A DNA stretch of 64,000 bases, taken from an uncultured Chthonomonadaceae bacterium. GTDB lineage: Bacteria > Armatimonadota > Chthonomonadetes > Chthonomonadales > Chthonomonadaceae. The notes beneath the pieces were generated by a model. The model had not been told where the DNA came from. It did not search any database and was given only the letters and a program-made list of their open reading frames with translations. Both the position numbers and the translations under genes were made by a program. The stretch is taken from contig CAWIEK010000001.1 in NCBI GenBank assembly GCA_963835065.1, positions 1-64,000 of the forward strand, given 5' to 3'. Below, piece after piece: positions 1 through 64,000 of the stretch; the stretch's first letter is position 1, and every line of letters starts with the position of its first letter.

Positions 1-1252
1 GATGGTATTCCATGTCGAAGGCGTGGTCTAAATCCTGCGCGGACAGGCGTTCCTTTACAATCGGGTCGGACTCGATCGCGCTGCGGAAATCTTGCCCGGC
101 CCACGATTTCGCCGCGTTGCGCTGCGCCACGCCATACGCTTCTTCGCGCGACAAGCCCGGATCGGATCAGAGCCAGCATGATCTGCTCGGAAAACACCAG
201 CCCGCCCATCTGTTCCAGATTGCGCTGCATATTTTCGGGATACACGATCAGGCCGTCCAGAATATCGGCGAATTTCCACAGCATCCAGTCCACCAGTGTC
301 GTCGTGTCCGGCAGAATGATGCGCTCCACGCTGCTGTTCGTCAGGTCGCGCTCGTGCCACGTCGCCATGCTTTCCAGCATCGGGATCAGGTTGCCGCGCA
401 CCACCCGCGCCAGTCCGGTAATCGTCTCGGAGTTCCAGGGATTGCGCTTGTGCGGCATGGCGGACGAGCCTTTTTGTCCCTCCGCGAAATACTCCTGCAC
501 TTCCCGGATTTCCGTTCGCGCCATATTGCGGATTTCGGTCGCAAACCGTTCCAGCGACGCCGCGAGAATGGCAAGGGAGGCAACTAGTTGCGCGTGGCGG
601 TCGCGGGCGATGATCTGCGTGGAAATCGGCGCGACGCCCAAGCCCAAATTGCCGCAGACATATCGCTCCACTTCCGGCCCGATATTGGCGTGGGTTCCGA
701 CCGCGCCGGAAATTTTCCCCACGCTGATGGCCGCTCGCGCCTGCTGCAGCCGCTCGATATTGTGGTTCATTTCGTCCAGCCACGTCGCCAGCTTGAACCC
801 GAACGTAATGGGTTCCGCATGGATGCCGTGCGTTCGCCCAATCATCACGGTATCCTTATGTTCGCGCGCCCGCTGCCGAATGACCTCGTTCAGCTCCTCG
901 CTGCGCGAACGATAATCTGATCCGTCGCGTCCCGCAGCAGCAGGGCCAGCGCCGTATCCACAATGTCATAGGAAGTCACGCCATAATGCACGTAGCGGCC
1001 TTCCTCGCCCAGATTTTCCGCGACGTTCTTCACAAACGCCATGACATCATGCCGCGTTTCTTTTTCCAGTTCCGCCATGCGCGCCAGATCGAATGTCGCG
1101 CCCTGCCGGATTTTCTCTGTCGTTCCCGCCGGAATGTGCCCGAAATGCTCCAGCCCGTCGCAAACGGCGATCTCGACATCCAGCCATTTCTGCGTTTTAT
1201 TCTGCGCGCTCCACAGGGCGCGCATCTCCGGCGTCGTATACCGATCAATCAT
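1..1252 (-). CDS. purB: Adenylosuccinate lyase (runs off window edge; apparent frameshifts near 900 and 157)
   Basis: MIDRYTTPEM...ETRHDVMAF...HYGVTSYDIVDTA in ORF 890..1264. A second frame reads MIGRTHGIHAEP and GSSAMPHKRNP (fumarase/lyase signature). GGAG RBS precedes the ATG at 1252. Confidence 0.93.
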
Positions 1253-1272
1253 AGCTTTCTCCATATTAATTC

Positions 1273-1397
1273 ACCACCCGCTTCGCTAGAGACACAGAGG
1301 CACAGAGGGTTCACAGAGTAAGAAAAGGGAAAGGTTTTGTTATTCTCTCGCATTGGTTTTTCCTCTGTGTCTCTGTGTCTCTAGCGAAGCGGGTGGT
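1273..1397. repeat. Intergenic MITE/REP-like element with ~35-bp terminal inverted repeats
   Basis: accacccgcttcgctagagacacagaggcacagag ... ctctgtgtctctgtgtctctagcgaagcgggtggt. Confidence 0.8.
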
Positions 1398-1400
1398 TCA

Positions 1401-3028
1401 TCATTGGTTTTTGCGCAGGACGCGGCCGCCGAGCGTCCGTGTGCGGGCCGTTTTCGTGGGCGACGCGCCCATTGACCAGACGGTTTCGATGCCCTTCGCG
1501 AACTGGTGCGGGTGGTCGAAGGTCGCGCAGTCGGTAACGGTCTCGGGGTTGTAAATCATAATGTCGGCATAGCAGCCCGGCGCAATGCGGCCCCGTTCGT
1601 GATCGAAACCCAGGCGGCGGGCGGGAAGCAGGGTCATTTTGTAGATGGCTTCGGCTTCCGTCAAAATGCCAAGTTCGCGGACATAACGGCCGAGAACGCG
1701 AGGGAACGTGCCATACGTGCGCGGATGGATGTTGGTGGCGTTGGCTTCGCCGTCGGGATGGGTTCCGCTGCCGTCCGAGCCGATCAACGTGAGGGGAAGG
1801 CGCATGACGTGGGCGATGTCGGTTTCGCCAATGGCAAAATTGACCGCGCTGACGTTGCCACCGGTTTCCGCCAGCAGGTCGAGAACGAATTCAATCGGGT
1901 TTTGGCCGGCTTCGCGGGCGAGGTTGGCAATGCGCCGTCCCTGCATGTTCGTGCTGCCGCGGCACACGCCGATCTGCATATTGCGCCAGGGGGAGTCGGG
2001 ACGAGATCGTCCCAATCCGGGTGGGCGGCGCGCATATCCGTTGCAATCGCGCTGACGCTGCGCGGGGTCGGATAGTCGGGCGGTCAGGTCTTCGCCCGAA
2101 CCGTTCAGGGCCCAGCGCGGCAGGGTCTGAATGCTCAGGGCGGTCATAAACGCGGTGTAGGGGTATTGATCCATCTGAACGTCAAGGCCGCGACTCGCGC
2201 TTCGCGCACCATTTGCAGCGTGGTTTGCGCCTTGCCCCAGTTAGCGCGGCCTTCCGCTTTATGGTGCGACAGTTGCAGGGGCAGGTTCGCTCTTTCCGTT
2301 ACGTTCAAGGCTTCCTGCACGGCCTCGACCAGCGTGTCGCCTTCATTGCGCAGGTGCGTGGCGTAAAAGCCGCCCCAATCGGCCACGATCCGGCACAGGT
2401 CGGCAAGTTCGTCTTCCCCGGCATAGGCGGAGGGGGGATATTCCAGCCCGGACGAAAACCCCCAAGCTCCGGCTTTCATGGCGGCTTCCAATTCGCGCCG
2501 CATAGGGGCTTGTTCGTCACCCGTCGGCGCGCGCTCGTCCAGCCCTACCACGCGCTTGCGCAGGGTTCCATGCCCGGCCAGAGGCACATAGTTGGTGGCA
2601 AAGCCCGTGTCTTCCACAATGCGCAGGTGTTCGGCAAAATCGTTCCACATGATGCGAGCACGATACGGAGCCAGCCAGCGCTTTTCAAACGCGAACACAT
2701 CGGCGTTCGTCGCCATTCCCAACGACAGGCCGCAGTTGCCGACAACCTGCGTGGTCACGCCCATGCCGATTGCGCTCGCCTGTCCGGGATCATAAGTTGC
2801 CGAAATGTCGGAATGGGTGTGAATGTCAATAAAGCCGGGCGCAACCCGCTGTCCCTGCGCGTCAATGATTTTTCCCGCCGTGTGCCCGCTTAAATCGCCG
2901 ACGGCAACGATACGCTCCCCTACAATGCCGACATCGGCGAGTTGTAGGGGCGTTCCGGTTCCATCCAGCACGGTTCCGCCGCATACCAGAAGGTCAAACT
3001 TATCGAAATTAGATGGTGACGTGTTCAT
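1401..3028 (-). CDS. N-acyl-D-amino-acid deacylase (D-aminoacylase) family amidohydrolase; frameshifted near 2170 and elsewhere
   Basis: APGFIDIHTHSD, GNCG, YATHLRNE, SHHK, DQYPY and HPRTYGTFPRVLGRYVRE across two ORFs. Confidence 0.9.
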
Positions 3029-3103
3029 TACGCATCATTATAGGCGTTTGCCGCGCTTCCCGTCAAGCCGTCAAGTTTTATGATATGTTTCCTGCACGTT
3101 CGC

Positions 3104-3158
3104 CTTAATGAAGATTTAACACGCGCTTAACGTTCCCTTAAAGCAGCGGTGATACACT
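3104..3158 (+). promoter_or_regulatory. Four YTTAA direct repeats at 11-bp period followed by extended -10 (TGnTACACT); Pho-box/OmpR-family-like operator
   Basis: TTAA at 3105, 3116, 3127, 3138; TG at 3150, TACACT at 3153-3158. Confidence 0.6.
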
Positions 3159-3266
3159 TCAACCGTTTTCCGATGCCCTGCCCGCTATGAGAAAACTTGC
3201 AATCTTACGCCTATTGCGCGCCGTGCCGGCCTTTTGCTTTCACGCGAATTTCAAAGGAGAACTGTC

Positions 3267-4331
3267 TTGAAGCATCCAATCTCGAATACCCGACGCCGAA
3301 CATCCAACACCCAATACCCAACACCAAGCACAGGGAACAGGGAACAGGGAACAGGGAACAGGAACCTGTTACTCAACGCTCAACGCTCAACGCTCAACGC
3401 TTTCACCCTGATCGAACTGCTCGTCGTGATCGCCATTATCGCGATTCTCGCGGCGATTCTGTTCCCGGTTTTCGCGCAGGCGCGGGCCAAAGCCCGCCAG
3501 ACTACGTGCCTTTCCAACCTGAACCAGATGGGCAAAGCGACCATCATGTACGTGCAGGACTACGATGAAACTTTCTACCCGCACCGCTGGAACTGCCAGC
3601 CAACGGCTTCGGGCGCGGCAGGGGGTATCTGCCCGGAATATGTCGGCAATCCCGCCGCGTCCAAGTTCAGCGGCGGCTCCGAGCAGCGCTTGTACTGGAT
3701 GTTCCTGCTGCAGCCTTACGTAAAGAACTATCAGGTGTTTGGCGACACCAGCAACCCCATGGCCTTTTACGCCAATTCCGGCCCGACGCTGACCTGCGCG
3801 GCTGCCGGGTGTGTGGGAACCAACTACGGCGGGCAGAACAGCTACGGCCACAACGACGCCTGGATGGCTCCCGCGCAGGCGTTCAACGGCAGCACCAATG
3901 TCGCGGTTGTCAGCCTTGCCGCGATTCCGCGCCCGTCGGGTACTATTCTCGTCACGGATGCTTCCTACTACGGCGTCGTGCCTGACCTTAACAACGAGAG
4001 CGGCCAGCTGCAGGTCGCCAACTGCGTCAACGGCAACAACTGCGCCGTCGAACTGGCGTACATCAACAATCAGGGCGCGCAGTACAAGAGCTACTGGAAA
4101 AACATCGGCAACGCCAACTGGAGCTACAGTCAGGGCGACAGCGGCCCGCTGGCGGCGGGCGCGTCCGGGATGCCGCAGGCGGCGATAAATCTGGGCAAAG
4201 CGCGTCACAACGATCAGGTGGACGTTCAGTTCGTGGACGGCCACACCAAAGCGATTCCGTACAATCGTGTCATCGGTGACGTGTGCCTGTGGACAACGGA
4301 CGCCGAAGGCGCGCATCCCAAGTGCAACTAG
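3267..4331 (+). CDS. Prepilin-type N-methylation / DUF1559-like protein with C-terminal H-X9-DG motif
   Basis: [65 protein letters not shown] before TTG at 3267. Confidence 0.9.
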
Positions 4332-4333
4332 AA

Positions 4334-4410
4334 GCCCTCAATCCCTAACCCCTTCTCCTCAAAACGCATTTCAAAAGCTTAGCGGAAATGCGTTTTGAGG
4401 AGAAGGGGAA
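4334..4410. repeat. REP-like element (CCCTCAATCCCT-ACCCCTTCTCC family) with long hairpin; may also act as terminator
   Basis: ccccttctcctcaaaacgcatttc ... gaaatgcgttttgaggagaagggga; relatives at 7080, 12445-12488 (reverse) and 19830. Confidence 0.7.
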
Positions 4411-4883
4411 CCTATTGAGATAGGCTCTAAACGAAAAAGATAGAAATATGTAGAGTCATCGTCGAAATCTTGGCAATGCAGCGCTTCCAGCCCGATGTCT
4501 CGTTGTGTCAGGTTGTAGGAGAGAGGCGTCGTGACCTCAGCAGCGTCAGGGCGGACGGGAGTGGACAGGCATCTTCTTGCGCCTCCCTTCCTGAGTTGAT
4601 AGTTGATAGGAACTGCCAACGTTCAGCCTTTGTGCCTTTATAGTAGATACTTGTACTACTTAGACAGATTGTGTGGGGCAAAAGGTTCACCTTTTTTCGT
4701 GTTGTTTGGCTTTTTTGCTGTCTTTTTCTTTTCCGCTGGTTTTTGTTTGCGGGATGGCTGTTGTTGGCGTTGTGCAAGGGAACCTATCGTGACATGATAC
4801 GGTGGTTCCCTGTTGCTTTTTGTGGTGTTGAGGCTTTAAGCGAAGTCGTTTGAAAATAATTGTGAAATTTCTACATTGGCCTC

Positions 4884-4912
4884 TTGCCAACGGCGCGGTA
4901 TTGCTTTATACT
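4884..4912 (+). promoter_or_regulatory. Sigma70-type promoter upstream of the RHS locus
   Basis: TTGCCA-17bp-TATACT. Confidence 0.7.
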
Positions 4913-5230
4913 TTAATCAGCCCCGAAGCTAAAGGCTGTTGTTGAACTTGCAGCCTGATTTATCCTCCGTTTTGTTGCTTTTCCTTTTTCCCTTTCGACT
5001 TGTGCCCGCTTGTTGGCGGCATCGGTCTTCCGGTTTGCCTTGCCTTGCGTCGTGTAGCCGTTCTTGTGCGGATAAGGTGTGCGCCGGGGGTGTTTCCTGC
5101 CCCGGAGAGTGCGTTCCTTTTTGCCTTGCTTGCGCGTGTGCGTGGTTGCTGGAAGCTGATGCGGCGTGTTGTTCCTCCTCCGCAGCGCTTTCCCATTCAG
5201 GTGTCAGGTATCAGGTGTCAGGTATTGGGC

Positions 5231-5328
5231 TTAGAGCCTCTCCCAATAGGCCGGGTATTGCCTAACCCGGCAGGAAAGTGCAAGCGTCTTTCAGACGCGA
5301 ATTCGCGTCTATCGGGATAGGCTCTTAG
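5231..5328. mobile_element. ~100-bp MITE-like element with imperfect terminal inverted repeats
   Basis: ttagagcctctcccaatag ... ctatcgggataggctcttag; a similar lone end ctattgagataggctctaa at 4412-4430. Confidence 0.55.
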
Positions 5329-5382
5329 ATCTTCTTACCCAATATTCAACACCGAATACCCTCTTTATAAGGAGTTCTCAGG

Positions 5383-7080
5383 ATGCTGGCTGCTGGAAGG
5401 GTAGGTTCAGGCAGGCGCGCTGTAACCGTATGTTCGCTATCATTGCCATTTATGAGCGCGTGTTCGCAGTGGAGGCGGGCGTTGCCTGGGCTGCTGTGGC
5501 TGTGGGGCGTGTGTGCCCTCAGTTCCCACGTGGGCGCGCAGACGCTGACGGGGGTGAGCGTGTCGCCGTCAAGCGTCATCGGCGGCTTGCAGACCAATCT
5601 CAGCGTTACCCTCAGCGCCCCGGCTCCCCCTGGTGGCCTGAGCGTTTCGCTGGGCTGCAATCCGGCGGGCGCGGTGGGACTGGACGCGAATACGCCCTTT
5701 CCCACAACCGTTACGGTTCCCGCCGGGCAAAGCGGTTGCAGCTACGCGGCGCTGACCAGCACCGCCAATGCGCCCACGCCGATTACGATTACGGCCACAT
5801 TGGGAACACAGTCGCAAACGACCACGCTCACGCTGCTGCCGGCGCATTTGCGGGTGACGAAAGTGATGCCCGCTTCCACGCTGCGCCTGCAATGGGATCA
5901 GACCAACTACAGTTTCTTCCAACTCCTGCGCGACGGCAGCCTGCTTGCCACGCTTCCGGGCAGTACCCTGACCTATGACGACGCCATTGCGGGGGGCTTT
6001 GCTCCCAACCACACGTATGTGTACACGCTGCTGGGACAAAGCAACGGCAGTTATGCGCAGATAGACATGGAGATGGTCATTCCCGGCAGCGTGACAACGG
6101 CGGGCAGCAACCAGGCGGTAGACAGCCGGCTGGACTTGCGCTACAGCGACAACCATCTGCTGGATCATGTGTTCGGCGCGACCACGTACCGGGGCGGCTT
6201 GTTCGTGGGCTACAGCAGCGATCCCGCGAAGGTGGGACGCAGTTTCGCCCGCTTCGGCCCATTCACGGGGGGACAGCCGACGAACTCCTGCTGGCGCGAA
6301 GGCAACATCAGCGCGTACTTTACGGGCATGGCGGGGCAGTCGGCAGGCAGCGTGAATGTGGGCTGTCAGGCGATTGCGGACGCGGGCTGGGATTACAGCA
6401 AGCTGGTCTGGAGCCTGACCGACCCGACGATCACGCCCTCCGCGCCAAGTTTCACGCCGGGCGCGGCCACGAACGGGGTTGCCATCAGCTATGACCCGGC
6501 CAACCCCCTTGTGGGCTGGCAGACGTGGGACTTGAGCAGTGTGCTGCACAGCGCCGTGATCGGCAGTCTACCGCTTTCCGTCGTATGGGCGGCCCTAGAT
6601 GAGACGAGCGCGGGGTGGGCGTACTTTGCCAAAACGGAGTACAACGCGAGTTTAGGACCGCGCGCTTTGTGGGCGTGGACGCTTCCCTACCCCATTTCCG
6701 GCTGCATCCAGCAGGCTGGCGGTTCGACGGGGCCGCCAACGGAATCAGGATGCATCTCGCCTTCGTCGGCTTCAATCACGCTGAACATGCACGGACTGGG
6801 CGTGGGTGACAGCGTGGTGGTGACGCTCACCGACACTTACAATGGCGGGAATGCCCTGCCGACCCAGGTGACGGTGACGGGCTTGCAGTGTCGGTTCCAA
6901 TTGCCCGTCGGCTACATTCACGGCAACGGCAGTGGCTGGCAAATCCAAGTGGGGGCGACGTGCAATGGCGTGTCGTCCGGGGGCAGTTTGACCAACCTGT
7001 CTACGGCGGTGAATTGCGCGGGCAGTGGCGGCAGCCTCGGTCCTCCGGTGGGCGGCGGCGGGTTGTCGCCGGGAGGATAG
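5383..7080 (+). CDS. Secreted beta-rich protein (Ig/FN3-like N-terminal part, DNRLRE-like central domain)
   Basis: TAAGGAG RBS; signal-like ...GLLWLWGVCALSSHVGAQ; Thr/Ser-rich; GRSFARF...WQTWDLS...AYFAKTEY...GPRALW pattern; domain names inferred. Confidence 0.7.
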   Translation: MLAAGRVGSGRRAVTVCSLSLPFMSACSQWRRALPGLLWLWGVCALSSHVGAQTLTGVSVSPSSVIGGLQTNLSVTLSAPAPPGGLSVSLGCNPAGAVGLDANTPFPTTVTVPAGQSGCSYAALTSTANAPTPITITATLGTQSQTTTLTLLPAHLRVTKVMPASTLRLQWDQTNYSFFQLLRDGSLLATLPGSTLTYDDAIAGGFAPNHTYVYTLLGQSNGSYAQIDMEMVIPGSVTTAGSNQAVDSRLDLRYSDNHLLDHVFGATTYRGGLFVGYSSDPAKVGRSFARFGPFTGGQPTNSCWREGNISAYFTGMAGQSAGSVNVGCQAIADAGWDYSKLVWSLTDPTITPSAPSFTPGAATNGVAISYDPANPLVGWQTWDLSSVLHSAVIGSLPLSVVWAALDETSAGWAYFAKTEYNASLGPRALWAWTLPYPISGCIQQAGGSTGPPTESGCISPSSASITLNMHGLGVGDSVVVTLTDTYNGGNALPTQVTVTGLQCRFQLPVGYIHGNGSGWQIQVGATCNGVSSGGSLTNLSTAVNCAGSGGSLGPPVGGGGLSPGG

Positions 7081-7128
7081 CCCTCAACCCCCGGCCCCTT
7101 CTCCCAAAAAAGCCTGGGAGAAGGGGAG
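7080..7128. repeat. REP-like hairpin (same family as 4334)
   Basis: gccctcaacccccggccccttctcccaaaaaagcctgggagaagggga. Confidence 0.65.
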
Positions 7129-7219
7129 ATGTTACACATAAAGCGGGGAGTGGCTAGATACACGTAGGGCTGCGGGAACATTGGCATTGGGCGCGGCGGG
7201 GCCGTGAGGAAAATACAGC

Positions 7220-8359
7220 ATGAACAGCAGACATGGCGTGAAGAGCAGAAATGGCATAACGAAGGCGGGCGCGGCGGGAATGGCGGGACGGCGGCGCGTG
7301 GGCGGGATGGTGGTGGCGGCGCTCGTAGGCGGCGTGACCATAGGTGGCCTGGGACTGCACCGGTGGCGGCAGGGGCAGGCGCACAATCCGCGCGTGTACA
7401 CGAGCGCGGGGCTGGGCGGCTGGATTGCGCCGGAAACGGGCAAGCCGCAGGCTGCGCCCAATCCTGACGATCCCCTTGTTGGACTGCGGGCGGACTACCG
7501 GGCGGGGAAGTGGGCGGACGTGGACCGGGAAGCGGCGGACGTGATGCAGCGGCAGCAGGACAGTGGGGAGGCGGGCAAGCGGCAGCAGGCGGGACAGGCG
7601 GAACTGCTGGCGGCATACGCAAGCGCGTGGCGCAAGGATTATGCGACGGCAGAAGCGCGGTTCCTGCGCGTCCAGCGGCTGGCGGGAGAACTGCCGGATC
7701 ATGGAGCGCGGAAAGTGCTTGTCGGCGAGATGCCCCTGCCGACATTGGAGGAAGAGGCCGGGTTCCAACATGCCGTCTGCGTGGGCGCGGCAGGGGATAA
7801 GCAGGGCGCGGAAGCGGAATACGATGACTTTATGCGGCAGTACCCGCAGAGCATTCTGGTTCATGCGGCGATCAAGCGCGTGACAAGGCTGCATGGGGGC
7901 GACATTCCCGCCGATGCCGAAGCCTTGTGGACGCAGGCCATGCGGCAGCAGAAAGCCAAGCAGGCGCGGGCGCAACGCGAAGGGGCGTTGTGCGGGCCGG
8001 AGTGTCTGGCGGAAGTGCTGCGGCGGCAGGGGAAAAGCGTGGAGGTTCACGCGCTGGCCGGGGAGATGCAGACGGGTGCGGACGGCACGAGTTTGCGGCA
8101 GTTGGCACGGGTGGCGAAAGCGCATGGATGGGCGGCGGTGGGCGTGGAACTGACGCAGGCAGGGTTGGGGAAGCAGGCATTGCCCTTGATCGCGCTGCTC
8201 AAGCCGGGGCATTATGTGCTGGTGGAGCGGGTGAGTGGGCAGGGCGTGAGGGTGTGGAACCCGGACGCGGAGGGCACGGGCCGAGCGGGAACAAAGACGT
8301 ACACTTTGGCGGAATGGCAGGGGGTGTGGAGCGGCATAGCGTTAAGCGTTGAGCGTTGA
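7220..8359 (+). CDS. Membrane-anchored TPR-like protein with C-terminal C39-family cysteine peptidase domain
   Basis: N-terminal TM (VGGMVVAALVGGVTIGGLGL), helical middle, then Q..ALCGPECLA...GTSLRQLARVAKAHG...LPLIALLKPGHYVLV...VRVWNP (Cys-His-Asn in place of the usual Asp). Confidence 0.85.
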   Translation: MNSRHGVKSRNGITKAGAAGMAGRRRVGGMVVAALVGGVTIGGLGLHRWRQGQAHNPRVYTSAGLGGWIAPETGKPQAAPNPDDPLVGLRADYRAGKWADVDREAADVMQRQQDSGEAGKRQQAGQAELLAAYASAWRKDYATAEARFLRVQRLAGELPDHGARKVLVGEMPLPTLEEEAGFQHAVCVGAAGDKQGAEAEYDDFMRQYPQSILVHAAIKRVTRLHGGDIPADAEALWTQAMRQQKAKQARAQREGALCGPECLAEVLRRQGKSVEVHALAGEMQTGADGTSLRQLARVAKAHGWAAVGVELTQAGLGKQALPLIALLKPGHYVLVERVSGQGVRVWNPDAEGTGRAGTKTYTLAEWQGVWSGIALSVER

Positions 8360-8533
8360 GGGTTGAGGGGGAGAGAGTAGCCGCGAATGAACGCGAATGA
8401 ACGCGAATGGGTGGGAGAGGTTGGCGGCGGCTACTTTCTTTTTTCTCCTTCTTTGCTGTGAAGTGTGGCAGGAACGCAGGAATTGGCGGGGCGTGTTGCG
8501 AATGTGGGTTTGTACGTCGGGAGCGGAGACGCA

Positions 8534-11500
8534 ATGAACACGAACATCATTTTTGGGTTGGGGCAGGGTCGGGGCGTGTTTGGCGAGGGCGCGGCGCAGG
8601 TGGGTCGTTTCGGCTGGAAGATGCGGAGTACGGCGCTTGTGGTGGCGCTGACATCGGGGGGGCTGCCGCTTGCCCTCAACGCGGCGCGGTGCGAGCAGGC
8701 GCGGCGGATTGCCGAAGCGAACAAGCCGCGCGTGGTCAATGAACTGCGGCCTGGCACAACGGACAAATTATCGCCGGAGCAGTGGGCGCAGGTGGATGCG
8801 CAGCGAGCAAAGGCACAGGCGGCAAAGCAGGCCAAGAAGCCCGATGTGCGCGTTCTCTCGGCTGCGGAGATGGCGCAGTGGAAGGGAAGCGGGCCGTACC
8901 GCAACAAGTATTGCGCGGGAACCCTGCCCTGGCATCGCAGTCTGCGGGACGTGAACCTGTGCAACGGCAACCTGTTCAAGAGCTTCACGGATGTGCAGGT
9001 GTCGCCGGGCAGAGGGGCAGGACTGGCCTTGCAGCGCACGTACAACTCTCAGGACGACCGACCCGGCGCGTTCGGAACCGGCTGGACACATGCGTATGAC
9101 ATTCGCATGGAGGAAGAGAACCCAAGCACCAACGAGACGAGCGACAGCCTCAACGTTGCGGATAGGACAGACTTCTTCGGCGGCAAGCACAAGTACCACC
9201 GGGATGCGGATGGCTTGTACTCCCCGCCTGCTTACCTCTTCGATGAGACGCAGAGCAGCTACCAGCAGTTCCTTGTCTCTGGGCCGGTTGTGCCGTTGGA
9301 TGATACCGAGACGGGCATGGATGGCACGGTCAAGCACTTCGTGAAGGTGAGCGACAACTGGCGGGCGTGTGACTACATTCAGGACCGGTATGGCAGCCGC
9401 ACCACCCTTGTGTATGGCGCCAGTGTCAACGGCAGCAGCGTTCCTACCCTGCTCTCGACGGTAACTGATCCTGTGGGGCGGCAGTTGGTGTTCACGTGGA
9501 ACAACTTAGGCACGACAGCGCAGCCTATTTACCGGATTGTGCAGGTAGACAGTCCGCAGTACAGCGTCGCCTACAGCTACAACGCGGATGCCAACCTCAG
9601 CAGCGTGACCCTTGATCCGGGCATGGTGGGAACCGGGCATCTGAACCGCACGACAAGCTACGGCTACAAGCGTGACGGGGCAGAATGGAACCGAAACCGG
9701 GCTGTTGGCGCGTCACTGACCCGCTTGGTCACACGATGAGTACACTACAGCTTGCCTGCGAGTGGCAGCTACACGGGACGGCATGGGTGACAGGAGCCAG
9801 TGGACCGGCCAGCAACAACGGACAAGCACGCAACCCTGACATGGACGTTCACGCCCCAGGCGGTGCAGGACACGTATCCGTTCAGCTGCATCGCCCCAAC
9901 AACGCGGGGTTGAGCGTCCTGTGCAAGACGGACAGCCAGTTGCGCAGCATGGCTTGCGGATGAGCGGCGTGTACATGTATCTAAGCTGGTACGACAGCGC
10001 CAACAACGTCACGCAGCAGACGAACACAGGCGGCAACCTCAGTCTGTTCAACCAACTCTGTGCGCCAACTCCGGCTCTACGGACCAGTTTATGACCTATG
10101 GGCCGCATGGCAACGTGCTGACCAGCAGCTGACTGCTTCCGACCCGAACGCGCCGAAAAATACGACAAGCTACTACAACGGCAGCCAGTTCTTCCAGAAG
10201 AAGTCTGTCACGGACATGAACGGGCACACAAGCACGTTCGGCGTCGGCAGCAAGTATGCGGGAACGGCAGGCGACCCGGACACCAACGCGGGAGACCGAG
10301 GCAGCGTGTTGTGGGTTAAGGATGCCAAGTACGGCGATGGAACTCTCAACAATACGGGAACACGCTTCTCCTACGCCTACAACAGCTACGGGCAGAAGAC
10401 AAGCGAGACAAACCAGAACGGCGTTGTGACCAACTACACGTATGGAGATGCCTACGGGAACTTGACGCAGGTTGTGCAAGACCCCAATCCACAGGGACAA
10501 TCCGGCCATCTTGCCCGCACCACCAGCATAGCGTATGACCAAGTGGGGCATGTTCTCACGTCCACTGATCCGATGGGACAGCAAAGCACATTCAACTACA
10601 ATGTGCTTGGACAGCCTACGTCCGCCGCTTTCCCCGCCACCTTCAACGCGCAAAACGTGCAGCAAACGCCTGCCGAAACCGTCAGCTACGGCTATGGCGC
10701 AAACGGCAGAACCGAAAGCGTCAGCGACAATCGTGGAACTACAACTCTGGCTTACGAGAGCAACAGTGACCGGGTTCATAGCACAACCGATCCTGTGACC
10801 GGCGCAACAACCTACACCTATGGATTGGCCGGAGAACGTCTGAGCATGAGTTTACCCGGCGGCGGCAGTTGGACATACGGGTATGACCGCGCCAACGTGA
10901 CAGGCTGCCTGAGCAAAGACGACCCCAACAGCCTCAATCACAGCCTTGCCACGCTCGCCGATGATCAGGGCAGACGCATAGACGTGTACCTTGACCAGAG
11001 CGGCAGATGTTGGGAAACGCTGACCAATGAGGCGTTTTCCGGCACAAACCTCGTTAGTTACACGGATACGCTCCCTACCTTCGACACGTTGCACAAGTGG
11101 CTGACGCAGTTGCAGAACACCTACCATTACCAGAATGCGCAGCAGCAATGGCAAAGCAAGTTGCTCGTGCAGAACAACTACACACTCGACAACGCAGGGC
11201 AACGGCTTACCAACCAGATCAGCAGTCTTGATCCTGTAACGGGCAATCCAACAAGCCGGACAGAGCAGTATGGCTATGATGCGTTGAACCGACTGACAAC
11301 TGTGGATTATGGTGACGGGCAGACGCAGGGCTACACGTTCGACAGCATGGGCAACCGCCTGACGAAAACGGACAGCAGCACAGGCAATGAGAGCTATGTC
11401 GCCAACGCCGCCAACATGCTCACGAGCCGAACTGTGGGAGGAACAACAAGCAGCTATACCAATGACACCAATGGCAATACGCTCACAGGAGGTGGACGCA

Positions 11501-12390
11501 CAAATACATGGGACAGCCAGAACCGCATGACCAAGTGCGTCAACGGTACAAACACCAGCACGTTCACCTATGGCTGTGATGGTATCCGGCATAGTTCCGT
11601 CGTCAACGGCGTCAGCACCGACTTCGTTCTCGACAACAGCATGTTTGTGCGCGAACTGCACACTGGCAATGTGAAGGCCACTTACTTTATGGGTGCAAGC
11701 GGGCCAGCGTATCGCAGAGACGATGCGAATGGCGGAACCGTCCGATGGTACTTGTACGACGGCTTAGGCTCTGTTCTTGGGGAAGTAGACCCAAGCGGCA
11801 ACATTACGGGAACCAGAAAGCATGATGTATACGGACTTACCAGAGGCACGACCGGAACCATTACCAGCAAGCATGGCTTCGTAGGCAATCTAGGACATGC
11901 CAGCGAAGACGAAACCTGCCTCATCTACATGCAGCATCGGTATTATGATGCGCAGACAGGAAGGTTTGTTAGCGAGGATTCTGCTCATCAAGGTAGCAAT
12001 TGGCAGCCATATTGCGGCGACAATCCCGTATGCAATGTAGATCCCACTGGACTGTTCTTTTTGGGTGATATGCTATGGGGAACAACAAATGATAATACTG
12101 ACGCCATGATTGAAGCTGCGAACGCGCGTCTCACTCAACAATGGGGAGAAAATGCCATCCAGAGGATACTAACAAAATGGGCGGATCAGTTCGCAGAAGG
12201 TATATGGGACGAGACATTCACAAGTTCAAGCTGGACAGAAGGAGAAGCAGGTGCGTGGCGAATCGACCTAGTTGGGGTAGATGGCCGCTACCGAATTGCG
12301 CTTGATCTCACGCATGATGTTCCTCATGTCAACTGTTACGGCTGGGAGTATCCGCACTTTACTCCGATAAGCGATTTATTACCCTTCTGA
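8534..12390 (+). CDS. RHS/YD-repeat polymorphic toxin with DUF6531-like N-terminal domain (several apparent frameshifts at ~9670-10130)
   Basis: VNLCNGNL...LQRTYNSQ...FGTGWTHAY; YD repeats; core YMQHRYYDAQTGRFVSED...YCGDNPVCNVDPTG; C-terminal tip 12052-12390. Confidence 0.9.
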
Positions 12391-12444
12391 CAGTTCTACT
12401 CCAGCCACCATGAACTGCGTTCCCTATCTCGCATGAAAATGCCT

Positions 12445-12488
12445 CCCCTTCTTCCAAAATTGGAAGAAGGGGTCAGGGATTGAGGGCT
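12445..12488. repeat. REP-like hairpin (family of 4334, reverse orientation)
   Basis: ccccttcttccaaaattggaagaaggggtcagggattgagggct. Confidence 0.65.
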
Positions 12489-12504
12489 ATTTTCCAATTA
12501 ACCA

Positions 12505-12763
12505 CTAAGTACTCTGTTGGATTGAAGATTGATGTTTTGAAAAGGTGCTTTTATTCTCAAAACGTCCCAAACAAACTACGTTCTTCAATCCAACAGAGTA
12601 CTTCAGTACTCAGTTGGATTAGATTTCAGTGTTGTGTCTACCTATTCCGTCTACTACCCTATTTCAGATTGGAAACGCTACTTTGCGCGATTTTGACCTT
12701 GATGTAAATAGTAGACATGGCATGTAGACAGAAGCGCGATCTTCAATCCAACTGAGTACTTAG
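12505..12763. mobile_element. Tandem pair of MITE-like units sharing ~22-bp terminal inverted repeats
   Basis: aagtactctgttggattgaaga (12507) / tcttcaatccaacagagtactt (12582-12603); agtactcagttggatt (12605) / tcttcaatccaactgagtacttag (12740-12763). Confidence 0.75.
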
Positions 12764-12804
12764 AGGATGCTACAAGAGTTTATATCCTATAGGAGACTAA
12801 AATA

Positions 12805-13641
12805 ATGAGTAACAGAATTGCAGTTTTATTTCGTCGATCACTAATAACTCAAGGCACTAACCAAGACAATGTGAACTATTATATGTTAAGTGTAAGAGAT
12901 GAGAGATACCTTCGACCAAACATAAACATACAAACTGAATTAGTTAAATCATATGAGAATTGCGCATCCATCCCATGGGTTAGAAGTATGGATTTAAATA
13001 TTGATGATAAACTTTTAAACTTGACAATCAATAGCAATATTTTTCAAAAATTATTTTATATTGAAATATTTAGCAACATGAATTTGATGTTGTGGACCCG
13101 AAATATGTCTCAGCCACTAGTTGATAAAGCGGTTGCTCTTGATATATCTACCAAAAAGGTGGTGTATAATGCACATCCTTCGCTTAAATTGCCCCAGATA
13201 GCAATGTGCTATGAACTGAAAACATCGCGTGAGTTGGTCGAACTGTTATGGCCCGATTACGTAGGCAATCTTATCAATGCAGTTGGCATTGGGGTATATC
13301 CTTTCAGTAAACATATGTTGGATGAAGTAGAAAACTGTGACATTGATGAGCGTTTTAACAATTACAATAATTTAAATACTACAAATAAACCGTTATTATC
13401 TTCAGTTGAGCTTTTAAAAAACTGGCAATATACATTAGCACTGGACGTATCTAAGTACGATTCACCTGATTTATTTTACACCATACCAGCTTCATATGCA
13501 GAACAGTTTGAGTGGTGGATTGCCGACGCTGTGGAGCAAGAAGGTTACCGGCTTTATATTTTACCAATGTATGAAAACATTATCAAAAACTGGATTGGTT
13601 ATGGAATATTGCCGATTCTGGTGGATGAGGGCGTTAGATAG
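12805..13641 (+). CDS. AT-rich hypothetical protein, candidate RHS immunity protein
   Basis: 278-aa ORF with AGGAG RBS, strongly AT-rich relative to flanks, first gene after the toxin tip. Confidence 0.65.
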   Translation: MSNRIAVLFRRSLITQGTNQDNVNYYMLSVRDERYLRPNINIQTELVKSYENCASIPWVRSMDLNIDDKLLNLTINSNIFQKLFYIEIFSNMNLMLWTRNMSQPLVDKAVALDISTKKVVYNAHPSLKLPQIAMCYELKTSRELVELLWPDYVGNLINAVGIGVYPFSKHMLDEVENCDIDERFNNYNNLNTTNKPLLSSVELLKNWQYTLALDVSKYDSPDLFYTIPASYAEQFEWWIADAVEQEGYRLYILPMYENIIKNWIGYGILPILVDEGVR

Positions 13642-13745
13642 CTATGACATACCTTCCGATTTTTGAGGGTAGCTCATTTCTATGTATTCTAAACTTTTGT
13701 ACCAGGCAGTTCACTTCGTTCAACGTTTAAGCAGAATCCTACGCA

Positions 13746-14072
13746 ACGTGAACCTGTGCAACGGCAACCTGTTCAAGAGCTTCACCGATGTGCAGGTGTC
13801 GCCGGGACGAGGCGCAGGACTGGCCTTGCAGCGCACGTACAACTCTCAGGATGATAGACCCGGCGCGTTCGGGGTTGGCTGGACACATGCCTATGACATT
13901 CGGATGGAGGAAGAGAACCCAAGTACGAACGAGACGAGCGACAGCCTCAATGTGGCAGACAGGACAGACTTCTTCGGGGGCAAGCACAAGTACCATCGGG
14001 ATGCGGATGGCTTGTACTCCCCGCCCGCCTACCTCTTCGATGAGACGCAGAGCAGCTATCAGTAATTTCTTG
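13746..14072 (+). pseudogene. Duplicated fragment of the RHS N-terminal (DUF6531-like) region, terminated by TAA
   Basis: Near-identical to 8949-9275; differences mostly synonymous; CAG replaced by TAA at 14063. Confidence 0.9.
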
Positions 14073-14195
14073 AGCGCTTTATCTCTCAACGCTTAATGCT
14101 CAACGCTCAATTAGCAGGGAACTATCGCAAAGTCATGCGGCAGTTCCCTGCTGTTTTTTGCGTTGTTGAGGCTTTAATCGAATTGGGTGTTAAGC

Positions 14196-14332
14196 ACAAT
14201 ACCGTTCAAACAAGGCACTTTTCACCTCAAAAAGAACATGGTAGGGACACAACTTGTTGTGTCCGCGCTCTCATCTACCGGAAGAGGACACAACAAGTTG
14301 TGTCCCTACCAATGCTTATTTGAACGGTATTG
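14196..14332. repeat. Composite element: outer inverted repeats enclosing a GTAGGGAC...GTCCCTAC REP-type hairpin
   Basis: caataccgttcaaa / tttgaacggtattg outside; ggtagggacacaacttgttgtgtcc ... ggacacaacaagttgtgtccctacc inside. Confidence 0.75.
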
Positions 14333-14864
14333 GTGTTAAGCGTGGAGTTTTTGTGCCTGCTCCCTGCCTCCCGTGTTGGCGCGTCGTCGCTGTTGTTGTC
14401 TTCCCGCTTGTCCCACGCTTTCTGTCGAGAAGAGCCGGCGCTTCCCAGGCCGATGTGGAACGCCGATTTGCCGGCTTCTGTCACCGGCAGAACATCCCCC
14501 GGATTATAAAATTAAATTGGCTCGTTCCTCTATCCTGCGCTGCCCGTAGTGACTCTCTTGACTGACAACCTTTTTCCCTTCTATTTCCGATTCGTTTCCT
14601 TCCATTTTGGAACCTGCGCTCTTTCCCTGGCAAGGGCTATGTCTCCGGCAGGTATCTTTTCTTGAAAAACAGGCATCTATTAGTGGCGGCGCGTATGCGG
14701 CAATGACAGCGCCCTGCCGATAATGCCAGCGTTCACTCGAAAAATATATTTTCGCAAATACGGTCCTCTGTGCGACATAACTATGCTGCATTCTGTCAAG
14801 GTTGTTGAAACGCGCAGACAGTTCGAGTCGTCCATCTTTCGAGAGTCCACAAAGGGGTGATGCT

Positions 14865-15509
14865 ATGCAAACGCAACATGTTGGTTCGTGGAAACGCGGG
14901 CTGGTTTTCCTGATGGCTGCGGCGGGCGTGTGTTTCTATACGACAAAGCGCTCTCAGCCGCCCCTGCCGCCGGTTCCGCAAACGACGCTCAACCATATCG
15001 TGGATGCGGCGGAACCGCTGTGCCGCCTCCTTGTGCCCGATAAGGATGTGCTGCATTTCACGGCCCATGCTTTGCACGGCTCGCACCCCAACGGCTCCGC
15101 CTATAATTTGTGGGCGATAGAGTGTTTGGACAACGCCGGAAAAGAAATCGTGCATGTCCTGTGGGATGAGGACGGCAAGCGCTGCATCAGCATCAGCCAG
15201 GTTCCCGGCGAGTCCGCGCGCCTCTCCCGGCAGCCCGAAATAAGCCGGAAAACCGCGCTTGCTTCCGCCCGCGATTGGGTTTCACGCCTGCATGTCGCCG
15301 ATCCGACACAGGCCGCAAACGCGCCGAGTGAACTGCACAAGTGGGACAACAGTTGGCGCGTCTTCCTGCGCCTGCCGGACGGCCTAGCAACCCTGCGCAT
15401 TGACGCCCATTCGGGAGAGTTATCGGATTTCCTGATACGCCCCTCATCCGATGCGCCTCCGATGCAAGCCGCCAATCCGTCGAAAGACAACGCCGTTCCG
15501 CGCGGCTGA
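14865..15509 (+). CDS. Hypothetical membrane-anchored/exported protein
   Basis: AAGGGG RBS, N-terminal hydrophobic segment, no recognised family. Confidence 0.6.
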   Translation: MQTQHVGSWKRGLVFLMAAAGVCFYTTKRSQPPLPPVPQTTLNHIVDAAEPLCRLLVPDKDVLHFTAHALHGSHPNGSAYNLWAIECLDNAGKEIVHVLWDEDGKRCISISQVPGESARLSRQPEISRKTALASARDWVSRLHVADPTQAANAPSELHKWDNSWRVFLRLPDGLATLRIDAHSGELSDFLIRPSSDAPPMQAANPSKDNAVPRG

Positions 15510-15542
15510 AGCCAACAATCTAAAACAAAGTTCCTATAATAC

Positions 15543-15587
15543 AAAAAAGCCGCCCGCGAATGTAGCGCAGACATTCGCGGGCGGCTT
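15543..15587 (-). terminator. Intrinsic terminator downstream of serA
   Basis: aagccgcccgcgaatgt / acattcgcgggcggctt stem, with an A-tract that gives a U-tail on the minus strand. Confidence 0.85.
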
Positions 15588-15609
15588 GATATTACTGAAT
15601 TGGAGTACG

Positions 15610-17220
15610 TTAGAGGGTGACGAGTTGGGCGGCTTCCATGCCGGAAATGCCCCGTATCTGCTGCATTAATTCGGGCGCAATCGGCTCGTCGAGCAGCAGC
15701 GCCATGATCGCGCGCCCGCCGACGGACTCGCGCCCAACGTTCATGCCCGCGATGTTGATGTGGTTGCTGCCGAGCAGGGTTCCCACCTTGCCGACGATGC
15801 CGGGCGCGTCCGTGTGCTGCGTGACGATCATGGCTCCGCGCGGTATCAGGTCTACGTGGTAGCCGTCAATATGCACGATATGCGCTTCGCCGTTGTAGAC
15901 CGTACCGCAAATGGTGCGGTCGCCGCCGGGCAGATGCGCGCGCACCGACAGCAGGCACGTATGGTCGGGCGTGGCGGGCCGCTTCGACTCGACCACTTTG
16001 ATGCCTTTGGCTTCGGCAAGGGAGGGCGCGTTGACCATGTTCACATCGTTGTCGCTGCCGGGAGTCATCAGGCCGCGCAAAACGGCGCGGGTAATCGGAC
16101 TGGTGGGCACGCCGCTCCATTCGCCGTTGAAAACCACTTCCACTTCGTTGATGGCGCGTCCCTCATGTGCCGCGTCCCGCGCCAACTGGATGTGCAGGCT
16201 GCCGATCTTTTCCGCAAGGGTCAGATACGGCGCCACCGCCTGCATTTCCGTTTCGGAAAGCGCGGGCAGGTTGACAGCGGTGCGGGCGGGACGGCCTTGC
16301 AGCACGTCTACGATCTGCTCGCACACGTCTACGGCGACCTTGATTTGCGCTTCCTCGCTGGACGCGCCCAGGTGCGGGGTTAGAACGTTGTTGGCGGCGA
16401 CATCGGCGGCCAGCAGGGGATTGTCGGCATCCGGCGGCTCTTTGGTGAACACGTCTACGGCATACCCGCCCACTTTGCCGCTCCGTACCGCGTCGGCAAG
16501 CGCGGCCTCGTCAATGATGCCGCCCCGCGCAACATTGATGATGCGAACGCCGTCCTTCATTTGCGCGAACTGATGGCTCCCGATCAGGCCCCGCGTGTCG
16601 TTGTTGAGCGGCGTATGCACCGTGATGTAATCGCTGCGCGTCACCAGATCGTCCAGCGACACGGGTTCCACGCCCAACTTCCGCGTTTCTTCCTCGCTGA
16701 CGAACGGGTTGTAGGCGATCAGTTCCACTTCGAAGCCGCGCAAGCGCTGCGCAACCGCGTACCCGATTTTGCCCAAGCCGACAATGCCGACCGTTTTGCC
16801 GTACAGCTCGTTGCCGACGAATTTCTTTCTGTCCCACTTGCCGGCTTTCATTGTGGCGTCGCCCTGCGCGATTTTGCGGGCAAGGGCGAGCATCAGTCCG
16901 ACGGTCAATTCGGCAGCCGCGAGCGTGTTGCCGTCCGGCGAGTTGACGACGACCACGCCCTTTTGCGTGGCCGCGCTCACATCTATGTTGTCCACGCCCA
17001 CACCCGCGCGCCCGATGATTTGCAGTTTGTTGGCCGCGCCCAGAATGTCGCTCGTCACTTTGGTTTCGCTGCGCACGGCAAGCGCGTCGTATTCGCCGAT
17101 AATGGCTTTGAGTTCTTCGGGCTTCAGCCCGGTTTTGACATCTACGGTGATGTCGGCAATGGCGCGTAATTTGGCGATGCCCGCTTCGGCAAGCGGGTCG
17201 CTGACCAGCACTTTCGGCAT
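15610..17220 (-). CDS. serA: D-3-phosphoglycerate dehydrogenase (ASB+ACT type)
   Basis: GRAGVGVDNID, GIVGLGKIG, TPHLGASSEEAQ, C-terminal ACT domain HTDAPGIVGKVGTLLG. Confidence 0.96.
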   Translation of the reverse strand: MPKVLVSDPLAEAGIAKLRAIADITVDVKTGLKPEELKAIIGEYDALAVRSETKVTSDILGAANKLQIIGRAGVGVDNIDVSAATQKGVVVVNSPDGNTLAAAELTVGLMLALARKIAQGDATMKAGKWDRKKFVGNELYGKTVGIVGLGKIGYAVAQRLRGFEVELIAYNPFVSEEETRKLGVEPVSLDDLVTRSDYITVHTPLNNDTRGLIGSHQFAQMKDGVRIINVARGGIIDEAALADAVRSGKVGGYAVDVFTKEPPDADNPLLAADVAANNVLTPHLGASSEEAQIKVAVDVCEQIVDVLQGRPARTAVNLPALSETEMQAVAPYLTLAEKIGSLHIQLARDAAHEGRAINEVEVVFNGEWSGVPTSPITRAVLRGLMTPGSDNDVNMVNAPSLAEAKGIKVVESKRPATPDHTCLLSVRAHLPGGDRTICGTVYNGEAHIVHIDGYHVDLIPRGAMIVTQHTDAPGIVGKVGTLLGSNHINIAGMNVGRESVGGRAIMALLLDEPIAPELMQQIRGISGMEAAQLVTL

Positions 17221-17447
17221 GTTGTTCTCCTAAAATTATGAACCGCGAAAAACGCGAAAAGACGCGAAAAGAAAGGCAGGAAAATTACGCAATGAATTTT
17301 CTCGCCCGACAAGCATACCGGAAAGCAGGGGAAAGTGTCAACGCGGGAAATGTCTTGACTCACTCACCTTACGCAATCGAGCATTTTGAATGATGTCTGC
17401 ATAAGAGGAGGTTATAGGAGACCAACCCGGCAATGCCGGGCAAGGCG

Positions 17448-18738
17448 TCAGGATTGCGCGATGTGGGCGAGAAGGCGTGTTGTGCCGTCTTCCTGTTGGA
17501 GCATCAGGCGGTAGCGGCCTGTGGGAAGCATCAGGCAGGGGAGCGGCTGGTCGGCGATGAGCAGGACTTGATCCATCGGAATGGCCTCGTCGGGTTCCGC
17601 TGCGACAAACGCCTGCGCCAATGCGCGACCGGAGGCGGGCTGCCACTCCGGTTTAAGCGCGTAGGGACGGCGATAACCTGCCATTGCCAGCCAGTCGGGA
17701 CGCCCCTGCACTGCCTGCGCGGGCGGATGAAACACCTGCATATCCACTTTGCCGCTGTACTCGCCGATCACGCCATACGCGCCGTCCGGGTTACGGAAAA
17801 CGGAGGGGCGGGTCATGCCTGCCCGCGCTAGCACTTCTCGATAGCCGGGAGTTTCCCGTTCCGGGCTGCTGTGTTCGTCGGCCTCAGTCTGCTCTATCGT
17901 CAGTGGATCAATGCCGGTATTTTGTTTCAAGCGGGCGGCCATCCATGCCCGGATGCTTCCGTCCGGCTGCGTATCCCACGTTTTGGCAAGGTGACTGAAG
18001 CCGACGTAGATAAAGACGCGGGCGTTGGGATCGTTCTGAAAGATGCGCTCGGTGAGATTACGCGCCTGCGCCGTTTCCCGAATTGTAACGCCGTCTGCCC
18101 CGGTTTCTACTCTGGTTTCACCGGCGCTTTTGTTCTGCTTCGGGGTTGTTTGCTTCAGTGTCGTCGGCTTCTGCTTTGCGGTTTTTCGGAGGGCGCGCTT
18201 CATAGTCTACAAAGCGGTAGCCGACGCGCAGCGCCTGCCGTACCAGATCACCAAAGACGGGTTCCTCGCTGTAAAAGCCGGTTCCCCGATTGGGATAGCC
18301 TTTGCGAACGGTATCCTGAATGTCACTGCCGAACGTTTCCGCCGCGAAATACGTGAAACCCTGTTGGCGCAGGGCAAGCGCGAGCGGCAGGGCAAAAGCG
18401 CGGCAGCGCGGGACATGATGCGCCTCATTCAGAATCACGATCTGGCGTCCCTGCGCGGCCCGCAGGATTTCAGGCAGGGCTTCCAGGCAGGTCGCGTTCT
18501 CCTGCAGCGTGGGCGCGGGGTCGGCGCTGTAATCGCGCTGCTCCACGCTGTCGAAGGCTTCGAGCGCGCCCCGCGTATCGCCGACAAAAGCGCGTATCGC
18601 CGCAAGGATTTGCATAGTCATGCTGCGCTCGTCCGGGTCGGTCAGGGATGGCAGGCAGGCTTCCAAGTTCGCAAGCGTTTGCAGATACTGCCCCTGCTCT
18701 TCCAGAGGCGCAAACAGGTCACGGAAGTTCGGCATCAT
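17448..18738 (-). CDS. Conserved-looking hypothetical protein, frameshifted near 18160-18200
   Basis: Two consecutive ORFs (IVILNEAHHVPRCR...FAAETF; RETAQARNL...YVGFSH) read as one gene. Confidence 0.6.
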
Positions 18739-18779
18739 TGCGTTTTCTCTTTCGCAGCAAACACTCTTTTCGCGCTTTA

Positions 18780-19292
18780 CTACTCTGCTTCAGCGCAAAC
18801 ACGAGTGTAAACGTCAAACGCTTCCTCGCTGAAACAAACGAAAATCACCTTTTCGATTTCCGGGGTCAATTCCAGCGCGGCCAGTGTTTCTCGTATGGCA
18901 ATGCGGGTCGCGCGTTCAAGGGGAAAATGGTAGATGCCGGTGCTGATGGCGGGAAAGGCAAGAGTACGCAAATGATGCTGCGCGGCAAGCGCAAAACTGT
19001 TGCGGTAACAGCCGGCCAGCAGGTCGTCCTCGCCGCTGCCGCCGCCTTGCCACACCGGGCCGACCGTATGAATCACATACCGCGCAGGCAGATTATACCC
19101 TCCGGTGATTTTCGCCTGCCCGGTTTTGCAGCCATGCAGCAGGCGGCACTCCTGTACCAACTGCGGCCCCGCCGCCCGATGAATGGCTCCATCCACGCCC
19201 CCGCCGCCGAGCAGGGAGGTATTGGCCGCGTTCACAATCGCGTCGGCCTGTATTCTGGTAATATCTCCCTGTACAATCTCAATGCGTTCCAT
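18780..19292 (-). CDS. Macro domain protein (O-acetyl-ADP-ribose deacetylase, YmdB-like)
   Basis: [46 protein letters not shown]. Confidence 0.93.
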
Positions 19293-19426
19293 ACGCAATT
19301 CTCTTTTCTTCTTTTGGGCGGTTTCCGGTTTGGAGTTTCCGAAATGAGTGCGTTGTTCTATATCAAGCGTCGGCGCGAAGGGGTTCAGACCGTCGCGCCA
19401 AATTACAGGTACTCACAGGAGGTTTT

Positions 19427-19816
19427 ATGCCAACCAGTATTTTCAAATCCGTACATCCCATCGGGGATACCGACCCGCGTGCTTTGCCCGTTCAGGACGT
19501 GGCTGCCGCCGTTGCGTTTTACACGACGCATTTGGGCTTTGCCGTAACCGGCGAAACGGAAACGCCCGTCCGCTCCCGAACCCTGCGCCGCGATGACGTG
19601 GAACTGGTTCTGGCGGAAAACGGCGGCGACCCGGAACAGGCCAGCGTGTACATCGAAACCAGTGACGTGGACGCGGCGCGGGCGGAACTGGAACCGCAAG
19701 GACTGGACATTTCTCCCCTGCGTACCGACATACACGGCGGCAGTACCTACCGCGTGTTCTTTGTCCGCGCCCCGGACAGCCTGTGCTACTGCATCGGGCA
19801 GAAGCAGGCGCAGTAA
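19427..19816 (+). CDS. VOC/glyoxalase family protein
   Basis: LPVQDVAAAVAFYTTHLGF...FFVRAPD; GGAGG RBS. Confidence 0.85.
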   Translation: MPTSIFKSVHPIGDTDPRALPVQDVAAAVAFYTTHLGFAVTGETETPVRSRTLRRDDVELVLAENGGDPEQASVYIETSDVDAARAELEPQGLDISPLRTDIHGGSTYRVFFVRAPDSLCYCIGQKQAQ

Positions 19817-20139
19817 CGGCTTTCCCAATGGCCCTCAATGGATGGCGTCCACTTGTGGACATACCCCTTTTCCCAAATTTGAGAGCAGGGGAACCTCCTG
19901 GAATAGATTCTTAGTTTTTCAGGTTTGTTCTGTATTTTCGCCGTTCCTATAGCCCTCTTTGTTTGCGTTGCGACACCCGTACAACGTAAACAAAGCGGGC
20001 TATGTTCGTTTTATTTTCAATTAATTTTCAAATGCAGGCGCTTGTTCCAACTTTTTCCTCTTCTGCGGCGACATAAGCAATAAGCGGTTCCTTTTTCGGC
20101 TCCAATAATCTCGGTTCGGGAAATCCCCATCCCGAACTT

Positions 20140-20829
20140 TTGGCTCGAAACGGCTCCGCGCCGATTGCCCTCCGCGCGAAAGGCTTGTTTGCCGTGAATG
20201 TACTCCGGCTTTTCACAACCCGCATTGTCGGCAAGGAAAACCCCGCAAATGCCGCCGATCCTGAGCATCGGCTGGTAGAAGCGGCGCAGCGGGGCGACCA
20301 TGCCGCGTTCGACTTGCTGACGCAGGCTTATACGCCGCTGTTGCGGGGATTTGTGCTGCGTCGCGTTGGCGCGTCGGCGGTGGAAGACGTGCTGCAGGAA
20401 ACGCTGATTGCCGGATGGACGGCGCTGCCCGGTTATACCCGCCGCGCCCGCTTCAAAGCCTGGATATTCGCCATTGCTCTGCGCAAATGCGCCGACTATC
20501 ACCGCCTGCGCGGGCGTTCCGTCGTGGAAGCGCCCCTGGAACTGGCGGAGTTCGTCGCTGATACGCGCGCGGATTGGCGCGGGGCTGCGGAATGGAAGCA
20601 AACCGTACGGGACTTGCTGACCCTGTTGCCGGAGGAACAGCGGGAAGTGATCGAGCTGTACTATTATGCCGAACTCACCTTGCCGGAAATCGCCGCCACG
20701 CTGGAGCGCAACCTCAACACCGTGAAGTACCAGTTCTATCGCGGGCACACGCGGATGGAGCGGGAACTGTCGGGGGAAGTCCGCGCGCCGGAGCGCAAGG
20801 TGGGCAGAAAGGTTGTCAATCCGCGATGA
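20140..20829 (+). CDS. ECF sigma-70 factor (start uncertain)
   Basis: Region 2 (AVEDVLQET...FKAWIFAIA) and region 4 (LPEEQREVIEL...EIAATLERNLNTVK). Confidence 0.88.
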   Translation: MARNGSAPIALRAKGLFAVNVLRLFTTRIVGKENPANAADPEHRLVEAAQRGDHAAFDLLTQAYTPLLRGFVLRRVGASAVEDVLQETLIAGWTALPGYTRRARFKAWIFAIALRKCADYHRLRGRSVVEAPLELAEFVADTRADWRGAAEWKQTVRDLLTLLPEEQREVIELYYYAELTLPEIAATLERNLNTVKYQFYRGHTRMERELSGEVRAPERKVGRKVVNPR

Positions 20830-21227
20830 CGTGTGACAGGCGCGATCAAGAATTGCTGCTGCTGGCGCATGGCGCGCTTTCCCTCCCGCGCAGTCTTGCG
20901 GTGCGGGCGCATCTGCGTCGGTGCGACTTTTGCCGCCAGCGCTATACCCGCCTGGCGCAAGTCTCGTCCACGCTGGCGGGGGCGTTGAGCGCGGCCAACA
21001 CAACGCCCTGGACGCCGGCCTGGGGCGTGGCGCGGACACCGCCTTCTGCGTTCCGCCCGCGCCTGCTCCTCGGCCTGTCGGCGTTGCTGCTGGCCGTGAT
21101 TTGCGCGGCCCTGTATCTCGCTTATTCCAGGCCACCCGCGTCCTGTAATCATGGAGGGATTCCCGCGCCCTCCCTTTCTGCGCCCTCCCGCGCGCTAACC
21201 ACGCCTGATGATCCGTGTCGTCAATAA
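20826..21227 (+). CDS. Zinc-finger (HxxxCxxC) membrane anti-sigma factor
   Basis: ATGA overlap with the sigma stop; HLRRCDFC; TM segment LLLGLSALLLAVICAALYLAY. Confidence 0.85.
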   Translation: MTCDRRDQELLLLAHGALSLPRSLAVRAHLRRCDFCRQRYTRLAQVSSTLAGALSAANTTPWTPAWGVARTPPSAFRPRLLLGLSALLLAVICAALYLAYSRPPASCNHGGIPAPSLSAPSRALTTPDDPCRQ

Positions 21228-21238
21228 AGGAGAATTCT

Positions 21239-22366
21239 ATGTCTCGTTCCATGAAAAAAACAGTGGTTACAAGCCTGGCTTTGCTGGGCCTGCTGCCTTG
21301 CGCGCTTTCCGCGCAGGTGTTCCGCCAAACCAATCTCGTCACCGATGATCAAACCGTCAACCCCGCCGCCAGCGTTGACCCTAACTTGAAAAACGGCTGG
21401 GGCATTTCCTATGGCGCGACGGGGCCGTTCTGGATTTCCAACAACGCGACGGGAACCTCCACCCTGTACCGCGTCAATGCCGCCAATGTGCCTTCGACAG
21501 TTCCCCTGGTTGTCACCATTCCCGGCGATGGCAGCGTGACCGGGCAAGTCAACAACAGCGCGCCCACCCACTTCAACGGCGATAATTTCCTGTTTGTCAG
21601 CGAAGACGGCACGATTTCGGGTTGGCGGGGCGCCCTGGGAACGGCGGCGGAAACGTTTGCGTCCGCTTCTAGCGGCAACGTTTACAAAGGCGCGGCTATC
21701 GCGCAGACCGGCGGGCATACCAACTTCTACGCCGCCAACTTCCGCGCCAACACCATTGACGCTTTTCAGGACAGCGCAGGTACGCGCCTGCTCACGAGCG
21801 CGTTTCAGGACGCCGGGCTGCCTGCGGGCTACGCGCCCTTCAACATCCAAAATCTGAACGGCAGGCTGTACGTTGCTTATGCCCTGCAGGATGGAGCCAA
21901 GCACGATGAGGTAGATGGAGCGGGGAACGGCTTTGTGGACGTGTTCGATTTGAACGGCAATTTGTTGGGGCGCGTGGGAACCGGCGGAACGCTGGACGCG
22001 CCCTGGGGACTTGCCATCGCCCCGACTTCCTTCGGCAGTTTCGCAGGCGACCTGCTGGTGGGCAACTTCGGAGATGGGCGCATCAACGCTTATAATCTCG
22101 CCACCAACACCTTTGCCGGGCAATTGCTGGACGAGGCGACGGGAAATCCGCTGGAAATTGACGGCCTGTGGGCGCTGACGCCGGGCAACAACGGGCAGGG
22201 GGGCAGCGCAAACACGCTGTTCTTTACCGCCGGTCCCAACGGCGAATCACACGGGCTTTTCGGCAGTCTCCAGGCCGTGCCGGAACCGGGCAGCGTCGCC
22301 TTTGTGGCTGCGCTGTGCCTGTCCGCAGGCGCGGGACTGCTGCGCCGTCGCCGTTCGCAACGGTAA
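21239..22366 (+). CDS. TIGR03118-family PEP-CTERM protein
   Basis: Signal peptide; QTNLVTD...NGWGI...LLVGNFGDGRINAY...IDGLWAL; C-terminal VPEPGS-TM-RRRR. Confidence 0.9.
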   Translation: MSRSMKKTVVTSLALLGLLPCALSAQVFRQTNLVTDDQTVNPAASVDPNLKNGWGISYGATGPFWISNNATGTSTLYRVNAANVPSTVPLVVTIPGDGSVTGQVNNSAPTHFNGDNFLFVSEDGTISGWRGALGTAAETFASASSGNVYKGAAIAQTGGHTNFYAANFRANTIDAFQDSAGTRLLTSAFQDAGLPAGYAPFNIQNLNGRLYVAYALQDGAKHDEVDGAGNGFVDVFDLNGNLLGRVGTGGTLDAPWGLAIAPTSFGSFAGDLLVGNFGDGRINAYNLATNTFAGQLLDEATGNPLEIDGLWALTPGNNGQGGSANTLFFTAGPNGESHGLFGSLQAVPEPGSVAFVAALCLSAGAGLLRRRRSQR

Positions 22367-22384
22367 TTGTTGCCATGGGCGGTA

Positions 22385-22486
22385 TGTCTGAACCATGATT
22401 TGCTGGCTTAACCGGATTACCAAGATGAACGCGCCTCCTCAATCCTGCGGATCACTAGAGTGCTGTGAAAATCATGGTTCAAGGCA
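22385..22486. repeat. Intergenic inverted-repeat element; a related end occurs at ~45250-45285
   Basis: tgtctgaaccatgattt ... aaatcatggttcaaggca; aaatcatggttcagaca at 45268. Confidence 0.65.
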
Positions 22487-22495
22487 CATGCAGAA

Positions 22496-23645
22496 TTATT
22501 CTTCAAAGGAAAGCGCGCGACTGTACGCTTCCGGCTTTTCTTTGCGCATCGCATTGGACAACGCGTCCCGCAGTAATGCCTGCGGGGAGGAAAAGGCGTA
22601 GGTTTCCAGAGCGTCGAGCGGCTCCCATCGAACTTGAGCGCAGTTGAGCGGAAAAGGAACTTGCGTTGAAGCGGCAAGCGCGGCTTCAAAGCCGTACAGC
22701 GTAATGCGGTGGTGCGTAACGCCGTGTTTCACTTTGGCGAGGCGCGGCCCAATCGCAACTTCAAGGCCGGTGATTTCCTTTGCCGCGCGAATCGCCCCCT
22801 CCTGCGGGGTTTCTCCTGACGCGCAAACCACGCGGGGGAATTCCCACAAGCCTCCCCACAGGCCGTGCATCGGACGCTGCACAATCAACACCTCTCCCAC
22901 AGCATTACGGATAACGGCGGAACTGTGCGTGACCGCAATGGTTGCGCGTCCCGGCGGGAATTCCGGCAGCGCGCTAGGGTCGGGCGTGTTGCCCGCCACA
23001 CAGTCCGCCAGCAGTGGGCATTGTTCGCACTTCGGGTCGGCAGGCTCACAAATCAACGCGCCCAATTCCATCAAGCCCTGATTGAAGTCACCCGGAAAAT
23101 CGGCGGGCACAAGTTGCGCTAGCCAGTGACCACAAGGCGGCCTGATTCTGCGTGGATTTCGGGTCGCCGCGCAGTCCGAACACGCGGCAAAGGACGCGAA
23201 TCACATTCGCGTCCACAAGGGGCTGGGGCAGGTTGTAGGCGATGGATAAAATCGCGCCCGACGTGTAGCGTCCAATGCCGGGGAGAGTGGCGATTGTTTC
23301 GGGCGTATCGGGAACCCTGCCGCCGTGCTGCGTCACGACCAGTTGCGCCGCCCGGTGCAGGTTGCGGGCGCGGGCATAATAGCCCAATCCGGCCCAATGT
23401 TTCAGCGCGTCCTCAATCGGCGCTTCGGCCAGCGCCTCAACAGTGGGAAACCGTTCTAGAAACCGATGGTAAAACGGAATTACCGTCGCCACCTGCGTCT
23501 GCTGCAGCATAATCTCCGACACCCAGACGCCATAGGGAGTCGCGCCGCGCCAGGGCAGGTCGCGCTTGTGAACCCGATACCAGGCCAGCAGATGTGCGGC
23601 AATGCGGGCGCGCGTTTCAGCAGAGATAGACGTTTGTTCGCTCAT
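22496..23645 (-). CDS. mutY: A/G-specific adenine glycosylase (frameshift near 23115)
   Basis: WVSEIMLQQTQV, LPGIGRYT, VDANVIRV, NQGLMELGALIC..CEQCPL..C, NUDIX-like tail. Confidence 0.93.
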
Positions 23646-23701
23646 AACATCTTATTGTAGCATATACTTGCTGTGCCGGGGATTGAAAATCCCCGATAAG
23701 A

Positions 23702-24742
23702 CTATTTGAAAACATCCCAGTAGTAGCGATCCCAAAAAAGTTGTATGGGCGCTTGGCGCTGAAACGCCTTGAAGTCTTGTGAAAGGGAAGCGGCGTTGGC
23801 GGGCACGCCCTTTTGCAGCTGCGCTCCCAATCGGCACGGCTCCTGCACGGCGGCATACGGCTGCGTGACGGCGGGAGTTTTGGCTTCGCAGCGGATGATC
23901 CACCAGGCATTGGCGAACAGGCGCGGGCCAAGCCGCTGTCCCGGCGACAACGCGAAAATCGCCTGTTCCATGCCGGGAATCTTGCTGCATTGCGAACGGC
24001 CCTGCGCGATGGGCGGAAGCAGCCCGCCGTTTTCGCGGCTTTGATCCTGACTGAAGGTTCGGGCGACAGCCGCGAAATCGGCTCCGGGAACCAGCGCGGC
24101 TTCTGCTTTGCGGCACTCGGCTTCGGTTTTCGTCACGATAATGGAAACGGTTGTTGTGGGCGGCGTGTAAAAGCGCGCATGAGGGTTGCGCGGATCGGTT
24201 TGCTGTTTGTAAAAAGCGCGCGCTTCGGCTTCGGAAGCGGTGACGCCGCTGCCGAACAGGGCTTCCTTCGCCATTTCCACGCGCAGGCCGCGCTTTACGT
24301 CTTCCACTGTTTGATGCCGCTCTTTGAGTTGCCGTTCAAACGCCGGCGACTGCCGCAGCGCCTGCAAGCGGGCGTTTACGGCGGCTTCCGTCGGCTCCGC
24401 GCCCCGCCTGTGGGCAAAGTGCAGCGTCAATTCCTCGTTCACCATTTTGCGCAGGGTTTGCGCCCCGGCTTCCTGTTCCAAGCGGTGATAAAAATCGTCC
24501 GAAGTGATGGTCACGCCGTCTACGGTGGCGACTATTTTCGCGGACGCATGGCGGTTGTGCATGACCAACACGCCGATTGCCACGCCCACCAGCAGGGACG
24601 CGAGAACAGTCAGAGCGGCGCTTAAATTCAAGCCCCGCCGCTTGTCCGGGATCGGGCGTAACAACAGGCGCGCTTGCCGCTTCCTCCTGCCAGTCTTCCA
24701 ATTCACTGTGGGTGATGCCTGCGCCGGTTTGCTGCGCGACAT
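23702..24742 (-). CDS. SurA/PrsA-like parvulin peptidyl-prolyl isomerase, membrane anchored
   Basis: TM, IVATVDGVTITSDDFY, DFAAVARTFSQDQSRENGGLL. Confidence 0.85.
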   Translation of the reverse strand: MSRSKPAQASPTVNWKTGRRKRQARLLLRPIPDKRRGLNLSAALTVLASLLVGVAIGVLVMHNRHASAKIVATVDGVTITSDDFYHRLEQEAGAQTLRKMVNEELTLHFAHRRGAEPTEAAVNARLQALRQSPAFERQLKERHQTVEDVKRGLRVEMAKEALFGSGVTASEAEARAFYKQQTDPRNPHARFYTPPTTTVSIIVTKTEAECRKAEAALVPGADFAAVARTFSQDQSRENGGLLPPIAQGRSQCSKIPGMEQAIFALSPGQRLGPRLFANAWWIIRCEAKTPAVTQPYAAVQEPCRLGAQLQKGVPANAASLSQDFKAFQRQAPIQLFWDRYYWDVFK

Positions 24743-24759
24743 GCGGTTTTTGTTCCATT

Positions 24760-25380
24760 CTAATGCGATCTTTCTCTGTAATGTGATTTTAAGGTTTGCA
24801 ATGGAGCCAGCGTTTGGCGGGCGAAATCGAGCAGGACGGCGTGATTGGCGGGTGTGTCGGGCGCGCTCAGGCGGATGAGAAGTGTGCCGCGCCCTCCCAA
24901 ACGGTGCAGCAGGTTTTGCAGTGTACGGCGCGTTGTGTCCGTGCTGGAAGTGGCTTCCGTCCACCAGAACAGCGCTTCGAGGGTTTCCGCGCCCTTGCGG
25001 ACATGAAGGTCGGTCATGGCCTGCCCGGAAATAGTAATGGGCGCGGACTGCTGTATTTCCCAGCCCTGACCGGGCAGGCATTGCTGCGGGTCGTGAATGT
25101 CTACGGTATCCGCCGCCGTGACCAGCAGCATATTGACGACATGGCCGCTCGGATTGGCGTACATCCTGTCCAGCACGTCGGCGGAAGGGATGCGCCACTG
25201 CACATCCGCCTCCAGCGGGCGATCTTCAACGCTTTCCCATCCGCCGACTTGACGGGGAAATTCATGGATGGGCAGGGGGATTTGCCGCCGCCACGCGCCA
25301 CGCGCAAACATCGCGTTGACGCTCAACGCGCCGAAGCAGCAGGCGAGGGCGCAGGCAGAAAGAATTTTGGTACGGCGCAT
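24760..25380 (-). CDS. EpsI-family exosortase-associated protein
   Basis: FPRQVGGW, HDPQQCLPGQGW; adjacent to the exosortase. Confidence 0.85.
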   Translation of the reverse strand: MRRTKILSACALACCFGALSVNAMFARGAWRRQIPLPIHEFPRQVGGWESVEDRPLEADVQWRIPSADVLDRMYANPSGHVVNMLLVTAADTVDIHDPQQCLPGQGWEIQQSAPITISGQAMTDLHVRKGAETLEALFWWTEATSSTDTTRRTLQNLLHRLGGRGTLLIRLSAPDTPANHAVLLDFARQTLAPLQTLKSHYRERSH

Positions 25381-26204
25381 CCGATGTGTTTCCCAAGCAG
25401 AACGGTGAAAGCAAAGGCCAGAACCAGCACGGCCAGTTCCGCCCAATCATGCGCAATCGTCAGGGCGCGGGGTCCGCCCGCCCATGCGGCGGCAATCAGG
25501 CCGCATACGCGAACGATGTTTGCCAGCACGGCAATGGGCGCGACCATCAAAATCAAAAACACGCGCTTGCGCAGGCTGATAGGATATAAGTAGCCGTACA
25601 GCGTGGCGAACAGAATCAGCGCGGTCAGTTTGCGAAACCCGCTGCACGCTTCCACGACTTCGAGGGCGACGCCGGGCAGTTCGATGATGTTGCCGGAGCG
25701 AAACAAGGGGTAGCCGAGCGTCTTCATAATCGTGGCGGCTCCCACAACGCTGCAATGCTGCACCCACGCGGCAGGCGCGTTCAGCCACGCAACCGGAATT
25801 TTGGCGGCGAAAAACAAAAAGCAGACGGGAAACTGAACGACGCGCCATAAGTTCGGGCCGTGCCAGAACAGCACACACCCCGCAATCACGGGAATCAGCG
25901 ACACCATGCCCAAAAACTTGAAATCCAGCAAGTGTCCCGCGATTTGCATCAGCAGGCCGAGCGCAAGCGGCAGCAATCCCCATGCGGTCGGGCGTGGAAC
26001 GGCCTGAAGTATCTGTTCCCGCTGCATCCAGAGCAGCCAGATGGCAATGGGAAACACGAACATGCCGTGCGCGTTCTGCTCCCTGCCGAACCACCATGCC
26101 GCCGTCGCCCACACTTCCGGCACGTAAATCAGCAGCAGCGCGACAAGGCACAGGGCAAGGCTGCGCGGGCATCTGATCAGAACATGGCGTATCCGTGTCA
26201 TCAT
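25323..26204 (-). CDS. Exosortase/archaeosortase family protein
   Basis: Multi-TM; catalytic motifs VVEACSGFR, LANIVR, AHDW. Confidence 0.92.
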   Translation of the reverse strand: MMTRIRHVLIRCPRSLALCLVALLLIYVPEVWATAAWWFGREQNAHGMFVFPIAIWLLWMQREQILQAVPRPTAWGLLPLALGLLMQIAGHLLDFKFLGMVSLIPVIAGCVLFWHGPNLWRVVQFPVCFLFFAAKIPVAWLNAPAAWVQHCSVVGAATIMKTLGYPLFRSGNIIELPGVALEVVEACSGFRKLTALILFATLYGYLYPISLRKRVFLILMVAPIAVLANIVRVCGLIAAAWAGGPRALTIAHDWAELAVLVLAFAFTVLLGKHIGCAVPKFFLPAPSPAASAR

Positions 26205-26220
26205 TATAATCACAAAATGT

Positions 26221-26377
26221 AACTTTTCACCACCAAGACGCCAAGAACACCAAGCAGAACGAGAAGAACAAAAAGACATTGTGAAATCGCAGGAGAGAAT
26301 GAAACTGTCTTCGATTCTGTGGCTTTTTAGTTGCCTGTTTTCTCTTGGTGTTCTTGGCGTCTTGGTGGTGAAAAGTT
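26221..26377. repeat. MITE/REP-like element with 34-bp terminal inverted repeats, copy 1
   Basis: aacttttcaccaccaagacgccaagaacaccaag ... cttggtgttcttggcgtcttggtggtgaaaagtt. Confidence 0.85.
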
Positions 26378-26387
26378 ACCACAAAAA

Positions 26388-26960
26388 TCAGGGTTCAAAA
26401 CGAGGATTTTCACTTCCTGCCGCGGTTGGACGGCGCTGCCGACGCTGCCGCCACAATCCGTACCCGCCTGCGCCAAGCAGCCCGGCAACCGACAAGGTAG
26501 TTCCGAACTCCGGCACGGCCTGAATGTGGACATTGAATGAAGTCTGCGTCACCGACGTACTTGGAGAGGTTGTGGTATCCGAAAGATTGACCGTAACTGT
26601 ATAATCGCCGGGGGGCGCTACGCCGTTTGGCGTAAACTTCAGAAACTCACCCGATTGCGTCTCGGTGGGAGCATACGTATGCCCGGACTCGGTGTAATAA
26701 TCTCCTAGCAGCGCGCTATAATTAGCGCCAGGAGAATCATTGTAATACATATCCACCAAAGACCCTGTAGACATTAGCGAATAACTGTTTACAAATATTG
26801 GGGTAGCGGACGTATTGAAGAGCGTAGCGGAAATGGTGAACACATCCCCCTGATTGACAACTACGTCGGGAATAGTAAAGTCCAGACCGCCCTGCCCGTG
26901 AGCAACGTGGGGAAGTAGGAACAGCAGGGTCAATAAAGAAAGGAACGCGCGAAATTTCAT
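26388..26960 (-). CDS. Small secreted protein with PEP-CTERM-like sorting tail (VPEF variant)
   Basis: Signal peptide; VPEFGTTLSVAGLLGAGGYGLWRQRRQRR. Confidence 0.85.
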   Translation of the reverse strand: MKFRAFLSLLTLLFLLPHVAHGQGGLDFTIPDVVVNQGDVFTISATLFNTSATPIFVNSYSLMSTGSLVDMYYNDSPGANYSALLGDYYTESGHTYAPTETQSGEFLKFTPNGVAPPGDYTVTVNLSDTTTSPSTSVTQTSFNVHIQAVPEFGTTLSVAGLLGAGGYGLWRQRRQRRPTAAGSENPRFEP

Positions 26961-27067
26961 AGATTATTCTTTTTTCGATGCCCTTGCGCTGCGAAACGGG
27001 TTGGCATTGTTCTCGCGCAAGGGCTGATTCGGGTTTGGTTTATGGCGGTATTGTCCGCGCATGAGTA

Positions 27068-30000
27068 TTACGGCACGGTGACGGGCGCGTTCAGGGAATA
27101 GGACGAGGTGTTGTACGCGCCGGACACCTGAAAGACATAATTGCCTGCCGCTACGGAGGAAGCAAACAGGCCGCTTCCACTCAGACTGGCTCCCACCGCA
27201 AGCATTGTCGGGGTTCCGCCTGTTATAGTTTGAGCCGTGTACGAGGCGGCGCTGCTGGTCAGGCGCAGTTTGGTGACGGTGACGTTGTTAGCGGTCGCTG
27301 TGCCGTTGTTGGTGACGGTGTAGTTTACCTGCACCTGCCCGTTCACGCGCTGCACACTCGTTACGCTCACGGTCAGACGAGCCGCTCCAACAACCGTAAA
27401 GGGCAGAGCGCCACTCGCGCTGCCGCCGTAAACCGGGTTGTACACGCTGATACTTGCGGTTGTCGGCGATGCCGTGAGCGTGGACGGCACAATCGCTTGC
27501 AGTTTGGTGGGCGAGACATAGATCGTGCTGAGGTTTGTCGCGCCGTTCCATAAAACCTGTGAACTGGACAGGAAGTTGCTGCCGGTCAGGGTCAGAGGTG
27601 GCGGCTCCGCCGCCCGCGTTAGCGGTTGCGGGCGTCAGGCCGGTCAGCGCGGGTAGGAGTTGTCATAAACAAGACTTACAATGTCGTTACTCGTTGTTGC
27701 GCCCAGGGACGTTCCGGCCACGTACACGCTGCCGTTGACATCTACGGCAAGGCTGACCGCTTGATCGCCCCCGTTGCCCGTGCCGTTGTAGGTGAGAATC
27801 TGCTGCTGAACCCCGGCATTGCTGTACTTGATGGTGGCAAAGTCAATGCCGCTGGAATTGTTGGTCACGTAGCCGGTGACATACACATTGCCGCTGCTGT
27901 CTAAGGCAATTGCTTTGGCTTCATCATCGCCGTTGCCCGCGCCGTTATACGTGGCAATCCACTGCCGCGTACCCCCACTGTCGTACTTGATGGTCACGTA
28001 ATCGTTGCCCGTATTGCTCCCGGCGACATTGGCCGCGTAGCCGGTGGCATAGATGTTGCCCGCGCTGTCAACAGTCACGGCGTTGGCCTGATCGAAAAGG
28101 CCGGCATCCGAGTAGGTTCGCGCCCATAGAGGCGCTCCGCCGCTGTCGTATTTAACAACCGCGAAATCGTAGCCGGTTGCGCTGCCGGAAACGGAGCCTG
28201 CAACGATTACATTGCCGCTGCCATCAACGGCAATGGCAAATGCCTGATCGCTGCCATGCCCGCCATCGTACAAAGCGACCCACTTCTGTGTCCCGCTGGA
28301 ATCATACTTGACAGTCGCAAAGTCCAGGGCAGTGGCGCTATTAAAAGAATAACCCGTCACGTACACATTGCCGCTGCCGTCAACGGTAAGGGCGGCTGCC
28401 GTATCGGTGCTGCCGCCATCATAGCGAGCCGTCCACTTCTGCGCCCCGGTGGTGTCGTACTTGATGGTCAGGTAATCGGTGCTGTTGCCATTGTCCGACG
28501 TTCCCGTGACATACACATTGCCCGCGCTGTCTGCGGCGATAGCCACCGCCATATCCGACAGGTTGGCTGTGCTGTTGTAGAACTGCGCCCACTGCTGTAC
28601 GCCGTTCGTGTCGTACTTGATGGTCACATAATCGTTGCCCGTGCTGCTGCCGCCCATGCTGTTGCCGACGACATTGGCCGCGTAGCCGGTGATGTACACA
28701 TTGCCATTGCCATCAAGGGCTAAACCTGTGGTTTGCCCGACAGCCTGGTAAGTTGCCTTCCACAGCACAGCGCCGTTGTGGGCGTACTTGATCGTATAAA
28801 ATTTGCTGGCGTTGTAGCCGGTGACATAGAAGTTGCCGCTGCTGTCGGCTTTGATGGCAACCGCCGTGTCGCTGCTGCTGCCCGCCGCGTCCGTAACGGC
28901 TGTCCAGGCGACATTGCCGTTGGCATCATATTTCAGCGTGGCGTAATCGCTTAAGGTTCCACTGTTGGTATCATCCACTGTGCCGGAAACATAGACATTG
29001 CCGCTGCCATCCACCGCAATAGCGTTTGCCGTATCCGTATGATTGCCGGGACCAGAGTAGGTTTGCGCCCACTGCTGCGTACCCGTTATGTTGTCGTACT
29101 TCACGGTGGCGAAGTCATTTCCCGTCGTATTGCTGATGTAGGCGGAGCCGGTCACATACACGTTGCCGCTGCTGTCAAGGGCAAGGGCGTAAGCCGCATC
29201 GGAGCCGTCGCCCGGTCCGTCATAGGTTGTGGCCCATTGCTGAACCCCGCCGCTGTTGTACTTCACGGTCGCGTAGTCCATGCTGTTGCTCGTGTTGCCG
29301 CCGATTACATTGGCAGTATACGCCGTGCCGGTGACATACACGTTGCCGTTGCTGTCTACGGCAATGGCGTTGGCCTGATCGTTGCCGTTGGCCGTGCCGT
29401 TGTAGGGGGTCGCCCACTGCTGTACGCCCATCGCGTTGTACTTGACTGTCAGGTAGTCATTGCCGCTGCCGCCCACCACGTTGGCAGCGTGACCGGTGAC
29501 GTACACATTTCCCGAGCCGTCAACGGCAAGAGCGGTGGGTTGATCCGAACCGCTGCCCGCGCTTGAATAGGGAGTAGTCCACACCGCCGCGCTCAAAGCG
29601 TTGTCGTACTTGATGGTGACATAATCATTATCGCTGGCAGAAGTCACGACGTTTTTGGCGTAACCCGTCACGTACACATTTCCCACGCTGTCAATGGCAA
29701 GGGCAGTCGCCTGATCGGTGTTGATGCCTGCGCTGGTATAAATTTGGATTCCCTGCTGCACACCGCTGCTGTTGTACTTGATGGTCGCATAATCCGTGCC
29801 GTTGTTGCTGCTGAACGATCCGCCCGTGACAAACACGCTGCCATTGCCATCTACGGCGAGGGCAGTGGCTTGATCCGAATTGTTGCCCGTGCCGTTGTAG
29901 GGAGTCGCCCACTGCTGTACGCCGTTGGGATTGTACTTGATGGTGATATAATCGTTGCCGCTGTTGGCGCTGACATTGTTGACGGAATAGCCGGTGACAT

Positions 30001-30378
30001 ACACGCTGCCGTAGGTGTCAAAGGTAATGGCGGCAGGACGGTCATCGCCGTTGCGGGGGCCGTTGTAGGTTGCTGTCCAAACGACAGCGCCCGTATCATC
30101 GTATTTGACCGTGTAAATGTCGTCGCCCGTAGACCCGTTTGTGGATAGCCGGTGACATAGGTGTTACCGCCTATCGTGTCATGGGCCATAGCAACCTCGA
30201 CATTGCTCAGGCTCGTGGAGCCATCGAAGCGGGTCGTGGTCGTCTGCGCCTGCGCGATTTCCGCGCTGAACGCAAACCAGAGCAGCGCGGCCAACAAACC
30301 CGCGAACCAATGCGAGCGAGAGGGAACGCGCGGAAACAACGAACCCGCAGCGCGCCGATGAGCGAGTGACAGCAGCAT
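27068..30378 (-). CDS. Large secreted SBBP (beta-propeller) repeat protein with C-terminal Ig-like domains; several frameshifts
   Basis: More than 12 repeats of A(L/I)A(V/L)DxxGNVYVTG...DY.TIKY...QW; signal peptide in the ORF starting at 30378; Ig-like tail 27068-27660. Confidence 0.85.
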
Positions 30379-30798
30379 CAGAAACTCCTCAAACGTTCCT
30401 GCGGCGTGAACAGCAGAAAACGGAAGCAAAAGACGAAAATCGAAGTCGCCTGCAAGATCAACAACAATTGGCTTGCAGGTCCGACACTTCAAGGAAAAAG
30501 GCGGATAAAACAAAATCGTTAAGAAAACGTCAACAGACCGACAATGCGCTTACAAAACGTTGCGGGGACAAGTTTTGGCAGCGTCCGGCAGATTGCGAGT
30601 CAGGCAGGGGGATACACCGTCGCGCAGCCAGGCGTGAGGCGGCAAGCAAGTTTGCCTGAAAATGCAGCCTAATCCAAGTATATTGCATGAATCGTGCCAA
30701 AGCAAGACACTCGGCATTTTTCTTACGAAAACCAGTATAATACTTTCCTGCCTTCCGCCATTGGACGAAAACTACCGGCAGGAAAAACTTAGCCACTA

Positions 30799-32280
30799 AT
30801 GGATAGACAACGAATGTCGCTCACTATGAATGATACCGCCACCGCAAACGATTTAGCCGCGCTTGCGCTTGAAGTTTTCCAGCCGGACAGCCTGCGGCGC
30901 GGCGCGCTTTCCGGCCCGCGCGCCCGCCTGCCCGAAAGCGTTCTCAAGGTCGAGATCAATCCTGTCCTGCTGCGGGGCGAGCGCAAGTACCAGTTCGCGT
31001 ACCACCAGCAGCAAAAAGTCACGCACCGCAACCTGGCCGCGCCGGAAGCGCAAGCCGAACTCGTCACCCTTCTTTCCACGCAGTTCAAGCAAGGCATTTT
31101 TTACACCCTCTCCGGCGAGGTTCACACGTTGCTTAACAAGCGCCATGAAGTGACGGTACGCCGCGTAGGAAGAAAAGAAGAAGAAAAGAAGAAAAGAAAA
31201 GAAGAGAAGACGGAAGACGGCGGTCTATCAACTATCAACTATCAACTATCAACTTCCCCCTCCTTTCCCCACGACCGCGCCAAGAATCACATTCTGCCGG
31301 AGGGGGAGGCGGTTCCGTTTTTGGTGAAATTGGGCGTGATGAGCGCGGACGGCAAAGTGATTGCAACGAAACGCGACAAGTTTCGGCAGATCAACCGCTT
31401 TCTGGAAATGGTCGCGGACGTGACCGAGCCATTAATGGAGCGCGCCCGCCAACATCCCGGCCAGCCGTTGCGGATTGTAGATTTTGGCTGCGGCAAAGGC
31501 TATCTCACGTTCGCGCTGTACCACTATCTGCACACCCTGCGCGGCTTAAACCTGTCCCTGCTCGGCGTGGATGTAAAGCAGGACGTACTCGCGCAATTAA
31601 CCACCCTTGCCGAAGAATTGGACTATTCCGGTCTTTCGTTTCTTGTAAGCGACATCCGCAACGTGACTTTGCAGCAGGGAACAGGGAACAGGATACAGGG
31701 AACAGGAGAGGAGAAGACAGAAGACAGAAGACAGAAGATAGAAGACGAGAATGCCTTATCAACTATCAACTATCAACTATCAACTCAGAACCCTCAACTT
31801 GACTTGGTTGTCGCGCTTCACGCCTGCGATACCGCAACGGATGACGCGCTGGCGAAGGCCGTTGCGTGGAACGCGCGGGTGATTCTGGCCGCGCCGTGCT
31901 GTCAGCACGAGCTTTATTCTAAAATTGAAAACGACGCGCTTGGGCCTATGCTGCGGCACGGCATCATTCGGGAACGGCTCAATGCGCTCGTGACCGACAC
32001 ACTGCGCGCCGAACTGTTGGCGGCGCATGGCTACCATGTGCAGATGCTGGAGTTCGTGGACGCGGAACACACGCCCAAAAACCTGCTTATCCGCGCCACG
32101 CAGCGCGCTGCTACCGAAAAAAAGGCGGTAAACGCGGCGGAAAATGCAGCCTTGCGGGAGGCGGCGCAGGAAACTTATGCCCGGTTCCGCGATTTTTGGC
32201 ATGTTCAGCCTTATATGGAGCAGGCATTGCAGCAGGGGATGTCGAATCAAAACGTACCCGATGAGGCCCCATCTGACTGA
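30799..32280 (+). CDS. SAM-dependent methyltransferase (Methyltransf_32-like) with two low-complexity insertions
   Basis: KFRQINRFLE, IVDFGCGKGYLTF, ALHACDTATD, APCCQHE, EHTPKN. Confidence 0.88.
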   Translation: MDRQRMSLTMNDTATANDLAALALEVFQPDSLRRGALSGPRARLPESVLKVEINPVLLRGERKYQFAYHQQQKVTHRNLAAPEAQAELVTLLSTQFKQGIFYTLSGEVHTLLNKRHEVTVRRVGRKEEEKKKRKEEKTEDGGLSTINYQLSTSPSFPHDRAKNHILPEGEAVPFLVKLGVMSADGKVIATKRDKFRQINRFLEMVADVTEPLMERARQHPGQPLRIVDFGCGKGYLTFALYHYLHTLRGLNLSLLGVDVKQDVLAQLTTLAEELDYSGLSFLVSDIRNVTLQQGTGNRIQGTGEEKTEDRRQKIEDENALSTINYQLSTQNPQLDLVVALHACDTATDDALAKAVAWNARVILAAPCCQHELYSKIENDALGPMLRHGIIRERLNALVTDTLRAELLAAHGYHVQMLEFVDAEHTPKNLLIRATQRAATEKKAVNAAENAALREAAQETYARFRDFWHVQPYMEQALQQGMSNQNVPDEAPSD

Positions 32281-32390
32281 AGAATATCACTGTATCCCCA
32301 TACGTAAATGCAGGGGGCTTAGCGATTTGAACTCTGATAATCCGATTTGAAATAACAGGTTCTCCCACATTGCAAGAAAGTGAGCGATCT

Positions 32391-33488
32391 ATGACAGCCA
32401 ATTCTCACAACTCCATATCCAACGTTTCTCCGTTCGAACTCGCGGCCTCCAACTTTTCGCGGCGGCAGTTTCTCACGCGGACGGGACAGACGCTTGCCGC
32501 TCTGACCGCCACAAACCTGCTCCTGACAGGACAGGCGCACGGCGATAAGGCTCCGATCAAAATCACGGTCGGCAGCGGGCATCACAAGTACGAATGGGTA
32601 AGCGACTGGCTTGTGCCGCCCGACAATATCCATTGGGGCGATACGCAGGGCGTGACGCAGGACGCCAAAGGCAACATTTATGTCACGCACACGGTTGCCG
32701 CCACCAGCCCGGTGAAGGACGCCATTGTGGTGTTCGACAAGAACGGCAAATTTCTGACCTCGTGGGGCAGCCGATTTGCGGGCGGCGGGCACGGCATTGA
32801 CATTCGCAAGGAAGGCAAGCAGGAATTTCTGTACCACTGCGACACGTTTCACCGCGTGGTCGTGAAAACCACGCTGACAGGCGAAGTCATCTGGGAGAAA
32901 GGCGCTCCGCCCGAACCCGGCGTCTACAAGGATAAAGCGCCCTTCGTGCCGACGAATGTGTGTTTCGCGCCCAACGGCGACTTTTACATTGCCGACGGGT
33001 ATGGCTCCAGTTACATCCACCATTACAACATTGAAGGCAGTTGGATACGAACGTTCGCCGGGCCGGGAACGGAATTGGGCAAATGCCACACGCCGCACGG
33101 CCTCTGGCTGGACACGCGGGGCAGTGAGCCGCTGCTGATGGTTTCGGATCGGGAAAACAACCGCCTGCAATACTTTTCGCTGGACGGTAAGGGCGTGTCC
33201 ATTGTGAAAGCCCCGATGCGCCGCCCGTGCAATTCCGACATTTACAAGGGCGAAATGGTCATCCCCGATCTGTCGAGCGTGGTGACGATTCTGGACAAAG
33301 ACAACAATGTGGCGGCCATGCTGGGCGACGGCGCGGGCGTGGAGGATTTGCGCGGGCATCCCCGCGCGGACTTCATCCCCGGCAAGTTCATCCACCCGCA
33401 CGACGCCATGTATCTGCGTAACGGCGATATTTTGGTCGCGGAATGGATTCCGATTGGGCGGCTGACGCTGTTGAAGAGAATGAAGTAG
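32391..33488 (+). CDS. Tat-exported NHL-repeat beta-propeller protein (peptidylglycine amidating lyase-like)
   Basis: SRRQFL Tat motif; FYIADGYGS, TPHGLWLD, DRENNRLQ, HPHD. Confidence 0.85.
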   Translation: MTANSHNSISNVSPFELAASNFSRRQFLTRTGQTLAALTATNLLLTGQAHGDKAPIKITVGSGHHKYEWVSDWLVPPDNIHWGDTQGVTQDAKGNIYVTHTVAATSPVKDAIVVFDKNGKFLTSWGSRFAGGGHGIDIRKEGKQEFLYHCDTFHRVVVKTTLTGEVIWEKGAPPEPGVYKDKAPFVPTNVCFAPNGDFYIADGYGSSYIHHYNIEGSWIRTFAGPGTELGKCHTPHGLWLDTRGSEPLLMVSDRENNRLQYFSLDGKGVSIVKAPMRRPCNSDIYKGEMVIPDLSSVVTILDKDNNVAAMLGDGAGVEDLRGHPRADFIPGKFIHPHDAMYLRNGDILVAEWIPIGRLTLLKRMK

Positions 33489-33588
33489 TCAGTAGTCAGT
33501 AGTCAGTAGAAATGCGTTTTCCTGCAACGCGTGCTTCTCGTGCAAAGAGGTAAGCAGAAGAGCGATTTTCTACTGACTACTGACTACT
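33485..33588. repeat. Inverted pair of heptamer arrays (GTAGTCA)n / (TGACTAC)n
   Basis: agtagtcagtagtcagtagtcagtagaaa ... tttctactgactactgactact. Confidence 0.8.
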
Positions 33589-33603
33589 TCTGGAGGTCTT
33601 CCT

Positions 33604-34659
33604 TTGTATCGTGGAGTAATTGAACGCTATCGGGCGTGGCTGCCCGTTGGCGAAAAGACGCCGATTGTTTCGCTGCTGGAAGGGGACACGCCCTTGATTC
33701 CCCTGCCGCGTTTGGCGGCGGTTATCAGCCCGCATGTCACGCTATACGGCAAGTTCGAGGGCATGAACCCGACCGGCTCGTTTAAGGATCGGGGCATGAC
33801 GCTGGCCGTCACCAAAGCGCATGAGGACGGACAGCAAACGGTGATGTGCGCGAGTACGGGCAACACGAGCGCGGCGGCGGCGGCGTATGCGGCGCGAGCG
33901 GGCATGGGCTGCTTCGTGCTGGTTCCCGGCGGCAACATCGCGCTTGGCAAACTGTCGCAGGCGCTGATTCACGGCGCGAAAGTGCTGGCGATTGACGGCA
34001 ACTTCGACGACGCGCTGTGTCTCGTCCGCGACATATGCGCCCAATATCCCATCGCCCTTGTTAATTCCATCAACCCGTATCGGCTGGAAGGGCAGAAGAC
34101 CGCCGCCTTTGAGGTCGTGGACGCGCTCGGCCACGCGCCCGATTACCACGTTTTGCCGGTGGGCAACGCGGGCAACATCACGGCGTATTGGAAGGGCTAT
34201 TCGGAGTACCATGCGGCAGGCAAGTGCGCCAATCTTCCCAAAATGCTCGGTTTTCAGGCGGAAGGCGCAATGCCGCTCGTGACGGGCAAGCCTGTTTCCA
34301 ATCCCAACACGGTTGCCACCGCTATCCGTATCGGCAACCCGGCAGGCTGGCAAAGCGCAATCCGGGCGCGGGATGAATCGGGCGGGCGCATTGACAGCGT
34401 GACGGATGAGGAAATTCTGGACGCTTACAAACTGCTGCCCGCTTTAGAAGGCGTGTTCGTGGAGCCGGCAAGCGCCGCGTCCATCGCCGGCCTGCGCAAA
34501 CTGGCCGCGCAAGGCTTCTTCACGCAGCCCGTTACGATTGTCGCAACGCTGACGGGGCACGGCTTGAAAGACCCGGAACGCGCCGTGCAGCAATCCGGTG
34601 AATCTCTAATCTCGGTTCCCACAACCCGCAACGCCGTTCTCGCCGCCATTGGCTACTGA
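33604..34659 (+). CDS. thrC: Threonine synthase
   Basis: [47 protein letters not shown]. Confidence 0.95.
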
Positions 34660-34721
34660 AATGATAGAGGAACTCAGTCCGCGCCGAAAATAGTTCTTCA
34701 GGGTGCAGGGAGGGCTTGCAG

Positions 34722-35596
34722 ATGATGCAGATTTTTGACAGCACGATCAAAGACATTCTCAATGAGCGTCTTGACGCTCTTGAGAAGCACTTCGATGCTG
34801 ATATTGTCTTCTTCTTCGGAGAAATCTTTGTCGCCGTGGAAAAGTTCTTCCGCGACTGTATCGAAAAACTTAAGAAGATACAAGTCAGGAGAAACAAAGG
34901 CTGGTATTGTTTCTCAACACTCCCGGCGGCAGTGCCGAAACTGTAGAGAAAATGGTGGAAATTGTACGTTTCCACTATCAAGAAGTATATTTTGTTGTAC
35001 CGGACACAGCACTGTCTGCCGGAACGATTTTCTGCATGTCCGGCGATAAAATCTTTATGGATTATTCCTCTTCTCTCGGTCCCATTGATCCACAAGTTTT
35101 CAATGGCACACAGTACGTACCGGCTCTGGGTTATCTGGATCAGGTTGAGAAGATTCTGGAGAAAGCAAGAAATGGTACAATCACGCAGGCCGAATTCTTG
35201 ATTCTTCAAAATCAAGATTTGGCTATGCTAAATCAGTATGAGCAACAGAAGAATTTAACCATAACTCTGCTGAAGAAATGGCTTGTTGAGTACAAGTTCC
35301 GTGACTGGCAGACGCATGGCTCCAACCCTGCGAAACTTGGGCAAATTGTCACCGTAGAAGAAAAAGAACAACGCGCAGAGGAAATTGCCATCCTGCTCGG
35401 CAACAATCAAATATGGCATTCTCATGGCAGGTACATAAGCGCCAACACGCTTCAAACGTTCGTCAAGTTGAAGATTGAGGACTACTCCTCGGACGCAATA
35501 TTGAAGCCTCTTATTCGCGCGTATAACGACCTTCTCACCGAGTACATCAGACGCAACAACTATACTGTTTTTCTGCACAGCAAATTTTTGTTCTGA
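34722..35596 (+). CDS. SDH_sah-family ClpP-fold serine protease (frameshift ~34830-34900)
   Basis: LNTPGGS...ALSAGTIFCMSGDKIFM...LGPIDPQ...WHSHGRYI. Confidence 0.85.
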
Positions 35597-35610
35597 GGAG
35601 AAGAAGCAAA

Positions 35611-35814
35611 ATGTCATTAGTGGAGAGAGTACAACAATGTGTAGCAGCCAACGAGCCTCAGCTTAACAATGACCCGGAGTTTGTGAAACTCCGCGATTTT
35701 TATCATGAGATGCAGCAGGCAGGCATTGCAAAAAAAGCAACCTACTCGTTGCCGCCGCTCGATACGGTAGGAAGAAGAGTTTACCAATTGACCGCCAGTA
35801 AAACACAGCGTTAG
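35611..35814 (+). CDS. Small hypothetical protein directly downstream of the protease
   Basis: GAGGAG RBS, 14 bp after the protease stop, 67 aa. Confidence 0.7.
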   Translation: MSLVERVQQCVAANEPQLNNDPEFVKLRDFYHEMQQAGIAKKATYSLPPLDTVGRRVYQLTASKTQR

Positions 35815-35896
35815 AACTCACTGCATTCGGCAAAGCGCCTGCCGGAGTTGCATTCGCAGCAACCCAGCAGGCATTTGTAATTGCATCGAGGCAAAC

Positions 35897-36224
35897 ATGA
35901 TTGAAGTCGAGCATGTAACAGCAACTGTTCAGATAATGCAAATCCTGCCCGGCAATCCGCTCGTCGCGCGGAACCGCGTCGCCACACAGCAAAGTGCATG
36001 TCCGGGTGAACTACAGCAACAAGGCGCTCGGTCTGATTACCTTGCAGGGAACAGCGGCGGATACCGTTGTACGGGCGGATAGAGAAGGCCACTGGCAGAC
36101 AGCGCCCATCAACATCGGCAGCATTTTGGGAAATCGGGGCGTGGAGTATACGATTGCAGTGACAGCCGCCAACGACGCGGGCGAGCAGTCCGAACCAACA
36201 ACGGCGCGTTTCCGTATCCGGTAG
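35897..36224 (+). CDS. Short Ig-like hypothetical protein or gene fragment (frameshifted)
   Basis: Two overlapping ORFs; beta-rich YTIAVTAANDAGEQSEPTT tail. Confidence 0.4.
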
Positions 36225-36441
36225 AAAGCAGGTTATGCTAACAGCGTGTCAGAACTAGGGGATAGGCGCGGCAAGCAGCGCCCCTACAACACGAACTTCT
36301 CATACACCGTTAGTATAGAAGCGCGGCAGGGCAGGGCAAATTCCTTTTGCTGACATGGCAAGGCTCATATAGCAGAAGGAGTTTGCCTGCGCATACTTTC
36401 ACCGGCGCAGGCTTCAAACGTATGTCTTCAGAGGAGACGCA

Positions 36442-36846
36442 ATGAGCGCGATCAAGGAATTTCAAACGTTTATACTGCGTGGCAATGTGGTTGACCTGGC
36501 GGTCGGCGTGGTCATTGGCGCGGCGTTTACGGGTGTCGTGACGGCGTTCACCAAAGACATTCTCACGCCCATCATCGGCATTCCCGGCAAAATGAATTTC
36601 AGCGAGTATGCCTTCACCATCAACGGCAGCAAGTTCCTGATAGGCGAATTCCTCAACACGCTCATCAGTTTTGTGCTGACCGCGCTGGTAGTCTTCTTCC
36701 TTGTCGTTCGGCCCGTCAACTGGCTGGTGGCGCGGCGCAAGGTGGACACGCCCGCCGAAGAAACCACCCGCGAATGTCCGCAATGCCTGAGCAAAATCCC
36801 CCTCAAAGCCACGCGCTGCGCGTTCTGCACGTCGGAAGTTAGTTGA
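36442..36846 (+). CDS. mscL: Large-conductance mechanosensitive channel with C-terminal CxxC..CxxC zinc ribbon
   Basis: EFQTFILRGNVVDLAVGVVIGAAF; RECPQCLSKIPLKATRCAFCT. Confidence 0.95.
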   Translation: MSAIKEFQTFILRGNVVDLAVGVVIGAAFTGVVTAFTKDILTPIIGIPGKMNFSEYAFTINGSKFLIGEFLNTLISFVLTALVVFFLVVRPVNWLVARRKVDTPAEETTRECPQCLSKIPLKATRCAFCTSEVS

Positions 36847-36953
36847 AGGTTGAGAGTTGAAGGTTGAGAGTTGAGAGTTGCGGGTTTACTGCCGCACACA
36901 TTCCTTGTCCTGCTCAAAATCCCATGTTGAGCAGGATAAGATTGGAAGGACGG

Positions 36954-37206
36954 TTATGGGGCGTCAATTTCTCTACTGCCCTGAATATTAGCGATACTGT
37001 AGCCTAACTGATTTAGGAACTGCTCCACTTCGTGAAGTGAACGAAAATAGTGTACTTCGCGTTTGCGATAATCCTCCTCTTTATGGTCAGCATCGCTGTC
37101 ATGTACGGCCTTACTGAGTTCGATGACAAGCGCCATAAACGGTCGTTCCTGCACATCACGCTTTTCCTCGACTAGCCTCATGTAGACTTTACGGTAGTGC
37201 CTAAAC
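36954..37206 (-). CDS. Small hypothetical protein
   Basis: ORF only; start uncertain. Confidence 0.45.
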
Positions 37207-37235
37207 ATTAAACAGCCTGCCTGAATGGAACAGGG

Positions 37236-38009
37236 ATGAAGAAGCCTTGCCAACAGTGTCTTCGCGCCTTCTTGGTCTTACTCTTGGTCTTCATCATGGT
37301 TCTGCGTCCCGGACATGCGCTGGAACAAAGGCAGCCGCGCCCAAAACGCCCCCTGTCCAAGCCTCCTTCGCTGGATATTGACAACTTGATCTCTGTCCTG
37401 CATCCTATGATCTTGGGCTGCGAACTTCCAAACGCGCATCTGCATCTGGTTATCAAAGGCTTCGCGGGTTTTCCGATGGAGGGTTGGGAATACATTCAGT
37501 TGAGGGACGGCAGGCAAGCGCGGATACTCCACACGCTCAATGATCTGCGCGGCCATGTTTCCATTACTGATGGCCCAACCGCTTTGCGCTATGTGCGTCT
37601 GCTGACTTCCCCGGAAACCTGGTTTTTGTGGAAGCAGAATCGTCTTGAGGTGGAAATCCTCGAAGCCGGAGAGGCTCTGTTTCTTCCCAATTACGGCTTG
37701 CAGGAGCAGTCACATTCTTTCTCTTCGCCGGACTTTACCCTTATGGGGGATGGCAGCATGGGAATACTGACGCGCAAGGCTTATCGCGCCGGAGGCTTTG
37801 CGCCTGCGGCGGTTGTGCCTGTCGCGGGAGGTTTTCAGATCACCCGTTGGCTGTACAGCGAAGAGATTGGCGACAACAGGGAGGCAGGCAGCGCGCGGCA
37901 AATACAGGAGTTCGTTGGCGCAGACGGAACCTACCGCCGTACCCTGCTGAAAACGCGCTCCGCGCCCTCCCTGCCGAACGCGCAATTAACCATCCCAAAG
38001 TTCGAGTAG
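37236..38009 (+). CDS. Hypothetical exported protein
   Basis: N-terminal signal peptide; no recognised family. Confidence 0.6.
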   Translation: MKKPCQQCLRAFLVLLLVFIMVLRPGHALEQRQPRPKRPLSKPPSLDIDNLISVLHPMILGCELPNAHLHLVIKGFAGFPMEGWEYIQLRDGRQARILHTLNDLRGHVSITDGPTALRYVRLLTSPETWFLWKQNRLEVEILEAGEALFLPNYGLQEQSHSFSSPDFTLMGDGSMGILTRKAYRAGGFAPAAVVPVAGGFQITRWLYSEEIGDNREAGSARQIQEFVGADGTYRRTLLKTRSAPSLPNAQLTIPKFE

Positions 38010-38019
38010 CGTACAGCCT

Positions 38020-39324
38020 TCATTCTGCGCTTTCTACAATCAGTTGCGCCACCTGCGTTTCCGGGTCGTCGAGTTGGAGTTCCTTGATCTTTCTGGCGAT
38101 ACGTTTGGCAATTGCTTTCGCCTGCGGGAACGCCTCGCTTGTCCAGTAGCGGTTTTCCTTGCTGAAGAAGCCGATCTCATGCAGGAACAGACAGGGAAAC
38201 TCGAAAAACTCGCCGATAGTGCCTTCATCGCCCAGGTTGAAGGAGCCGTCCGGTTTCAGCGACTTTGTAAGACAGAAATCCAGCATTTTGCGGATTTCGG
38301 TTTTGGCGGTGGCTTTCTGGGCGGCGGTCATGGCCGGCCAGCCATAGTGGAACAGGGACACAACATCATAGTTGTGATGATCCGACATTTGCCCCTCCTG
38401 CAGCCAGCCGTAAGGCCATTCCAGATTCTTCATTGCCAATGTGGTTTGGATTATCTGAGGCCAGCGCTTGACCTTGCCTTCACGGTAATGAATAATGTGG
38501 AACGTGGCGCTCATGTCGGCGGTTTTGCGGATGCCGCCGTCCTGCGTTTTGAACCAGCAGCCCCAAAAGCCGGTCTGCGGGTCTTGCCACTTGTTGTCTA
38601 CATAGTCCAGCATGGCCGCTTTGAGTTGCGGATGAAAAGCGTAGCCGGAGGGAAGCGTGCCCAAAATCAGGCGCACAAGATCGGTTCCGCTGAGGTTCAA
38701 CTCAAAGCGCGTGTCCTCGCCGGTTTTGCGCACATCGGCAATCAGCAGCCTGTCCATATAGGCGCGGAACTTGTCGGGGCTGTTGATTTCATCCAGGAAG
38801 CGCAGCGGGCGCTTGGGTTTGGCGTCCAGGTATTGCATGACCACCAGTTTGTCACACGCGGCATCCACCTTATAAAACCACGCTTGATTGCACGGGTTGA
38901 AACTGCCATCCACAGGAGATTGCTCCTTCGCTTCCGGGGGATCGGCGGATTGTTTGAGCAGGTCGCGCAAGGCTTGCAGCCGTTTCTCAATTCTGTCGAA
39001 ATTTGCGGTGTACTGTACCAGCCAGTGCGCTTCCACATAAATTTGCCGCGCGCAGGGCGTTTTGCGGCCAGATTTGGCCTGGCGAAACATCTCCTGTCGC
39101 AGCTGCTCCAACTCGTCTTTACACTTGTTGATTTTCGGGCGATATTGGGGATCATACGCCCGAAAGTCCGCAGCCGGGTCGTAACCGAAAACGCCCCATG
39201 CTTCACTGCGGGAGCGCGTCCCGGATTTTGCAGGGGCTTCCTGAGCGTACACAGACGCGGGGAACGTTGCTATCGCGGAAAAGATAAACAGGATCATTGC
39301 AGCCATGTTGGTTTTTGGGCGCAT
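38020..39324 (-). CDS. Hypothetical secreted protein (possibly alpha/alpha-toroid)
   Basis: GGAGG RBS, signal peptide, WQDPQTGFWG and SLKPDGSF repeats. Confidence 0.7.
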   Translation of the reverse strand: MRPKTNMAAMILFIFSAIATFPASVYAQEAPAKSGTRSRSEAWGVFGYDPAADFRAYDPQYRPKINKCKDELEQLRQEMFRQAKSGRKTPCARQIYVEAHWLVQYTANFDRIEKRLQALRDLLKQSADPPEAKEQSPVDGSFNPCNQAWFYKVDAACDKLVVMQYLDAKPKRPLRFLDEINSPDKFRAYMDRLLIADVRKTGEDTRFELNLSGTDLVRLILGTLPSGYAFHPQLKAAMLDYVDNKWQDPQTGFWGCWFKTQDGGIRKTADMSATFHIIHYREGKVKRWPQIIQTTLAMKNLEWPYGWLQEGQMSDHHNYDVVSLFHYGWPAMTAAQKATAKTEIRKMLDFCLTKSLKPDGSFNLGDEGTIGEFFEFPCLFLHEIGFFSKENRYWTSEAFPQAKAIAKRIARKIKELQLDDPETQVAQLIVESAE

Positions 39325-39512
39325 CCTTGTCCTCCTGGAAGCAGAAAACTGGAAGTGGGAAAGGGTTCTGCGCCACGCCCATTTTCTCCTGCTAAATGTT
39401 TGCGCAAAAGGACGGAATTTTAATGTGAGATACCCTCTTCTCCGACTTAGACCGGAGCAGAGGAGCGGCGCGCAAGAGGCAAGCCCTGAACAACCTTAAG
39501 GAGATTTCTGTC

Positions 39513-41556
39513 GTGTACTTTCGATTTCCTTCCCTTCAACCGCGCTGCTATGGCGCAGTTCGCAGTTTCGTCCTTATGGCGCTGTTGGCTATTGGCGGCC
39601 AGGCGGTTCGCGCGGATGCCGCGCGTGTTCTACATTCCCCGGATGGACGGCTTGAGGTACAGATACAAATGCCTGTACCCGGCTCCGCTGATACGCCGCA
39701 ATGGTCGGCGACCTTTGGCGGCAAGGCCATTTTGAGCAACTGCCGTCTGAGCCTGAACATTGCGGAGGAAGGCGACTTGCTTGCGGGTGTGCGGGTGCAG
39801 GAGGAACGCAGCCGTTCCTGGGATAAGCGAGTGCGTGTGCTATTCGGCAAGACTGACTATGCCAATGACCGCTGCCATGAACTGCGCTTTGTGTTCGAAA
39901 ACCCCCGTCATCGGCGCGTGGCAGTCGTGTTCCGCTGTTACAACGATGCCATCGCCTTTCGCTATGAAGTTCCAAAACAGGCGGGTATAAAGCGGCTGAT
40001 CGTGACCGAGGAAGGCACCTCGTTCACGCCGGTCGGCAATCCACGCGCTTACGTGCAATACCTCGAAAACTACCGGACTTCGCACGAACACAATGTCACC
40101 ACGACGCCCTTGCAGGACATAAAGCCGGATACGCTGCTGGATATGCCCCTGACACTTGCCCGCGAAGATGGTACGTATCTTGCCATTACTGAAGCCGCCT
40201 TGCGCCACTATGCCGGTATGTCGCTGATGCGGATTGCCAATACAGGGGAAGCCGCAGAGTTGATTTGCCGCCTCACGCCCCGCCCGGATGGAACGAAAGT
40301 GGCGCGCGACCTGCCCATGCAGACGCCCTGGCGCGTGGCGCTGGTCGGGGAGCGAGCGGGCGCGCTGTTGGAGTCCAATACGCTCTATTGCCTGAACGAG
40401 CCAAACGCGATTGGCGATACCTCCTGGATCAAGCCGGGCAAGTTGACATTCTCCTGGTGGAACGGCAATGTCGTCAAGGACGGGAAGGCCAGCCCGCCTA
40501 TTTTCAGCATGGAAGCGCAGAAGACGTACATTGATTTTTGCGCCGCCAATGGGCTGGCGTTTCATTCGGTGATTTGCGACAACGAAGACACGCCCTGGTA
40601 TCGGCAGACGCAGAAGGGAGTGGTTCCCGGCCCGGACACGGATGTGACGCAGGTAAGGGCGGATTTAGACCTTGCCGCCATTCGCCGGTATGCGCAGTCA
40701 AAAGGAGTACGGCTGTGGACGTGGGTGCATCAGGCCGCCTTGCGCGGGCGCGTGGAGGAGGCGTTTGCCGCCTTCGAGCGCATCGGGTGGAGCGGCATGA
40801 TGGTGGACTTCTTCGACCATGACGATCAGGAGACAGTGGAGTTTGCCGAGGAGATATTGCAGGCGGCAGCGCGGCATCACATCCTCATCCACTTTCATGG
40901 CGTCTGGAAGCCGACCGGCTGGCAGCGAACCTACCCTAACCTGATGAACCATGAGGGCGCGCTGAACCTCGAATACCTCAAGTGGAGCGACCGCTGCACA
41001 CCGGAACATACGCTCAACCTGCTGTTTACCCGTATGGTGGCAGGGCCGATGGACTACCACGCAGGCGGGTTCCGGGCCGTGACGCGAGAGGCGTTCAAGC
41101 CTATTTATATTGCGCCCAATGTGCTGGGAACGCGATGTTTTCAGTTGGCCTCGTATGTCTGCTTCGACAATCCCAATCCGATGGTGGCGGATTATCCTTC
41201 CGCCTACGAGGGACAACCCGGTTTCGACTTCCTCAAAGTGGTTCCGACATGGTGGGACGAGACGCAGGTGCTAATGGGCAAGGTAGGCGAGGTTCTGGTC
41301 ACGGCGCGGCGCAAGGGACGGAGCGTGGTACGTAGGCGGCATGGGCGCGAAACAGGCGCGAGAGTTGGCGCTGCCGCTCTCCTTCCTCAGTTCCGGGCCG
41401 TATACCGCGAAAGTTTGGAAGGATGCGCCCAATTCGGAGGCGGAACCAAACCGATTGCTGACGGAGGCGTTTACGGCTTCGTCCGGCGACATGCTGAAAG
41501 TACGAATGGCGCTGGATGGTGGGTTTGTCGCGCAGTTTTCACCCGCTGGAAGGTAA
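39513..41556 (+). CDS. Glycoside hydrolase family 97 (frameshift near 41325)
   Basis: TPWRV, WIKPGK, DFFDHDDQ, FHG..KPTG..RTYPN, RMVAGPMDY, VPTWWDET. Confidence 0.92.
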
Positions 41557-41602
41557 ACAAGTCTTTTTAGTTGATAGTTGCTTTAAAGGAAGGACACGCA
41601 TC

Positions 41603-41896
41603 ATGCAATGGGAGTTTTTGGGAACGCAGGAACTGCAAGAAAGCAGCGCCGCCCGGAAGGGCCATGTCTATGTCTTGTCTATGTGGCGTACACCGGTTCC
41701 GGGCGGATGGCTGCTGATGACGCTCAACAGTCGCAGCAACGACCCGCAACCCGTACAGAGTTTTTACCCGGACGCGCAGCATCTATGGACAGGCAAAACG
41801 CCTGCAGAAGCCGGTTACCTGCTGCGCGCGGCAGGCGCAGGCGCATTGCCTGCCGCAGACATGCTGCTGCTTCCGGCGGAGGAAAATACGGAATAA
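41603..41896 (+). CDS. Small hypothetical protein
   Basis: AAGGA RBS; WRTPVPGGWLL motif. Confidence 0.6.
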   Translation: MQWEFLGTQELQESSAARKGHVYVLSMWRTPVPGGWLLMTLNSRSNDPQPVQSFYPDAQHLWTGKTPAEAGYLLRAAGAGALPAADMLLLPAEENTE

Positions 41897-41971
41897 GGCA
41901 AGGCAACGGTGAAACCGGCTACAACCGCCTGCTGAACTCCAATCGCGTATAAAAACGCCCGGAACCGGTGT

Positions 41972-42529
41972 TCACTTTTCCTGCAGCAGTTTTTCAATGC
42001 TGCGGCTGAGCTGCGCTTCGCCGTCCGCGCCGTTGTAGCCAAGTTCGCCTTCCCAGTGTTGGCGGACATGGCCCTGTTTGTCAATGAGGTACACGGTGGG
42101 CCAATACTTCTGCCCCCAACGGTTCCAGTTCGCGCTGTTGCCATCCACAAGCACGGGATAAGAGATGTCGTGCTGCTTGATGGCGCGGGCGACATTCACA
42201 GTGGCTTTTTCGCCCCGCGTTTCGGGCGTATGGACGCCGATAATCTGCACATTCTGAGCCGCAAACTTCTTTTGCAGCCGCGCATACGCGGGGAGATTAT
42301 GCCGGCAATTGATGCAGCCATACGTCCAGAAGTGTACCACCGTCACTTTGCCTCTGCGCGACGCCAGCGTGACGGGCACGCCCTGCCGGGTGTTGAGCCA
42401 CGGCCCGCCGACCAATTCCTGCGCCGGTTTGTCGTCACGTTCCTGAGCGTTGGCAGGCACGAGGACGCCAATCGCGGTGGCTGCGCCAATCAAGCCCAAC
42501 AGTCGGGCAACATTGTTTCTGATGTTCAT
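41972..42529 (-). CDS. Exported thioredoxin-like redoxin (DipZ C-terminal-like)
   Basis: Signal peptide; FWTYGCINC, IGVHTPE, YWPTVYLID. Confidence 0.9.
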   Translation of the reverse strand: MNIRNNVARLLGLIGAATAIGVLVPANAQERDDKPAQELVGGPWLNTRQGVPVTLASRRGKVTVVHFWTYGCINCRHNLPAYARLQKKFAAQNVQIIGVHTPETRGEKATVNVARAIKQHDISYPVLVDGNSANWNRWGQKYWPTVYLIDKQGHVRQHWEGELGYNGADGEAQLSRSIEKLLQEK

Positions 42530-42635
42530 TCTTCTAACGGTCTTTCTTCGTTCAGCCTACTCCGTTCACGCTAAGGAGTGGGGCGCTGAAAGTTCGTATT
42601 TCCCGCACTCCTATCAACTATCAACTATCAACTGC

Positions 42636-42950
42636 TTAAGAAGCAGACTTCGTATTTTGCTGCTCCACGAGCGTCATTTCCGCATCGAGGGCTTCGCGGC
42701 GTTCGGACGTTAAACCGGTGTTCGCGTTAGCAGGCGTTTCCGGCGCGTGATCCAATTGGTTCAAGTGGGAATGTATGTCTTCCAGGGCGGCCAGCGCTGT
42801 TCGGCATTTGGAACAGGTGGCAACATGGAACTTGGTATATAGCTTCGCGGGGCCTTTCAGCGAGCCGTCGGCCAGTCCGTTGACCATATTGTCCATGTGT
42901 TCGCAAGGCTCAATAACGCGCGGCAATTCGGCGTTTTGATTGGTTGTCAT
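42636..42950 (-). CDS. Soluble zinc-binding anti-sigma factor
   Basis: C...HVATCSKC motif, directly downstream of the ECF sigma. Confidence 0.8.
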   Translation of the reverse strand: MTTNQNAELPRVIEPCEHMDNMVNGLADGSLKGPAKLYTKFHVATCSKCRTALAALEDIHSHLNQLDHAPETPANANTGLTSERREALDAEMTLVEQQNTKSAS

Positions 42951-42956
42951 AGCGTG

Positions 42957-43565
42957 TCAAGCTCTCCTTCGTTGGTGCGCGTAGTCGTACAGCGACGTGT
43001 GCAGTGTTTTGCGGGCGCGGGATAAGCGCGAACGGACGGTTCCAATCGGAATCTTAAGTTCGCGGGCGGCTTCGGCGTAATCCATGTCCTGAACATCCAC
43101 CAGAATCACGCACAAGCGCAATTCTTCCGACAGCGCGGCAAGGGCGCGTTCCAATGGTTCGTCCAGGATATGCGCCATCAGCGCGTCTGCGGGGCGGTCC
43201 GCCGGTTCGGCGCGCAGATTTTCGGGACTGGCATCGCCCTGCGCGGTCAGCGCTTCCACATCTATGCCCGCGTCCCATTTCTGCTTATGGCGGTATTCGT
43301 TGATGTATACGTTGGTCAGGATACGCAGCAGCCAGGCGCGCAGGTTGGTTCCTTCCGTAAACTTCCCTGCCAGAAACGCCTCATATCCGCGTACCAGGGC
43401 TTCCTGAACCAAATCCTGCGCGTAATCCTCGTTGCGCCCGCATAAGCGGTACGCCCCGCGCAGCAGCGCCGTTTCCTGTTGGCGTATCAGGCGCGTGTAG
43501 GTAGCGCGCCGTTCCGCAGTCACATCCCCGGAGGGTGCGGCGGCAGGAAAATTCGTTTTCGTCAT
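42957..43565 (-). CDS. ECF sigma factor (SigH/SigR-like)
   Basis: AQDLVQEA, GTNLRAWLLRILTN, IPIGTVRSRLSRAR. Confidence 0.92.
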   Translation of the reverse strand: MTKTNFPAAAPSGDVTAERRATYTRLIRQQETALLRGAYRLCGRNEDYAQDLVQEALVRGYEAFLAGKFTEGTNLRAWLLRILTNVYINEYRHKQKWDAGIDVEALTAQGDASPENLRAEPADRPADALMAHILDEPLERALAALSEELRLCVILVDVQDMDYAEAARELKIPIGTVRSRLSRARKTLHTSLYDYAHQRRRA

Positions 43566-43829
43566 CTCGCCTGCTTCCTGTGCGCGCCTATCTTTCTAAC
43601 AATCCAGGAGGCGCAGAAGTTCGATTGGGTGTTGTAACCTTCAAAATAGCGAATTCAATAACTGAGCATAATACCTGCTGTTCGCGCAGGACGCGCCGTT
43701 TTCCTTCTATACCGCAAACATATCAGGCTGACAAACGTTTTGAAGTGTAGCAATGTGTTGTCTGACGCTACAGCCAAAACACGTTTTACGAAACATCACC
43801 TTCTCTCGAAACGCGCGAACAAGCAAAAG

Positions 43830-44340
43830 ATGCCGGATATTTTCACTGTAGACAACTTTATTACCCTCTATGAAGGCGACAACCGCCGAATACGGTTTGC
43901 CTGGAACGGCAAACATGCTGACGATTTTGAAGACGCCAACGCAACATTCCGCGCTGCCATTCTTGCGCGTCTGTTGACAAATCCTGAACTTGCACCCCTG
44001 TCGCTTATTCGGGACGTGTTTGTTGCGGAAACGGCCTGGGCCGGGGAGTCGTGGCGCGTAAATAAACACCTGCACAATCTGGCTAATTTGCTGTTGACAA
44101 GGGGGCGCGGGGCTGTTCTGGATGATTTTCTTTTAGGCCGCGCCACCAGTTTTGATACGTACTGTGCCTGTACAAGAATTAACATCGAATCCAGGCTGCA
44201 GTGGAATTGCGGAACGAGATTGAACAACGCCTGAACGTGGAAACAGATCCGCAAATCCGCGCAATTTTTCAGGATGGTTACAAACTGTTTACAGACTATC
44301 TTGCCCGTCAAAAACCTTGACATCGCCCTTCAATCGCAAA
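43830..44340 (+). CDS. Hypothetical protein (probable frameshift near 44190; end approximate)
   Basis: ORF with RIRFAWNGKHADDFEDAN...SFDTY; function unknown. Confidence 0.5.
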
Positions 44341-44453
44341 CCTTCTGCCGTAACAAACGTATAATTTTGCAGTGATATGCAGCCATTCCACAAGGCAAGT
44401 TGATTTTGTGAACAGAGGCTTTTCGTTTTAGGCAGTGAACAAGGAAGCAAGGC

Positions 44454-45218
44454 ATGGCAGAGGCAGAACAGGCGATTAACACCGAACAATCAAGCGCGGA
44501 AGAGCGGGCATTGGAGCAGCGCCTGACGGAACTGCAAATCAATCCACAGCAGGCCAACGAATTGCAGATGCTGGATACGGCGCAAGAAGAAGCCACAGGT
44601 GAAAACGCGGCAGAGGGAGAAAGCGGGCGCGGGCATCACCATGACACGCGCAGCCTGCTGCACATTGATACCATTTACATGGAACCGCAGGTCGAGGAGT
44701 ATGCGCGGGGCCGGGAAATTCTGGCAAAGTTCCCCCACGCCAGGCGCATTGAAATCGCGTCCCACTGGAAAATACCCGAACTGCACGGCAACGCCGAACT
44801 GGTGCAGGATTGGGTCAGGGTGAAACGCGGCGTACTGGTGCTGGGCGTGAAGAAGTCGCTGTCGGCTATGCCCTATGAGCGCAGTTGTGATTTTGTCGCG
44901 CCGTCTCATGCCAATGGCTGTTCAATGGCCTGCGCGTACTGCGTCGCGCCGGGAACGCTGATTTCAACGCCGCAAGGCCAAGTACCCGTTGAACAAATTC
45001 GGGAGGGCAGCGCCGTACTTGCTTTTGATAGTTCTGCGGGACGGCTGGTAACGGGGTTTGTTTCGGGAACGGCTTGCAGGGAAGTGGAGGAAGCGCTTGA
45101 AATCGAGGTGGACGGCACAACGCTGCGCGTGACGGCAGAGCATCCTATCTGGACGCGCCGGGGGTGGGTAAAAGCCGGCGAACTGACAGAAGACGATGAA
45201 GTTCTCTGTTTTTCATGA
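44454..45218 (+). CDS. Spore photoproduct lyase-like radical SAM N-terminal fragment fused to an intein N-terminal half
   Basis: SHWKIPELHG...KRGVLVLGVKK...APSHANGCSMACAY, then CVAPGTLISTPQG..VEQIREG...LRVTAEHPIW..GWVKAGEL..D.V and a stop. Confidence 0.88.
   Translation: MAEAEQAINTEQSSAEERALEQRLTELQINPQQANELQMLDTAQEEATGENAAEGESGRGHHHDTRSLLHIDTIYMEPQVEEYARGREILAKFPHARRIEIASHWKIPELHGNAELVQDWVRVKRGVLVLGVKKSLSAMPYERSCDFVAPSHANGCSMACAYCVAPGTLISTPQGQVPVEQIREGSAVLAFDSSAGRLVTGFVSGTACREVEEALEIEVDGTTLRVTAEHPIWTRRGWVKAGELTEDDEVLCFS
44940..45218 (+). mobile_element. Intein N-terminal splicing region (blocks A and B, 92 aa); no C-terminal HN block
   Basis: Cys1 at 44940; block B TAEH; ORF ends after EDDEVLCFS. 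Confidence 0.88.
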
Positions 45219-45325
45219 TTCCATGATTGAGGAGATACGTCCCTCATGGTAATCATCGTAATCACATAAATCATGGTTCAGACAAAGGAGGGTCAGGCTT
45301 ATACTGCCGCTTCATGCGAGGATGA

Positions 45326-46057
45326 TTACTTGGATGGCTTGGGGTGAAAACTCGCGTCGGGCGTGTTGCCGTCGGCGTCCTTGCCTAATTCGGTCAGGCG
45401 ATTGGTGACGCCGACCACCATTTCGGCAAGGGCGCGGCTCATTTCCCCGCCTGACAACAGCTTGTCGTCGGCGGCCAGCAGGGGCGATTTGGGCAACACC
45501 ATATTCTTGTCAACAAGGTACGTCAGCGCGGCATACGCAGGGTGCGTTTTAGGCAGCGTGATTTTGGGCTTGGGCGGGAACACTTCAGACTTCGCTAAAT
45601 CTTTGGCGTCCGGGGTGGGGCGGGACAGCCCGGCGGACACGTAATCGCCCATGCTTGCCAGCACCTTCGCCAGTTCGTAGCGCGTCACGCGCTGCGTTCG
45701 CCAATCCCCATGCTCCAGCGGCTTCAACACCGTGTCGGCAACGGGACGCGACGGCTGCGCCTTCCACGTTCCCGCTTCCAGCATCTGCGCCAGTTTCGCA
45801 AGCGCGATTACAGCCTGCCCATGCGTCACCTTTGCCTCGCCATGAAACTCTTTCCCGTCCGGCAACGCCATCACGCCGTTGTCCAAGACTTCCTGTACAG
45901 ACGGCGCGGCCCAGTGGTCGGGGCGAACGTCAGGAGGTAATGATGAGTGATGAATGATGAGTAATGAATGATGAACACTCAGGCTATGACAAGGCGAAAT
46001 AAGGCAGAACAATGCCAGCAGCAGGTAAATTTTCAAAGCAGGGTTTGTACTCATCAT
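45326..46057 (-). CDS. S-layer homology (SLH)-like exported protein
   Basis: Signal peptide; PDVRPDHWA, FHGEAKVT, RVTRYELA, THPAYAAL. Confidence 0.75.
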   Translation of the reverse strand: MMSTNPALKIYLLLALFCLISPCHSLSVHHSLLIIHHSSLPPDVRPDHWAAPSVQEVLDNGVMALPDGKEFHGEAKVTHGQAVIALAKLAQMLEAGTWKAQPSRPVADTVLKPLEHGDWRTQRVTRYELAKVLASMGDYVSAGLSRPTPDAKDLAKSEVFPPKPKITLPKTHPAYAALTYLVDKNMVLPKSPLLAADDKLLSGGEMSRALAEMVVGVTNRLTELGKDADGNTPDASFHPKPSK

Positions 46058-46080
46058 TCATCACTCATCATTCATCATTT

Positions 46081-47091
46081 TCAGTAGTCGCTTTCACTAA
46101 TCGCCCGCCACTCTTCCAATGCCCGGCCCGTGCCGATGGCGACGCAGGAAAGCGGGTCTTCCGCGACATGGACTTCGATGCCTGTCGCCGCATAAAGCAG
46201 GCGATCCAGGCCACGCAGCAAGGCGCCGCCGCCCGTCAGGACAATGCCTCGCTCGATCACGTCGGCGGACAATTCCGGCGGGGTCTGCTCCAGGACGCGC
46301 TTTACTTTTTCCACAATCGCCAATACAGGTTCGGACAGGGCTTCGCGGATTTCCACGGACGTGACTTCTACCGTTTTCGGCAAACCCGCAACAAGGTCGC
46401 GCCCGCGCACTTGCAGGCTTAATTCCTGCTCTAAGGGATACGCCGAACCGACTTTGGTTTTGATTTCTTCGGCGGTGCGGTCGCCGATCATCAGGCTGTA
46501 CACGGATTTGACGTGCCGAATAATCACTTCGTCCATGCGGTTGCCGGCCACGCGCAGGCTTTCGCTGGTCACAATGCCATCCAAAGAAATCACGGCTATA
46601 TCCGTCGTGCCACCGCCGATGTCCACCACCATGTTGCCGCCCGGCATGGAAATCGGCAGGCCCGCGCCGATTGCCGCCGCCATCGGCTCTTCAATGGTGC
46701 GGGCTTCGCGCGCTCCCGCTTCTTTCGCCGCCTGAATTACGGCCCGCCGCTCCACGCTTGTCACCTGAGAGGGTACGCACACCAGAACGCGCGGCTTGAA
46801 ACGCACGATCTGCCGCTTGCCCACCACTTTGTTGAACAGGTACTCCAGCATTTTCTTGGTGGTGGTGTAATCGGCAATCACGCCGTCGCTCATGGGACGA
46901 ATCGCAACGATGTTGCCCGGCGTACGTCCGAGCATCAGGCGGGCCTCTTCGCCCACCGCCAGTACCCTTTTGCTTTGCGCCGCGATGGCGACAACGGAAG
47001 GTTCCCGCAGGACAATGCCTTTGCCGCGCACATAGACAAGGATGTTCGCCGTGCCTAAATCCACGCCCAATTCCGGGACGAGGCTGAACAC
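46081..47091 (-). CDS. mreB: Rod shape-determining protein MreB/Mbl
   Basis: [38 protein letters not shown] start with AAGGAG. Confidence 0.95.
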
Positions 47092-48368
47092 TACTGAACT
47101 CCTTCCGGCTGCGCGTCGGTTGTCCGCCATACCTGCGCGCCGAGCGCCTGCAGGTTCGGCACGATGTTTTCGTAACCCCGATCCAGGTGGTGCAGATTGG
47201 TGACAGTGGTTTCGCCGTGCGCCGCCAATCCGGCAACGACGACGGCTGCGCCCGCCCGCAGGTCCAGGCACTTCACGGGAGCGCCCATTAAGCGCTCCAC
47301 GCCATAAATCACGGCTGTCTGTCCCTCAACGCGAATGTCCGCGCCCATGCGCTCCAACTCCGTCGTATAGCGGAAACGGCTTTCGTAGACCGTTTCGCTG
47401 ACAATGGAAACGCCGTCCGCCAGACTGAGCATCGCGGTAAACGGCTGCTGCATGTCCGTTGGGAAGCCGGGATGCGGCATGGTCTTAATGTCCGTCGGGT
47501 AGATTTTACCCATGCGGCGTATGCGCAGGCCATCCGGTTCCTTCGTCACTTCCACGCCGATTTCCGTCAGCTTGCTGATGACGGGACGCAGATGCTCGGC
47601 AACGGCCTGCTTGACAACCACATCGCCCCCGGTGATGGCGGCGGCAATGGCATACGTGCCGGCTTGCAGGCGGTCCGGCAGGATGCTGAACTCGCAGCCG
47701 TGCAGTTCCTCCACGCCGTCAATCACAATCGTGGGCGTTCCCATGCCGGTAATCTGCGCGCCACAGGCGTTGAGGAACTCGGCCATGTGAACCACTTCCG
47801 GTTCTGCGGCGCAGTTTTCAATCACGGTGCGGCCCCGCGCCCGGCTGGCCGCGATCATCAGATGCTGCGTGCTGCCCGCGCTTGGAAATTCCAGATAGAT
47901 GTTGGCTCCATGCAGGCGCTTCACTTTGCCGTGATAGATGCCGTGTTCCAGATGCAGTTTTGCGCCCAGTTGTTCCAGCCCCTTGACGTGGAAGTTGACC
48001 GGGCGCGTCCCGATGTCGCACCCGCCCGGCATGGCAACCGCCGCTTCGCCAAAACGCGCCAGCAAAGCGCCAAGCACGTTGAAACTGGCGCGCATCTGGC
48101 GCACAAGGTCATGGGGCGTTGTCGTCGTGGTCAAATTCCCCGCGTCTACTTCCAGCGTGTCTTCGCTTAGCCACGTCGTTGTCGCGCCCATGCGCCGGCA
48201 AATCTCCGTAAGCGTATCAATGTCGCTGATACGCGGGACATTGCGCAGCACGGTTTTGCCGGGGACAAGGAGGGTTCCGGCGAGAATGGCGACCGCATCG
48301 TTTTTGCTGCCGCCGACCCGGACAGTGCCGGTCAATGGTGTGCCGCCGAGTATGGAAATCGTGTCCAA
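47091..48368 (-). CDS. murA: UDP-N-acetylglucosamine 1-carboxyvinyltransferase
   Basis: [37 protein letters not shown]. Confidence 0.96.
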
Positions 48369-48618
48369 ATGAAAGTGCCTCTCTGCTCCGGTTCGCTGCT
48401 CGATAATGGGGGGAGTTGCAGATAGTCCCAGACGCCCGCAGGATTGCCGCCAACTCAATTCGGTGTTCAGGTGTTCGGGTATTCAGGTGTTCGGGTATAC
48501 AGGCGTTGGCTTCTGTCTTCTGCCTTGTGTCTTCTACCTTCCGGTATTCTCAGGCTGAGGGTAAGACTCTTGACTTCAGAAGAAACTCGTAAGGCATATT
48601 TTGTCAAATACCACTTAG

Positions 48619-48647
48619 AGTATACAGATTTATAGGAAGACTGTCAA
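48619..48647 (-). promoter_or_regulatory. Near-consensus sigma70 promoter for murA-mreB
   Basis: Minus strand TTGACA-17bp-TATACT. Confidence 0.8.
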
Positions 48648-48815
48648 TTGGGCGGGGAAAAAACGTTCAAGGCATCAGGCATTAGGCAGTAGGCATTAGG
48701 TATACTTGTGGCGTCAGGCAGTAGTAGGAGCGCATACGAGCATCAGATATAAGGAGCCTCTCGTAGCCTAATGCCTAACGCCTAATGCCTAATGCCTTGA
48801 GGAGAACCACCCGTT

Positions 48816-49742
48816 ATGAGTTGGCTGCAAGCGATATTACTGGGATTGTTACAGGGATTGACGGAGTTTTTGCCGGTCAGCAGTACGGCGCACATGGACG
48901 TAATACCGCAGTTGTTCGGAGGAAGCGATCCCGGCGCGGCGTTTTCCGCTGTGTGCCAGTTGGGGCCGATTGTCGCCATCATCGCGTACTTCCGCAAGGA
49001 TTTGGTACGCTATGTGCAGGGAATTTTGCGCAATCCCAACCCGATGAAACTGCCTCCCGACGATGTGGACGCGCGGCTTGGCTGGTACACGCTCATTGGC
49101 AGCCTGCCTATTTTCATCGCGGGCGTCCTGCTGGAAAAATACATTGACCATCACTTCCGGCGTCTGGACGTGGTTGCCACCGCGTTAATCGTTCTGGCGC
49201 TGGTTTTGCTGGTGGCGGAGCGCGTGGGGCGGAAGAAAGTATCGCTCAAAGGCATTTCGCTGGAGCAAAGCATCGCTATTGGGCTGGCGCAAGTATTGGG
49301 ACTGGTTCCGGGCGCGTCCCGTTCGGGTTCCACGATTACGGCGGGGTTGCTGCTCGGCCTGGACCGGGAAAGCGCGGCGCGGTTCAGCTTCCTGCTGTCG
49401 ATTCCGGCGATTACAGGCGCAGGGTTGTACAAACTGTTCAAGCTCGTCAAGGCGCACGAACTGCACGGCGACACCGCCAAATACCTGCTGGCCGCGTTTG
49501 TGGCGGGCGCGTTCGCGTATGCCGTCGTGCGCTGGTTCCTGGGCTACATGAAGGAACACAGCACGAACATTTTCATCGCGTACCGCATCGCCTTCGGCCT
49601 GCTGATTCTCATCTTGTTCCATTCCGGCAGGCTGCAGGAACATAAGGTGGAGGAACCGGCGGCAAAAAACCCGGCTACCGCCGCCCTGCATAGCCACGTT
49701 CTGCCGCGCGTTCTCCGCGCTCCGCAATTCGCGCAAAGGTGA
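48816..49742 (+). CDS. uppP: Undecaprenyl-diphosphate phosphatase (BacA)
   Basis: QGLTEFLPVSSTAH, PGASRSGSTI, AARFSFLLSIP. Confidence 0.95.
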   Translation: MSWLQAILLGLLQGLTEFLPVSSTAHMDVIPQLFGGSDPGAAFSAVCQLGPIVAIIAYFRKDLVRYVQGILRNPNPMKLPPDDVDARLGWYTLIGSLPIFIAGVLLEKYIDHHFRRLDVVATALIVLALVLLVAERVGRKKVSLKGISLEQSIAIGLAQVLGLVPGASRSGSTITAGLLLGLDRESAARFSFLLSIPAITGAGLYKLFKLVKAHELHGDTAKYLLAAFVAGAFAYAVVRWFLGYMKEHSTNIFIAYRIAFGLLILILFHSGRLQEHKVEEPAAKNPATAALHSHVLPRVLRAPQFAQR

Positions 49743-49753
49743 ATGTGATTTTG

Positions 49754-50401
49754 ATGAAAATAGAAGCCGGAAGCAAACTGGTGATGATTGGCGACAGCAT
49801 TACGGACGCGGGGCGGGCGCGTCCCGTTGGCGAAGGATTGGGCGAGACATTGGGCAAGGGCTATGTCAGCTATGTGGCCGCCCTGCTCGGAGCCGTGTAC
49901 CCGCAATCCAACATTCGCGTGGTCAACATGGGCAGCAGTGGCAACACCGTCCGCGATCTCAAAACGCGCTGGCAAACCGATGTGCTGGACTTAAAACCCG
50001 ATTGGCTGTCCCTGATGATCGGCATCAACGACGTGTGGCGGCAGTTCGACAGCCCGCAGCAGACGCACGGCCACGTTTACCCCGAAGAATACCGCAACAC
50101 GCTGGAAACGCTTGTGCGCGACACGCTGCCGACCCTCAAAGGTTTGGTGCTGATGACACCTTTCTACATCGAACCGAACGCGATGGACGCGATGCGGGCG
50201 CAGATGGATCGCTACGGAGCCATTGTTCACGATCTTGCCGTACAGCACAAGACGCTGTTCGTGGATACGCAGCAGGCGTTTGATGCCGCCCTGCAAACCT
50301 ACTATCCCGCCACGCTGGCCTGGGACCGGATACACCCCAACCACATCGGTCACATGATTCTCGCCCGCGCCTTTCTGCAGGCCGTAGACTTTGCGTGGTG
50401 A
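49754..50401 (+). CDS. SGNH/GDSL hydrolase
   Basis: GDSITD, GINDVW, DRIHP. Confidence 0.92.
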   Translation: MKIEAGSKLVMIGDSITDAGRARPVGEGLGETLGKGYVSYVAALLGAVYPQSNIRVVNMGSSGNTVRDLKTRWQTDVLDLKPDWLSLMIGINDVWRQFDSPQQTHGHVYPEEYRNTLETLVRDTLPTLKGLVLMTPFYIEPNAMDAMRAQMDRYGAIVHDLAVQHKTLFVDTQQAFDAALQTYYPATLAWDRIHPNHIGHMILARAFLQAVDFAW

Positions 50402-50704
50402 TCGGTTTCAAGTTCCTTGTCGGCCTGCTGTTAATACACCCGCCGCGCCAGTGTATCTCCGGTGCGGCGGTTTTATGTTGCAGATACTCTTTTCGGGTAT
50501 GCTGTACTCGTTGAAACGACCTTATCAGGAAAATACGCTTTCCGAGGAGACCGTATTTCGTTGAGAAAACCTATGTTCAGGACGGTTATAGTCACTCTAC
50601 TGTACCCTTTTGAGGTACAATCCCTCTATACCAAAATACAGTAGAGAACTTTTCCTCTGCTGTTGATTTTAGAGCGTTCCAATACACTGCTTTGAGGTGG
50701 TAAT

Positions 50705-51007
50705 GTGGTTAGTGTAAATTCCGTTTTCATAGATATAGAAAACATCGAGATCGTCAGCGACGATGAAACTCTTGAGGAAACTTGGCAAGATGGACTCGAA
50801 GGCCAAGCACTCGATATTGTGAAGTCAGAGGTCATAGTGCGTGGGGCGGGCGAAGATGTGTATCCTGCGTCTTCTCGACAGCTTTGTCATTCGGAAGTGC
50901 GCCTGTTAACGCGTACGGCTGGTATCAACGATCTTCGGGAGCAAATCCGGCTTCAACAGGAGGAGCAGGAATACTACTTAGACGTGCATCCCGGTTTGTA
51001 TAACTGA
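50705..51007 (+). CDS. Acidic hypothetical protein
   Basis: GAGGTG RBS; ORF only. Confidence 0.5.
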   Translation: MVSVNSVFIDIENIEIVSDDETLEETWQDGLEGQALDIVKSEVIVRGAGEDVYPASSRQLCHSEVRLLTRTAGINDLREQIRLQQEEQEYYLDVHPGLYN

Positions 51008-51017
51008 AAATGTCTAC

Positions 51018-51218
51018 ATGGACGATCAGTTCTTAGCGCTAGGCTGCCTGTACGAAGCGGAGGTGCTCGTCGGTTATTTCGAGGAGTGTGAGGAACAGGA
51101 TGCGTCTGGCGGGTGGGAATGTCTCATCAACAAGGCTTGTCAGGAAACGCTCAAGCAGGCGGCCAAAAGCGGGCTAACGGGACCCTGCTGGTACGCCAGC
51201 GTGACTACAAAGAGGTGA
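51018..51218 (+). CDS. Small hypothetical protein
   Basis: ORF 10 bp after the previous gene. Confidence 0.4.
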   Translation: MDDQFLALGCLYEAEVLVGYFEECEEQDASGGWECLINKACQETLKQAAKSGLTGPCWYASVTTKR

Positions 51219-51638
51219 AAGGTGTTTTTGAAGAACAATCGTGGAGGAACTGCGTAAGCCCATTGAAGGCGTGATCAGCGTCTTAACGGAAAAATGACAC
51301 TGAGCATCTGCTGCTGGAAGTGAATTGGTCTCTATGGCCGCAATCAGGCGAAGGCAAGCGCGTTTCGCTGGCGCGCTACTTCAATGACGTACGGGACTGT
51401 CTCCATGAACGTCAAGCGTATGTGTGTGAATACAGCAGAGAAACCATGTAGACAAACATGTACCTGAAAGAGAAATTAGGAAGCTATCCTATCGTCAGGA
51501 AGGGAACGCTGTCTGCGAACAATCAAGCCTGGAGCGCGTATAAAAAACATCCGCCAATGCACTGCGGCATGGATCGAAACCTCTTTCCTTCCGCCGCGCC
51601 TTTGCCTGATCCGATTGTTCGCAGAAAGGAAACCGAGC

Positions 51639-52373
51639 ATGAGAAACACAAATTTAGGATTGCCTGTTCTGACCGCGCTGATGCTGGCCGTCGCGGGATC
51701 AACGGCCTGGGCGCAGGACAATGGGCAAGCCCCTGCCGGAGCGCAGACGCCCGCCCCCGGCGCGCAGCGCCGACAGGCCGCGCCGCCTGTGCATATCTCC
51801 GACCTGACCGTTCCCGCTATGGATGCAACGCTGAAGTTGAGCGACGACCAGAAAACCAAAATTCAAGCGGTTCTGGACAAGCGCGCGGCGGATTATAAAA
51901 CGCTCGTGCTGCCGCCCGATCAGCAGGGAAGCGCGCCCGCTGTGCAGGAAGCCAACCGCAAGCGTCTCGACATGACCAACAAGGCCGATGCCGATGTGGA
52001 AGCCATTCTCACCGACGATCAGAAGAAAATGCTGCCGGACTTCAAGCGCAATGTGGGCGTGTACCAGCGCTCCGGCCTGCCGCTTGCCCTGATGGCCGAT
52101 TTGAAGCTGACCGACGACCAGAAGCAGAAGATCGCGGATCAGGCCATGCAAAACCAGCGTTCCATGCGCCAGAAAGCGCGCGCCGCGCAGCAGGCCGGCA
52201 CGGCAATGACCGGCGAACAGCGCCAGGCGATGCTGAAAGAAAACCGGGACAAGATTATGGCCCTGCTTACGCCCGAACAGCGCGCGCAGGTGGACAAGTA
52301 CGACAAGGAACACGCAGGCGCGGGCACGGCTCCCACAACAGGTGGCGCAGGCAACGGCACGAATAATCCATAA
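51639..52373 (+). CDS. Exported LTXXQ-motif (Spy/CpxP-like) protein
   Basis: Signal peptide; LKLSDDQK, ILTDDQK, LKLTDDQK, LLTPEQR. Confidence 0.8.
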   Translation: MRNTNLGLPVLTALMLAVAGSTAWAQDNGQAPAGAQTPAPGAQRRQAAPPVHISDLTVPAMDATLKLSDDQKTKIQAVLDKRAADYKTLVLPPDQQGSAPAVQEANRKRLDMTNKADADVEAILTDDQKKMLPDFKRNVGVYQRSGLPLALMADLKLTDDQKQKIADQAMQNQRSMRQKARAAQQAGTAMTGEQRQAMLKENRDKIMALLTPEQRAQVDKYDKEHAGAGTAPTTGGAGNGTNNP

Positions 52374-52434
52374 GCGCTCAACCTGCTTCGACAGGAGAAG
52401 ACCTGCCAACGTGGTATCGCCAGCCAGGTGAAGT

Positions 52435-53856
52435 CTATGAAGCGTGTCCTGTTGCCATTGCCCAGAGCATGAACGCGGCAGCCGCGCCCATCAACACTAC
52501 CGTCAGCCAGCCCACGAAGTTCGACACGCGCCCGTTGACCCGGTTTTGCACGATTTTGCGATTGTTGCAGACCAACATCAGAACGACCAGAAGCGGCACG
52601 GCGACAACGCCATTCAGAATGGCGGAGTAAAACAGCGCTTTTACGGGGCTGATGCTTTGGACGAAATTGAGCGCGAAACCGCCCACGACCATCGCCGCGA
52701 TAGTCAGGTAGAATTTTTGGGCGCGATGGAAACGGCGGTACAGGCCGTAGCGCCAGTTAAACGTTTCGGCAAGCGCATACGCGGCGGAACCCGCAAGCGT
52801 CGGGATCGCCAGCAGTCCCGTTCCCACAATGCCGAGCGTGAACAGCCAGTACGCGGCGGGGCCGAGCGGCTTCAAGGCTTCCGCCGCGTCCTGCGCCGTG
52901 CTGATGTCGGTTTTGCCCTGCGCGTGAAGGGTTGCCGCCGCGCAGATTATAATGAAAAAGCACACGGCCTGCGAAGCCACCATGCCGATAATCGTATCGG
53001 TTCGCAGCGCGCGCACTTCCGCTTCCGTCGCCGGCTGAAGCCGGTGTCCCGGCGCGTCGGCAAGCCCCCCGGCGATCTCGTCTTCCACTTCCTCGCCCGC
53101 CTGCCAGAAGAACAGATACGGCGATATGGTGGTTCCCAAAAACCCCACCACCGTCATGATAAACTCCGGCTTCCAGCTCCAGGACGGCACAAGGCAGTGA
53201 CGCGCAATCTGGCCCCAATCGTTGTGTACGGAGGGCATCAGGCCGACGATGACATAAGCGGCCAGCGACAGGCACAGCCACTTGAGGACGCGCACGTAAT
53301 AGCGGTAGGGAATTAAAATCTGCGCGGCCACAATCACAGCGGTCAGCCCGGCCAGCCAGAGCGTAAACGGGGCTGGAAACAGCATCTTCGCCGCCGCCGC
53401 CATGATGTTGAGGTCAGCGTAGATGTTGATGAGGTTCGCGCCGATCAGCAGCGAAACGCACCCGTACAGCAGCCAGCGCGGATAATTCTCTTTGATGACC
53501 GCCGCCAGCCCTTTGCCCGTGACCACGCCCACGCGCCCGCACATCTCCTGCACGGCGATCATCAGCGGCAGGCAGGCGGGAACAAGCCACAGCAGGCTGT
53601 ACCCGAATTGCGCCCCCGTCACGGAGTACGTGCCGATGCCCGAAGGATCATCATCCGCCGCGCCCGTAATCAGGCCAGGCCCGACGCATGCGTACCAGGG
53701 CTTGCGCGCGTCGCACTCCGGCTCTACAGCGTGGGCGCTTGCCAGGTCTGCCGCATCTTCAAGCGCGTCTTCAGGAGTGAAATTCTCCTCCTTATTGGAT
53801 TGCAGGCCGTCCGGCAGGAGTTGTGTTGTCGCTTTATTATCTTTTGGTAGCGTCAT
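52435..53856 (-). CDS. NRAMP-family divalent metal transporter
   Basis: GPGLITGAADDDPSGIGTYS, GTTISPYLFFWQ. Confidence 0.92.
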   Translation of the reverse strand: MTLPKDNKATTQLLPDGLQSNKEENFTPEDALEDAADLASAHAVEPECDARKPWYACVGPGLITGAADDDPSGIGTYSVTGAQFGYSLLWLVPACLPLMIAVQEMCGRVGVVTGKGLAAVIKENYPRWLLYGCVSLLIGANLINIYADLNIMAAAAKMLFPAPFTLWLAGLTAVIVAAQILIPYRYYVRVLKWLCLSLAAYVIVGLMPSVHNDWGQIARHCLVPSWSWKPEFIMTVVGFLGTTISPYLFFWQAGEEVEDEIAGGLADAPGHRLQPATEAEVRALRTDTIIGMVASQAVCFFIIICAAATLHAQGKTDISTAQDAAEALKPLGPAAYWLFTLGIVGTGLLAIPTLAGSAAYALAETFNWRYGLYRRFHRAQKFYLTIAAMVVGGFALNFVQSISPVKALFYSAILNGVVAVPLLVVLMLVCNNRKIVQNRVNGRVSNFVGWLTVVLMGAAAAFMLWAMATGHAS

Positions 53857-53960
53857 TCGCGCCTTTCGTGTTATATGTCTCTATCTCGATATATGTTTTT
53901 ATCTATCGTTCGTTGGATAGACGGATAAACGCGGCCTTTTGTTTCTATGACGCTGGAACA

Positions 53961-53989
53961 TTGTTTTTGCTGCACAAGTGCGGTATAAT
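53961..53989 (+). promoter_or_regulatory. Sigma70-type promoter for the NRAMP-porin-mgtE cluster
   Basis: TTGTTT-17bp-TATAAT. Confidence 0.6.
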
Positions 53990-54360
53990 GGCATGGCTTT
54001 GCTTCCAATGCCCGCGCCGTCCAGTGCGGTTTTAAGTATCTGTCGTGTTTATGCAGGCATCCATTGTTGCCGGGCATGTTGAGGAGCGCCAGGATAGAGG
54101 AAATGTCTACCGATTGCAGTGCCAGTACCTACGGTCGTCGCGGCGGCGCAGAAGACGCAGACTTGCGGCGGCAGGATTGCCCCTAGCCCTTTCCCTCGGA
54201 GCGCGGCAGGGCACTCCTGCGCGCTCACGCCTTTTCGATCTGCTTCCATCTTCCCTCCATGACGGCCTCCTGAACCAATGACGCTCCTCCTGTCGGCGTG
54301 ATCCGCTTTGTCACGCCCGCCCAGGAGCGTTACCATCACCATCACCAGGGAGATGTCGCC

Positions 54361-55638
54361 ATGCTCAACCCTTCCCTGCGGCGGCGCTTCGCGTCGAGTC
54401 GCCTGTTTGTGTTCCTCAGCCTGTTGGGGCCGGGTATTATTGCCGCCAACGCCGACAACGACGCCAGCGGCATTTATGGCTACTCGCTCGCCGGCGCGCA
54501 GTATCGTTACGCCATGCTGTGGGTATTGGTGCTGTCCACCATCTCGCTCGGCGTGGCGCAGGAGATTTGCGCCCGCATGGGAGCCGTGACCGGCAAGGGG
54601 CTGGCCGATCTCATCCGCGAGGAGTATGGCGTTAAAATCACGCTGTTCGCCATGCTCGCCCTGCTTGCCGCCAACTTCGCCACAACGGTTTCCGAGTTCG
54701 CGGGCATTCTCGCCGCCGTAGAATTGTTCGCGGGGCCGAAGGCGCGGTTTTGGGCGCTGCCGCTTGTCGCGGGAGTTGTTTGGATGCTGGTGGCGCGGGG
54801 TTCCTACAAGCGTTTGGAGCGCATCCTGCTCGGCGCGTCGCTGGTTTACCTGCTTTACATCGTAAGCGCGTTTCTGGCGCATCCGAACTGGGGGCAGGTG
54901 GCGCGGGAAACGCTTGTTCCCAACCTGAAAGCCGTTTCGCCATTCAAAGATTACGTGTTTATGATTATCAACGTGGTCGGCACGACGATCACGCCCTGGG
55001 GCCAGTTTTATATCCAATCGTCCGTGCGGGATAAGGGGATTCAGGCCAGCGAGTACGCGCATACCCGCCTTGATGTTCTATTCGGCGCATTTTTCACCAA
55101 CTTCATCGCCTTTTTTATCATCGTGTGCTGTGGAGCCACGCTGTTTGCGGCGGGTATCCATCAGGTGGATGATGCGGGACAGGTGGCAAGAGCGCTGACG
55201 CCCCTCGCCGGTTCGCTGGCGACGGTGTTGTTCGCCATCGGCCTGTTCAACGCTTCGTGCTTCGGGGCTATTGCCGTGCCGCTTTCCACAGCCTACGCGC
55301 TGACCGAGTCGCTTGGCTCCGAGTCCGCATTGGGCAGACGGACGCGGGAAGCGCCCCTGTTCATCGGCACGTTTACCTTTCTGATTGTGGCGTCCGCCCT
55401 GCTGGTCATGTTGTTTCCCTCGCATTTGACAACGCTGATTCTGCTGCCCAACATCATCGGCGCGGCGCTGCTGCCGATCATTCTGGTGCTGATGCTCCTG
55501 CTCGTCAACAACAAGCGCCTGATGGGAGAGTTCACCAACAGCCGCATTTACAATGCTATTGCCTGGACGACAACCGTCGTGCTGATTGTTTTATCGCTCA
55601 TTCTCTTCGTGACCAACATCCTGCCCGTCGGGCACTGA
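54361..55638 (+). CDS. NRAMP-family (Mg2+-transporter-like) protein; alternative start at 54298
   Basis: GPGIIAANADNDASGI, GTTITPWGQFYIQS. Confidence 0.92.
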   Translation: MLNPSLRRRFASSRLFVFLSLLGPGIIAANADNDASGIYGYSLAGAQYRYAMLWVLVLSTISLGVAQEICARMGAVTGKGLADLIREEYGVKITLFAMLALLAANFATTVSEFAGILAAVELFAGPKARFWALPLVAGVVWMLVARGSYKRLERILLGASLVYLLYIVSAFLAHPNWGQVARETLVPNLKAVSPFKDYVFMIINVVGTTITPWGQFYIQSSVRDKGIQASEYAHTRLDVLFGAFFTNFIAFFIIVCCGATLFAAGIHQVDDAGQVARALTPLAGSLATVLFAIGLFNASCFGAIAVPLSTAYALTESLGSESALGRRTREAPLFIGTFTFLIVASALLVMLFPSHLTTLILLPNIIGAALLPIILVLMLLLVNNKRLMGEFTNSRIYNAIAWTTTVVLIVLSLILFVTNILPVGH

Positions 55639-55645
55639 CAAGGGG

Positions 55646-55798
55646 AATTCTTCACCACCAAGACGCTAAGAACACCAAGAAGAGCGAGAAGAAAGACGTA
55701 ATAAAAACTACAGGAGTGAACGTAAACGTCTCCGGTTCTGTGCCTTTTTCGTTGCCTGTTTTCTCTTGGTGTTCTTGGCGTCTTGGTGGTGAAGAATT
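55646..55798. repeat. MITE/REP-like element, copy 2 of the 26221 family
   Basis: aattcttcaccaccaagacgctaagaacaccaag ... gttgcctgttttctcttggtgttcttggcgtcttggtggtgaagaatt. Confidence 0.85.
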
Positions 55799-55818
55799 AT
55801 GTGAAAGGAGGTTTTACC

Positions 55819-57253
55819 ATGATCTGGAGATTGCGCGTTGCGGGCAGGCAGGCGGCATTGTTAATCCGGCTGGCAGTTCTGGCGACTCTGTGCTGCCTTC
55901 CCTGTGGCGCGTTTGGACAGGCCGAGCCGACGCCTTCCGGCGGCAATCCGCAGAAGCCTGCGCCCGCCGCGCCGCCCAATCTGCCGCCCCGCGCCCTTCT
56001 GCCCTACGAAATCGGCCTGCAAGCCACGCTGATTGACCAGCAGTTGTTCAAGTTTCACAGTCCTTATGCCGGGCCGCTCAGTCTGCGCTCCCGAACCGAA
56101 AACGAGAAATCCGATACCTACACGCTGTATCTGGGCGTCCGGCTGACAAAGGGACTGGAATTTTTTATTAACCCGGAAATGGCGCGCGGCAACGGCATCA
56201 GCCAGGCGCTTGGGATTGGCGGGGTTCACGAACGGCGACGTGATCCGCAACCCCACGCTTGGACAGGACCCCTATTTCGGGCGCTACCTGCTGCGCGGCA
56301 CGGTTCCCCTCGGCAAAGAGGAAGAAGAGATTCCGCCGGGAGAAAATCAGATCGCGGGCACGAAACGCCCCGTTCATCGCGTGGTCATTACAGCAGGCAA
56401 ATTCGGAACCAACGATATTTTCGACACCAATGCGTATGCCAACAGCACCCGGACACAGTTTATGAACTGGTCGCTTATCAACAACGGCGCGTTTGATTAT
56501 GCGGCGGATACCAGGGGCTACTCGCAGGGGCTTGCCGTCGAATGGGTCAACCCGAAGTGGGCGCTGCGCGTCGGCTCGTTTCAAATGCCCACGGAAGCCA
56601 ACGGCATCAGCCTTTCCGACGACCTGATACACAGCCGGGGCGACCAGGCCGAAGTGGAACTGCATCCGCGTTTATTGCCCAAAAAGAACCCACTCGTGCT
56701 GCGGCTGTTGGGCTATCGCAACTTCGCGCGCATGGGCGATTATCGGCAGGCCGTTTCGCAGGCGCAGCAGGCCGGGACAACGCCCGATATTACCGCCACG
56801 CGCAGGCGCGGCAACGTGAAGTACGGTTTCGGAGTCAACTTCGAGCAGCCGCTTGCCGACGACGGCAACACGGGCGTTTTCGGACGCTATGGCTGGAACG
56901 ACGGGCGTACCGAAAGTTTCGCGTATACGGAGATTGACCGTACGCTTTCCTTCGGCGGGCAGTTGTCCGGCAAGCGCTGGAAACGAGCGGATGACCGTTT
57001 AGCGCTCGCCCTCGTGCAAAACGATCTTTCCAGTCCGCATAAGGACTATCTCGCGGCAGGCGGCCAGGGGTTTCTGTTGGGAGACGGCAGGCTCAACTAT
57101 GGCCCGGAACAGATTTTAGAAACGTACTATTCGTTTCAAGTGGCAAAGCCGCTGGCGCTGGCGCTGGATTACCAGTTCATCAACCATCCCGGCTACAACC
57201 AGGATCGCGGCCCCGTTTCCGTACTGTCGCTGCGGGCGCATCTTGAATTTTGA
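55819..57253 (+). CDS. OprB-family outer-membrane porin (MnoP-like); frameshift near 56210
   Basis: Signal peptide; GLAGFTNG, FDYAADTRGY, FLLGDGRLNYGPEQILETYY, PGYNQDRGPV; terminal Phe. Confidence 0.85.
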
Positions 57254-57348
57254 ATGTCGGCTGCTGTCCAGATCAAGCAGGCAACGAAATCACGGCAGCA
57301 GCGTAAATGGGTTCACGGGTTGATAATCTGCCGGGGGGAGAACACCAG

Positions 57349-58752
57349 ATGAGTGCATCCAGAGAGCCGTTTGGGGAGCGACAGCGGCTGATGACCGTGC
57401 GCCGGGATGTGATGGAAGTGGCGCGGCAAATTCGCGCCACCCTCGCCCCGGAACAGGCGGCGCAGCTGCGCGAGGTTCTGCAAACCTACCATCCCGCCGA
57501 CCTTGCCGACGCCATGCTGTTTCTGGGCGAACACGAAGATACCGTCGTTTTCCAGGCGCTCGATACGGAAGAAGCCGCCGAAGTGCTGGACGAGGTAGAC
57601 GCGGCGACGGAAGCCCGGCTTATCGGCGTCACCAGCCCGGATAGGCTTGCCGACATGCTGGAACATCTGCCTCCCGATGAAGGAGCCGATGTGGTCGGCG
57701 GAATGTCCCGAGAGGAAGCCGAACGGGTCTTGACGCTGACGGATACGGTCACAGCGCGGGAAATCCGCGCGCTCCTCGCGTATCCCAAAGATACAGCCGG
57801 CGGCATTATGTCGCTGGGCTACGTGGATGTACTCGACACGGCGACGCAGGCGGACGCCATTGCCCGCTTCCGCGAAAAGCAGGACGCGGAACACATCTTC
57901 TTTGTCTATGTCGTGGACGCGCAGGGTAGCCTACGCGGGTCTGTAGACTTGCGGACGCTGCTTACCGCCAATCCCACAACGCCGATACGCGAACTTATGT
58001 GCGCGGAAGTGGTCACGGTCACGCCCGATTGCGACCAGGAACAGGTTGCCCACGTTTTTGCCCGCTATGACCTGACCGCCCTGCCTGTTGTCAGCCCGCG
58101 CCCGGAACACCGCTTGTTGGGCGTGATTACGTCCGATGACATTATTGACGTGATTCAGGAAGAAGCGGCGGAAGATGTCGCCCACATGTCCGGCTCGGAT
58201 GCGCAGGAACTGGAGAACAAATCCCCCGCGCGCGTGGCCGTCCTGCGCCTGCCGTGGATCATGGCGACCCTGTTCATCGAACTGCTGGCCGGGCTTGTGA
58301 TTCACGTTTTCGATAAAACGCTGACGAAATATATTCTGCTGGCCTCGTTCATGCCGATTATTTCCGCCATTTCCGGCAACACGGGCTTGCAGTCCGCCGC
58401 CATCATCATACGAGGCTTATCCACCGGACACGTTCAGCTTGCGCACTGGAAACATGCCGTGCTGCGACAGATAGGCACGACGGCGATTTTGGGCGGGGCC
58501 TGCGCCCTGACGCTCGGCCTCATTGGGGCAATCTGGGATCACCATTGGGCGTTCGGCCTGACGGTATTTTTGGGCATGTTTCTTGCCGTCAACATCGCGG
58601 GCATCGTCGGCACGATTGTTCCCCTGCTTTCCAAGCGGGCGGGCTTCGATCCCGCGCTGACGGCAGGGCCGTTTGAGACCGCCTTTCAGGACGTGATCGG
58701 CATCAGCATCTTCCTGAGTCTCGCCGCTTTCCTGCTCCACTGGCTGCGGTGA
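57349..58752 (+). CDS. mgtE: Magnesium transporter MgtE
   Basis: HPADLAD, TAGGIM, CBS pair, RLPW, SGNTGLQS, DPALTAGPF. Confidence 0.95.
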   Translation: MSASREPFGERQRLMTVRRDVMEVARQIRATLAPEQAAQLREVLQTYHPADLADAMLFLGEHEDTVVFQALDTEEAAEVLDEVDAATEARLIGVTSPDRLADMLEHLPPDEGADVVGGMSREEAERVLTLTDTVTAREIRALLAYPKDTAGGIMSLGYVDVLDTATQADAIARFREKQDAEHIFFVYVVDAQGSLRGSVDLRTLLTANPTTPIRELMCAEVVTVTPDCDQEQVAHVFARYDLTALPVVSPRPEHRLLGVITSDDIIDVIQEEAAEDVAHMSGSDAQELENKSPARVAVLRLPWIMATLFIELLAGLVIHVFDKTLTKYILLASFMPIISAISGNTGLQSAAIIIRGLSTGHVQLAHWKHAVLRQIGTTAILGGACALTLGLIGAIWDHHWAFGLTVFLGMFLAVNIAGIVGTIVPLLSKRAGFDPALTAGPFETAFQDVIGISIFLSLAAFLLHWLR

Positions 58753-59583
58753 AAACAACACAAACACATCTTGCAAACACAATGGACGAGATCGCAAAAT
58801 ACAACAGGGAACGCTGGCAGGCGCTTGCGGATGCGGATGCGCTTTTTACGCGCCCCAACCTTGATCTTACACCTGCTTCAGCGCGGGAGTTTCTGGATGC
58901 CGAGGGGATGCTTGGCGAGGTGGCAGGCAAGGAGGTACTGTGCCTCGCTTCCGGCGGCGGGCAGCAGTCGGCGGCATTTGCCCTGTTGGGAGCCAACGTC
59001 ACCGTATACGATCTGTCGGAAGCGCAGTTGGAACGGGACAAACAGGCGGCAGCGCATTATCATATTGCCATCAAAACCGTACAGGGCGACATGCGGGACT
59101 TATCGGCATTGCTCTCTGCCTCCTTCGATCATCGTATATCAGCCCTTTTCGATTGGCTACGTTCCCGATGTCAGGATTGTGTTCGCGCAGGTGGCAAGAG
59201 TGCTGCGTCCAGGCGGAATGTATTACCTTGCGGGTGACAATCCGTTCCTGTGCGGCATGAGCGCGGCGGATTGGAACGGCGAAGGCTACACGCTGAAAGC
59301 GCCTTATCAGGACGAGGCGTTGTACGTCAGCCCCGACCCGGAGTGGGTGTACGCCCGCAGTGCGAAGCCCCTGCCCGATGTGCGCGAGTCGCGCTTGTAT
59401 CGGCATACGCTTGCCAATATGCTCAACAGCCTGTTCGAGTTGGGCTTTACCCTGCTGCATGTTTCCGACAGCAAGCACATCTACCCGGATACGAGCGCCG
59501 AGCCGGGCACGTGGGATCATTTTGTCGCTTACGCGCCCGTTTATCTCAGTTATTGGCTGCGCTACCAGCCCGCCACTTTGTAA
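58749..59583 (+). CDS. Class I SAM-dependent methyltransferase (frameshift near 59130)
   Basis: VLCLASGGGQQ, QGDMRDL, RVLRPGG. Confidence 0.88.
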
Positions 59584-59666
59584 TGGTCAGATTCTCCCCA
59601 AAGGCCGGGTACTTTCAGTACCCGGAACCTTCCTGCGCACACAAGATTGCGCCCTATTTTATGTCA

Positions 59667-60824
59667 TCAACGCGCCTGCACGGACACCCATTGCCGATGC
59701 TGTTCGCCCACATACACGGACTGCGGACGTATGAGGCGATTGAGGCGCTGCTGCTCGAAACAATGGGCTATCCACCCGGCGACGCGCCCGATGGCAAACG
59801 TAGGCGTGAATAGTTCTGTCGGCAGTCCCAAACCGTGCAGCAATAAGGCTGTATAGAATTCCACATTGGTTTGCAGATGCCGTCCCGGTTTGTATTCCTC
59901 CAAAAGACGCAGAGCGGTTTGCTCTACAGACAATGCCAGCGCGTACAGCGCCTTGTCTCCATCGTTGTTGAACAAACGCTCTGCCGCCGACGCCAGCACG
60001 TCGGCTCTTGGGTCACGAACCTTATAAATGCGATGTCCAAATCCCATCAGCCGCTCACCCTGTTCCAGTTTTGCCCGCAAATAAGCTTCGGCGTGTTCCG
60101 CTTGCCCGATTTCAAACACCATGTCTAAGGCCGGGCCGGGAGCGCCGCCATGCAGCGGGCCTTTCAGCGCGCCGACTGCGCCGACAATCGCGGACACCAG
60201 ATCGGACCGCGTGGCAATAATGACGCGGGCGGCAAAAGTGGAAGCGTTCAAGCCATGATCTACGACGGTGTTCAAATAGGTGTCAAGCGCGTGGCTCTGC
60301 TCGTATGTGGGTTCTTCACCCGTAAGCATGTACAGGTAGTTGGCGGCGTGGCCCAGATCAGGCCGGGGCGCAACGAGCGGCTTGTCGTTGAGCCGCCGCC
60401 AGTAAGCCGCGATGATCGTGGGAAAACTCGCTGTCAGCAGGATGGCTTCGCGCTCAATGCCGGAGGTTTGGCCTGCCCCGCTTCCAAACTGAGAGTGCTG
60501 GCCGCCATTCGCAGCGCATCCATCGGGAGCGTCTTTTTGGCCGCCGCCGCTTGCAGCACATGCAAGCGTGATTTCCGGCAGCGTTCTATGCGCTGAAAGC
60601 GCCTGCTTAAACTCTGAAAGTTGGGCGGCGTTCGGTAGCGCGTCATGCCACAGCAGATACGCCACTTCCTCAAAACCTGCCTGTGGCGCCAGTTCTTCGA
60701 CAGGAAACCCGGCGATTATCAACTCGCCCGCTTGCCCGTCCACGCCGCTGATGCGCGTTTCCGCGGCGACAACGCCCTCCAATCCCGCTTTTACCTGTGT
60801 TGCCGTCCCTGTTGTTGCTGTCAT
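59667..60824 (-). CDS. Citrate/methylcitrate synthase family protein (compensating frameshifts ~60480-60570)
   Basis: GLEGVVAAET, DHGLNASTF, GPLHGGA, GFGHRIYKVRDPRA, NVEFY. Confidence 0.92.
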   Translation of the reverse strand: MTATTGTATQVKAGLEGVVAAETRISGVDGQAGELIIAGFPVEELAPQAGFEEVAYLLWHDALPNAAQLSEFKQALSAHRTLPEITLACAASGGGQKDAPDGCAANGGQHSQFGSGAGQTSGIEREAILLTASFPTIIAAYWRRLNDKPLVAPRPDLGHAANYLYMLTGEEPTYEQSHALDTYLNTVVDHGLNASTFAARVIIATRSDLVSAIVGAVGALKGPLHGGAPGPALDMVFEIGQAEHAEAYLRAKLEQGERLMGFGHRIYKVRDPRADVLASAAERLFNNDGDKALYALALSVEQTALRLLEEYKPGRHLQTNVEFYTALLLHGLGLPTELFTPTFAIGRVAGWIAHCFEQQRLNRLIRPQSVYVGEQHRQWVSVQAR

Positions 60825-60897
60825 GCTCGTTCCTCCCGTTGCAAGGTGACTGTTCTTCCGGCTATAATATGAGACAGGAGTACTAGCATTGTCAATC

Positions 60898-60913
60898 TTG
60901 ATTCCGCAATCAA
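60898..60913. promoter_or_regulatory. Palindrome between divergent citrate-synthase-family genes; candidate operator
   Basis: TTGATT-ccgc-AATCAA. Confidence 0.5.
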
Positions 60914-60949
60914 TATATGATTTAGAGCAGGATGTGAGCGAACAGCGTA

Positions 60950-62221
60950 GTGAGCAAAGAGGAACCAAAACAGAATACGGGCGTGTACATGAGCGCGGCG
61001 GAAGCGGCGCAGGCGTTGGGCATCAGCCTGCCGACGCTGTATTCGTATGTCAGCCGGGGGCTGCTTCGTTCCGAGTTTGCGGACGCGAGGAAGCGAACGC
61101 GGCGCTACCATGCCGAAGATGTACAGCGGCTGAAAGAGCGGCAGGAAATCCGGCGCGACCCGCAGAAAGTAGTGGACACCGCCCTGCATTGGGGAACGCC
61201 CCTCCTGCCCTCCGCCCTGACGCTGATTGAAGGAGGACGCTTCTACTATCGCGGGCAGGACGCGCTTGATATGGCCGTAAACAGTACCGTTGAGCAGGTG
61301 GCGGCATGGATGTGGACAGGCAACGCGGCACAGGCAAATGTTCTCTTTTCACAGCCGCTTTTGCCCCTGCCGCCGCATGTCGAAAGCCTGTTGCCCTTGC
61401 TGCGCGAGGTGCCGCCGATGGAGCGTTTTCAGGCGGTTTTACCCCTCTTAGCGGCAGAGGATGTGGCGGCTTATGATTTTCGGCCTTTCCCGGTGGCGCT
61501 GACGGGCGCGCGCCTGCTGCGGCGAATGGCAATGCTTGCGGTAAACGAGGAAAAAGGTTCAGCGGAGGAAGGCATCGCGGGCTGGCTGCAGCAGGCGCAG
61601 AAGCCACAACACCCGCAAGCCGCGCCGCTCTTTAATGCCGCTTTGATTTTGTGCGCTGACCATGAATTGAATGTTTCTTCGTTTACAGCGCGGTGCGTGG
61701 CTTCGGCAGGTTCCCCGCCCTATGCCGTTGTCAGCGCCGGATTGGCGGCTTTGCAGGGCGTCAAGCATGGCGGGATGAGCGCGCGCGTGGAAGCCTTATT
61801 CCGGGAAACCGGCAGGCCGGAGCAGGCGCGCGATTTGATTGCGCAGCGTATCCGGCGCGGCGAGACTGTGCCGGGTTTCGGGCATCGGCTTTACCCTGAC
61901 GGCGACCCGCGCGGCAAACTGCTGCTGGAACTGGTAAAATCCGCGTATCCACAAGCGCCGAGTGTACAATTAGCTATGGCGCTGGCGGAAGCGGCGGAAT
62001 CAGCGTTGCGCGAACAACCCAACATTGATTTCGCTCTGGCGACTTTGTGTTCAACACTGGAACTGCCTTCAGGAACGGCCATTACCTTGTTTGCGCTGGG
62101 ACGGGCTATCGGCTGGATCGGACATGCGATAGAAGAATATCAGGCCGACCACCTTATTCGTCCGCGCGCTCACTACACCGGAAGCCTGCCGCAGGGTTCA
62201 AAGGCAACCGAAATAACATAA
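60950..62221 (+). CDS. HTH (MerR/excisionase-like)-citrate synthase fusion protein
   Basis: MSAAEAAQALGISLPTLYSYVSRGLL; ADHELNVSSF, GVKHGG, GFGHRLY, NIDF. Confidence 0.9.
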   Translation: MSKEEPKQNTGVYMSAAEAAQALGISLPTLYSYVSRGLLRSEFADARKRTRRYHAEDVQRLKERQEIRRDPQKVVDTALHWGTPLLPSALTLIEGGRFYYRGQDALDMAVNSTVEQVAAWMWTGNAAQANVLFSQPLLPLPPHVESLLPLLREVPPMERFQAVLPLLAAEDVAAYDFRPFPVALTGARLLRRMAMLAVNEEKGSAEEGIAGWLQQAQKPQHPQAAPLFNAALILCADHELNVSSFTARCVASAGSPPYAVVSAGLAALQGVKHGGMSARVEALFRETGRPEQARDLIAQRIRRGETVPGFGHRLYPDGDPRGKLLLELVKSAYPQAPSVQLAMALAEAAESALREQPNIDFALATLCSTLELPSGTAITLFALGRAIGWIGHAIEEYQADHLIRPRAHYTGSLPQGSKATEIT

Positions 62222-62290
62222 CGCGCTTTATGGCGCAGGCCCTCAGCCTTGCGCAGAGGCTTGGCGGCGCGCAAAGAATAGGATTTTCAG

Positions 62291-62671
62291 ATGAATGTGA
62301 AAAATGTATTGGGCGAAGCGTTAGAGCCGTGTTCCCTGCAGCCGCTGACGGGCTTTCGGCGCGACGGCTGCTGCAGCACGGACGCCGATGATGGAGGCTT
62401 GCATCTCGTCTGCGCCCAGGTGACGCAGGACTTTTTGGAGTACACCAAAGCGCAGGGCAACGATCTTTCCACCCCGATGCCCGCGTATGGCTTTCCAGGC
62501 CTGAGACCCGGCGACCGCTGGTGCCTGTGCGTGGACAAATGGCTGGAAGCCAAAGAAGCCGGAGTTGCGCCGCCCCTGATTTTAAGCGCCACGCACCAGA
62601 AAACCTTGCAGCACATCTCCCCGGAAACCCTGACCGCGCACGCGCTCGACGCGCCGAAAACTGATATTTAA
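62291..62671 (+). CDS. DUF2237 family protein
   Basis: NVLG..L.PCS..PLTGFRRDGCC, GNDLSTP, GDRWCLC. Confidence 0.92.
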   Translation: MNVKNVLGEALEPCSLQPLTGFRRDGCCSTDADDGGLHLVCAQVTQDFLEYTKAQGNDLSTPMPAYGFPGLRPGDRWCLCVDKWLEAKEAGVAPPLILSATHQKTLQHISPETLTAHALDAPKTDI

Positions 62672-62714
62672 CCAAGAAACCATGACGCCTGTTATAAGTC
62701 CAAAGGAGACATCA

Positions 62715-63071
62715 ATGATAACCGTTGCCAACCGCATCTTCGTAGCGCCCGAATATGCCGAACAGTTTGAAGAAGCCTTTCGCAAGCGCGCGGGCCTTGT
62801 GGATGGGATGCCGGGCTTCCTTTCCAACCAGGTGTTGCGCCCCGTTAATCCCGGCGATCCTTACATCGTTCTGACGCTGTGGAATGCGCGCGCCGATTTT
62901 GAAGCCTGGATACGCTCTGAGGCGTTCATGCAGGGCCATGCCAAGTCCGGTTCCCTGCCGAAAGAAGCCTTCAGCGCCCCGAACAAACTGGAAGTGCATG
63001 AAGTCATTCAGGATTCCAGCCGCCCTGACCTTGCTCCCGAACCCCACGGCGAGCCGTTCAAAATGCACTGA
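62715..63071 (+). CDS. Antibiotic biosynthesis monooxygenase (IsdG/HmoB-like)
   Basis: MITVANRI..FEEAF..R....PGF...W..SEAF..GH. Confidence 0.88.
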   Translation: MITVANRIFVAPEYAEQFEEAFRKRAGLVDGMPGFLSNQVLRPVNPGDPYIVLTLWNARADFEAWIRSEAFMQGHAKSGSLPKEAFSAPNKLEVHEVIQDSSRPDLAPEPHGEPFKMH

Positions 63072-63217
63072 AAAAGCAACGACACAAACAAGTGTACGCA
63101 AAAAAATGCTTCTTCTATTTCGCGCAACATGACGTTTGAGGAGTTTTGGAATGGTTGGAGTGAGGTAATCCGCGCAAAGTCGCTAACAACCATGTGAAGA
63201 TTCGTGTAGAATAGAGT

Positions 63218-63934
63218 ATGCAAACGGAAACAAATGACAGTTGCAATAAACGCGCGAACGGAACGCGGCGAACTTTTTTTGCCGGGGCTGCCGGCGCGCT
63301 GCTTACTCTATTGAGCGGCTGCGTGGGGCAGCCGGCGCTTTCTACGGAAACGAACACAGCCATGACGCCATTACCGACAACAACCATTGACGCGCCGCAG
63401 GGCCGGGAAGTCGCGACCTTCGCGGGCGGCTGCTTCTGGTGTACCGAAGCGATTTTCACCGAACTCAAGGGCGTGGACAAAGTGGTTTCCGGGTACGCCG
63501 GCGGCCACATTCCCAAGCCGACCTACGATCAGGTTTGCGGCGGCAATACAGGACACGCCGAAGCCATTCAGATCACGTTTGACCCGAAAGTGATTTCGTA
63601 CCGTGACCTGCTGCACATCTTCTTCACGACGCATGATCCGACCACGCTGAACCGACAGGGCGCGGACGCGGGAACGCAGTACCGCTCCGCCGTCTTCACG
63701 AGCAGCGCGGAACAAAAACAGGCTGCGCAGGAAGTGATTAAAGAAGTCAACGCGGAGCATATCTGGGATAATCCCATCGTGACCGAAGTAACCGACTTTA
63801 GCAACTTCTACGCGGCGGAAGCGTATCATCAGGACTATTTCGCGCAAAATGGCGGGCAGGGCTATTGCCGCGTCGTCATCGCTCCTAAAGTGACGAAGTT
63901 CCGGCAGAAGTATCAGAACCTGCTGAAACGGTAA
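63218..63934 (+). CDS. msrA: Peptide-methionine (S)-S-oxide reductase with Tat-lipoprotein-like signal
   Basis: FAGGCFWCTE, GHAEAIQ, QYRS, AEAYHQDY; RRTFF...LSGC. Confidence 0.95.
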   Translation: MQTETNDSCNKRANGTRRTFFAGAAGALLTLLSGCVGQPALSTETNTAMTPLPTTTIDAPQGREVATFAGGCFWCTEAIFTELKGVDKVVSGYAGGHIPKPTYDQVCGGNTGHAEAIQITFDPKVISYRDLLHIFFTTHDPTTLNRQGADAGTQYRSAVFTSSAEQKQAAQEVIKEVNAEHIWDNPIVTEVTDFSNFYAAEAYHQDYFAQNGGQGYCRVVIAPKVTKFRQKYQNLLKR

Positions 63935-64000
63935 TGGCTTTTCGATTTTATACTAATCGTAAATCAAACGTTCAAGATGCTTCAAGGGCGGGCTTGATGA

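Follow-up and report, generated by a model that had tools for sequence, protein, structure and literature searches.

A predicted membrane-anchored C39 peptidase encoded beside an RHS protein with a double-glycine-type leader: a predicted route of toxin maturation

The window analysed here, a 64,000-nucleotide stretch from an uncultured Chthonomonadaceae bacterium, carries on its plus strand a gene for a stand-alone C39 peptidase of 379 aa (7220..8359), composed of an anchor, a linker with a conserved YTxxGYGG, TPR-like helices and the C39 domain. A hydrophobic segment at approximately residues 27-51, preceded by an Arg-rich stretch, is the predicted membrane anchor, and the C39 domain is predicted to face outside the cytoplasm in an N-in/C-out orientation. 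Pfam Peptidase_C39 (PF03412) matches residues 251-378 (E 2.8e-15, 56.8 bits against a cut-off of 22) and the AlphaFold2 model (pLDDT 85.8) contains helices at 87-255 and a C39 fold at 258-378, the best Foldseek matches being the peptidase domains of PCAT1, ComA and LahT (rmsd 1.6-2.4 A), with the TPR part matching YbgF/BamD. The predicted catalytic residues Cys258 (7991..7993) and His331 (8210-8212) align with the catalytic Cys and His of PCAT1 and are invariant in 37/37 aligned sequences, while Asn347 (8258-8260) occupies the third triad position, at which the family consensus is Asp. Pfam, model and alignment thus agree with the transmembrane segment, helical/TPR-like region and C39 domain with Cys, His and Asn that a first-pass annotation had described. 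A Gln six residues N-terminal of the Cys is present here but not conserved in the family, and the available part of one study doubts a role for this Gln in LahT (PMC6363468). An ESM Atlas match for the peptidase belongs to a cluster commonest in Verrucomicrobiota (score 0.93), taken as a lead only.

The RHS gene follows on the same strand. Its N-terminus, with a predicted Sec signal peptide, spans 8534..8692, starting at ATG 8534 or GTG 8600, with a predicted signal-peptidase site near residue 53. The homologue consensus in this region is R...hydrophobic...PAxA, the Pro being present in 89/98 and the -1 column holding Ala in 70 and Gly in 17 of 96; the window copy reads A-R-C rather than the usual A-x-A. 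The hydrophobic signal/anchor segment noted previously is found, and judged by the homologues it is likely a cleavable Sec signal. A predicted pro-region of ∼65 aa (8693..8890, with a modelled helix at residues 81-101) separates it from the predicted mature start, GPYRN, which opens a segment (8891..9739) containing the DUF6531 lid (8951-9118; residues 140-195 of ORF 8534-9739) and the first YD hairpins. The shell and repeat-associated core (10060..12051) end in DPTG, with both Asp residues of the C-terminal self-cleavage motif present, and are followed by a variable C-terminal tip of 112 aa (12052..12390), a predicted toxin. The shell and lid fold like Tse5, RhsA and Rhs1 (Foldseek E 1e-10 to 1e-8), and the lid and RHS-associated core bear out the original description of a YD-repeat RHS protein with a DUF6531-like domain. 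Relatives carry extra core cassettes. The tip matched none of 88 homologue tips and no Pfam family above cut-off, NCBIfam and ESM Atlas returning nothing usable, and its assignment as a toxin is inferred from architecture only. As the first-pass annotation missed, the RHS is not one ORF in this assembly: a cluster of small indels at 9666..10138 breaks the frame, the offset that matches an intact homologue shifting 8 times. Public contigs of relatives contain indels at the same places, and housekeeping genes near the RHS are split in the window but whole in a syntenic copy on contig C28. The frameshift is likely an assembly error, the indels probably being consensus errors.

A third conserved gene of the module, overlooked in the first-pass annotation, lies upstream and encodes a predicted secreted protein of 565 aa (5383..7080, plus strand, start uncertain) with one or more Ig-like repeats and a DNRLRE/CBM96-like domain, resembling the N-terminal surface part of WapA. 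Its match to NF033679 (E 0.0015) is below the cut-off, whereas a homologue at locus L022 scores above it, and a CBM96 domain is present in 4/5 scanned homologues. Homologues of this gene occur at 34/73 peptidase loci and at none of the L085-L100 group. Downstream on the plus strand, a low-GC (0.42) ORF of 278 aa (12805..13641) is a candidate immunity gene by position only, for which Pfam, NCBIfam and ESM Atlas gave no family, and the DUF6531 region of the RHS recurs in truncated form (13682..14071, plus strand, 96% identical), without signal or leader and terminating at a stop. A promoter/terminator scan placed one sigma-70-like site, a consensus match only, upstream of the module at 4884-4912. 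Gene order varies among loci, the peptidase lying before or after the RHS. The C28 copy was rejected as a paralogue, being syntenic and 93% identical and hence a second haplotype. Export through a C39-ABC transporter (PCAT) was also rejected, since none of the genome's 6 PF03412 matches is a PCAT, as was a T6SS route, since no TssC/VipB match was found in the genome (92% complete) and neither the RHS nor the locus contains a PAAR. The stated lack of ABC transporter and VgrG/PAAR genes holds at the locus; elsewhere in the genome, a VgrG-like and a PAAR gene lie on a separate contig, C44, and another PAAR on C65.

Just before DUF6531, at 8855..8890 on the plus strand, the RHS reads LSAAEMAQWKGS, a double-glycine-type leader with L(-12), S(-11), E(-8), M(-7), W(-4), G(-2) and S(-1), at the position and with the consensus spacing noted originally. 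It is followed by GPYRNKY, placing the predicted cut between 8890 and 8891, and in the RHS model it forms a helix at 110-115 and a flexible stretch at 117-120. The leader is internal, ∼65 residues behind the predicted Sec signal, and is not an N-terminal export signal. Conservation among 103 homologues is high at L-12 (96/101), S/T-11 (96/101), E-8 (83/101), M-7 (92/101) and G-2 (97/100). Homologue P0078, listed at NCBI as Capsulimonas corticalis CCAX7_007900, has an intact leader. The expected conserved leader is accordingly confirmed at these positions but not at P1, where instead of Gly, Ala or Ser an Arg is found in 76/103 homologues and 40/64 leaders, Ser being the residue of the window copy; the strict motif first proposed holds in 11/103 homologues. 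Double-glycine leaders follow a GG/GA/GS rule at -2/-1 in the available part of PMC10885120, and Arg at P1 falls outside it; canonical GG/GA is observed in fused forms and other clades. The strict motif has 6 matches in the 4.53 million residues of the genome's open frames, 5 of them at RHS N-termini (the window, the C28 second-haplotype copy, C16 and two on C53) and the sixth in an unrelated protein. This suggests that its occurrence at RHS N-termini is not due to chance, the window and C28 matches being circular in this count and the C16 and C53 RHS proteins 24-31% identical. The strict motif is absent from the DNRLRE protein.

A complex of peptidase and RHS was modelled with a score of 0.78, compared with 0.00 for the best of 3 controls; the mark used for this score is reached by 116/157 solved complexes and 2/215 mismatches. 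At least 77% of contacts are shared between runs, and the partner pLDDT is at least 63. The modelled interface joins peptidase residues 255-259, 330-332, 347 and 349 to RHS residues 102-122, docking the leader at the C39 catalytic site as the first-pass annotation had anticipated. Because like complexes have been solved (6MPZ, 6V9Z), this result may rest on likeness. Motif comparison established no residue-level link between the P1 Arg and the peptidase pocket.

The expected linkage of peptidase and RHS was recovered among relatives. An RHS sequence is present on the same strand at 58/73 distinct TPR+C39 loci, and 12 of the 15 others end at contig edges, while 3 loci (L077, L093 and L222) lack an RHS despite >5.8 kb of sequence to either side. 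A leader scoring >5 bits on the leader matrix is present in 64/66 distinct RHS proteins that have a stand-alone C39 on the same strand of the retrieved locus and in 4/50 without a nearby C39, in a comparison of related genomes and metagenomes from which 5 too-short and 12 fused rows were set aside. Rows L085-L135, mostly outside the clade on which the matrix was trained, pass in 31 of 32 scored cases. The four leader-bearing RHS proteins without C39 in the retrieved locus (L150, L154-L156) all come from genomes with C39 genes elsewhere. A Fisher test (p 4e-25) was set aside as support because its rows are related by descent and sampling differed between the two sets. Once kinship is corrected for, the association falls short of significance (median p 0.125 over 7 independent pairs, FastTree), with means of 4.2 concordant, 0 discordant and 2.8 unchanged pairs.

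Loss of the leader is informative as to where the cut would fall. The whole pro-region is absent in 5/103 homologues, in which it is deleted as a block, and in the leaderless P0144, P0147 and P0152 a signal-peptidase-type Ala abuts G-Q-Y-R-N, G-P-Y-R-N or G-P-F-R-N. This signal-to-GPYRN junction agrees, at the level of sequence, with the initial prediction of where the cut falls and where the mature protein begins. One leaderless case has a genome, L159 (G108, 96% complete, 8 contigs), without a PF03412 match, and there the DNRLRE gene still lies beside the leaderless RHS. The leader is also absent in other close RHS relatives without C39 (L173, L166, L174, L170 and L183). In fused C39-RHS proteins, Gly-Gly directly follows C39 in 89/104, the catalytic His is present in 104 and the Cys in 90 (14 not aligned); this set comprises RHS-like proteins of at least 900 aa among the best 150 matches to a query that contained the motif, such that the search was enriched for it. 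In some fused proteins the leader is missing and Asp-Pro is retained (L140, L141, L169, L171 and L178). Automated annotations already name domains of the fused proteins, and thus the fused architecture is already in databases. A member of the fused-protein cluster is labelled Ca. Abyssobacteria. As described in the available parts of PMC10684867 and PMC12704120, Tse5, RhsA, Rhs1 and WapA-CT1 are cut N-terminally at the Pro of the DUF6531 start. This Pro is present in 0/103 homologues, in which the site holds Asp (95), Gly (5), Asn (2) or Ser (1), and in 0/58 readable C39-adjacent RHS proteins. Since the Pro site is also absent in many RHS proteins without C39, the complementarity is one-way.

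We consider it probable that the locus encodes a Sec-exported RHS toxin, the leader of which is cleaved extracytoplasmically by the adjacent anchored TPR-C39 peptidase to yield a mature shell beginning at GPYRN. The RHS is likely an antibacterial toxin; its maturation by the neighbouring C39 is predicted. The RHS would be exported through Sec and lose its first ∼53 residues to signal peptidase; as the hydrophobic segment is likely already removed, a second, ∼65-residue pro-region would be left for C39, ending, as read in the sequence, with hydrophobic residues at -12/-7/-4, Gly at -2 and a variable P1. The C39 domain, N-in/C-out, is predicted to bind this leader as a strand and short helix and to cut after P1, which may take the place of the X|Pro self-cleavage that other RHS proteins undergo where DUF6531 begins, and may license the toxin-loaded shell to fold, be handed over or be released. 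The upstream DNRLRE/Ig-like protein is likely a surface carrier comparable to WapA's N-terminal part, and, by analogy with RHS proteins already characterised, the core Asp motif would free the variable tip.

The domain might instead serve as a leader receptor or chaperone, as do C39-like domains of type I exporters, cleavage being left to a different protease, such as an Arg-specific one, or to none. This would accommodate the predominance of Arg at P1, the absence of a conserved Gln and the Asn at the third triad position of the window copy; C39-like chaperone domains are mentioned in the available part of PMC5557850, and catalysis is beyond what a binding model can show. We regard it as unlikely, since Cys and His are invariant and retained in fused forms, Gly-2 is nearly invariant, fused and other clades have canonical GG/GA and the modelled interface takes in both Cys258 and His331.

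That the RHS is tethered by an uncleaved anchor and released by the C39 cut, as the first-pass annotation held, is consistent with the A-R-C of the window copy at the predicted signal-peptidase site. The prevalence of Pro-Ala-x-Ala/Gly after the hydrophobic stretch of homologues, and the same type of segment directly before the mature start of leaderless ones, make this quite improbable and point to maturation instead. We give very little credence to the proposal that the peptidase mainly cuts another substrate, either the DNRLRE protein or a target-cell protein, with the RHS motif an inherited structural element. The phylogenetically independent contrasts that fall short of significance, the three peptidase loci without nearby RHS and the known C39 toxin domains (PMC3482391, available part) would fit it. 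Against it, the leader is absent from the six close RHS relatives without C39, the DNRLRE gene persists beside a leaderless RHS in a genome without a C39 match, loci L085-L100 keep the leader in the absence of a DNRLRE homologue and the DNRLRE protein itself has no strict motif.

We lean only slightly towards a broader proposal, in which maturation by C39 would define a widespread and hitherto undescribed class of RHS delivery: an extracytoplasmic, bacteriocin-type leader/C39 pair without an ABC transporter would gate toxin maturation, in fused, self-cutting Gly-Gly and split DNRLRE/TPR-C39/RHS forms, with a shift to Gly-Arg in the split form and loss of peptidase and pro-region together. The C39-RHS pairing recurs, by sequence, across a bacterial phylum, and the cut itself is a prediction. 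The literature searched, which reached few subscription journals, contained no description of C39 processing of RHS proteins. In the available parts of the sources, how and why RHS toxins are cleaved at the N-terminus is described as poorly understood (PMC10684867), and no substrate is settled for FapD and other exported C39 peptidases (PMC5557850). To both questions the module brings a candidate enzyme together with a predicted substrate and cut site, and its leaderless and fused forms supply natural controls. If the prediction is correct, C39 joins the toxin-processing proteases, and a predicted cut after Gly-Arg would be a first for this family. It would also show how Armatimonadota, a little-studied soil and freshwater phylum indicated by the labels of the closest named relatives, arms competition toxins.

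The closest known systems, compared here from the available parts of the papers cited, share some features with the module and differ in others. The polymorphic-toxin survey (PMC3482391) shares the theme of peptidases, some N-terminal, that mature or release RHS toxins; in that part the only role given to C39 is that of a toxin domain (Tox-PLC39), with neither a processing role nor a double-glycine leader mentioned. The T6SS proteins Tse5, RhsA and Rhs1 share the shell and lid fold and the C-terminal Asp motif (PMC10684867) but undergo X|Pro N-terminal processing, whereas here a dedicated protease is likely and the locus has no PAAR/VgrG link. WapA-CT1 of S. suis, a Sec-exported RHS toxin (PMC12704120), shares the Sec signal and the DNRLRE domain, the DUF6531 lid and the RHS shell, as well as the variable tip and a cut just before DUF6531. 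WapA carries DNRLRE in the same chain as the RHS, while here it is encoded by a separate upstream gene, the self-cleavage site has no Pro, a trans-acting C39 and leader are added and no LysM was found. FapD of the Pseudomonas Fap system is, as predicted here, a stand-alone Sec-exported C39, the catalytic Cys of which is needed for secretion (PMC5557850); it is soluble and periplasmic and belongs to a fibre system with the FapF barrel, its target being unclear, whereas the TPR-C39 protein is predicted to be membrane-anchored and is paired with RHS toxins. The peptidase scores 12.6 bits against the NCBIfam FapD model, below its cut-off of 330, and is not assigned to that family. Peptidase domains and leaders of the PCAT/AMS type (LahT150-LahA, ComA-ComC and PCAT1-CtA) share the C39 fold at the rmsd given above and the Cys and His, and their leaders share the hydrophobic -12/-7/-4 positions and Gly-2 (PMC6363468, PMC10885120). 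In those systems C39 is fused to an ABC transporter, whereas here it belongs to a TPR protein of its own, anchored in the membrane and with a predicted outward orientation, and the predicted substrate is an RHS protein of 1,200-1,400 aa with an internal leader behind a Sec signal and mostly Arg at P1.

The C39 peptidase gene (7220-8359) encodes a 379 aa protein that begins with an Arg-rich stretch and a hydrophobic segment, continues with TPR-like helices and ends in a C39 domain (Pfam E 2.8e-15). The domain match, the structure model (pLDDT 85.8) and an alignment of 37 sequences bear out the first-pass annotation of a TM, TPR-like and C39 (Cys, His, Asn) gene upstream of the RHS. The closest solved folds to the modelled protein are the peptidase domains of PCAT1, ComA and LahT, and Cys258 and His331 are kept in all 37 aligned sequences, whereas the third triad residue is Asn in the window peptidase and Asp in the consensus. 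Past the membrane anchor, a YTxxGYGG-type motif (residues 59-67, window 7340-7420), of which Y60, G64, G66 and G67 are nearly invariant, is disordered in the model and is possibly a docking strand. The product of a third module gene, upstream of the peptidase, has a DNRLRE/CBM96-like domain and is predicted to be secreted.

The RHS gene starts directly after the peptidase gene, and its double-glycine-type leader lies exactly where it had been placed, at 8855-8890, before DUF6531 (residues 140-195). Six matches to the strict motif, LSxxE[ML]xx[hydrophobic]xG[GAS], are present in the open frames of the genome (4.53 million residues), five of them at RHS N-termini. Three of these RHS, on contigs C16 and C53, are only 24-31% identical to the window RHS; a C39 gene is directly upstream at C16 and C53:470334, and the third is at a contig start. 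Conservation among 103 RHS homologues was as expected for the leader columns (L-12 in 96/101, S/T-11 in 96/101, E-8 in 83/101, M-7 in 92/101 and G-2 in 97/100) and their spacing, but the strict motif, including G/A/S at residue -1 (P1), holds in 11/103 only. The spacing is that of the rule for LahT, hydrophobic residues at -4, -7 and -12, in the available portions of PMC6363468 and PMC10885120. P1 is Arg in 76, Ser in 13 and Ala in 9 homologues, and thus in most departs from the GG/GA/GS rule of double-glycine leaders, as set out in excerpts of PMC10885120. An RHS at C41:59126-60199, on a contig with no C39 match, has a leader ending in Gly-Arg and might be processed in trans by a peptidase of the C16/C53 type.

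The whole pro-region is absent from five of the 103 homologues. In P0144, P0147 and P0152 a signal-peptidase-type Ala abuts G-Q-Y-R-N, G-P-Y-R-N or G-P-F-R-N, and the starts of P0143 and P0156 share this register, so that the mature start predicted earlier, GPYRNKY, appears to be independently fixed. The one leaderless case with a genome (L159; G108, 96% complete) keeps the DNRLRE gene and has no PF03412 (Peptidase_C39) match. It had also been proposed that the RHS is tethered by its hydrophobic segment and then released. This segment is more likely a cleavable Sec signal than an anchor, because homologues carry Pro-Ala-x-Ala/Gly right behind the hydrophobic stretch and the leaderless forms have such a segment alone; the window copy reads A-R-C at the predicted signal-peptidase site. 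Maturation would then occur in two steps, removal of the Sec signal followed by a C39 cut at the leader. At five other loci (L168, L180, L190, L192 and L195), with neither leader nor nearby C39, RHS N-termini carry twin-arginine-like motifs such as RRDFLK immediately before the lid region, which suggests Tat-exported RHS in the phylum.

The expected linkage of peptidase homologues to RHS was observed: among 73 distinct TPR+C39 loci gathered from genomic and metagenomic data, 58 have same-strand RHS sequence and 34 a DNRLRE homologue, while 12 of the 15 loci lacking RHS end at contig ends and 3 do not. Gene order varies, the peptidase being upstream or downstream of the RHS. A profile search of 401 genomes of the phylum gave matches in 83, a figure which includes other C39 proteins, and the nearest named relatives are labelled Chthonomonadales/Armatimonadota. 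Another 60 DUF6531 loci were picked from a family search, excluding loci already fetched for their C39; duplicates, 5 too-short rows and 12 fused rows were then removed from the whole set. On a leader matrix trained on the window's clade, scores above 5 bits were obtained for 64/66 RHS whose locus includes a stand-alone C39 on the same strand versus 4/50 whose locus does not; 31/32 scored rows in L085-L135, mostly other clades, also pass. Of the 66, only L120 (motif-like, -3.9 bits) and L219 (motif in a different frame) fall short. With kinship removed, 7 independent pairs are left (average 4.2 concordant, 0 discordant, median p 0.125), and the corrected association of leader with peptidase is only suggestive. 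Judged from their sequences, other stand-alone C39 proteins of the phylum (L125-L134, L071, L077, L083 and L115) have Ig-like repeats behind the C39, a long, beta-rich exported domain ahead of it, or a fusion of the C39 to a multi-pass membrane protein.

A complex of peptidase 54-379 with RHS 62-134 was modelled, as had been suggested, and the leader was placed on the Cys258/His331 site with a score of 0.78 versus 0.00 for the best control (contact agreement of 77% or more, partner pLDDT of 63 or more); the score mark is attained by 116/157 solved complexes and 2/215 mismatches. RHS 102-122 is in confident contact with peptidase residues 255-259, 287-293, 307-319, 330-332, 347 and 349, among them Cys258 and His331. 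As like complexes are already solved (6MPZ, 6V9Z), the model shows likeness and fit, not cleavage.

In fused signal-TPR-C39-RHS proteins the leader sits directly behind the C39 domain. Of the best 150 matches to a profile built from 7 fused stretches, 104 are RHS-like representatives, with His in 104, Cys in 90 (14 unaligned) and Gly-Gly in 89, counts which show existence and breadth but not frequency, as the profile contained the motif. The residue past Gly-Gly is Cys in 73 of these 104, usually Cys-Cys then a Gly/Cys-rich linker, and a Cys exposed at the N-terminus by a cut could form a disulfide or carry a modification. Other fused C39-RHS forms have no leader and retain Asp-Pro. Two frameshifted fused genes in the genome of the window (C48:91019 onward and C3:96583 onward) have no obvious leader.

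The window RHS is read as two ORFs (8534-9739 and 10060-12390), with 8 offset changes within 9666-10138 relative to the intact homologue P0057; a length of 1,100-1,550 aa is found in most of the 103 homologues. Such breaks may mark a recent pseudogene. An assembly error is nevertheless likely, since purB (55-1264) and an amidohydrolase gene (1401-3028) are split by indels in the window and intact on contig C28, a syntenic second haplotype, and relatives' public contigs have indels at the same sites. The contig is thus error-prone, and other broken genes of the window need cautious reading. Downstream of the toxin gene, the N-terminal region of the RHS is repeated in truncated form at window 13682-14071, L022:7877-8257 and L023:14122-15276, the last of which repeats the peptidase too; orphan RHS cassettes are usually C-terminal. 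Short intergenic repeats at 4350-4800, 7080-7130 and 8340-8410 occur in many copies genome-wide, and a tandem gcgaatgaac repeat is local, ahead of the RHS.

Combined, the gene arrangement, leader and predicted signals indicate that a Sec-exported RHS toxin whose leader is cut by the adjacent C39 peptidase is a probable maturation route. No description of C39 processing of RHS was found in the literature searched, and in the portions available of one survey (PMC3482391) C39 is listed as a toxin domain and is absent from the processing peptidases. Each component belongs to a known kind. What appears to be undescribed is their combination into a maturation route for RHS, with Gly-Arg as the likely specificity. 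No VipB match was detected in the genome (92% complete); C44:80000-94000 carries VgrG-like and PAAR genes, another injection-type locus. The leader is of the double-glycine type cut by PCAT peptidases, but the window peptidase is not a PCAT, nor is any of the six PF03412 matches of the genome. It is predicted to be exported, as is the C39 peptidase FapD (PMC5557850, in part), but is not FapD, and the RHS resembles a split WapA. In Tse5, RhsA, Rhs1 and WapA-CT1 the cut falls ahead of a Pro where DUF6531 begins, and the authors, in the excerpts available, call its mechanism little known (PMC10684867, PMC12704120). This Pro is present in 0/103 homologues and 0/58 readable C39-adjacent RHS; many RHS lacking C39 also lack it, several of them having a signal peptide near the lid. 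The X-Pro, signal-peptide-near-lid and C39 routes would all leave the N-terminus free right ahead of the lid; the C39 route would add a controlled step.

Follow-up and report, generated by a model that had tools for sequence, protein, structure and literature searches.

Results

An SPL-like gene that ends inside an intein

The window, that is, the whole stretch of 64,000 nucleotides analysed here, was predicted from its letters to carry an SPL-like radical SAM gene broken within the CxxxCxxC motif by the N-half of an intein. The ORF summarized in Table 1 bears this out. The motif GCSMACAY (residues 155-162) is directly followed by intein block A (CVAPGT, with the intein Cys1 as residue 163) and further on by block B (TAEH), and the frame closes with EVLCFS and a stop after 92 intein residues, having neither block F/G nor a C-extein. 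The downstream gene is indeed convergent; it encodes an SLH-domain protein and lies far from the SPL-like gene in same-genus genomes. Pfam placed the SPL family at residues 72-174 (E 1e-11) and HINT-type families at residues 163-251, NCBIfam aligned the N-half with model positions 1-96 of the 346 of TIGR03886 (137.6 bits), and the PDB sequence matches of the intein N-half (IntN) were 2lwy and the NrdJ-1 intein 8ubs. Although PT-HINT was the top Pfam label, a polymorphic-toxin HINT or bacterial intein-like domain was rejected, since the domain sits inside a conserved enzyme motif; the existence of intein-less alleles (see below) also contradicts it. One end of a repeat element of the family found at 22385 had also been read just downstream, and it is there: the family is palindromic, about 100 bp long and has 69 BLAST matches in the genome, and the copy at the N-half, in contrast to the full-size copy in the window, has no left arm.

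Table 1. Coordinates of the N-half locus (positions in the window) and of the C-half gene (positions in contigs C32 and C63 of the same assembly)
Feature	Position	Strand	Remarks
ORF upstream of the N-half	43740-44234		164 aa
N-half gene	44454-45218	+	254 aa; acidic N-terminal extension, TIGR03886 N-extein, intein N-half, TGA stop
N-extein	44454-44939	+	162 aa; ends GCSMACAY; TIGR03886 positions 1-96 = residues 71-166
Cluster cysteine C156	44919-44921	+	in N-extein
Cluster cysteine C160	44931-44933	+	in N-extein
IntN	44940-45215	+	92 aa; Cys1 (nt 44940), block B TxxH, acidic end, net charge -8
Block B His (T227-x-x-H230)	45141-45143	+	H230
Stop codon	45216-45218	+	TGA
Antisense HNH fossil	44965-45213	-	C-terminal ~80 codons; TAG at 45145-45147; remainder of HNH gene gone
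Palindromic repeat, right part	45207-45286		overlaps last two N-half codons (FS) and stop
Palindromic repeat, full-size copy	22385-22481		
SLH-domain gene	45326-46057	-	convergent neighbour, outside the element
C-half gene, first copy	C32:33467-34348		
C-half gene, second copy	C63:17709-18590		

A C-half gene elsewhere in the assembly

The assembly under study (G000) is a 71-contig bin of 8.0 Mb, 91.9% complete and with 3.7% contamination. The original prediction took the third Fe-S cysteine to be the +1 residue of a missing C-extein, to be sought as an ORF in which a short IntC ending in HN precedes CY. When all contigs of the assembly were scanned for the motif in six frames, this gene was located on contigs C32 and C63. 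Its product reads M-LTYKKITKIKR...THN and then CYVSRRKG, that is, a 39-aa IntC ending in HN (H38, N39; the cysteine is C40), followed by CYV and 254 aa of enzyme. IntC exceeds the TIGR01443 cut-off (31.5 bits against 15.6), and positions 83-346 of TIGR03886 are covered by the C-extein with 424.3 bits. Joined, the exteins would read C156-x3-C160-x2-C, with the +1 residue of the C-half as third cysteine. The break falls in the linker between blocks B and F, and in the contiguous (cis) 132-aa inteins of G001 and P0006 the IntN and IntC stretches abut exactly, with no core residues lost. The net charges of IntN and IntC are opposite (-8 and +4), yet cis forms span -2 to +8 in the same stretch and the fractured forms described below +2 to +6, and an adaptive charge gain in IntC after dispersal (+4 versus +1 in G001) was accordingly discarded.

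The C-half lies within 27 kb that C32 (15841-43190) and C63 (1-27210) share at 97.5-98.7% identity, which looks like two strain haplotypes of one locus; its two copies differ by two synonymous changes and one non-synonymous change. A distance of at least 53 kb separates the halves when measured to the nearest contig ends; with C32 and C63 taken as a single locus it would be about 78 kb. This separation is known at contig level in one bin and, because that bin holds the 27-kb strain duplication as well as frame shifts such as those of an nrdJ-like gene, placing both halves on a single chromosome is an assumption.

Tblastn and family searches of G000 found no intact copy and no further piece of the SPL-like gene. 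HMMs of IntN and IntC disclosed no other partner for either half, matching, besides these genes, only contiguous inteins. Other inteins of the assembly lie in genes that we take, from their motifs, to encode an nrdJ-like ribonucleotide reductase (C49:531839-537476; two inteins, several frames), a GTP cyclohydrolase I-like protein (C49:176548-177819), an AAA ATPase (C3:187340-190726) and a DnaB-like helicase (C53:323971-327129), the last three being contiguous inteins; the frame breaks of the nrdJ-like gene are probably assembly indel errors.

Identity of the host enzyme

Neither half reaches the TIGR03886 cut-off (437.55 bits) alone; together they span the whole model, and full-length relatives score 560.8 bits (P0006, cis) and 560.2 bits (G024, intein-less). 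Homology to the SPL radical SAM core was detected at E 3e-10. The spore photoproduct lyase model TIGR04070 (cut-off 400) gave 27.6 and 75.5 bits for the halves and 104.2 for P0006, and in a sequence alignment with Geobacillus SPL a Thr occupies the position of the H-donor Cys140. In the available sections of PMC3467042, Cys140 is the established H donor of the Geobacillus enzyme, and a substitute cysteine is described for Clostridium SPL. Of the predicted SPL-like host, the relationship to SPL is upheld (TIGR03886), whereas a true spore photoproduct lyase is not; DNA-lesion repair as its role is only suggested, by likeness to SPL. NF038136 was matched over the cluster motif and IntN together (E 3e-8), with a score of 33 against a cut-off of 700.

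Recurrence in independent assemblies

In a protein collection, all three members of the N-half cluster have 254 aa and end in VLCFS, and three of the four members of the C-half cluster have 293 aa and start with MLTYKK, the fourth being the 543-aa cis form P0006. Among the independent records, P0003 and P0004 have the identical stop and P0007 the identical C-half start; P0003 sits on a 254-kb contig and P0007 on a 436-kb one. Both loci were also compared with four sequencing runs (X1-X4) from three studies, whose contigs lose rare variants and for which our statements hold among the matches listed. Reads across position 45218 had been named as a check, and contigs of X1, X2 and X3 do read through the stop: a 96-bp contig of X1, which may be the source sample, spans stop and repeat with zero differences, and those of X2 and X3 match as far as 45221, just past the stop, beyond which they run on in different DNA (486 and 2527 bases, respectively). 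The 2527 bases of X3 gave no C-half match among the matches listed. At the C-half locus, X3 and X4 both have contigs that span the start, with pilM-side DNA upstream as in G000. Since equal stops and equal starts recur in independent assemblies, the separation of the halves is not a misassembly; the alternative of a one-off truncation or misassembly is contradicted by the stop of P0003 and P0004, the start of P0007 and the contigs from other studies.

The 164-aa ORF upstream of the N-half had no match in family scans. Around it, the X3 contig skips 43712-44335 and the X4 contig has a replacement.

Fractured relatives with an antisense HNH gene

We examined 14 metagenome loci and several genome loci; five of the 14 (L035-L039) and L045 are unrelated HINT domains and were excluded from all counts, L035-L039 being presumably contiguous inteins of a UvrD/PcrA-like helicase (a label from motifs) that end in HN followed by Ser. 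Eight distinct loci have an SPL-like host and show both halves (L021, L026-L029, L031, L032 and L042), and in all of them an antisense HNH frame lies between the halves. In these, the halves are 557-609 bases apart and the antisense frame, of about 275 codons, is uninterrupted in seven; in L031 it is frameshifted near its start. From the final HNH histidines on, the last ~80 HNH codons are the reverse strand of IntN, and this overlap accounts for the fixed end of IntN. The same tail was found in 17 of 19 HNH homologues, the other two being short (156 and 172 aa). The HNH product narrowly passes Pfam HNH_2 (21.8 bits, cut-off 21), and the nearest folds of its predicted model (mean pLDDT 62, tail mostly <50) are HNH nucleases, with no PDB match at E<=0.001. 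Over the 28 pairs among the eight loci, which are not independent of each other, synonymous codon identity at shared residues was 0.67 in IntN, 0.39 in IntC and 0.40-0.41 in the exteins; judged from its codons, the IntN/HNH overlap is under selection. The C-half Met is at, or at most two codons from, the start position in the fractured relatives.

Several loci showed features of their own. At L030:660-1850 the HNH tail is cut off by a 395-codon transposase-like ORF. L034:279-698 has the HNH frame, with the C-half outside view; its host is a distant SPL-like protein (TIGR03886 E 0.001), in which the element comes after a motif of CxxxCxxxxC type. In L021 (10940-10943), L029 and L042, the C-half and the antisense HNH gene appear to use one palindromic CATG for their start codons, so that the two genes would begin back to back. 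At L033:3147-4755 a related intein splits an AmmeMemoRadiSam enzyme (TIGR04337) just before the third cluster cysteine; its halves are adjacent (about 120-140 bases), leaving no space for an HNH gene, and a ligase-like ORF is nearby.

Re-fused and intein-less alleles

G001, of the same genus, carries a contiguous 132-aa mini-intein at the equal site, and intein-less alleles occur in G002 (same genus) and in G013 and G024 (same family). A cis-intein query yielded 49 matches among shorter proteins, 47 of them N-halves and two C-halves. One conserved end pattern is shared by 45 of the 47 N-halves, nearly all at 96 aa, and source names include Leptolyngbya, Nodosilinea, Oculatellaceae and Abditibacteriota. 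Among longer proteins, four of nine matches were further cis forms in the SPL-like host family. In the phylum sample the host family was matched in 24 of 401 genomes (16 with single intein-less frames over the cut-off), and five genomes carry this intein. Plasmid and phage collections returned only distant inteins of <60% identity (5 and 68 records, respectively). The distribution of the element across phyla is patchy, and an intein-less allele exists inside the clade. The cis allele of G212 (L044) is without roughly 60 N-extein residues between two similar short motifs and is probably degenerate.

An antisense fossil and the inferred history

When G000, G001 and G002 were searched with an HNH query, the only matches were to the reverse strand of IntN in G000 (47% identity, E 2.6e-13, one TAG inside) and in G001 (63%); a free HNH gene elsewhere in any of the three was thus discarded. 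Compared with 3000 synonymous recodings, the antisense score had a z of 7.1 in the window, 12.2 and 7.7 in the cis inteins of G001 and G212, and 10-14 in three intact loci. These high values indicate that the window IntN and the cis inteins of G001 and G212 descend from an HNH-overlapped form; the fossil was examined in these two cis forms, the other five being protein records only. The seven cis forms were not one clade (p-AU 7.6e-5) in a 60-row IntN tree, which was built on 90 columns, has many weak forks and was midpoint-rooted only to draw it; repeated re-fusion of split inteins fits the data. Comparison with relatives had been proposed to decide whether the gene is truly split, and it turned up both fractured split forms and contiguous cis inteins (G001, P0006). 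Since the fossil test and the tree make the cis forms appear derived from a split, nuclease-containing ancestor, they do not speak against the split.

An N-extein tree of 23 chosen rows contained a branch (96/92) uniting P0008 (a 96-aa-type split form known from protein alone), two cis forms, G002 and three dispersed N-halves. Given that the C-half Met is at, or within two codons of, the start position of the fractured relatives, direct descent of the dispersed halves from the fractured state would be the simpler history. The ancestor would have been a fractured gene consisting of an N-half, an antisense HNH endonuclease over most of IntN and a C-half, and it was likely a homing element. Later, in the G000 lineage, the HNH gene would have been lost and the N-half would have gained a new stop from the repeat; the halves would have moved apart, the C-half keeping its ancestral ATG. 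Truncation by the repeat had been raised as an alternative to a split intein: the repeat does overlap the stop codon and probably supplied it, but it probably did not cause the original split. The loss of the HNH gene may be fairly recent, because the fossil is still well preserved. Neither half is at the locus common to G001 and G002, and gene order is too shuffled to tell which one moved.

Selection and expression signals

Relative to G001, dN/dS was 0.138 for the N-extein, 0.122 for IntN and 0.155 for the C-extein (dS of IntC was saturated), values that mix time before and after the halves parted; both halves look to be under purifying selection. Splicing and cluster residues are unchanged among the N-halves P0001, P0003 and P0004 and among the C-halves P0002, P0005 and P0007. 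The N-halves are 93-95% identical (n=3), and no record of the dispersed lineage has a broken frame or an incomplete motif in either half. P0004 differs from P0001 at 12 residues, eight in the first 50 and four after residue 50, and an X3 contig of equal length to that of P0004 has 34 nucleotide differences. Under neutrality, the probability of 12 or fewer amino-acid changes is 0.0001-0.09 depending on the number of coding differences, a test that is weak at its pessimistic end and takes P0004, from the equal length, to be the product of the 3514-bp X3 contig. In the window lineage, synonymous identity of IntN has drifted to 0.50, versus 0.67 in the dual-coding loci, and protein identity to relatives is 0.67. 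A scan for promoter-like sites called none on the coding strand upstream of either half, the terminator scan of both halves gave nothing useful, and the C-half start has a weak Shine-Dalgarno-like context. No RNA run was among the sequencing runs listed for the gene, a result that has no bearing on expression.

Discussion

We believe that an unlinked natural split intein, which would supply the third Fe-S cysteine by trans-splicing, is the probable explanation for these results. In class 1 inteins, splicing proceeds by an N-S shift at Cys1, attack by Cys+1 and cyclisation of the terminal Asn. Here, the acidic IntN and the basic IntC would attract each other, the two gene products would associate through them and trans-splice, the N-S shift at Cys1 would create a thioester that Cys+1 takes over by its attack, and cyclisation of Asn39 would follow. 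The released product would be a 416-aa enzyme with a complete CxxxCxxC, in which Cys+1 would be a splicing nucleophile first and an iron ligand afterwards; since that residue is needed for both, splicing would have to precede cluster loading. With more reserve, we also lean towards the wider reading that this is a working unlinked split intein in a dispensable Fe-S enzyme, that it came from a two-strand HNH mobile element and that one genus-level clade holds all stages, the empty, fractured, re-fused and dispersed states coexisting. If this is true, the fossil tail would date each outcome, and splitting would be reversible until the halves separate.

It is unlikely, though the most serious of the alternatives, that the two genes are a recently dead pair, left when a repeat-mediated rearrangement broke the fractured locus, with one half silent and both drifting. 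The stop derives from a truncated repeat, the C-half has no called promoter, gene order in the genus is heavily shuffled and relatives show decay (for example, the HNH gene of L030 broken by an insertion and the partly missing N-extein of G212). The family is also patchy and, the SPL-like gene being dispensable in the phylum (24/401 genomes), decay would be tolerated. On the other hand, both frames are open and motif-complete in all records of the lineage (three N-halves and three C-halves), the amino-acid changes are concentrated in the variable first 50 residues and their deficit is significant under most assumptions, and the IntN protein identity stays at 0.67 while its synonymous sites have drifted.

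Split enzymes can complement without splicing, and the halves might thus associate through the intein and function as two non-covalently bound chains, either unligated or with just one junction cleaved. We regard this as quite improbable, since Cys1, the block B Thr and His, the penultimate His, the terminal Asn and Cys+1 are all retained, and since a break two residues past the second cluster cysteine would leave an unspliced intein inside the CxxxCxxC loop. Rejoining at the DNA or RNA level (excision, inversion or recombination) into a P0006-like cis intein, for which the cis alleles of close relatives could be invoked, is very improbable: the longest word common to the 3' region of the N-half and the 5' region of the C-half is 7-8 nt, with no recombination sites above 8 nt, no half-to-half joint appeared among the matches listed in the four runs (contigs that drop rare variants), and the stop of the N-half and the start of the C-half are placed as in the fractured relatives. 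Strain duplication and indel errors in the bin would equally suit an assembly or binning artefact, with halves truly adjacent, fused or from different strains, and we give this just as little credence, because short-read contigs of other studies (X3, X4) reproduce the stop and the flanks and because P0003 and P0007 sit on long contigs.

The proposed unlinked split intein was compared with known systems. In open full-text literature, and among the matches listed, we found neither a split intein in a radical SAM protein nor an antisense HNH gene overlapping an intein half. With regard to the host, the SplB inteins and the Rv2578c family (NF038136) resemble the G000 element in having a radical SAM protein related to SPL as host. 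NF038136 models a single uninterrupted protein (574 positions), whereas the G000 element is split and scores far under the cut-off of that model. The available part of PMC4760082 tabulates 48 actinobacterial SplB/COG1533 inteins, and the only inteins it names as split are those of PolIII-alpha. Spore photoproduct lyase SplB itself (TIGR04070; Geobacillus, PDB 4FHC-4FHG; PMC3467042, in its available sections) shares the radical SAM core, the CxxxCxxC motif (once joined) and a Tyr after the third Cys with the G000 enzyme, which differs by its low TIGR04070 scores and by the Thr at the Cys140 position.

Fractured genes, as described in the available sections of PMC2677866, have all three coding regions on one strand, with GIY-YIG or Vsr-like nucleases whose genes overlap the downstream IntC start by 6-69 bp, and their hosts are probably phage DNA and nucleotide enzymes; the same sections predict that HNH nucleases could fracture genes too. 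Like these, the G000 lineage has a host gene divided by an intein that is itself split in the usual linker, and its relatives have an endonuclease gene between the halves. Unlike them, G000 has no free-standing endonuclease between adjacent halves, only the antisense fossil inside IntN, and in its relatives the HNH gene is on the opposite strand and shares ~80 codons with IntN. Moreover, the host is here a radical SAM enzyme, and re-fused mini-inteins without nuclease are seen. An antisense nuclease over a catalytic intein half is thus a design unlike that of the published fractured genes, and with a break inside a metal-binding motif, assembly of the cluster would hinge on the independent expression of two genes. 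With 47 N-halves from a single query, the family may also provide new short split inteins of the Cys+1 type, for which cis counterparts exist in nature.

PMC2677866 proposed a stepwise route by which a contiguous intein could turn into two unlinked genes without passing through a dead intermediate. In this model (Dassa et al. 2009), endonuclease loss (step III) is followed by uncoupling (step IV), and the G000 state would correspond to step IV. As far as the available text goes, published end states have no same-lineage ancestors, whereas that of G000 has close relatives in earlier and alternative states; with these, and with a fossil that ties it to a nuclease-containing ancestor, the stepwise route becomes directly testable. 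The unlinked cases known at that time were cyanobacterial DnaE and the Nanoarchaeum equitans polymerase (PMC2677866, same sections). As in G000, their halves are in separate loci of a cellular genome, with an acidic IntN of ~90-100 aa and a short basic IntC that starts from its own Met. However, the DnaE type has a replicative polymerase as host, as opposed to a patchy TIGR03886 protein (24/401 genomes), and the accessible portions of PMC2677866 and PMC4760082 call its break single, irreversible and without known intermediates. In the SPL-like clade, by contrast, intein-less, fractured-type, re-fused and dispersed alleles coexist.
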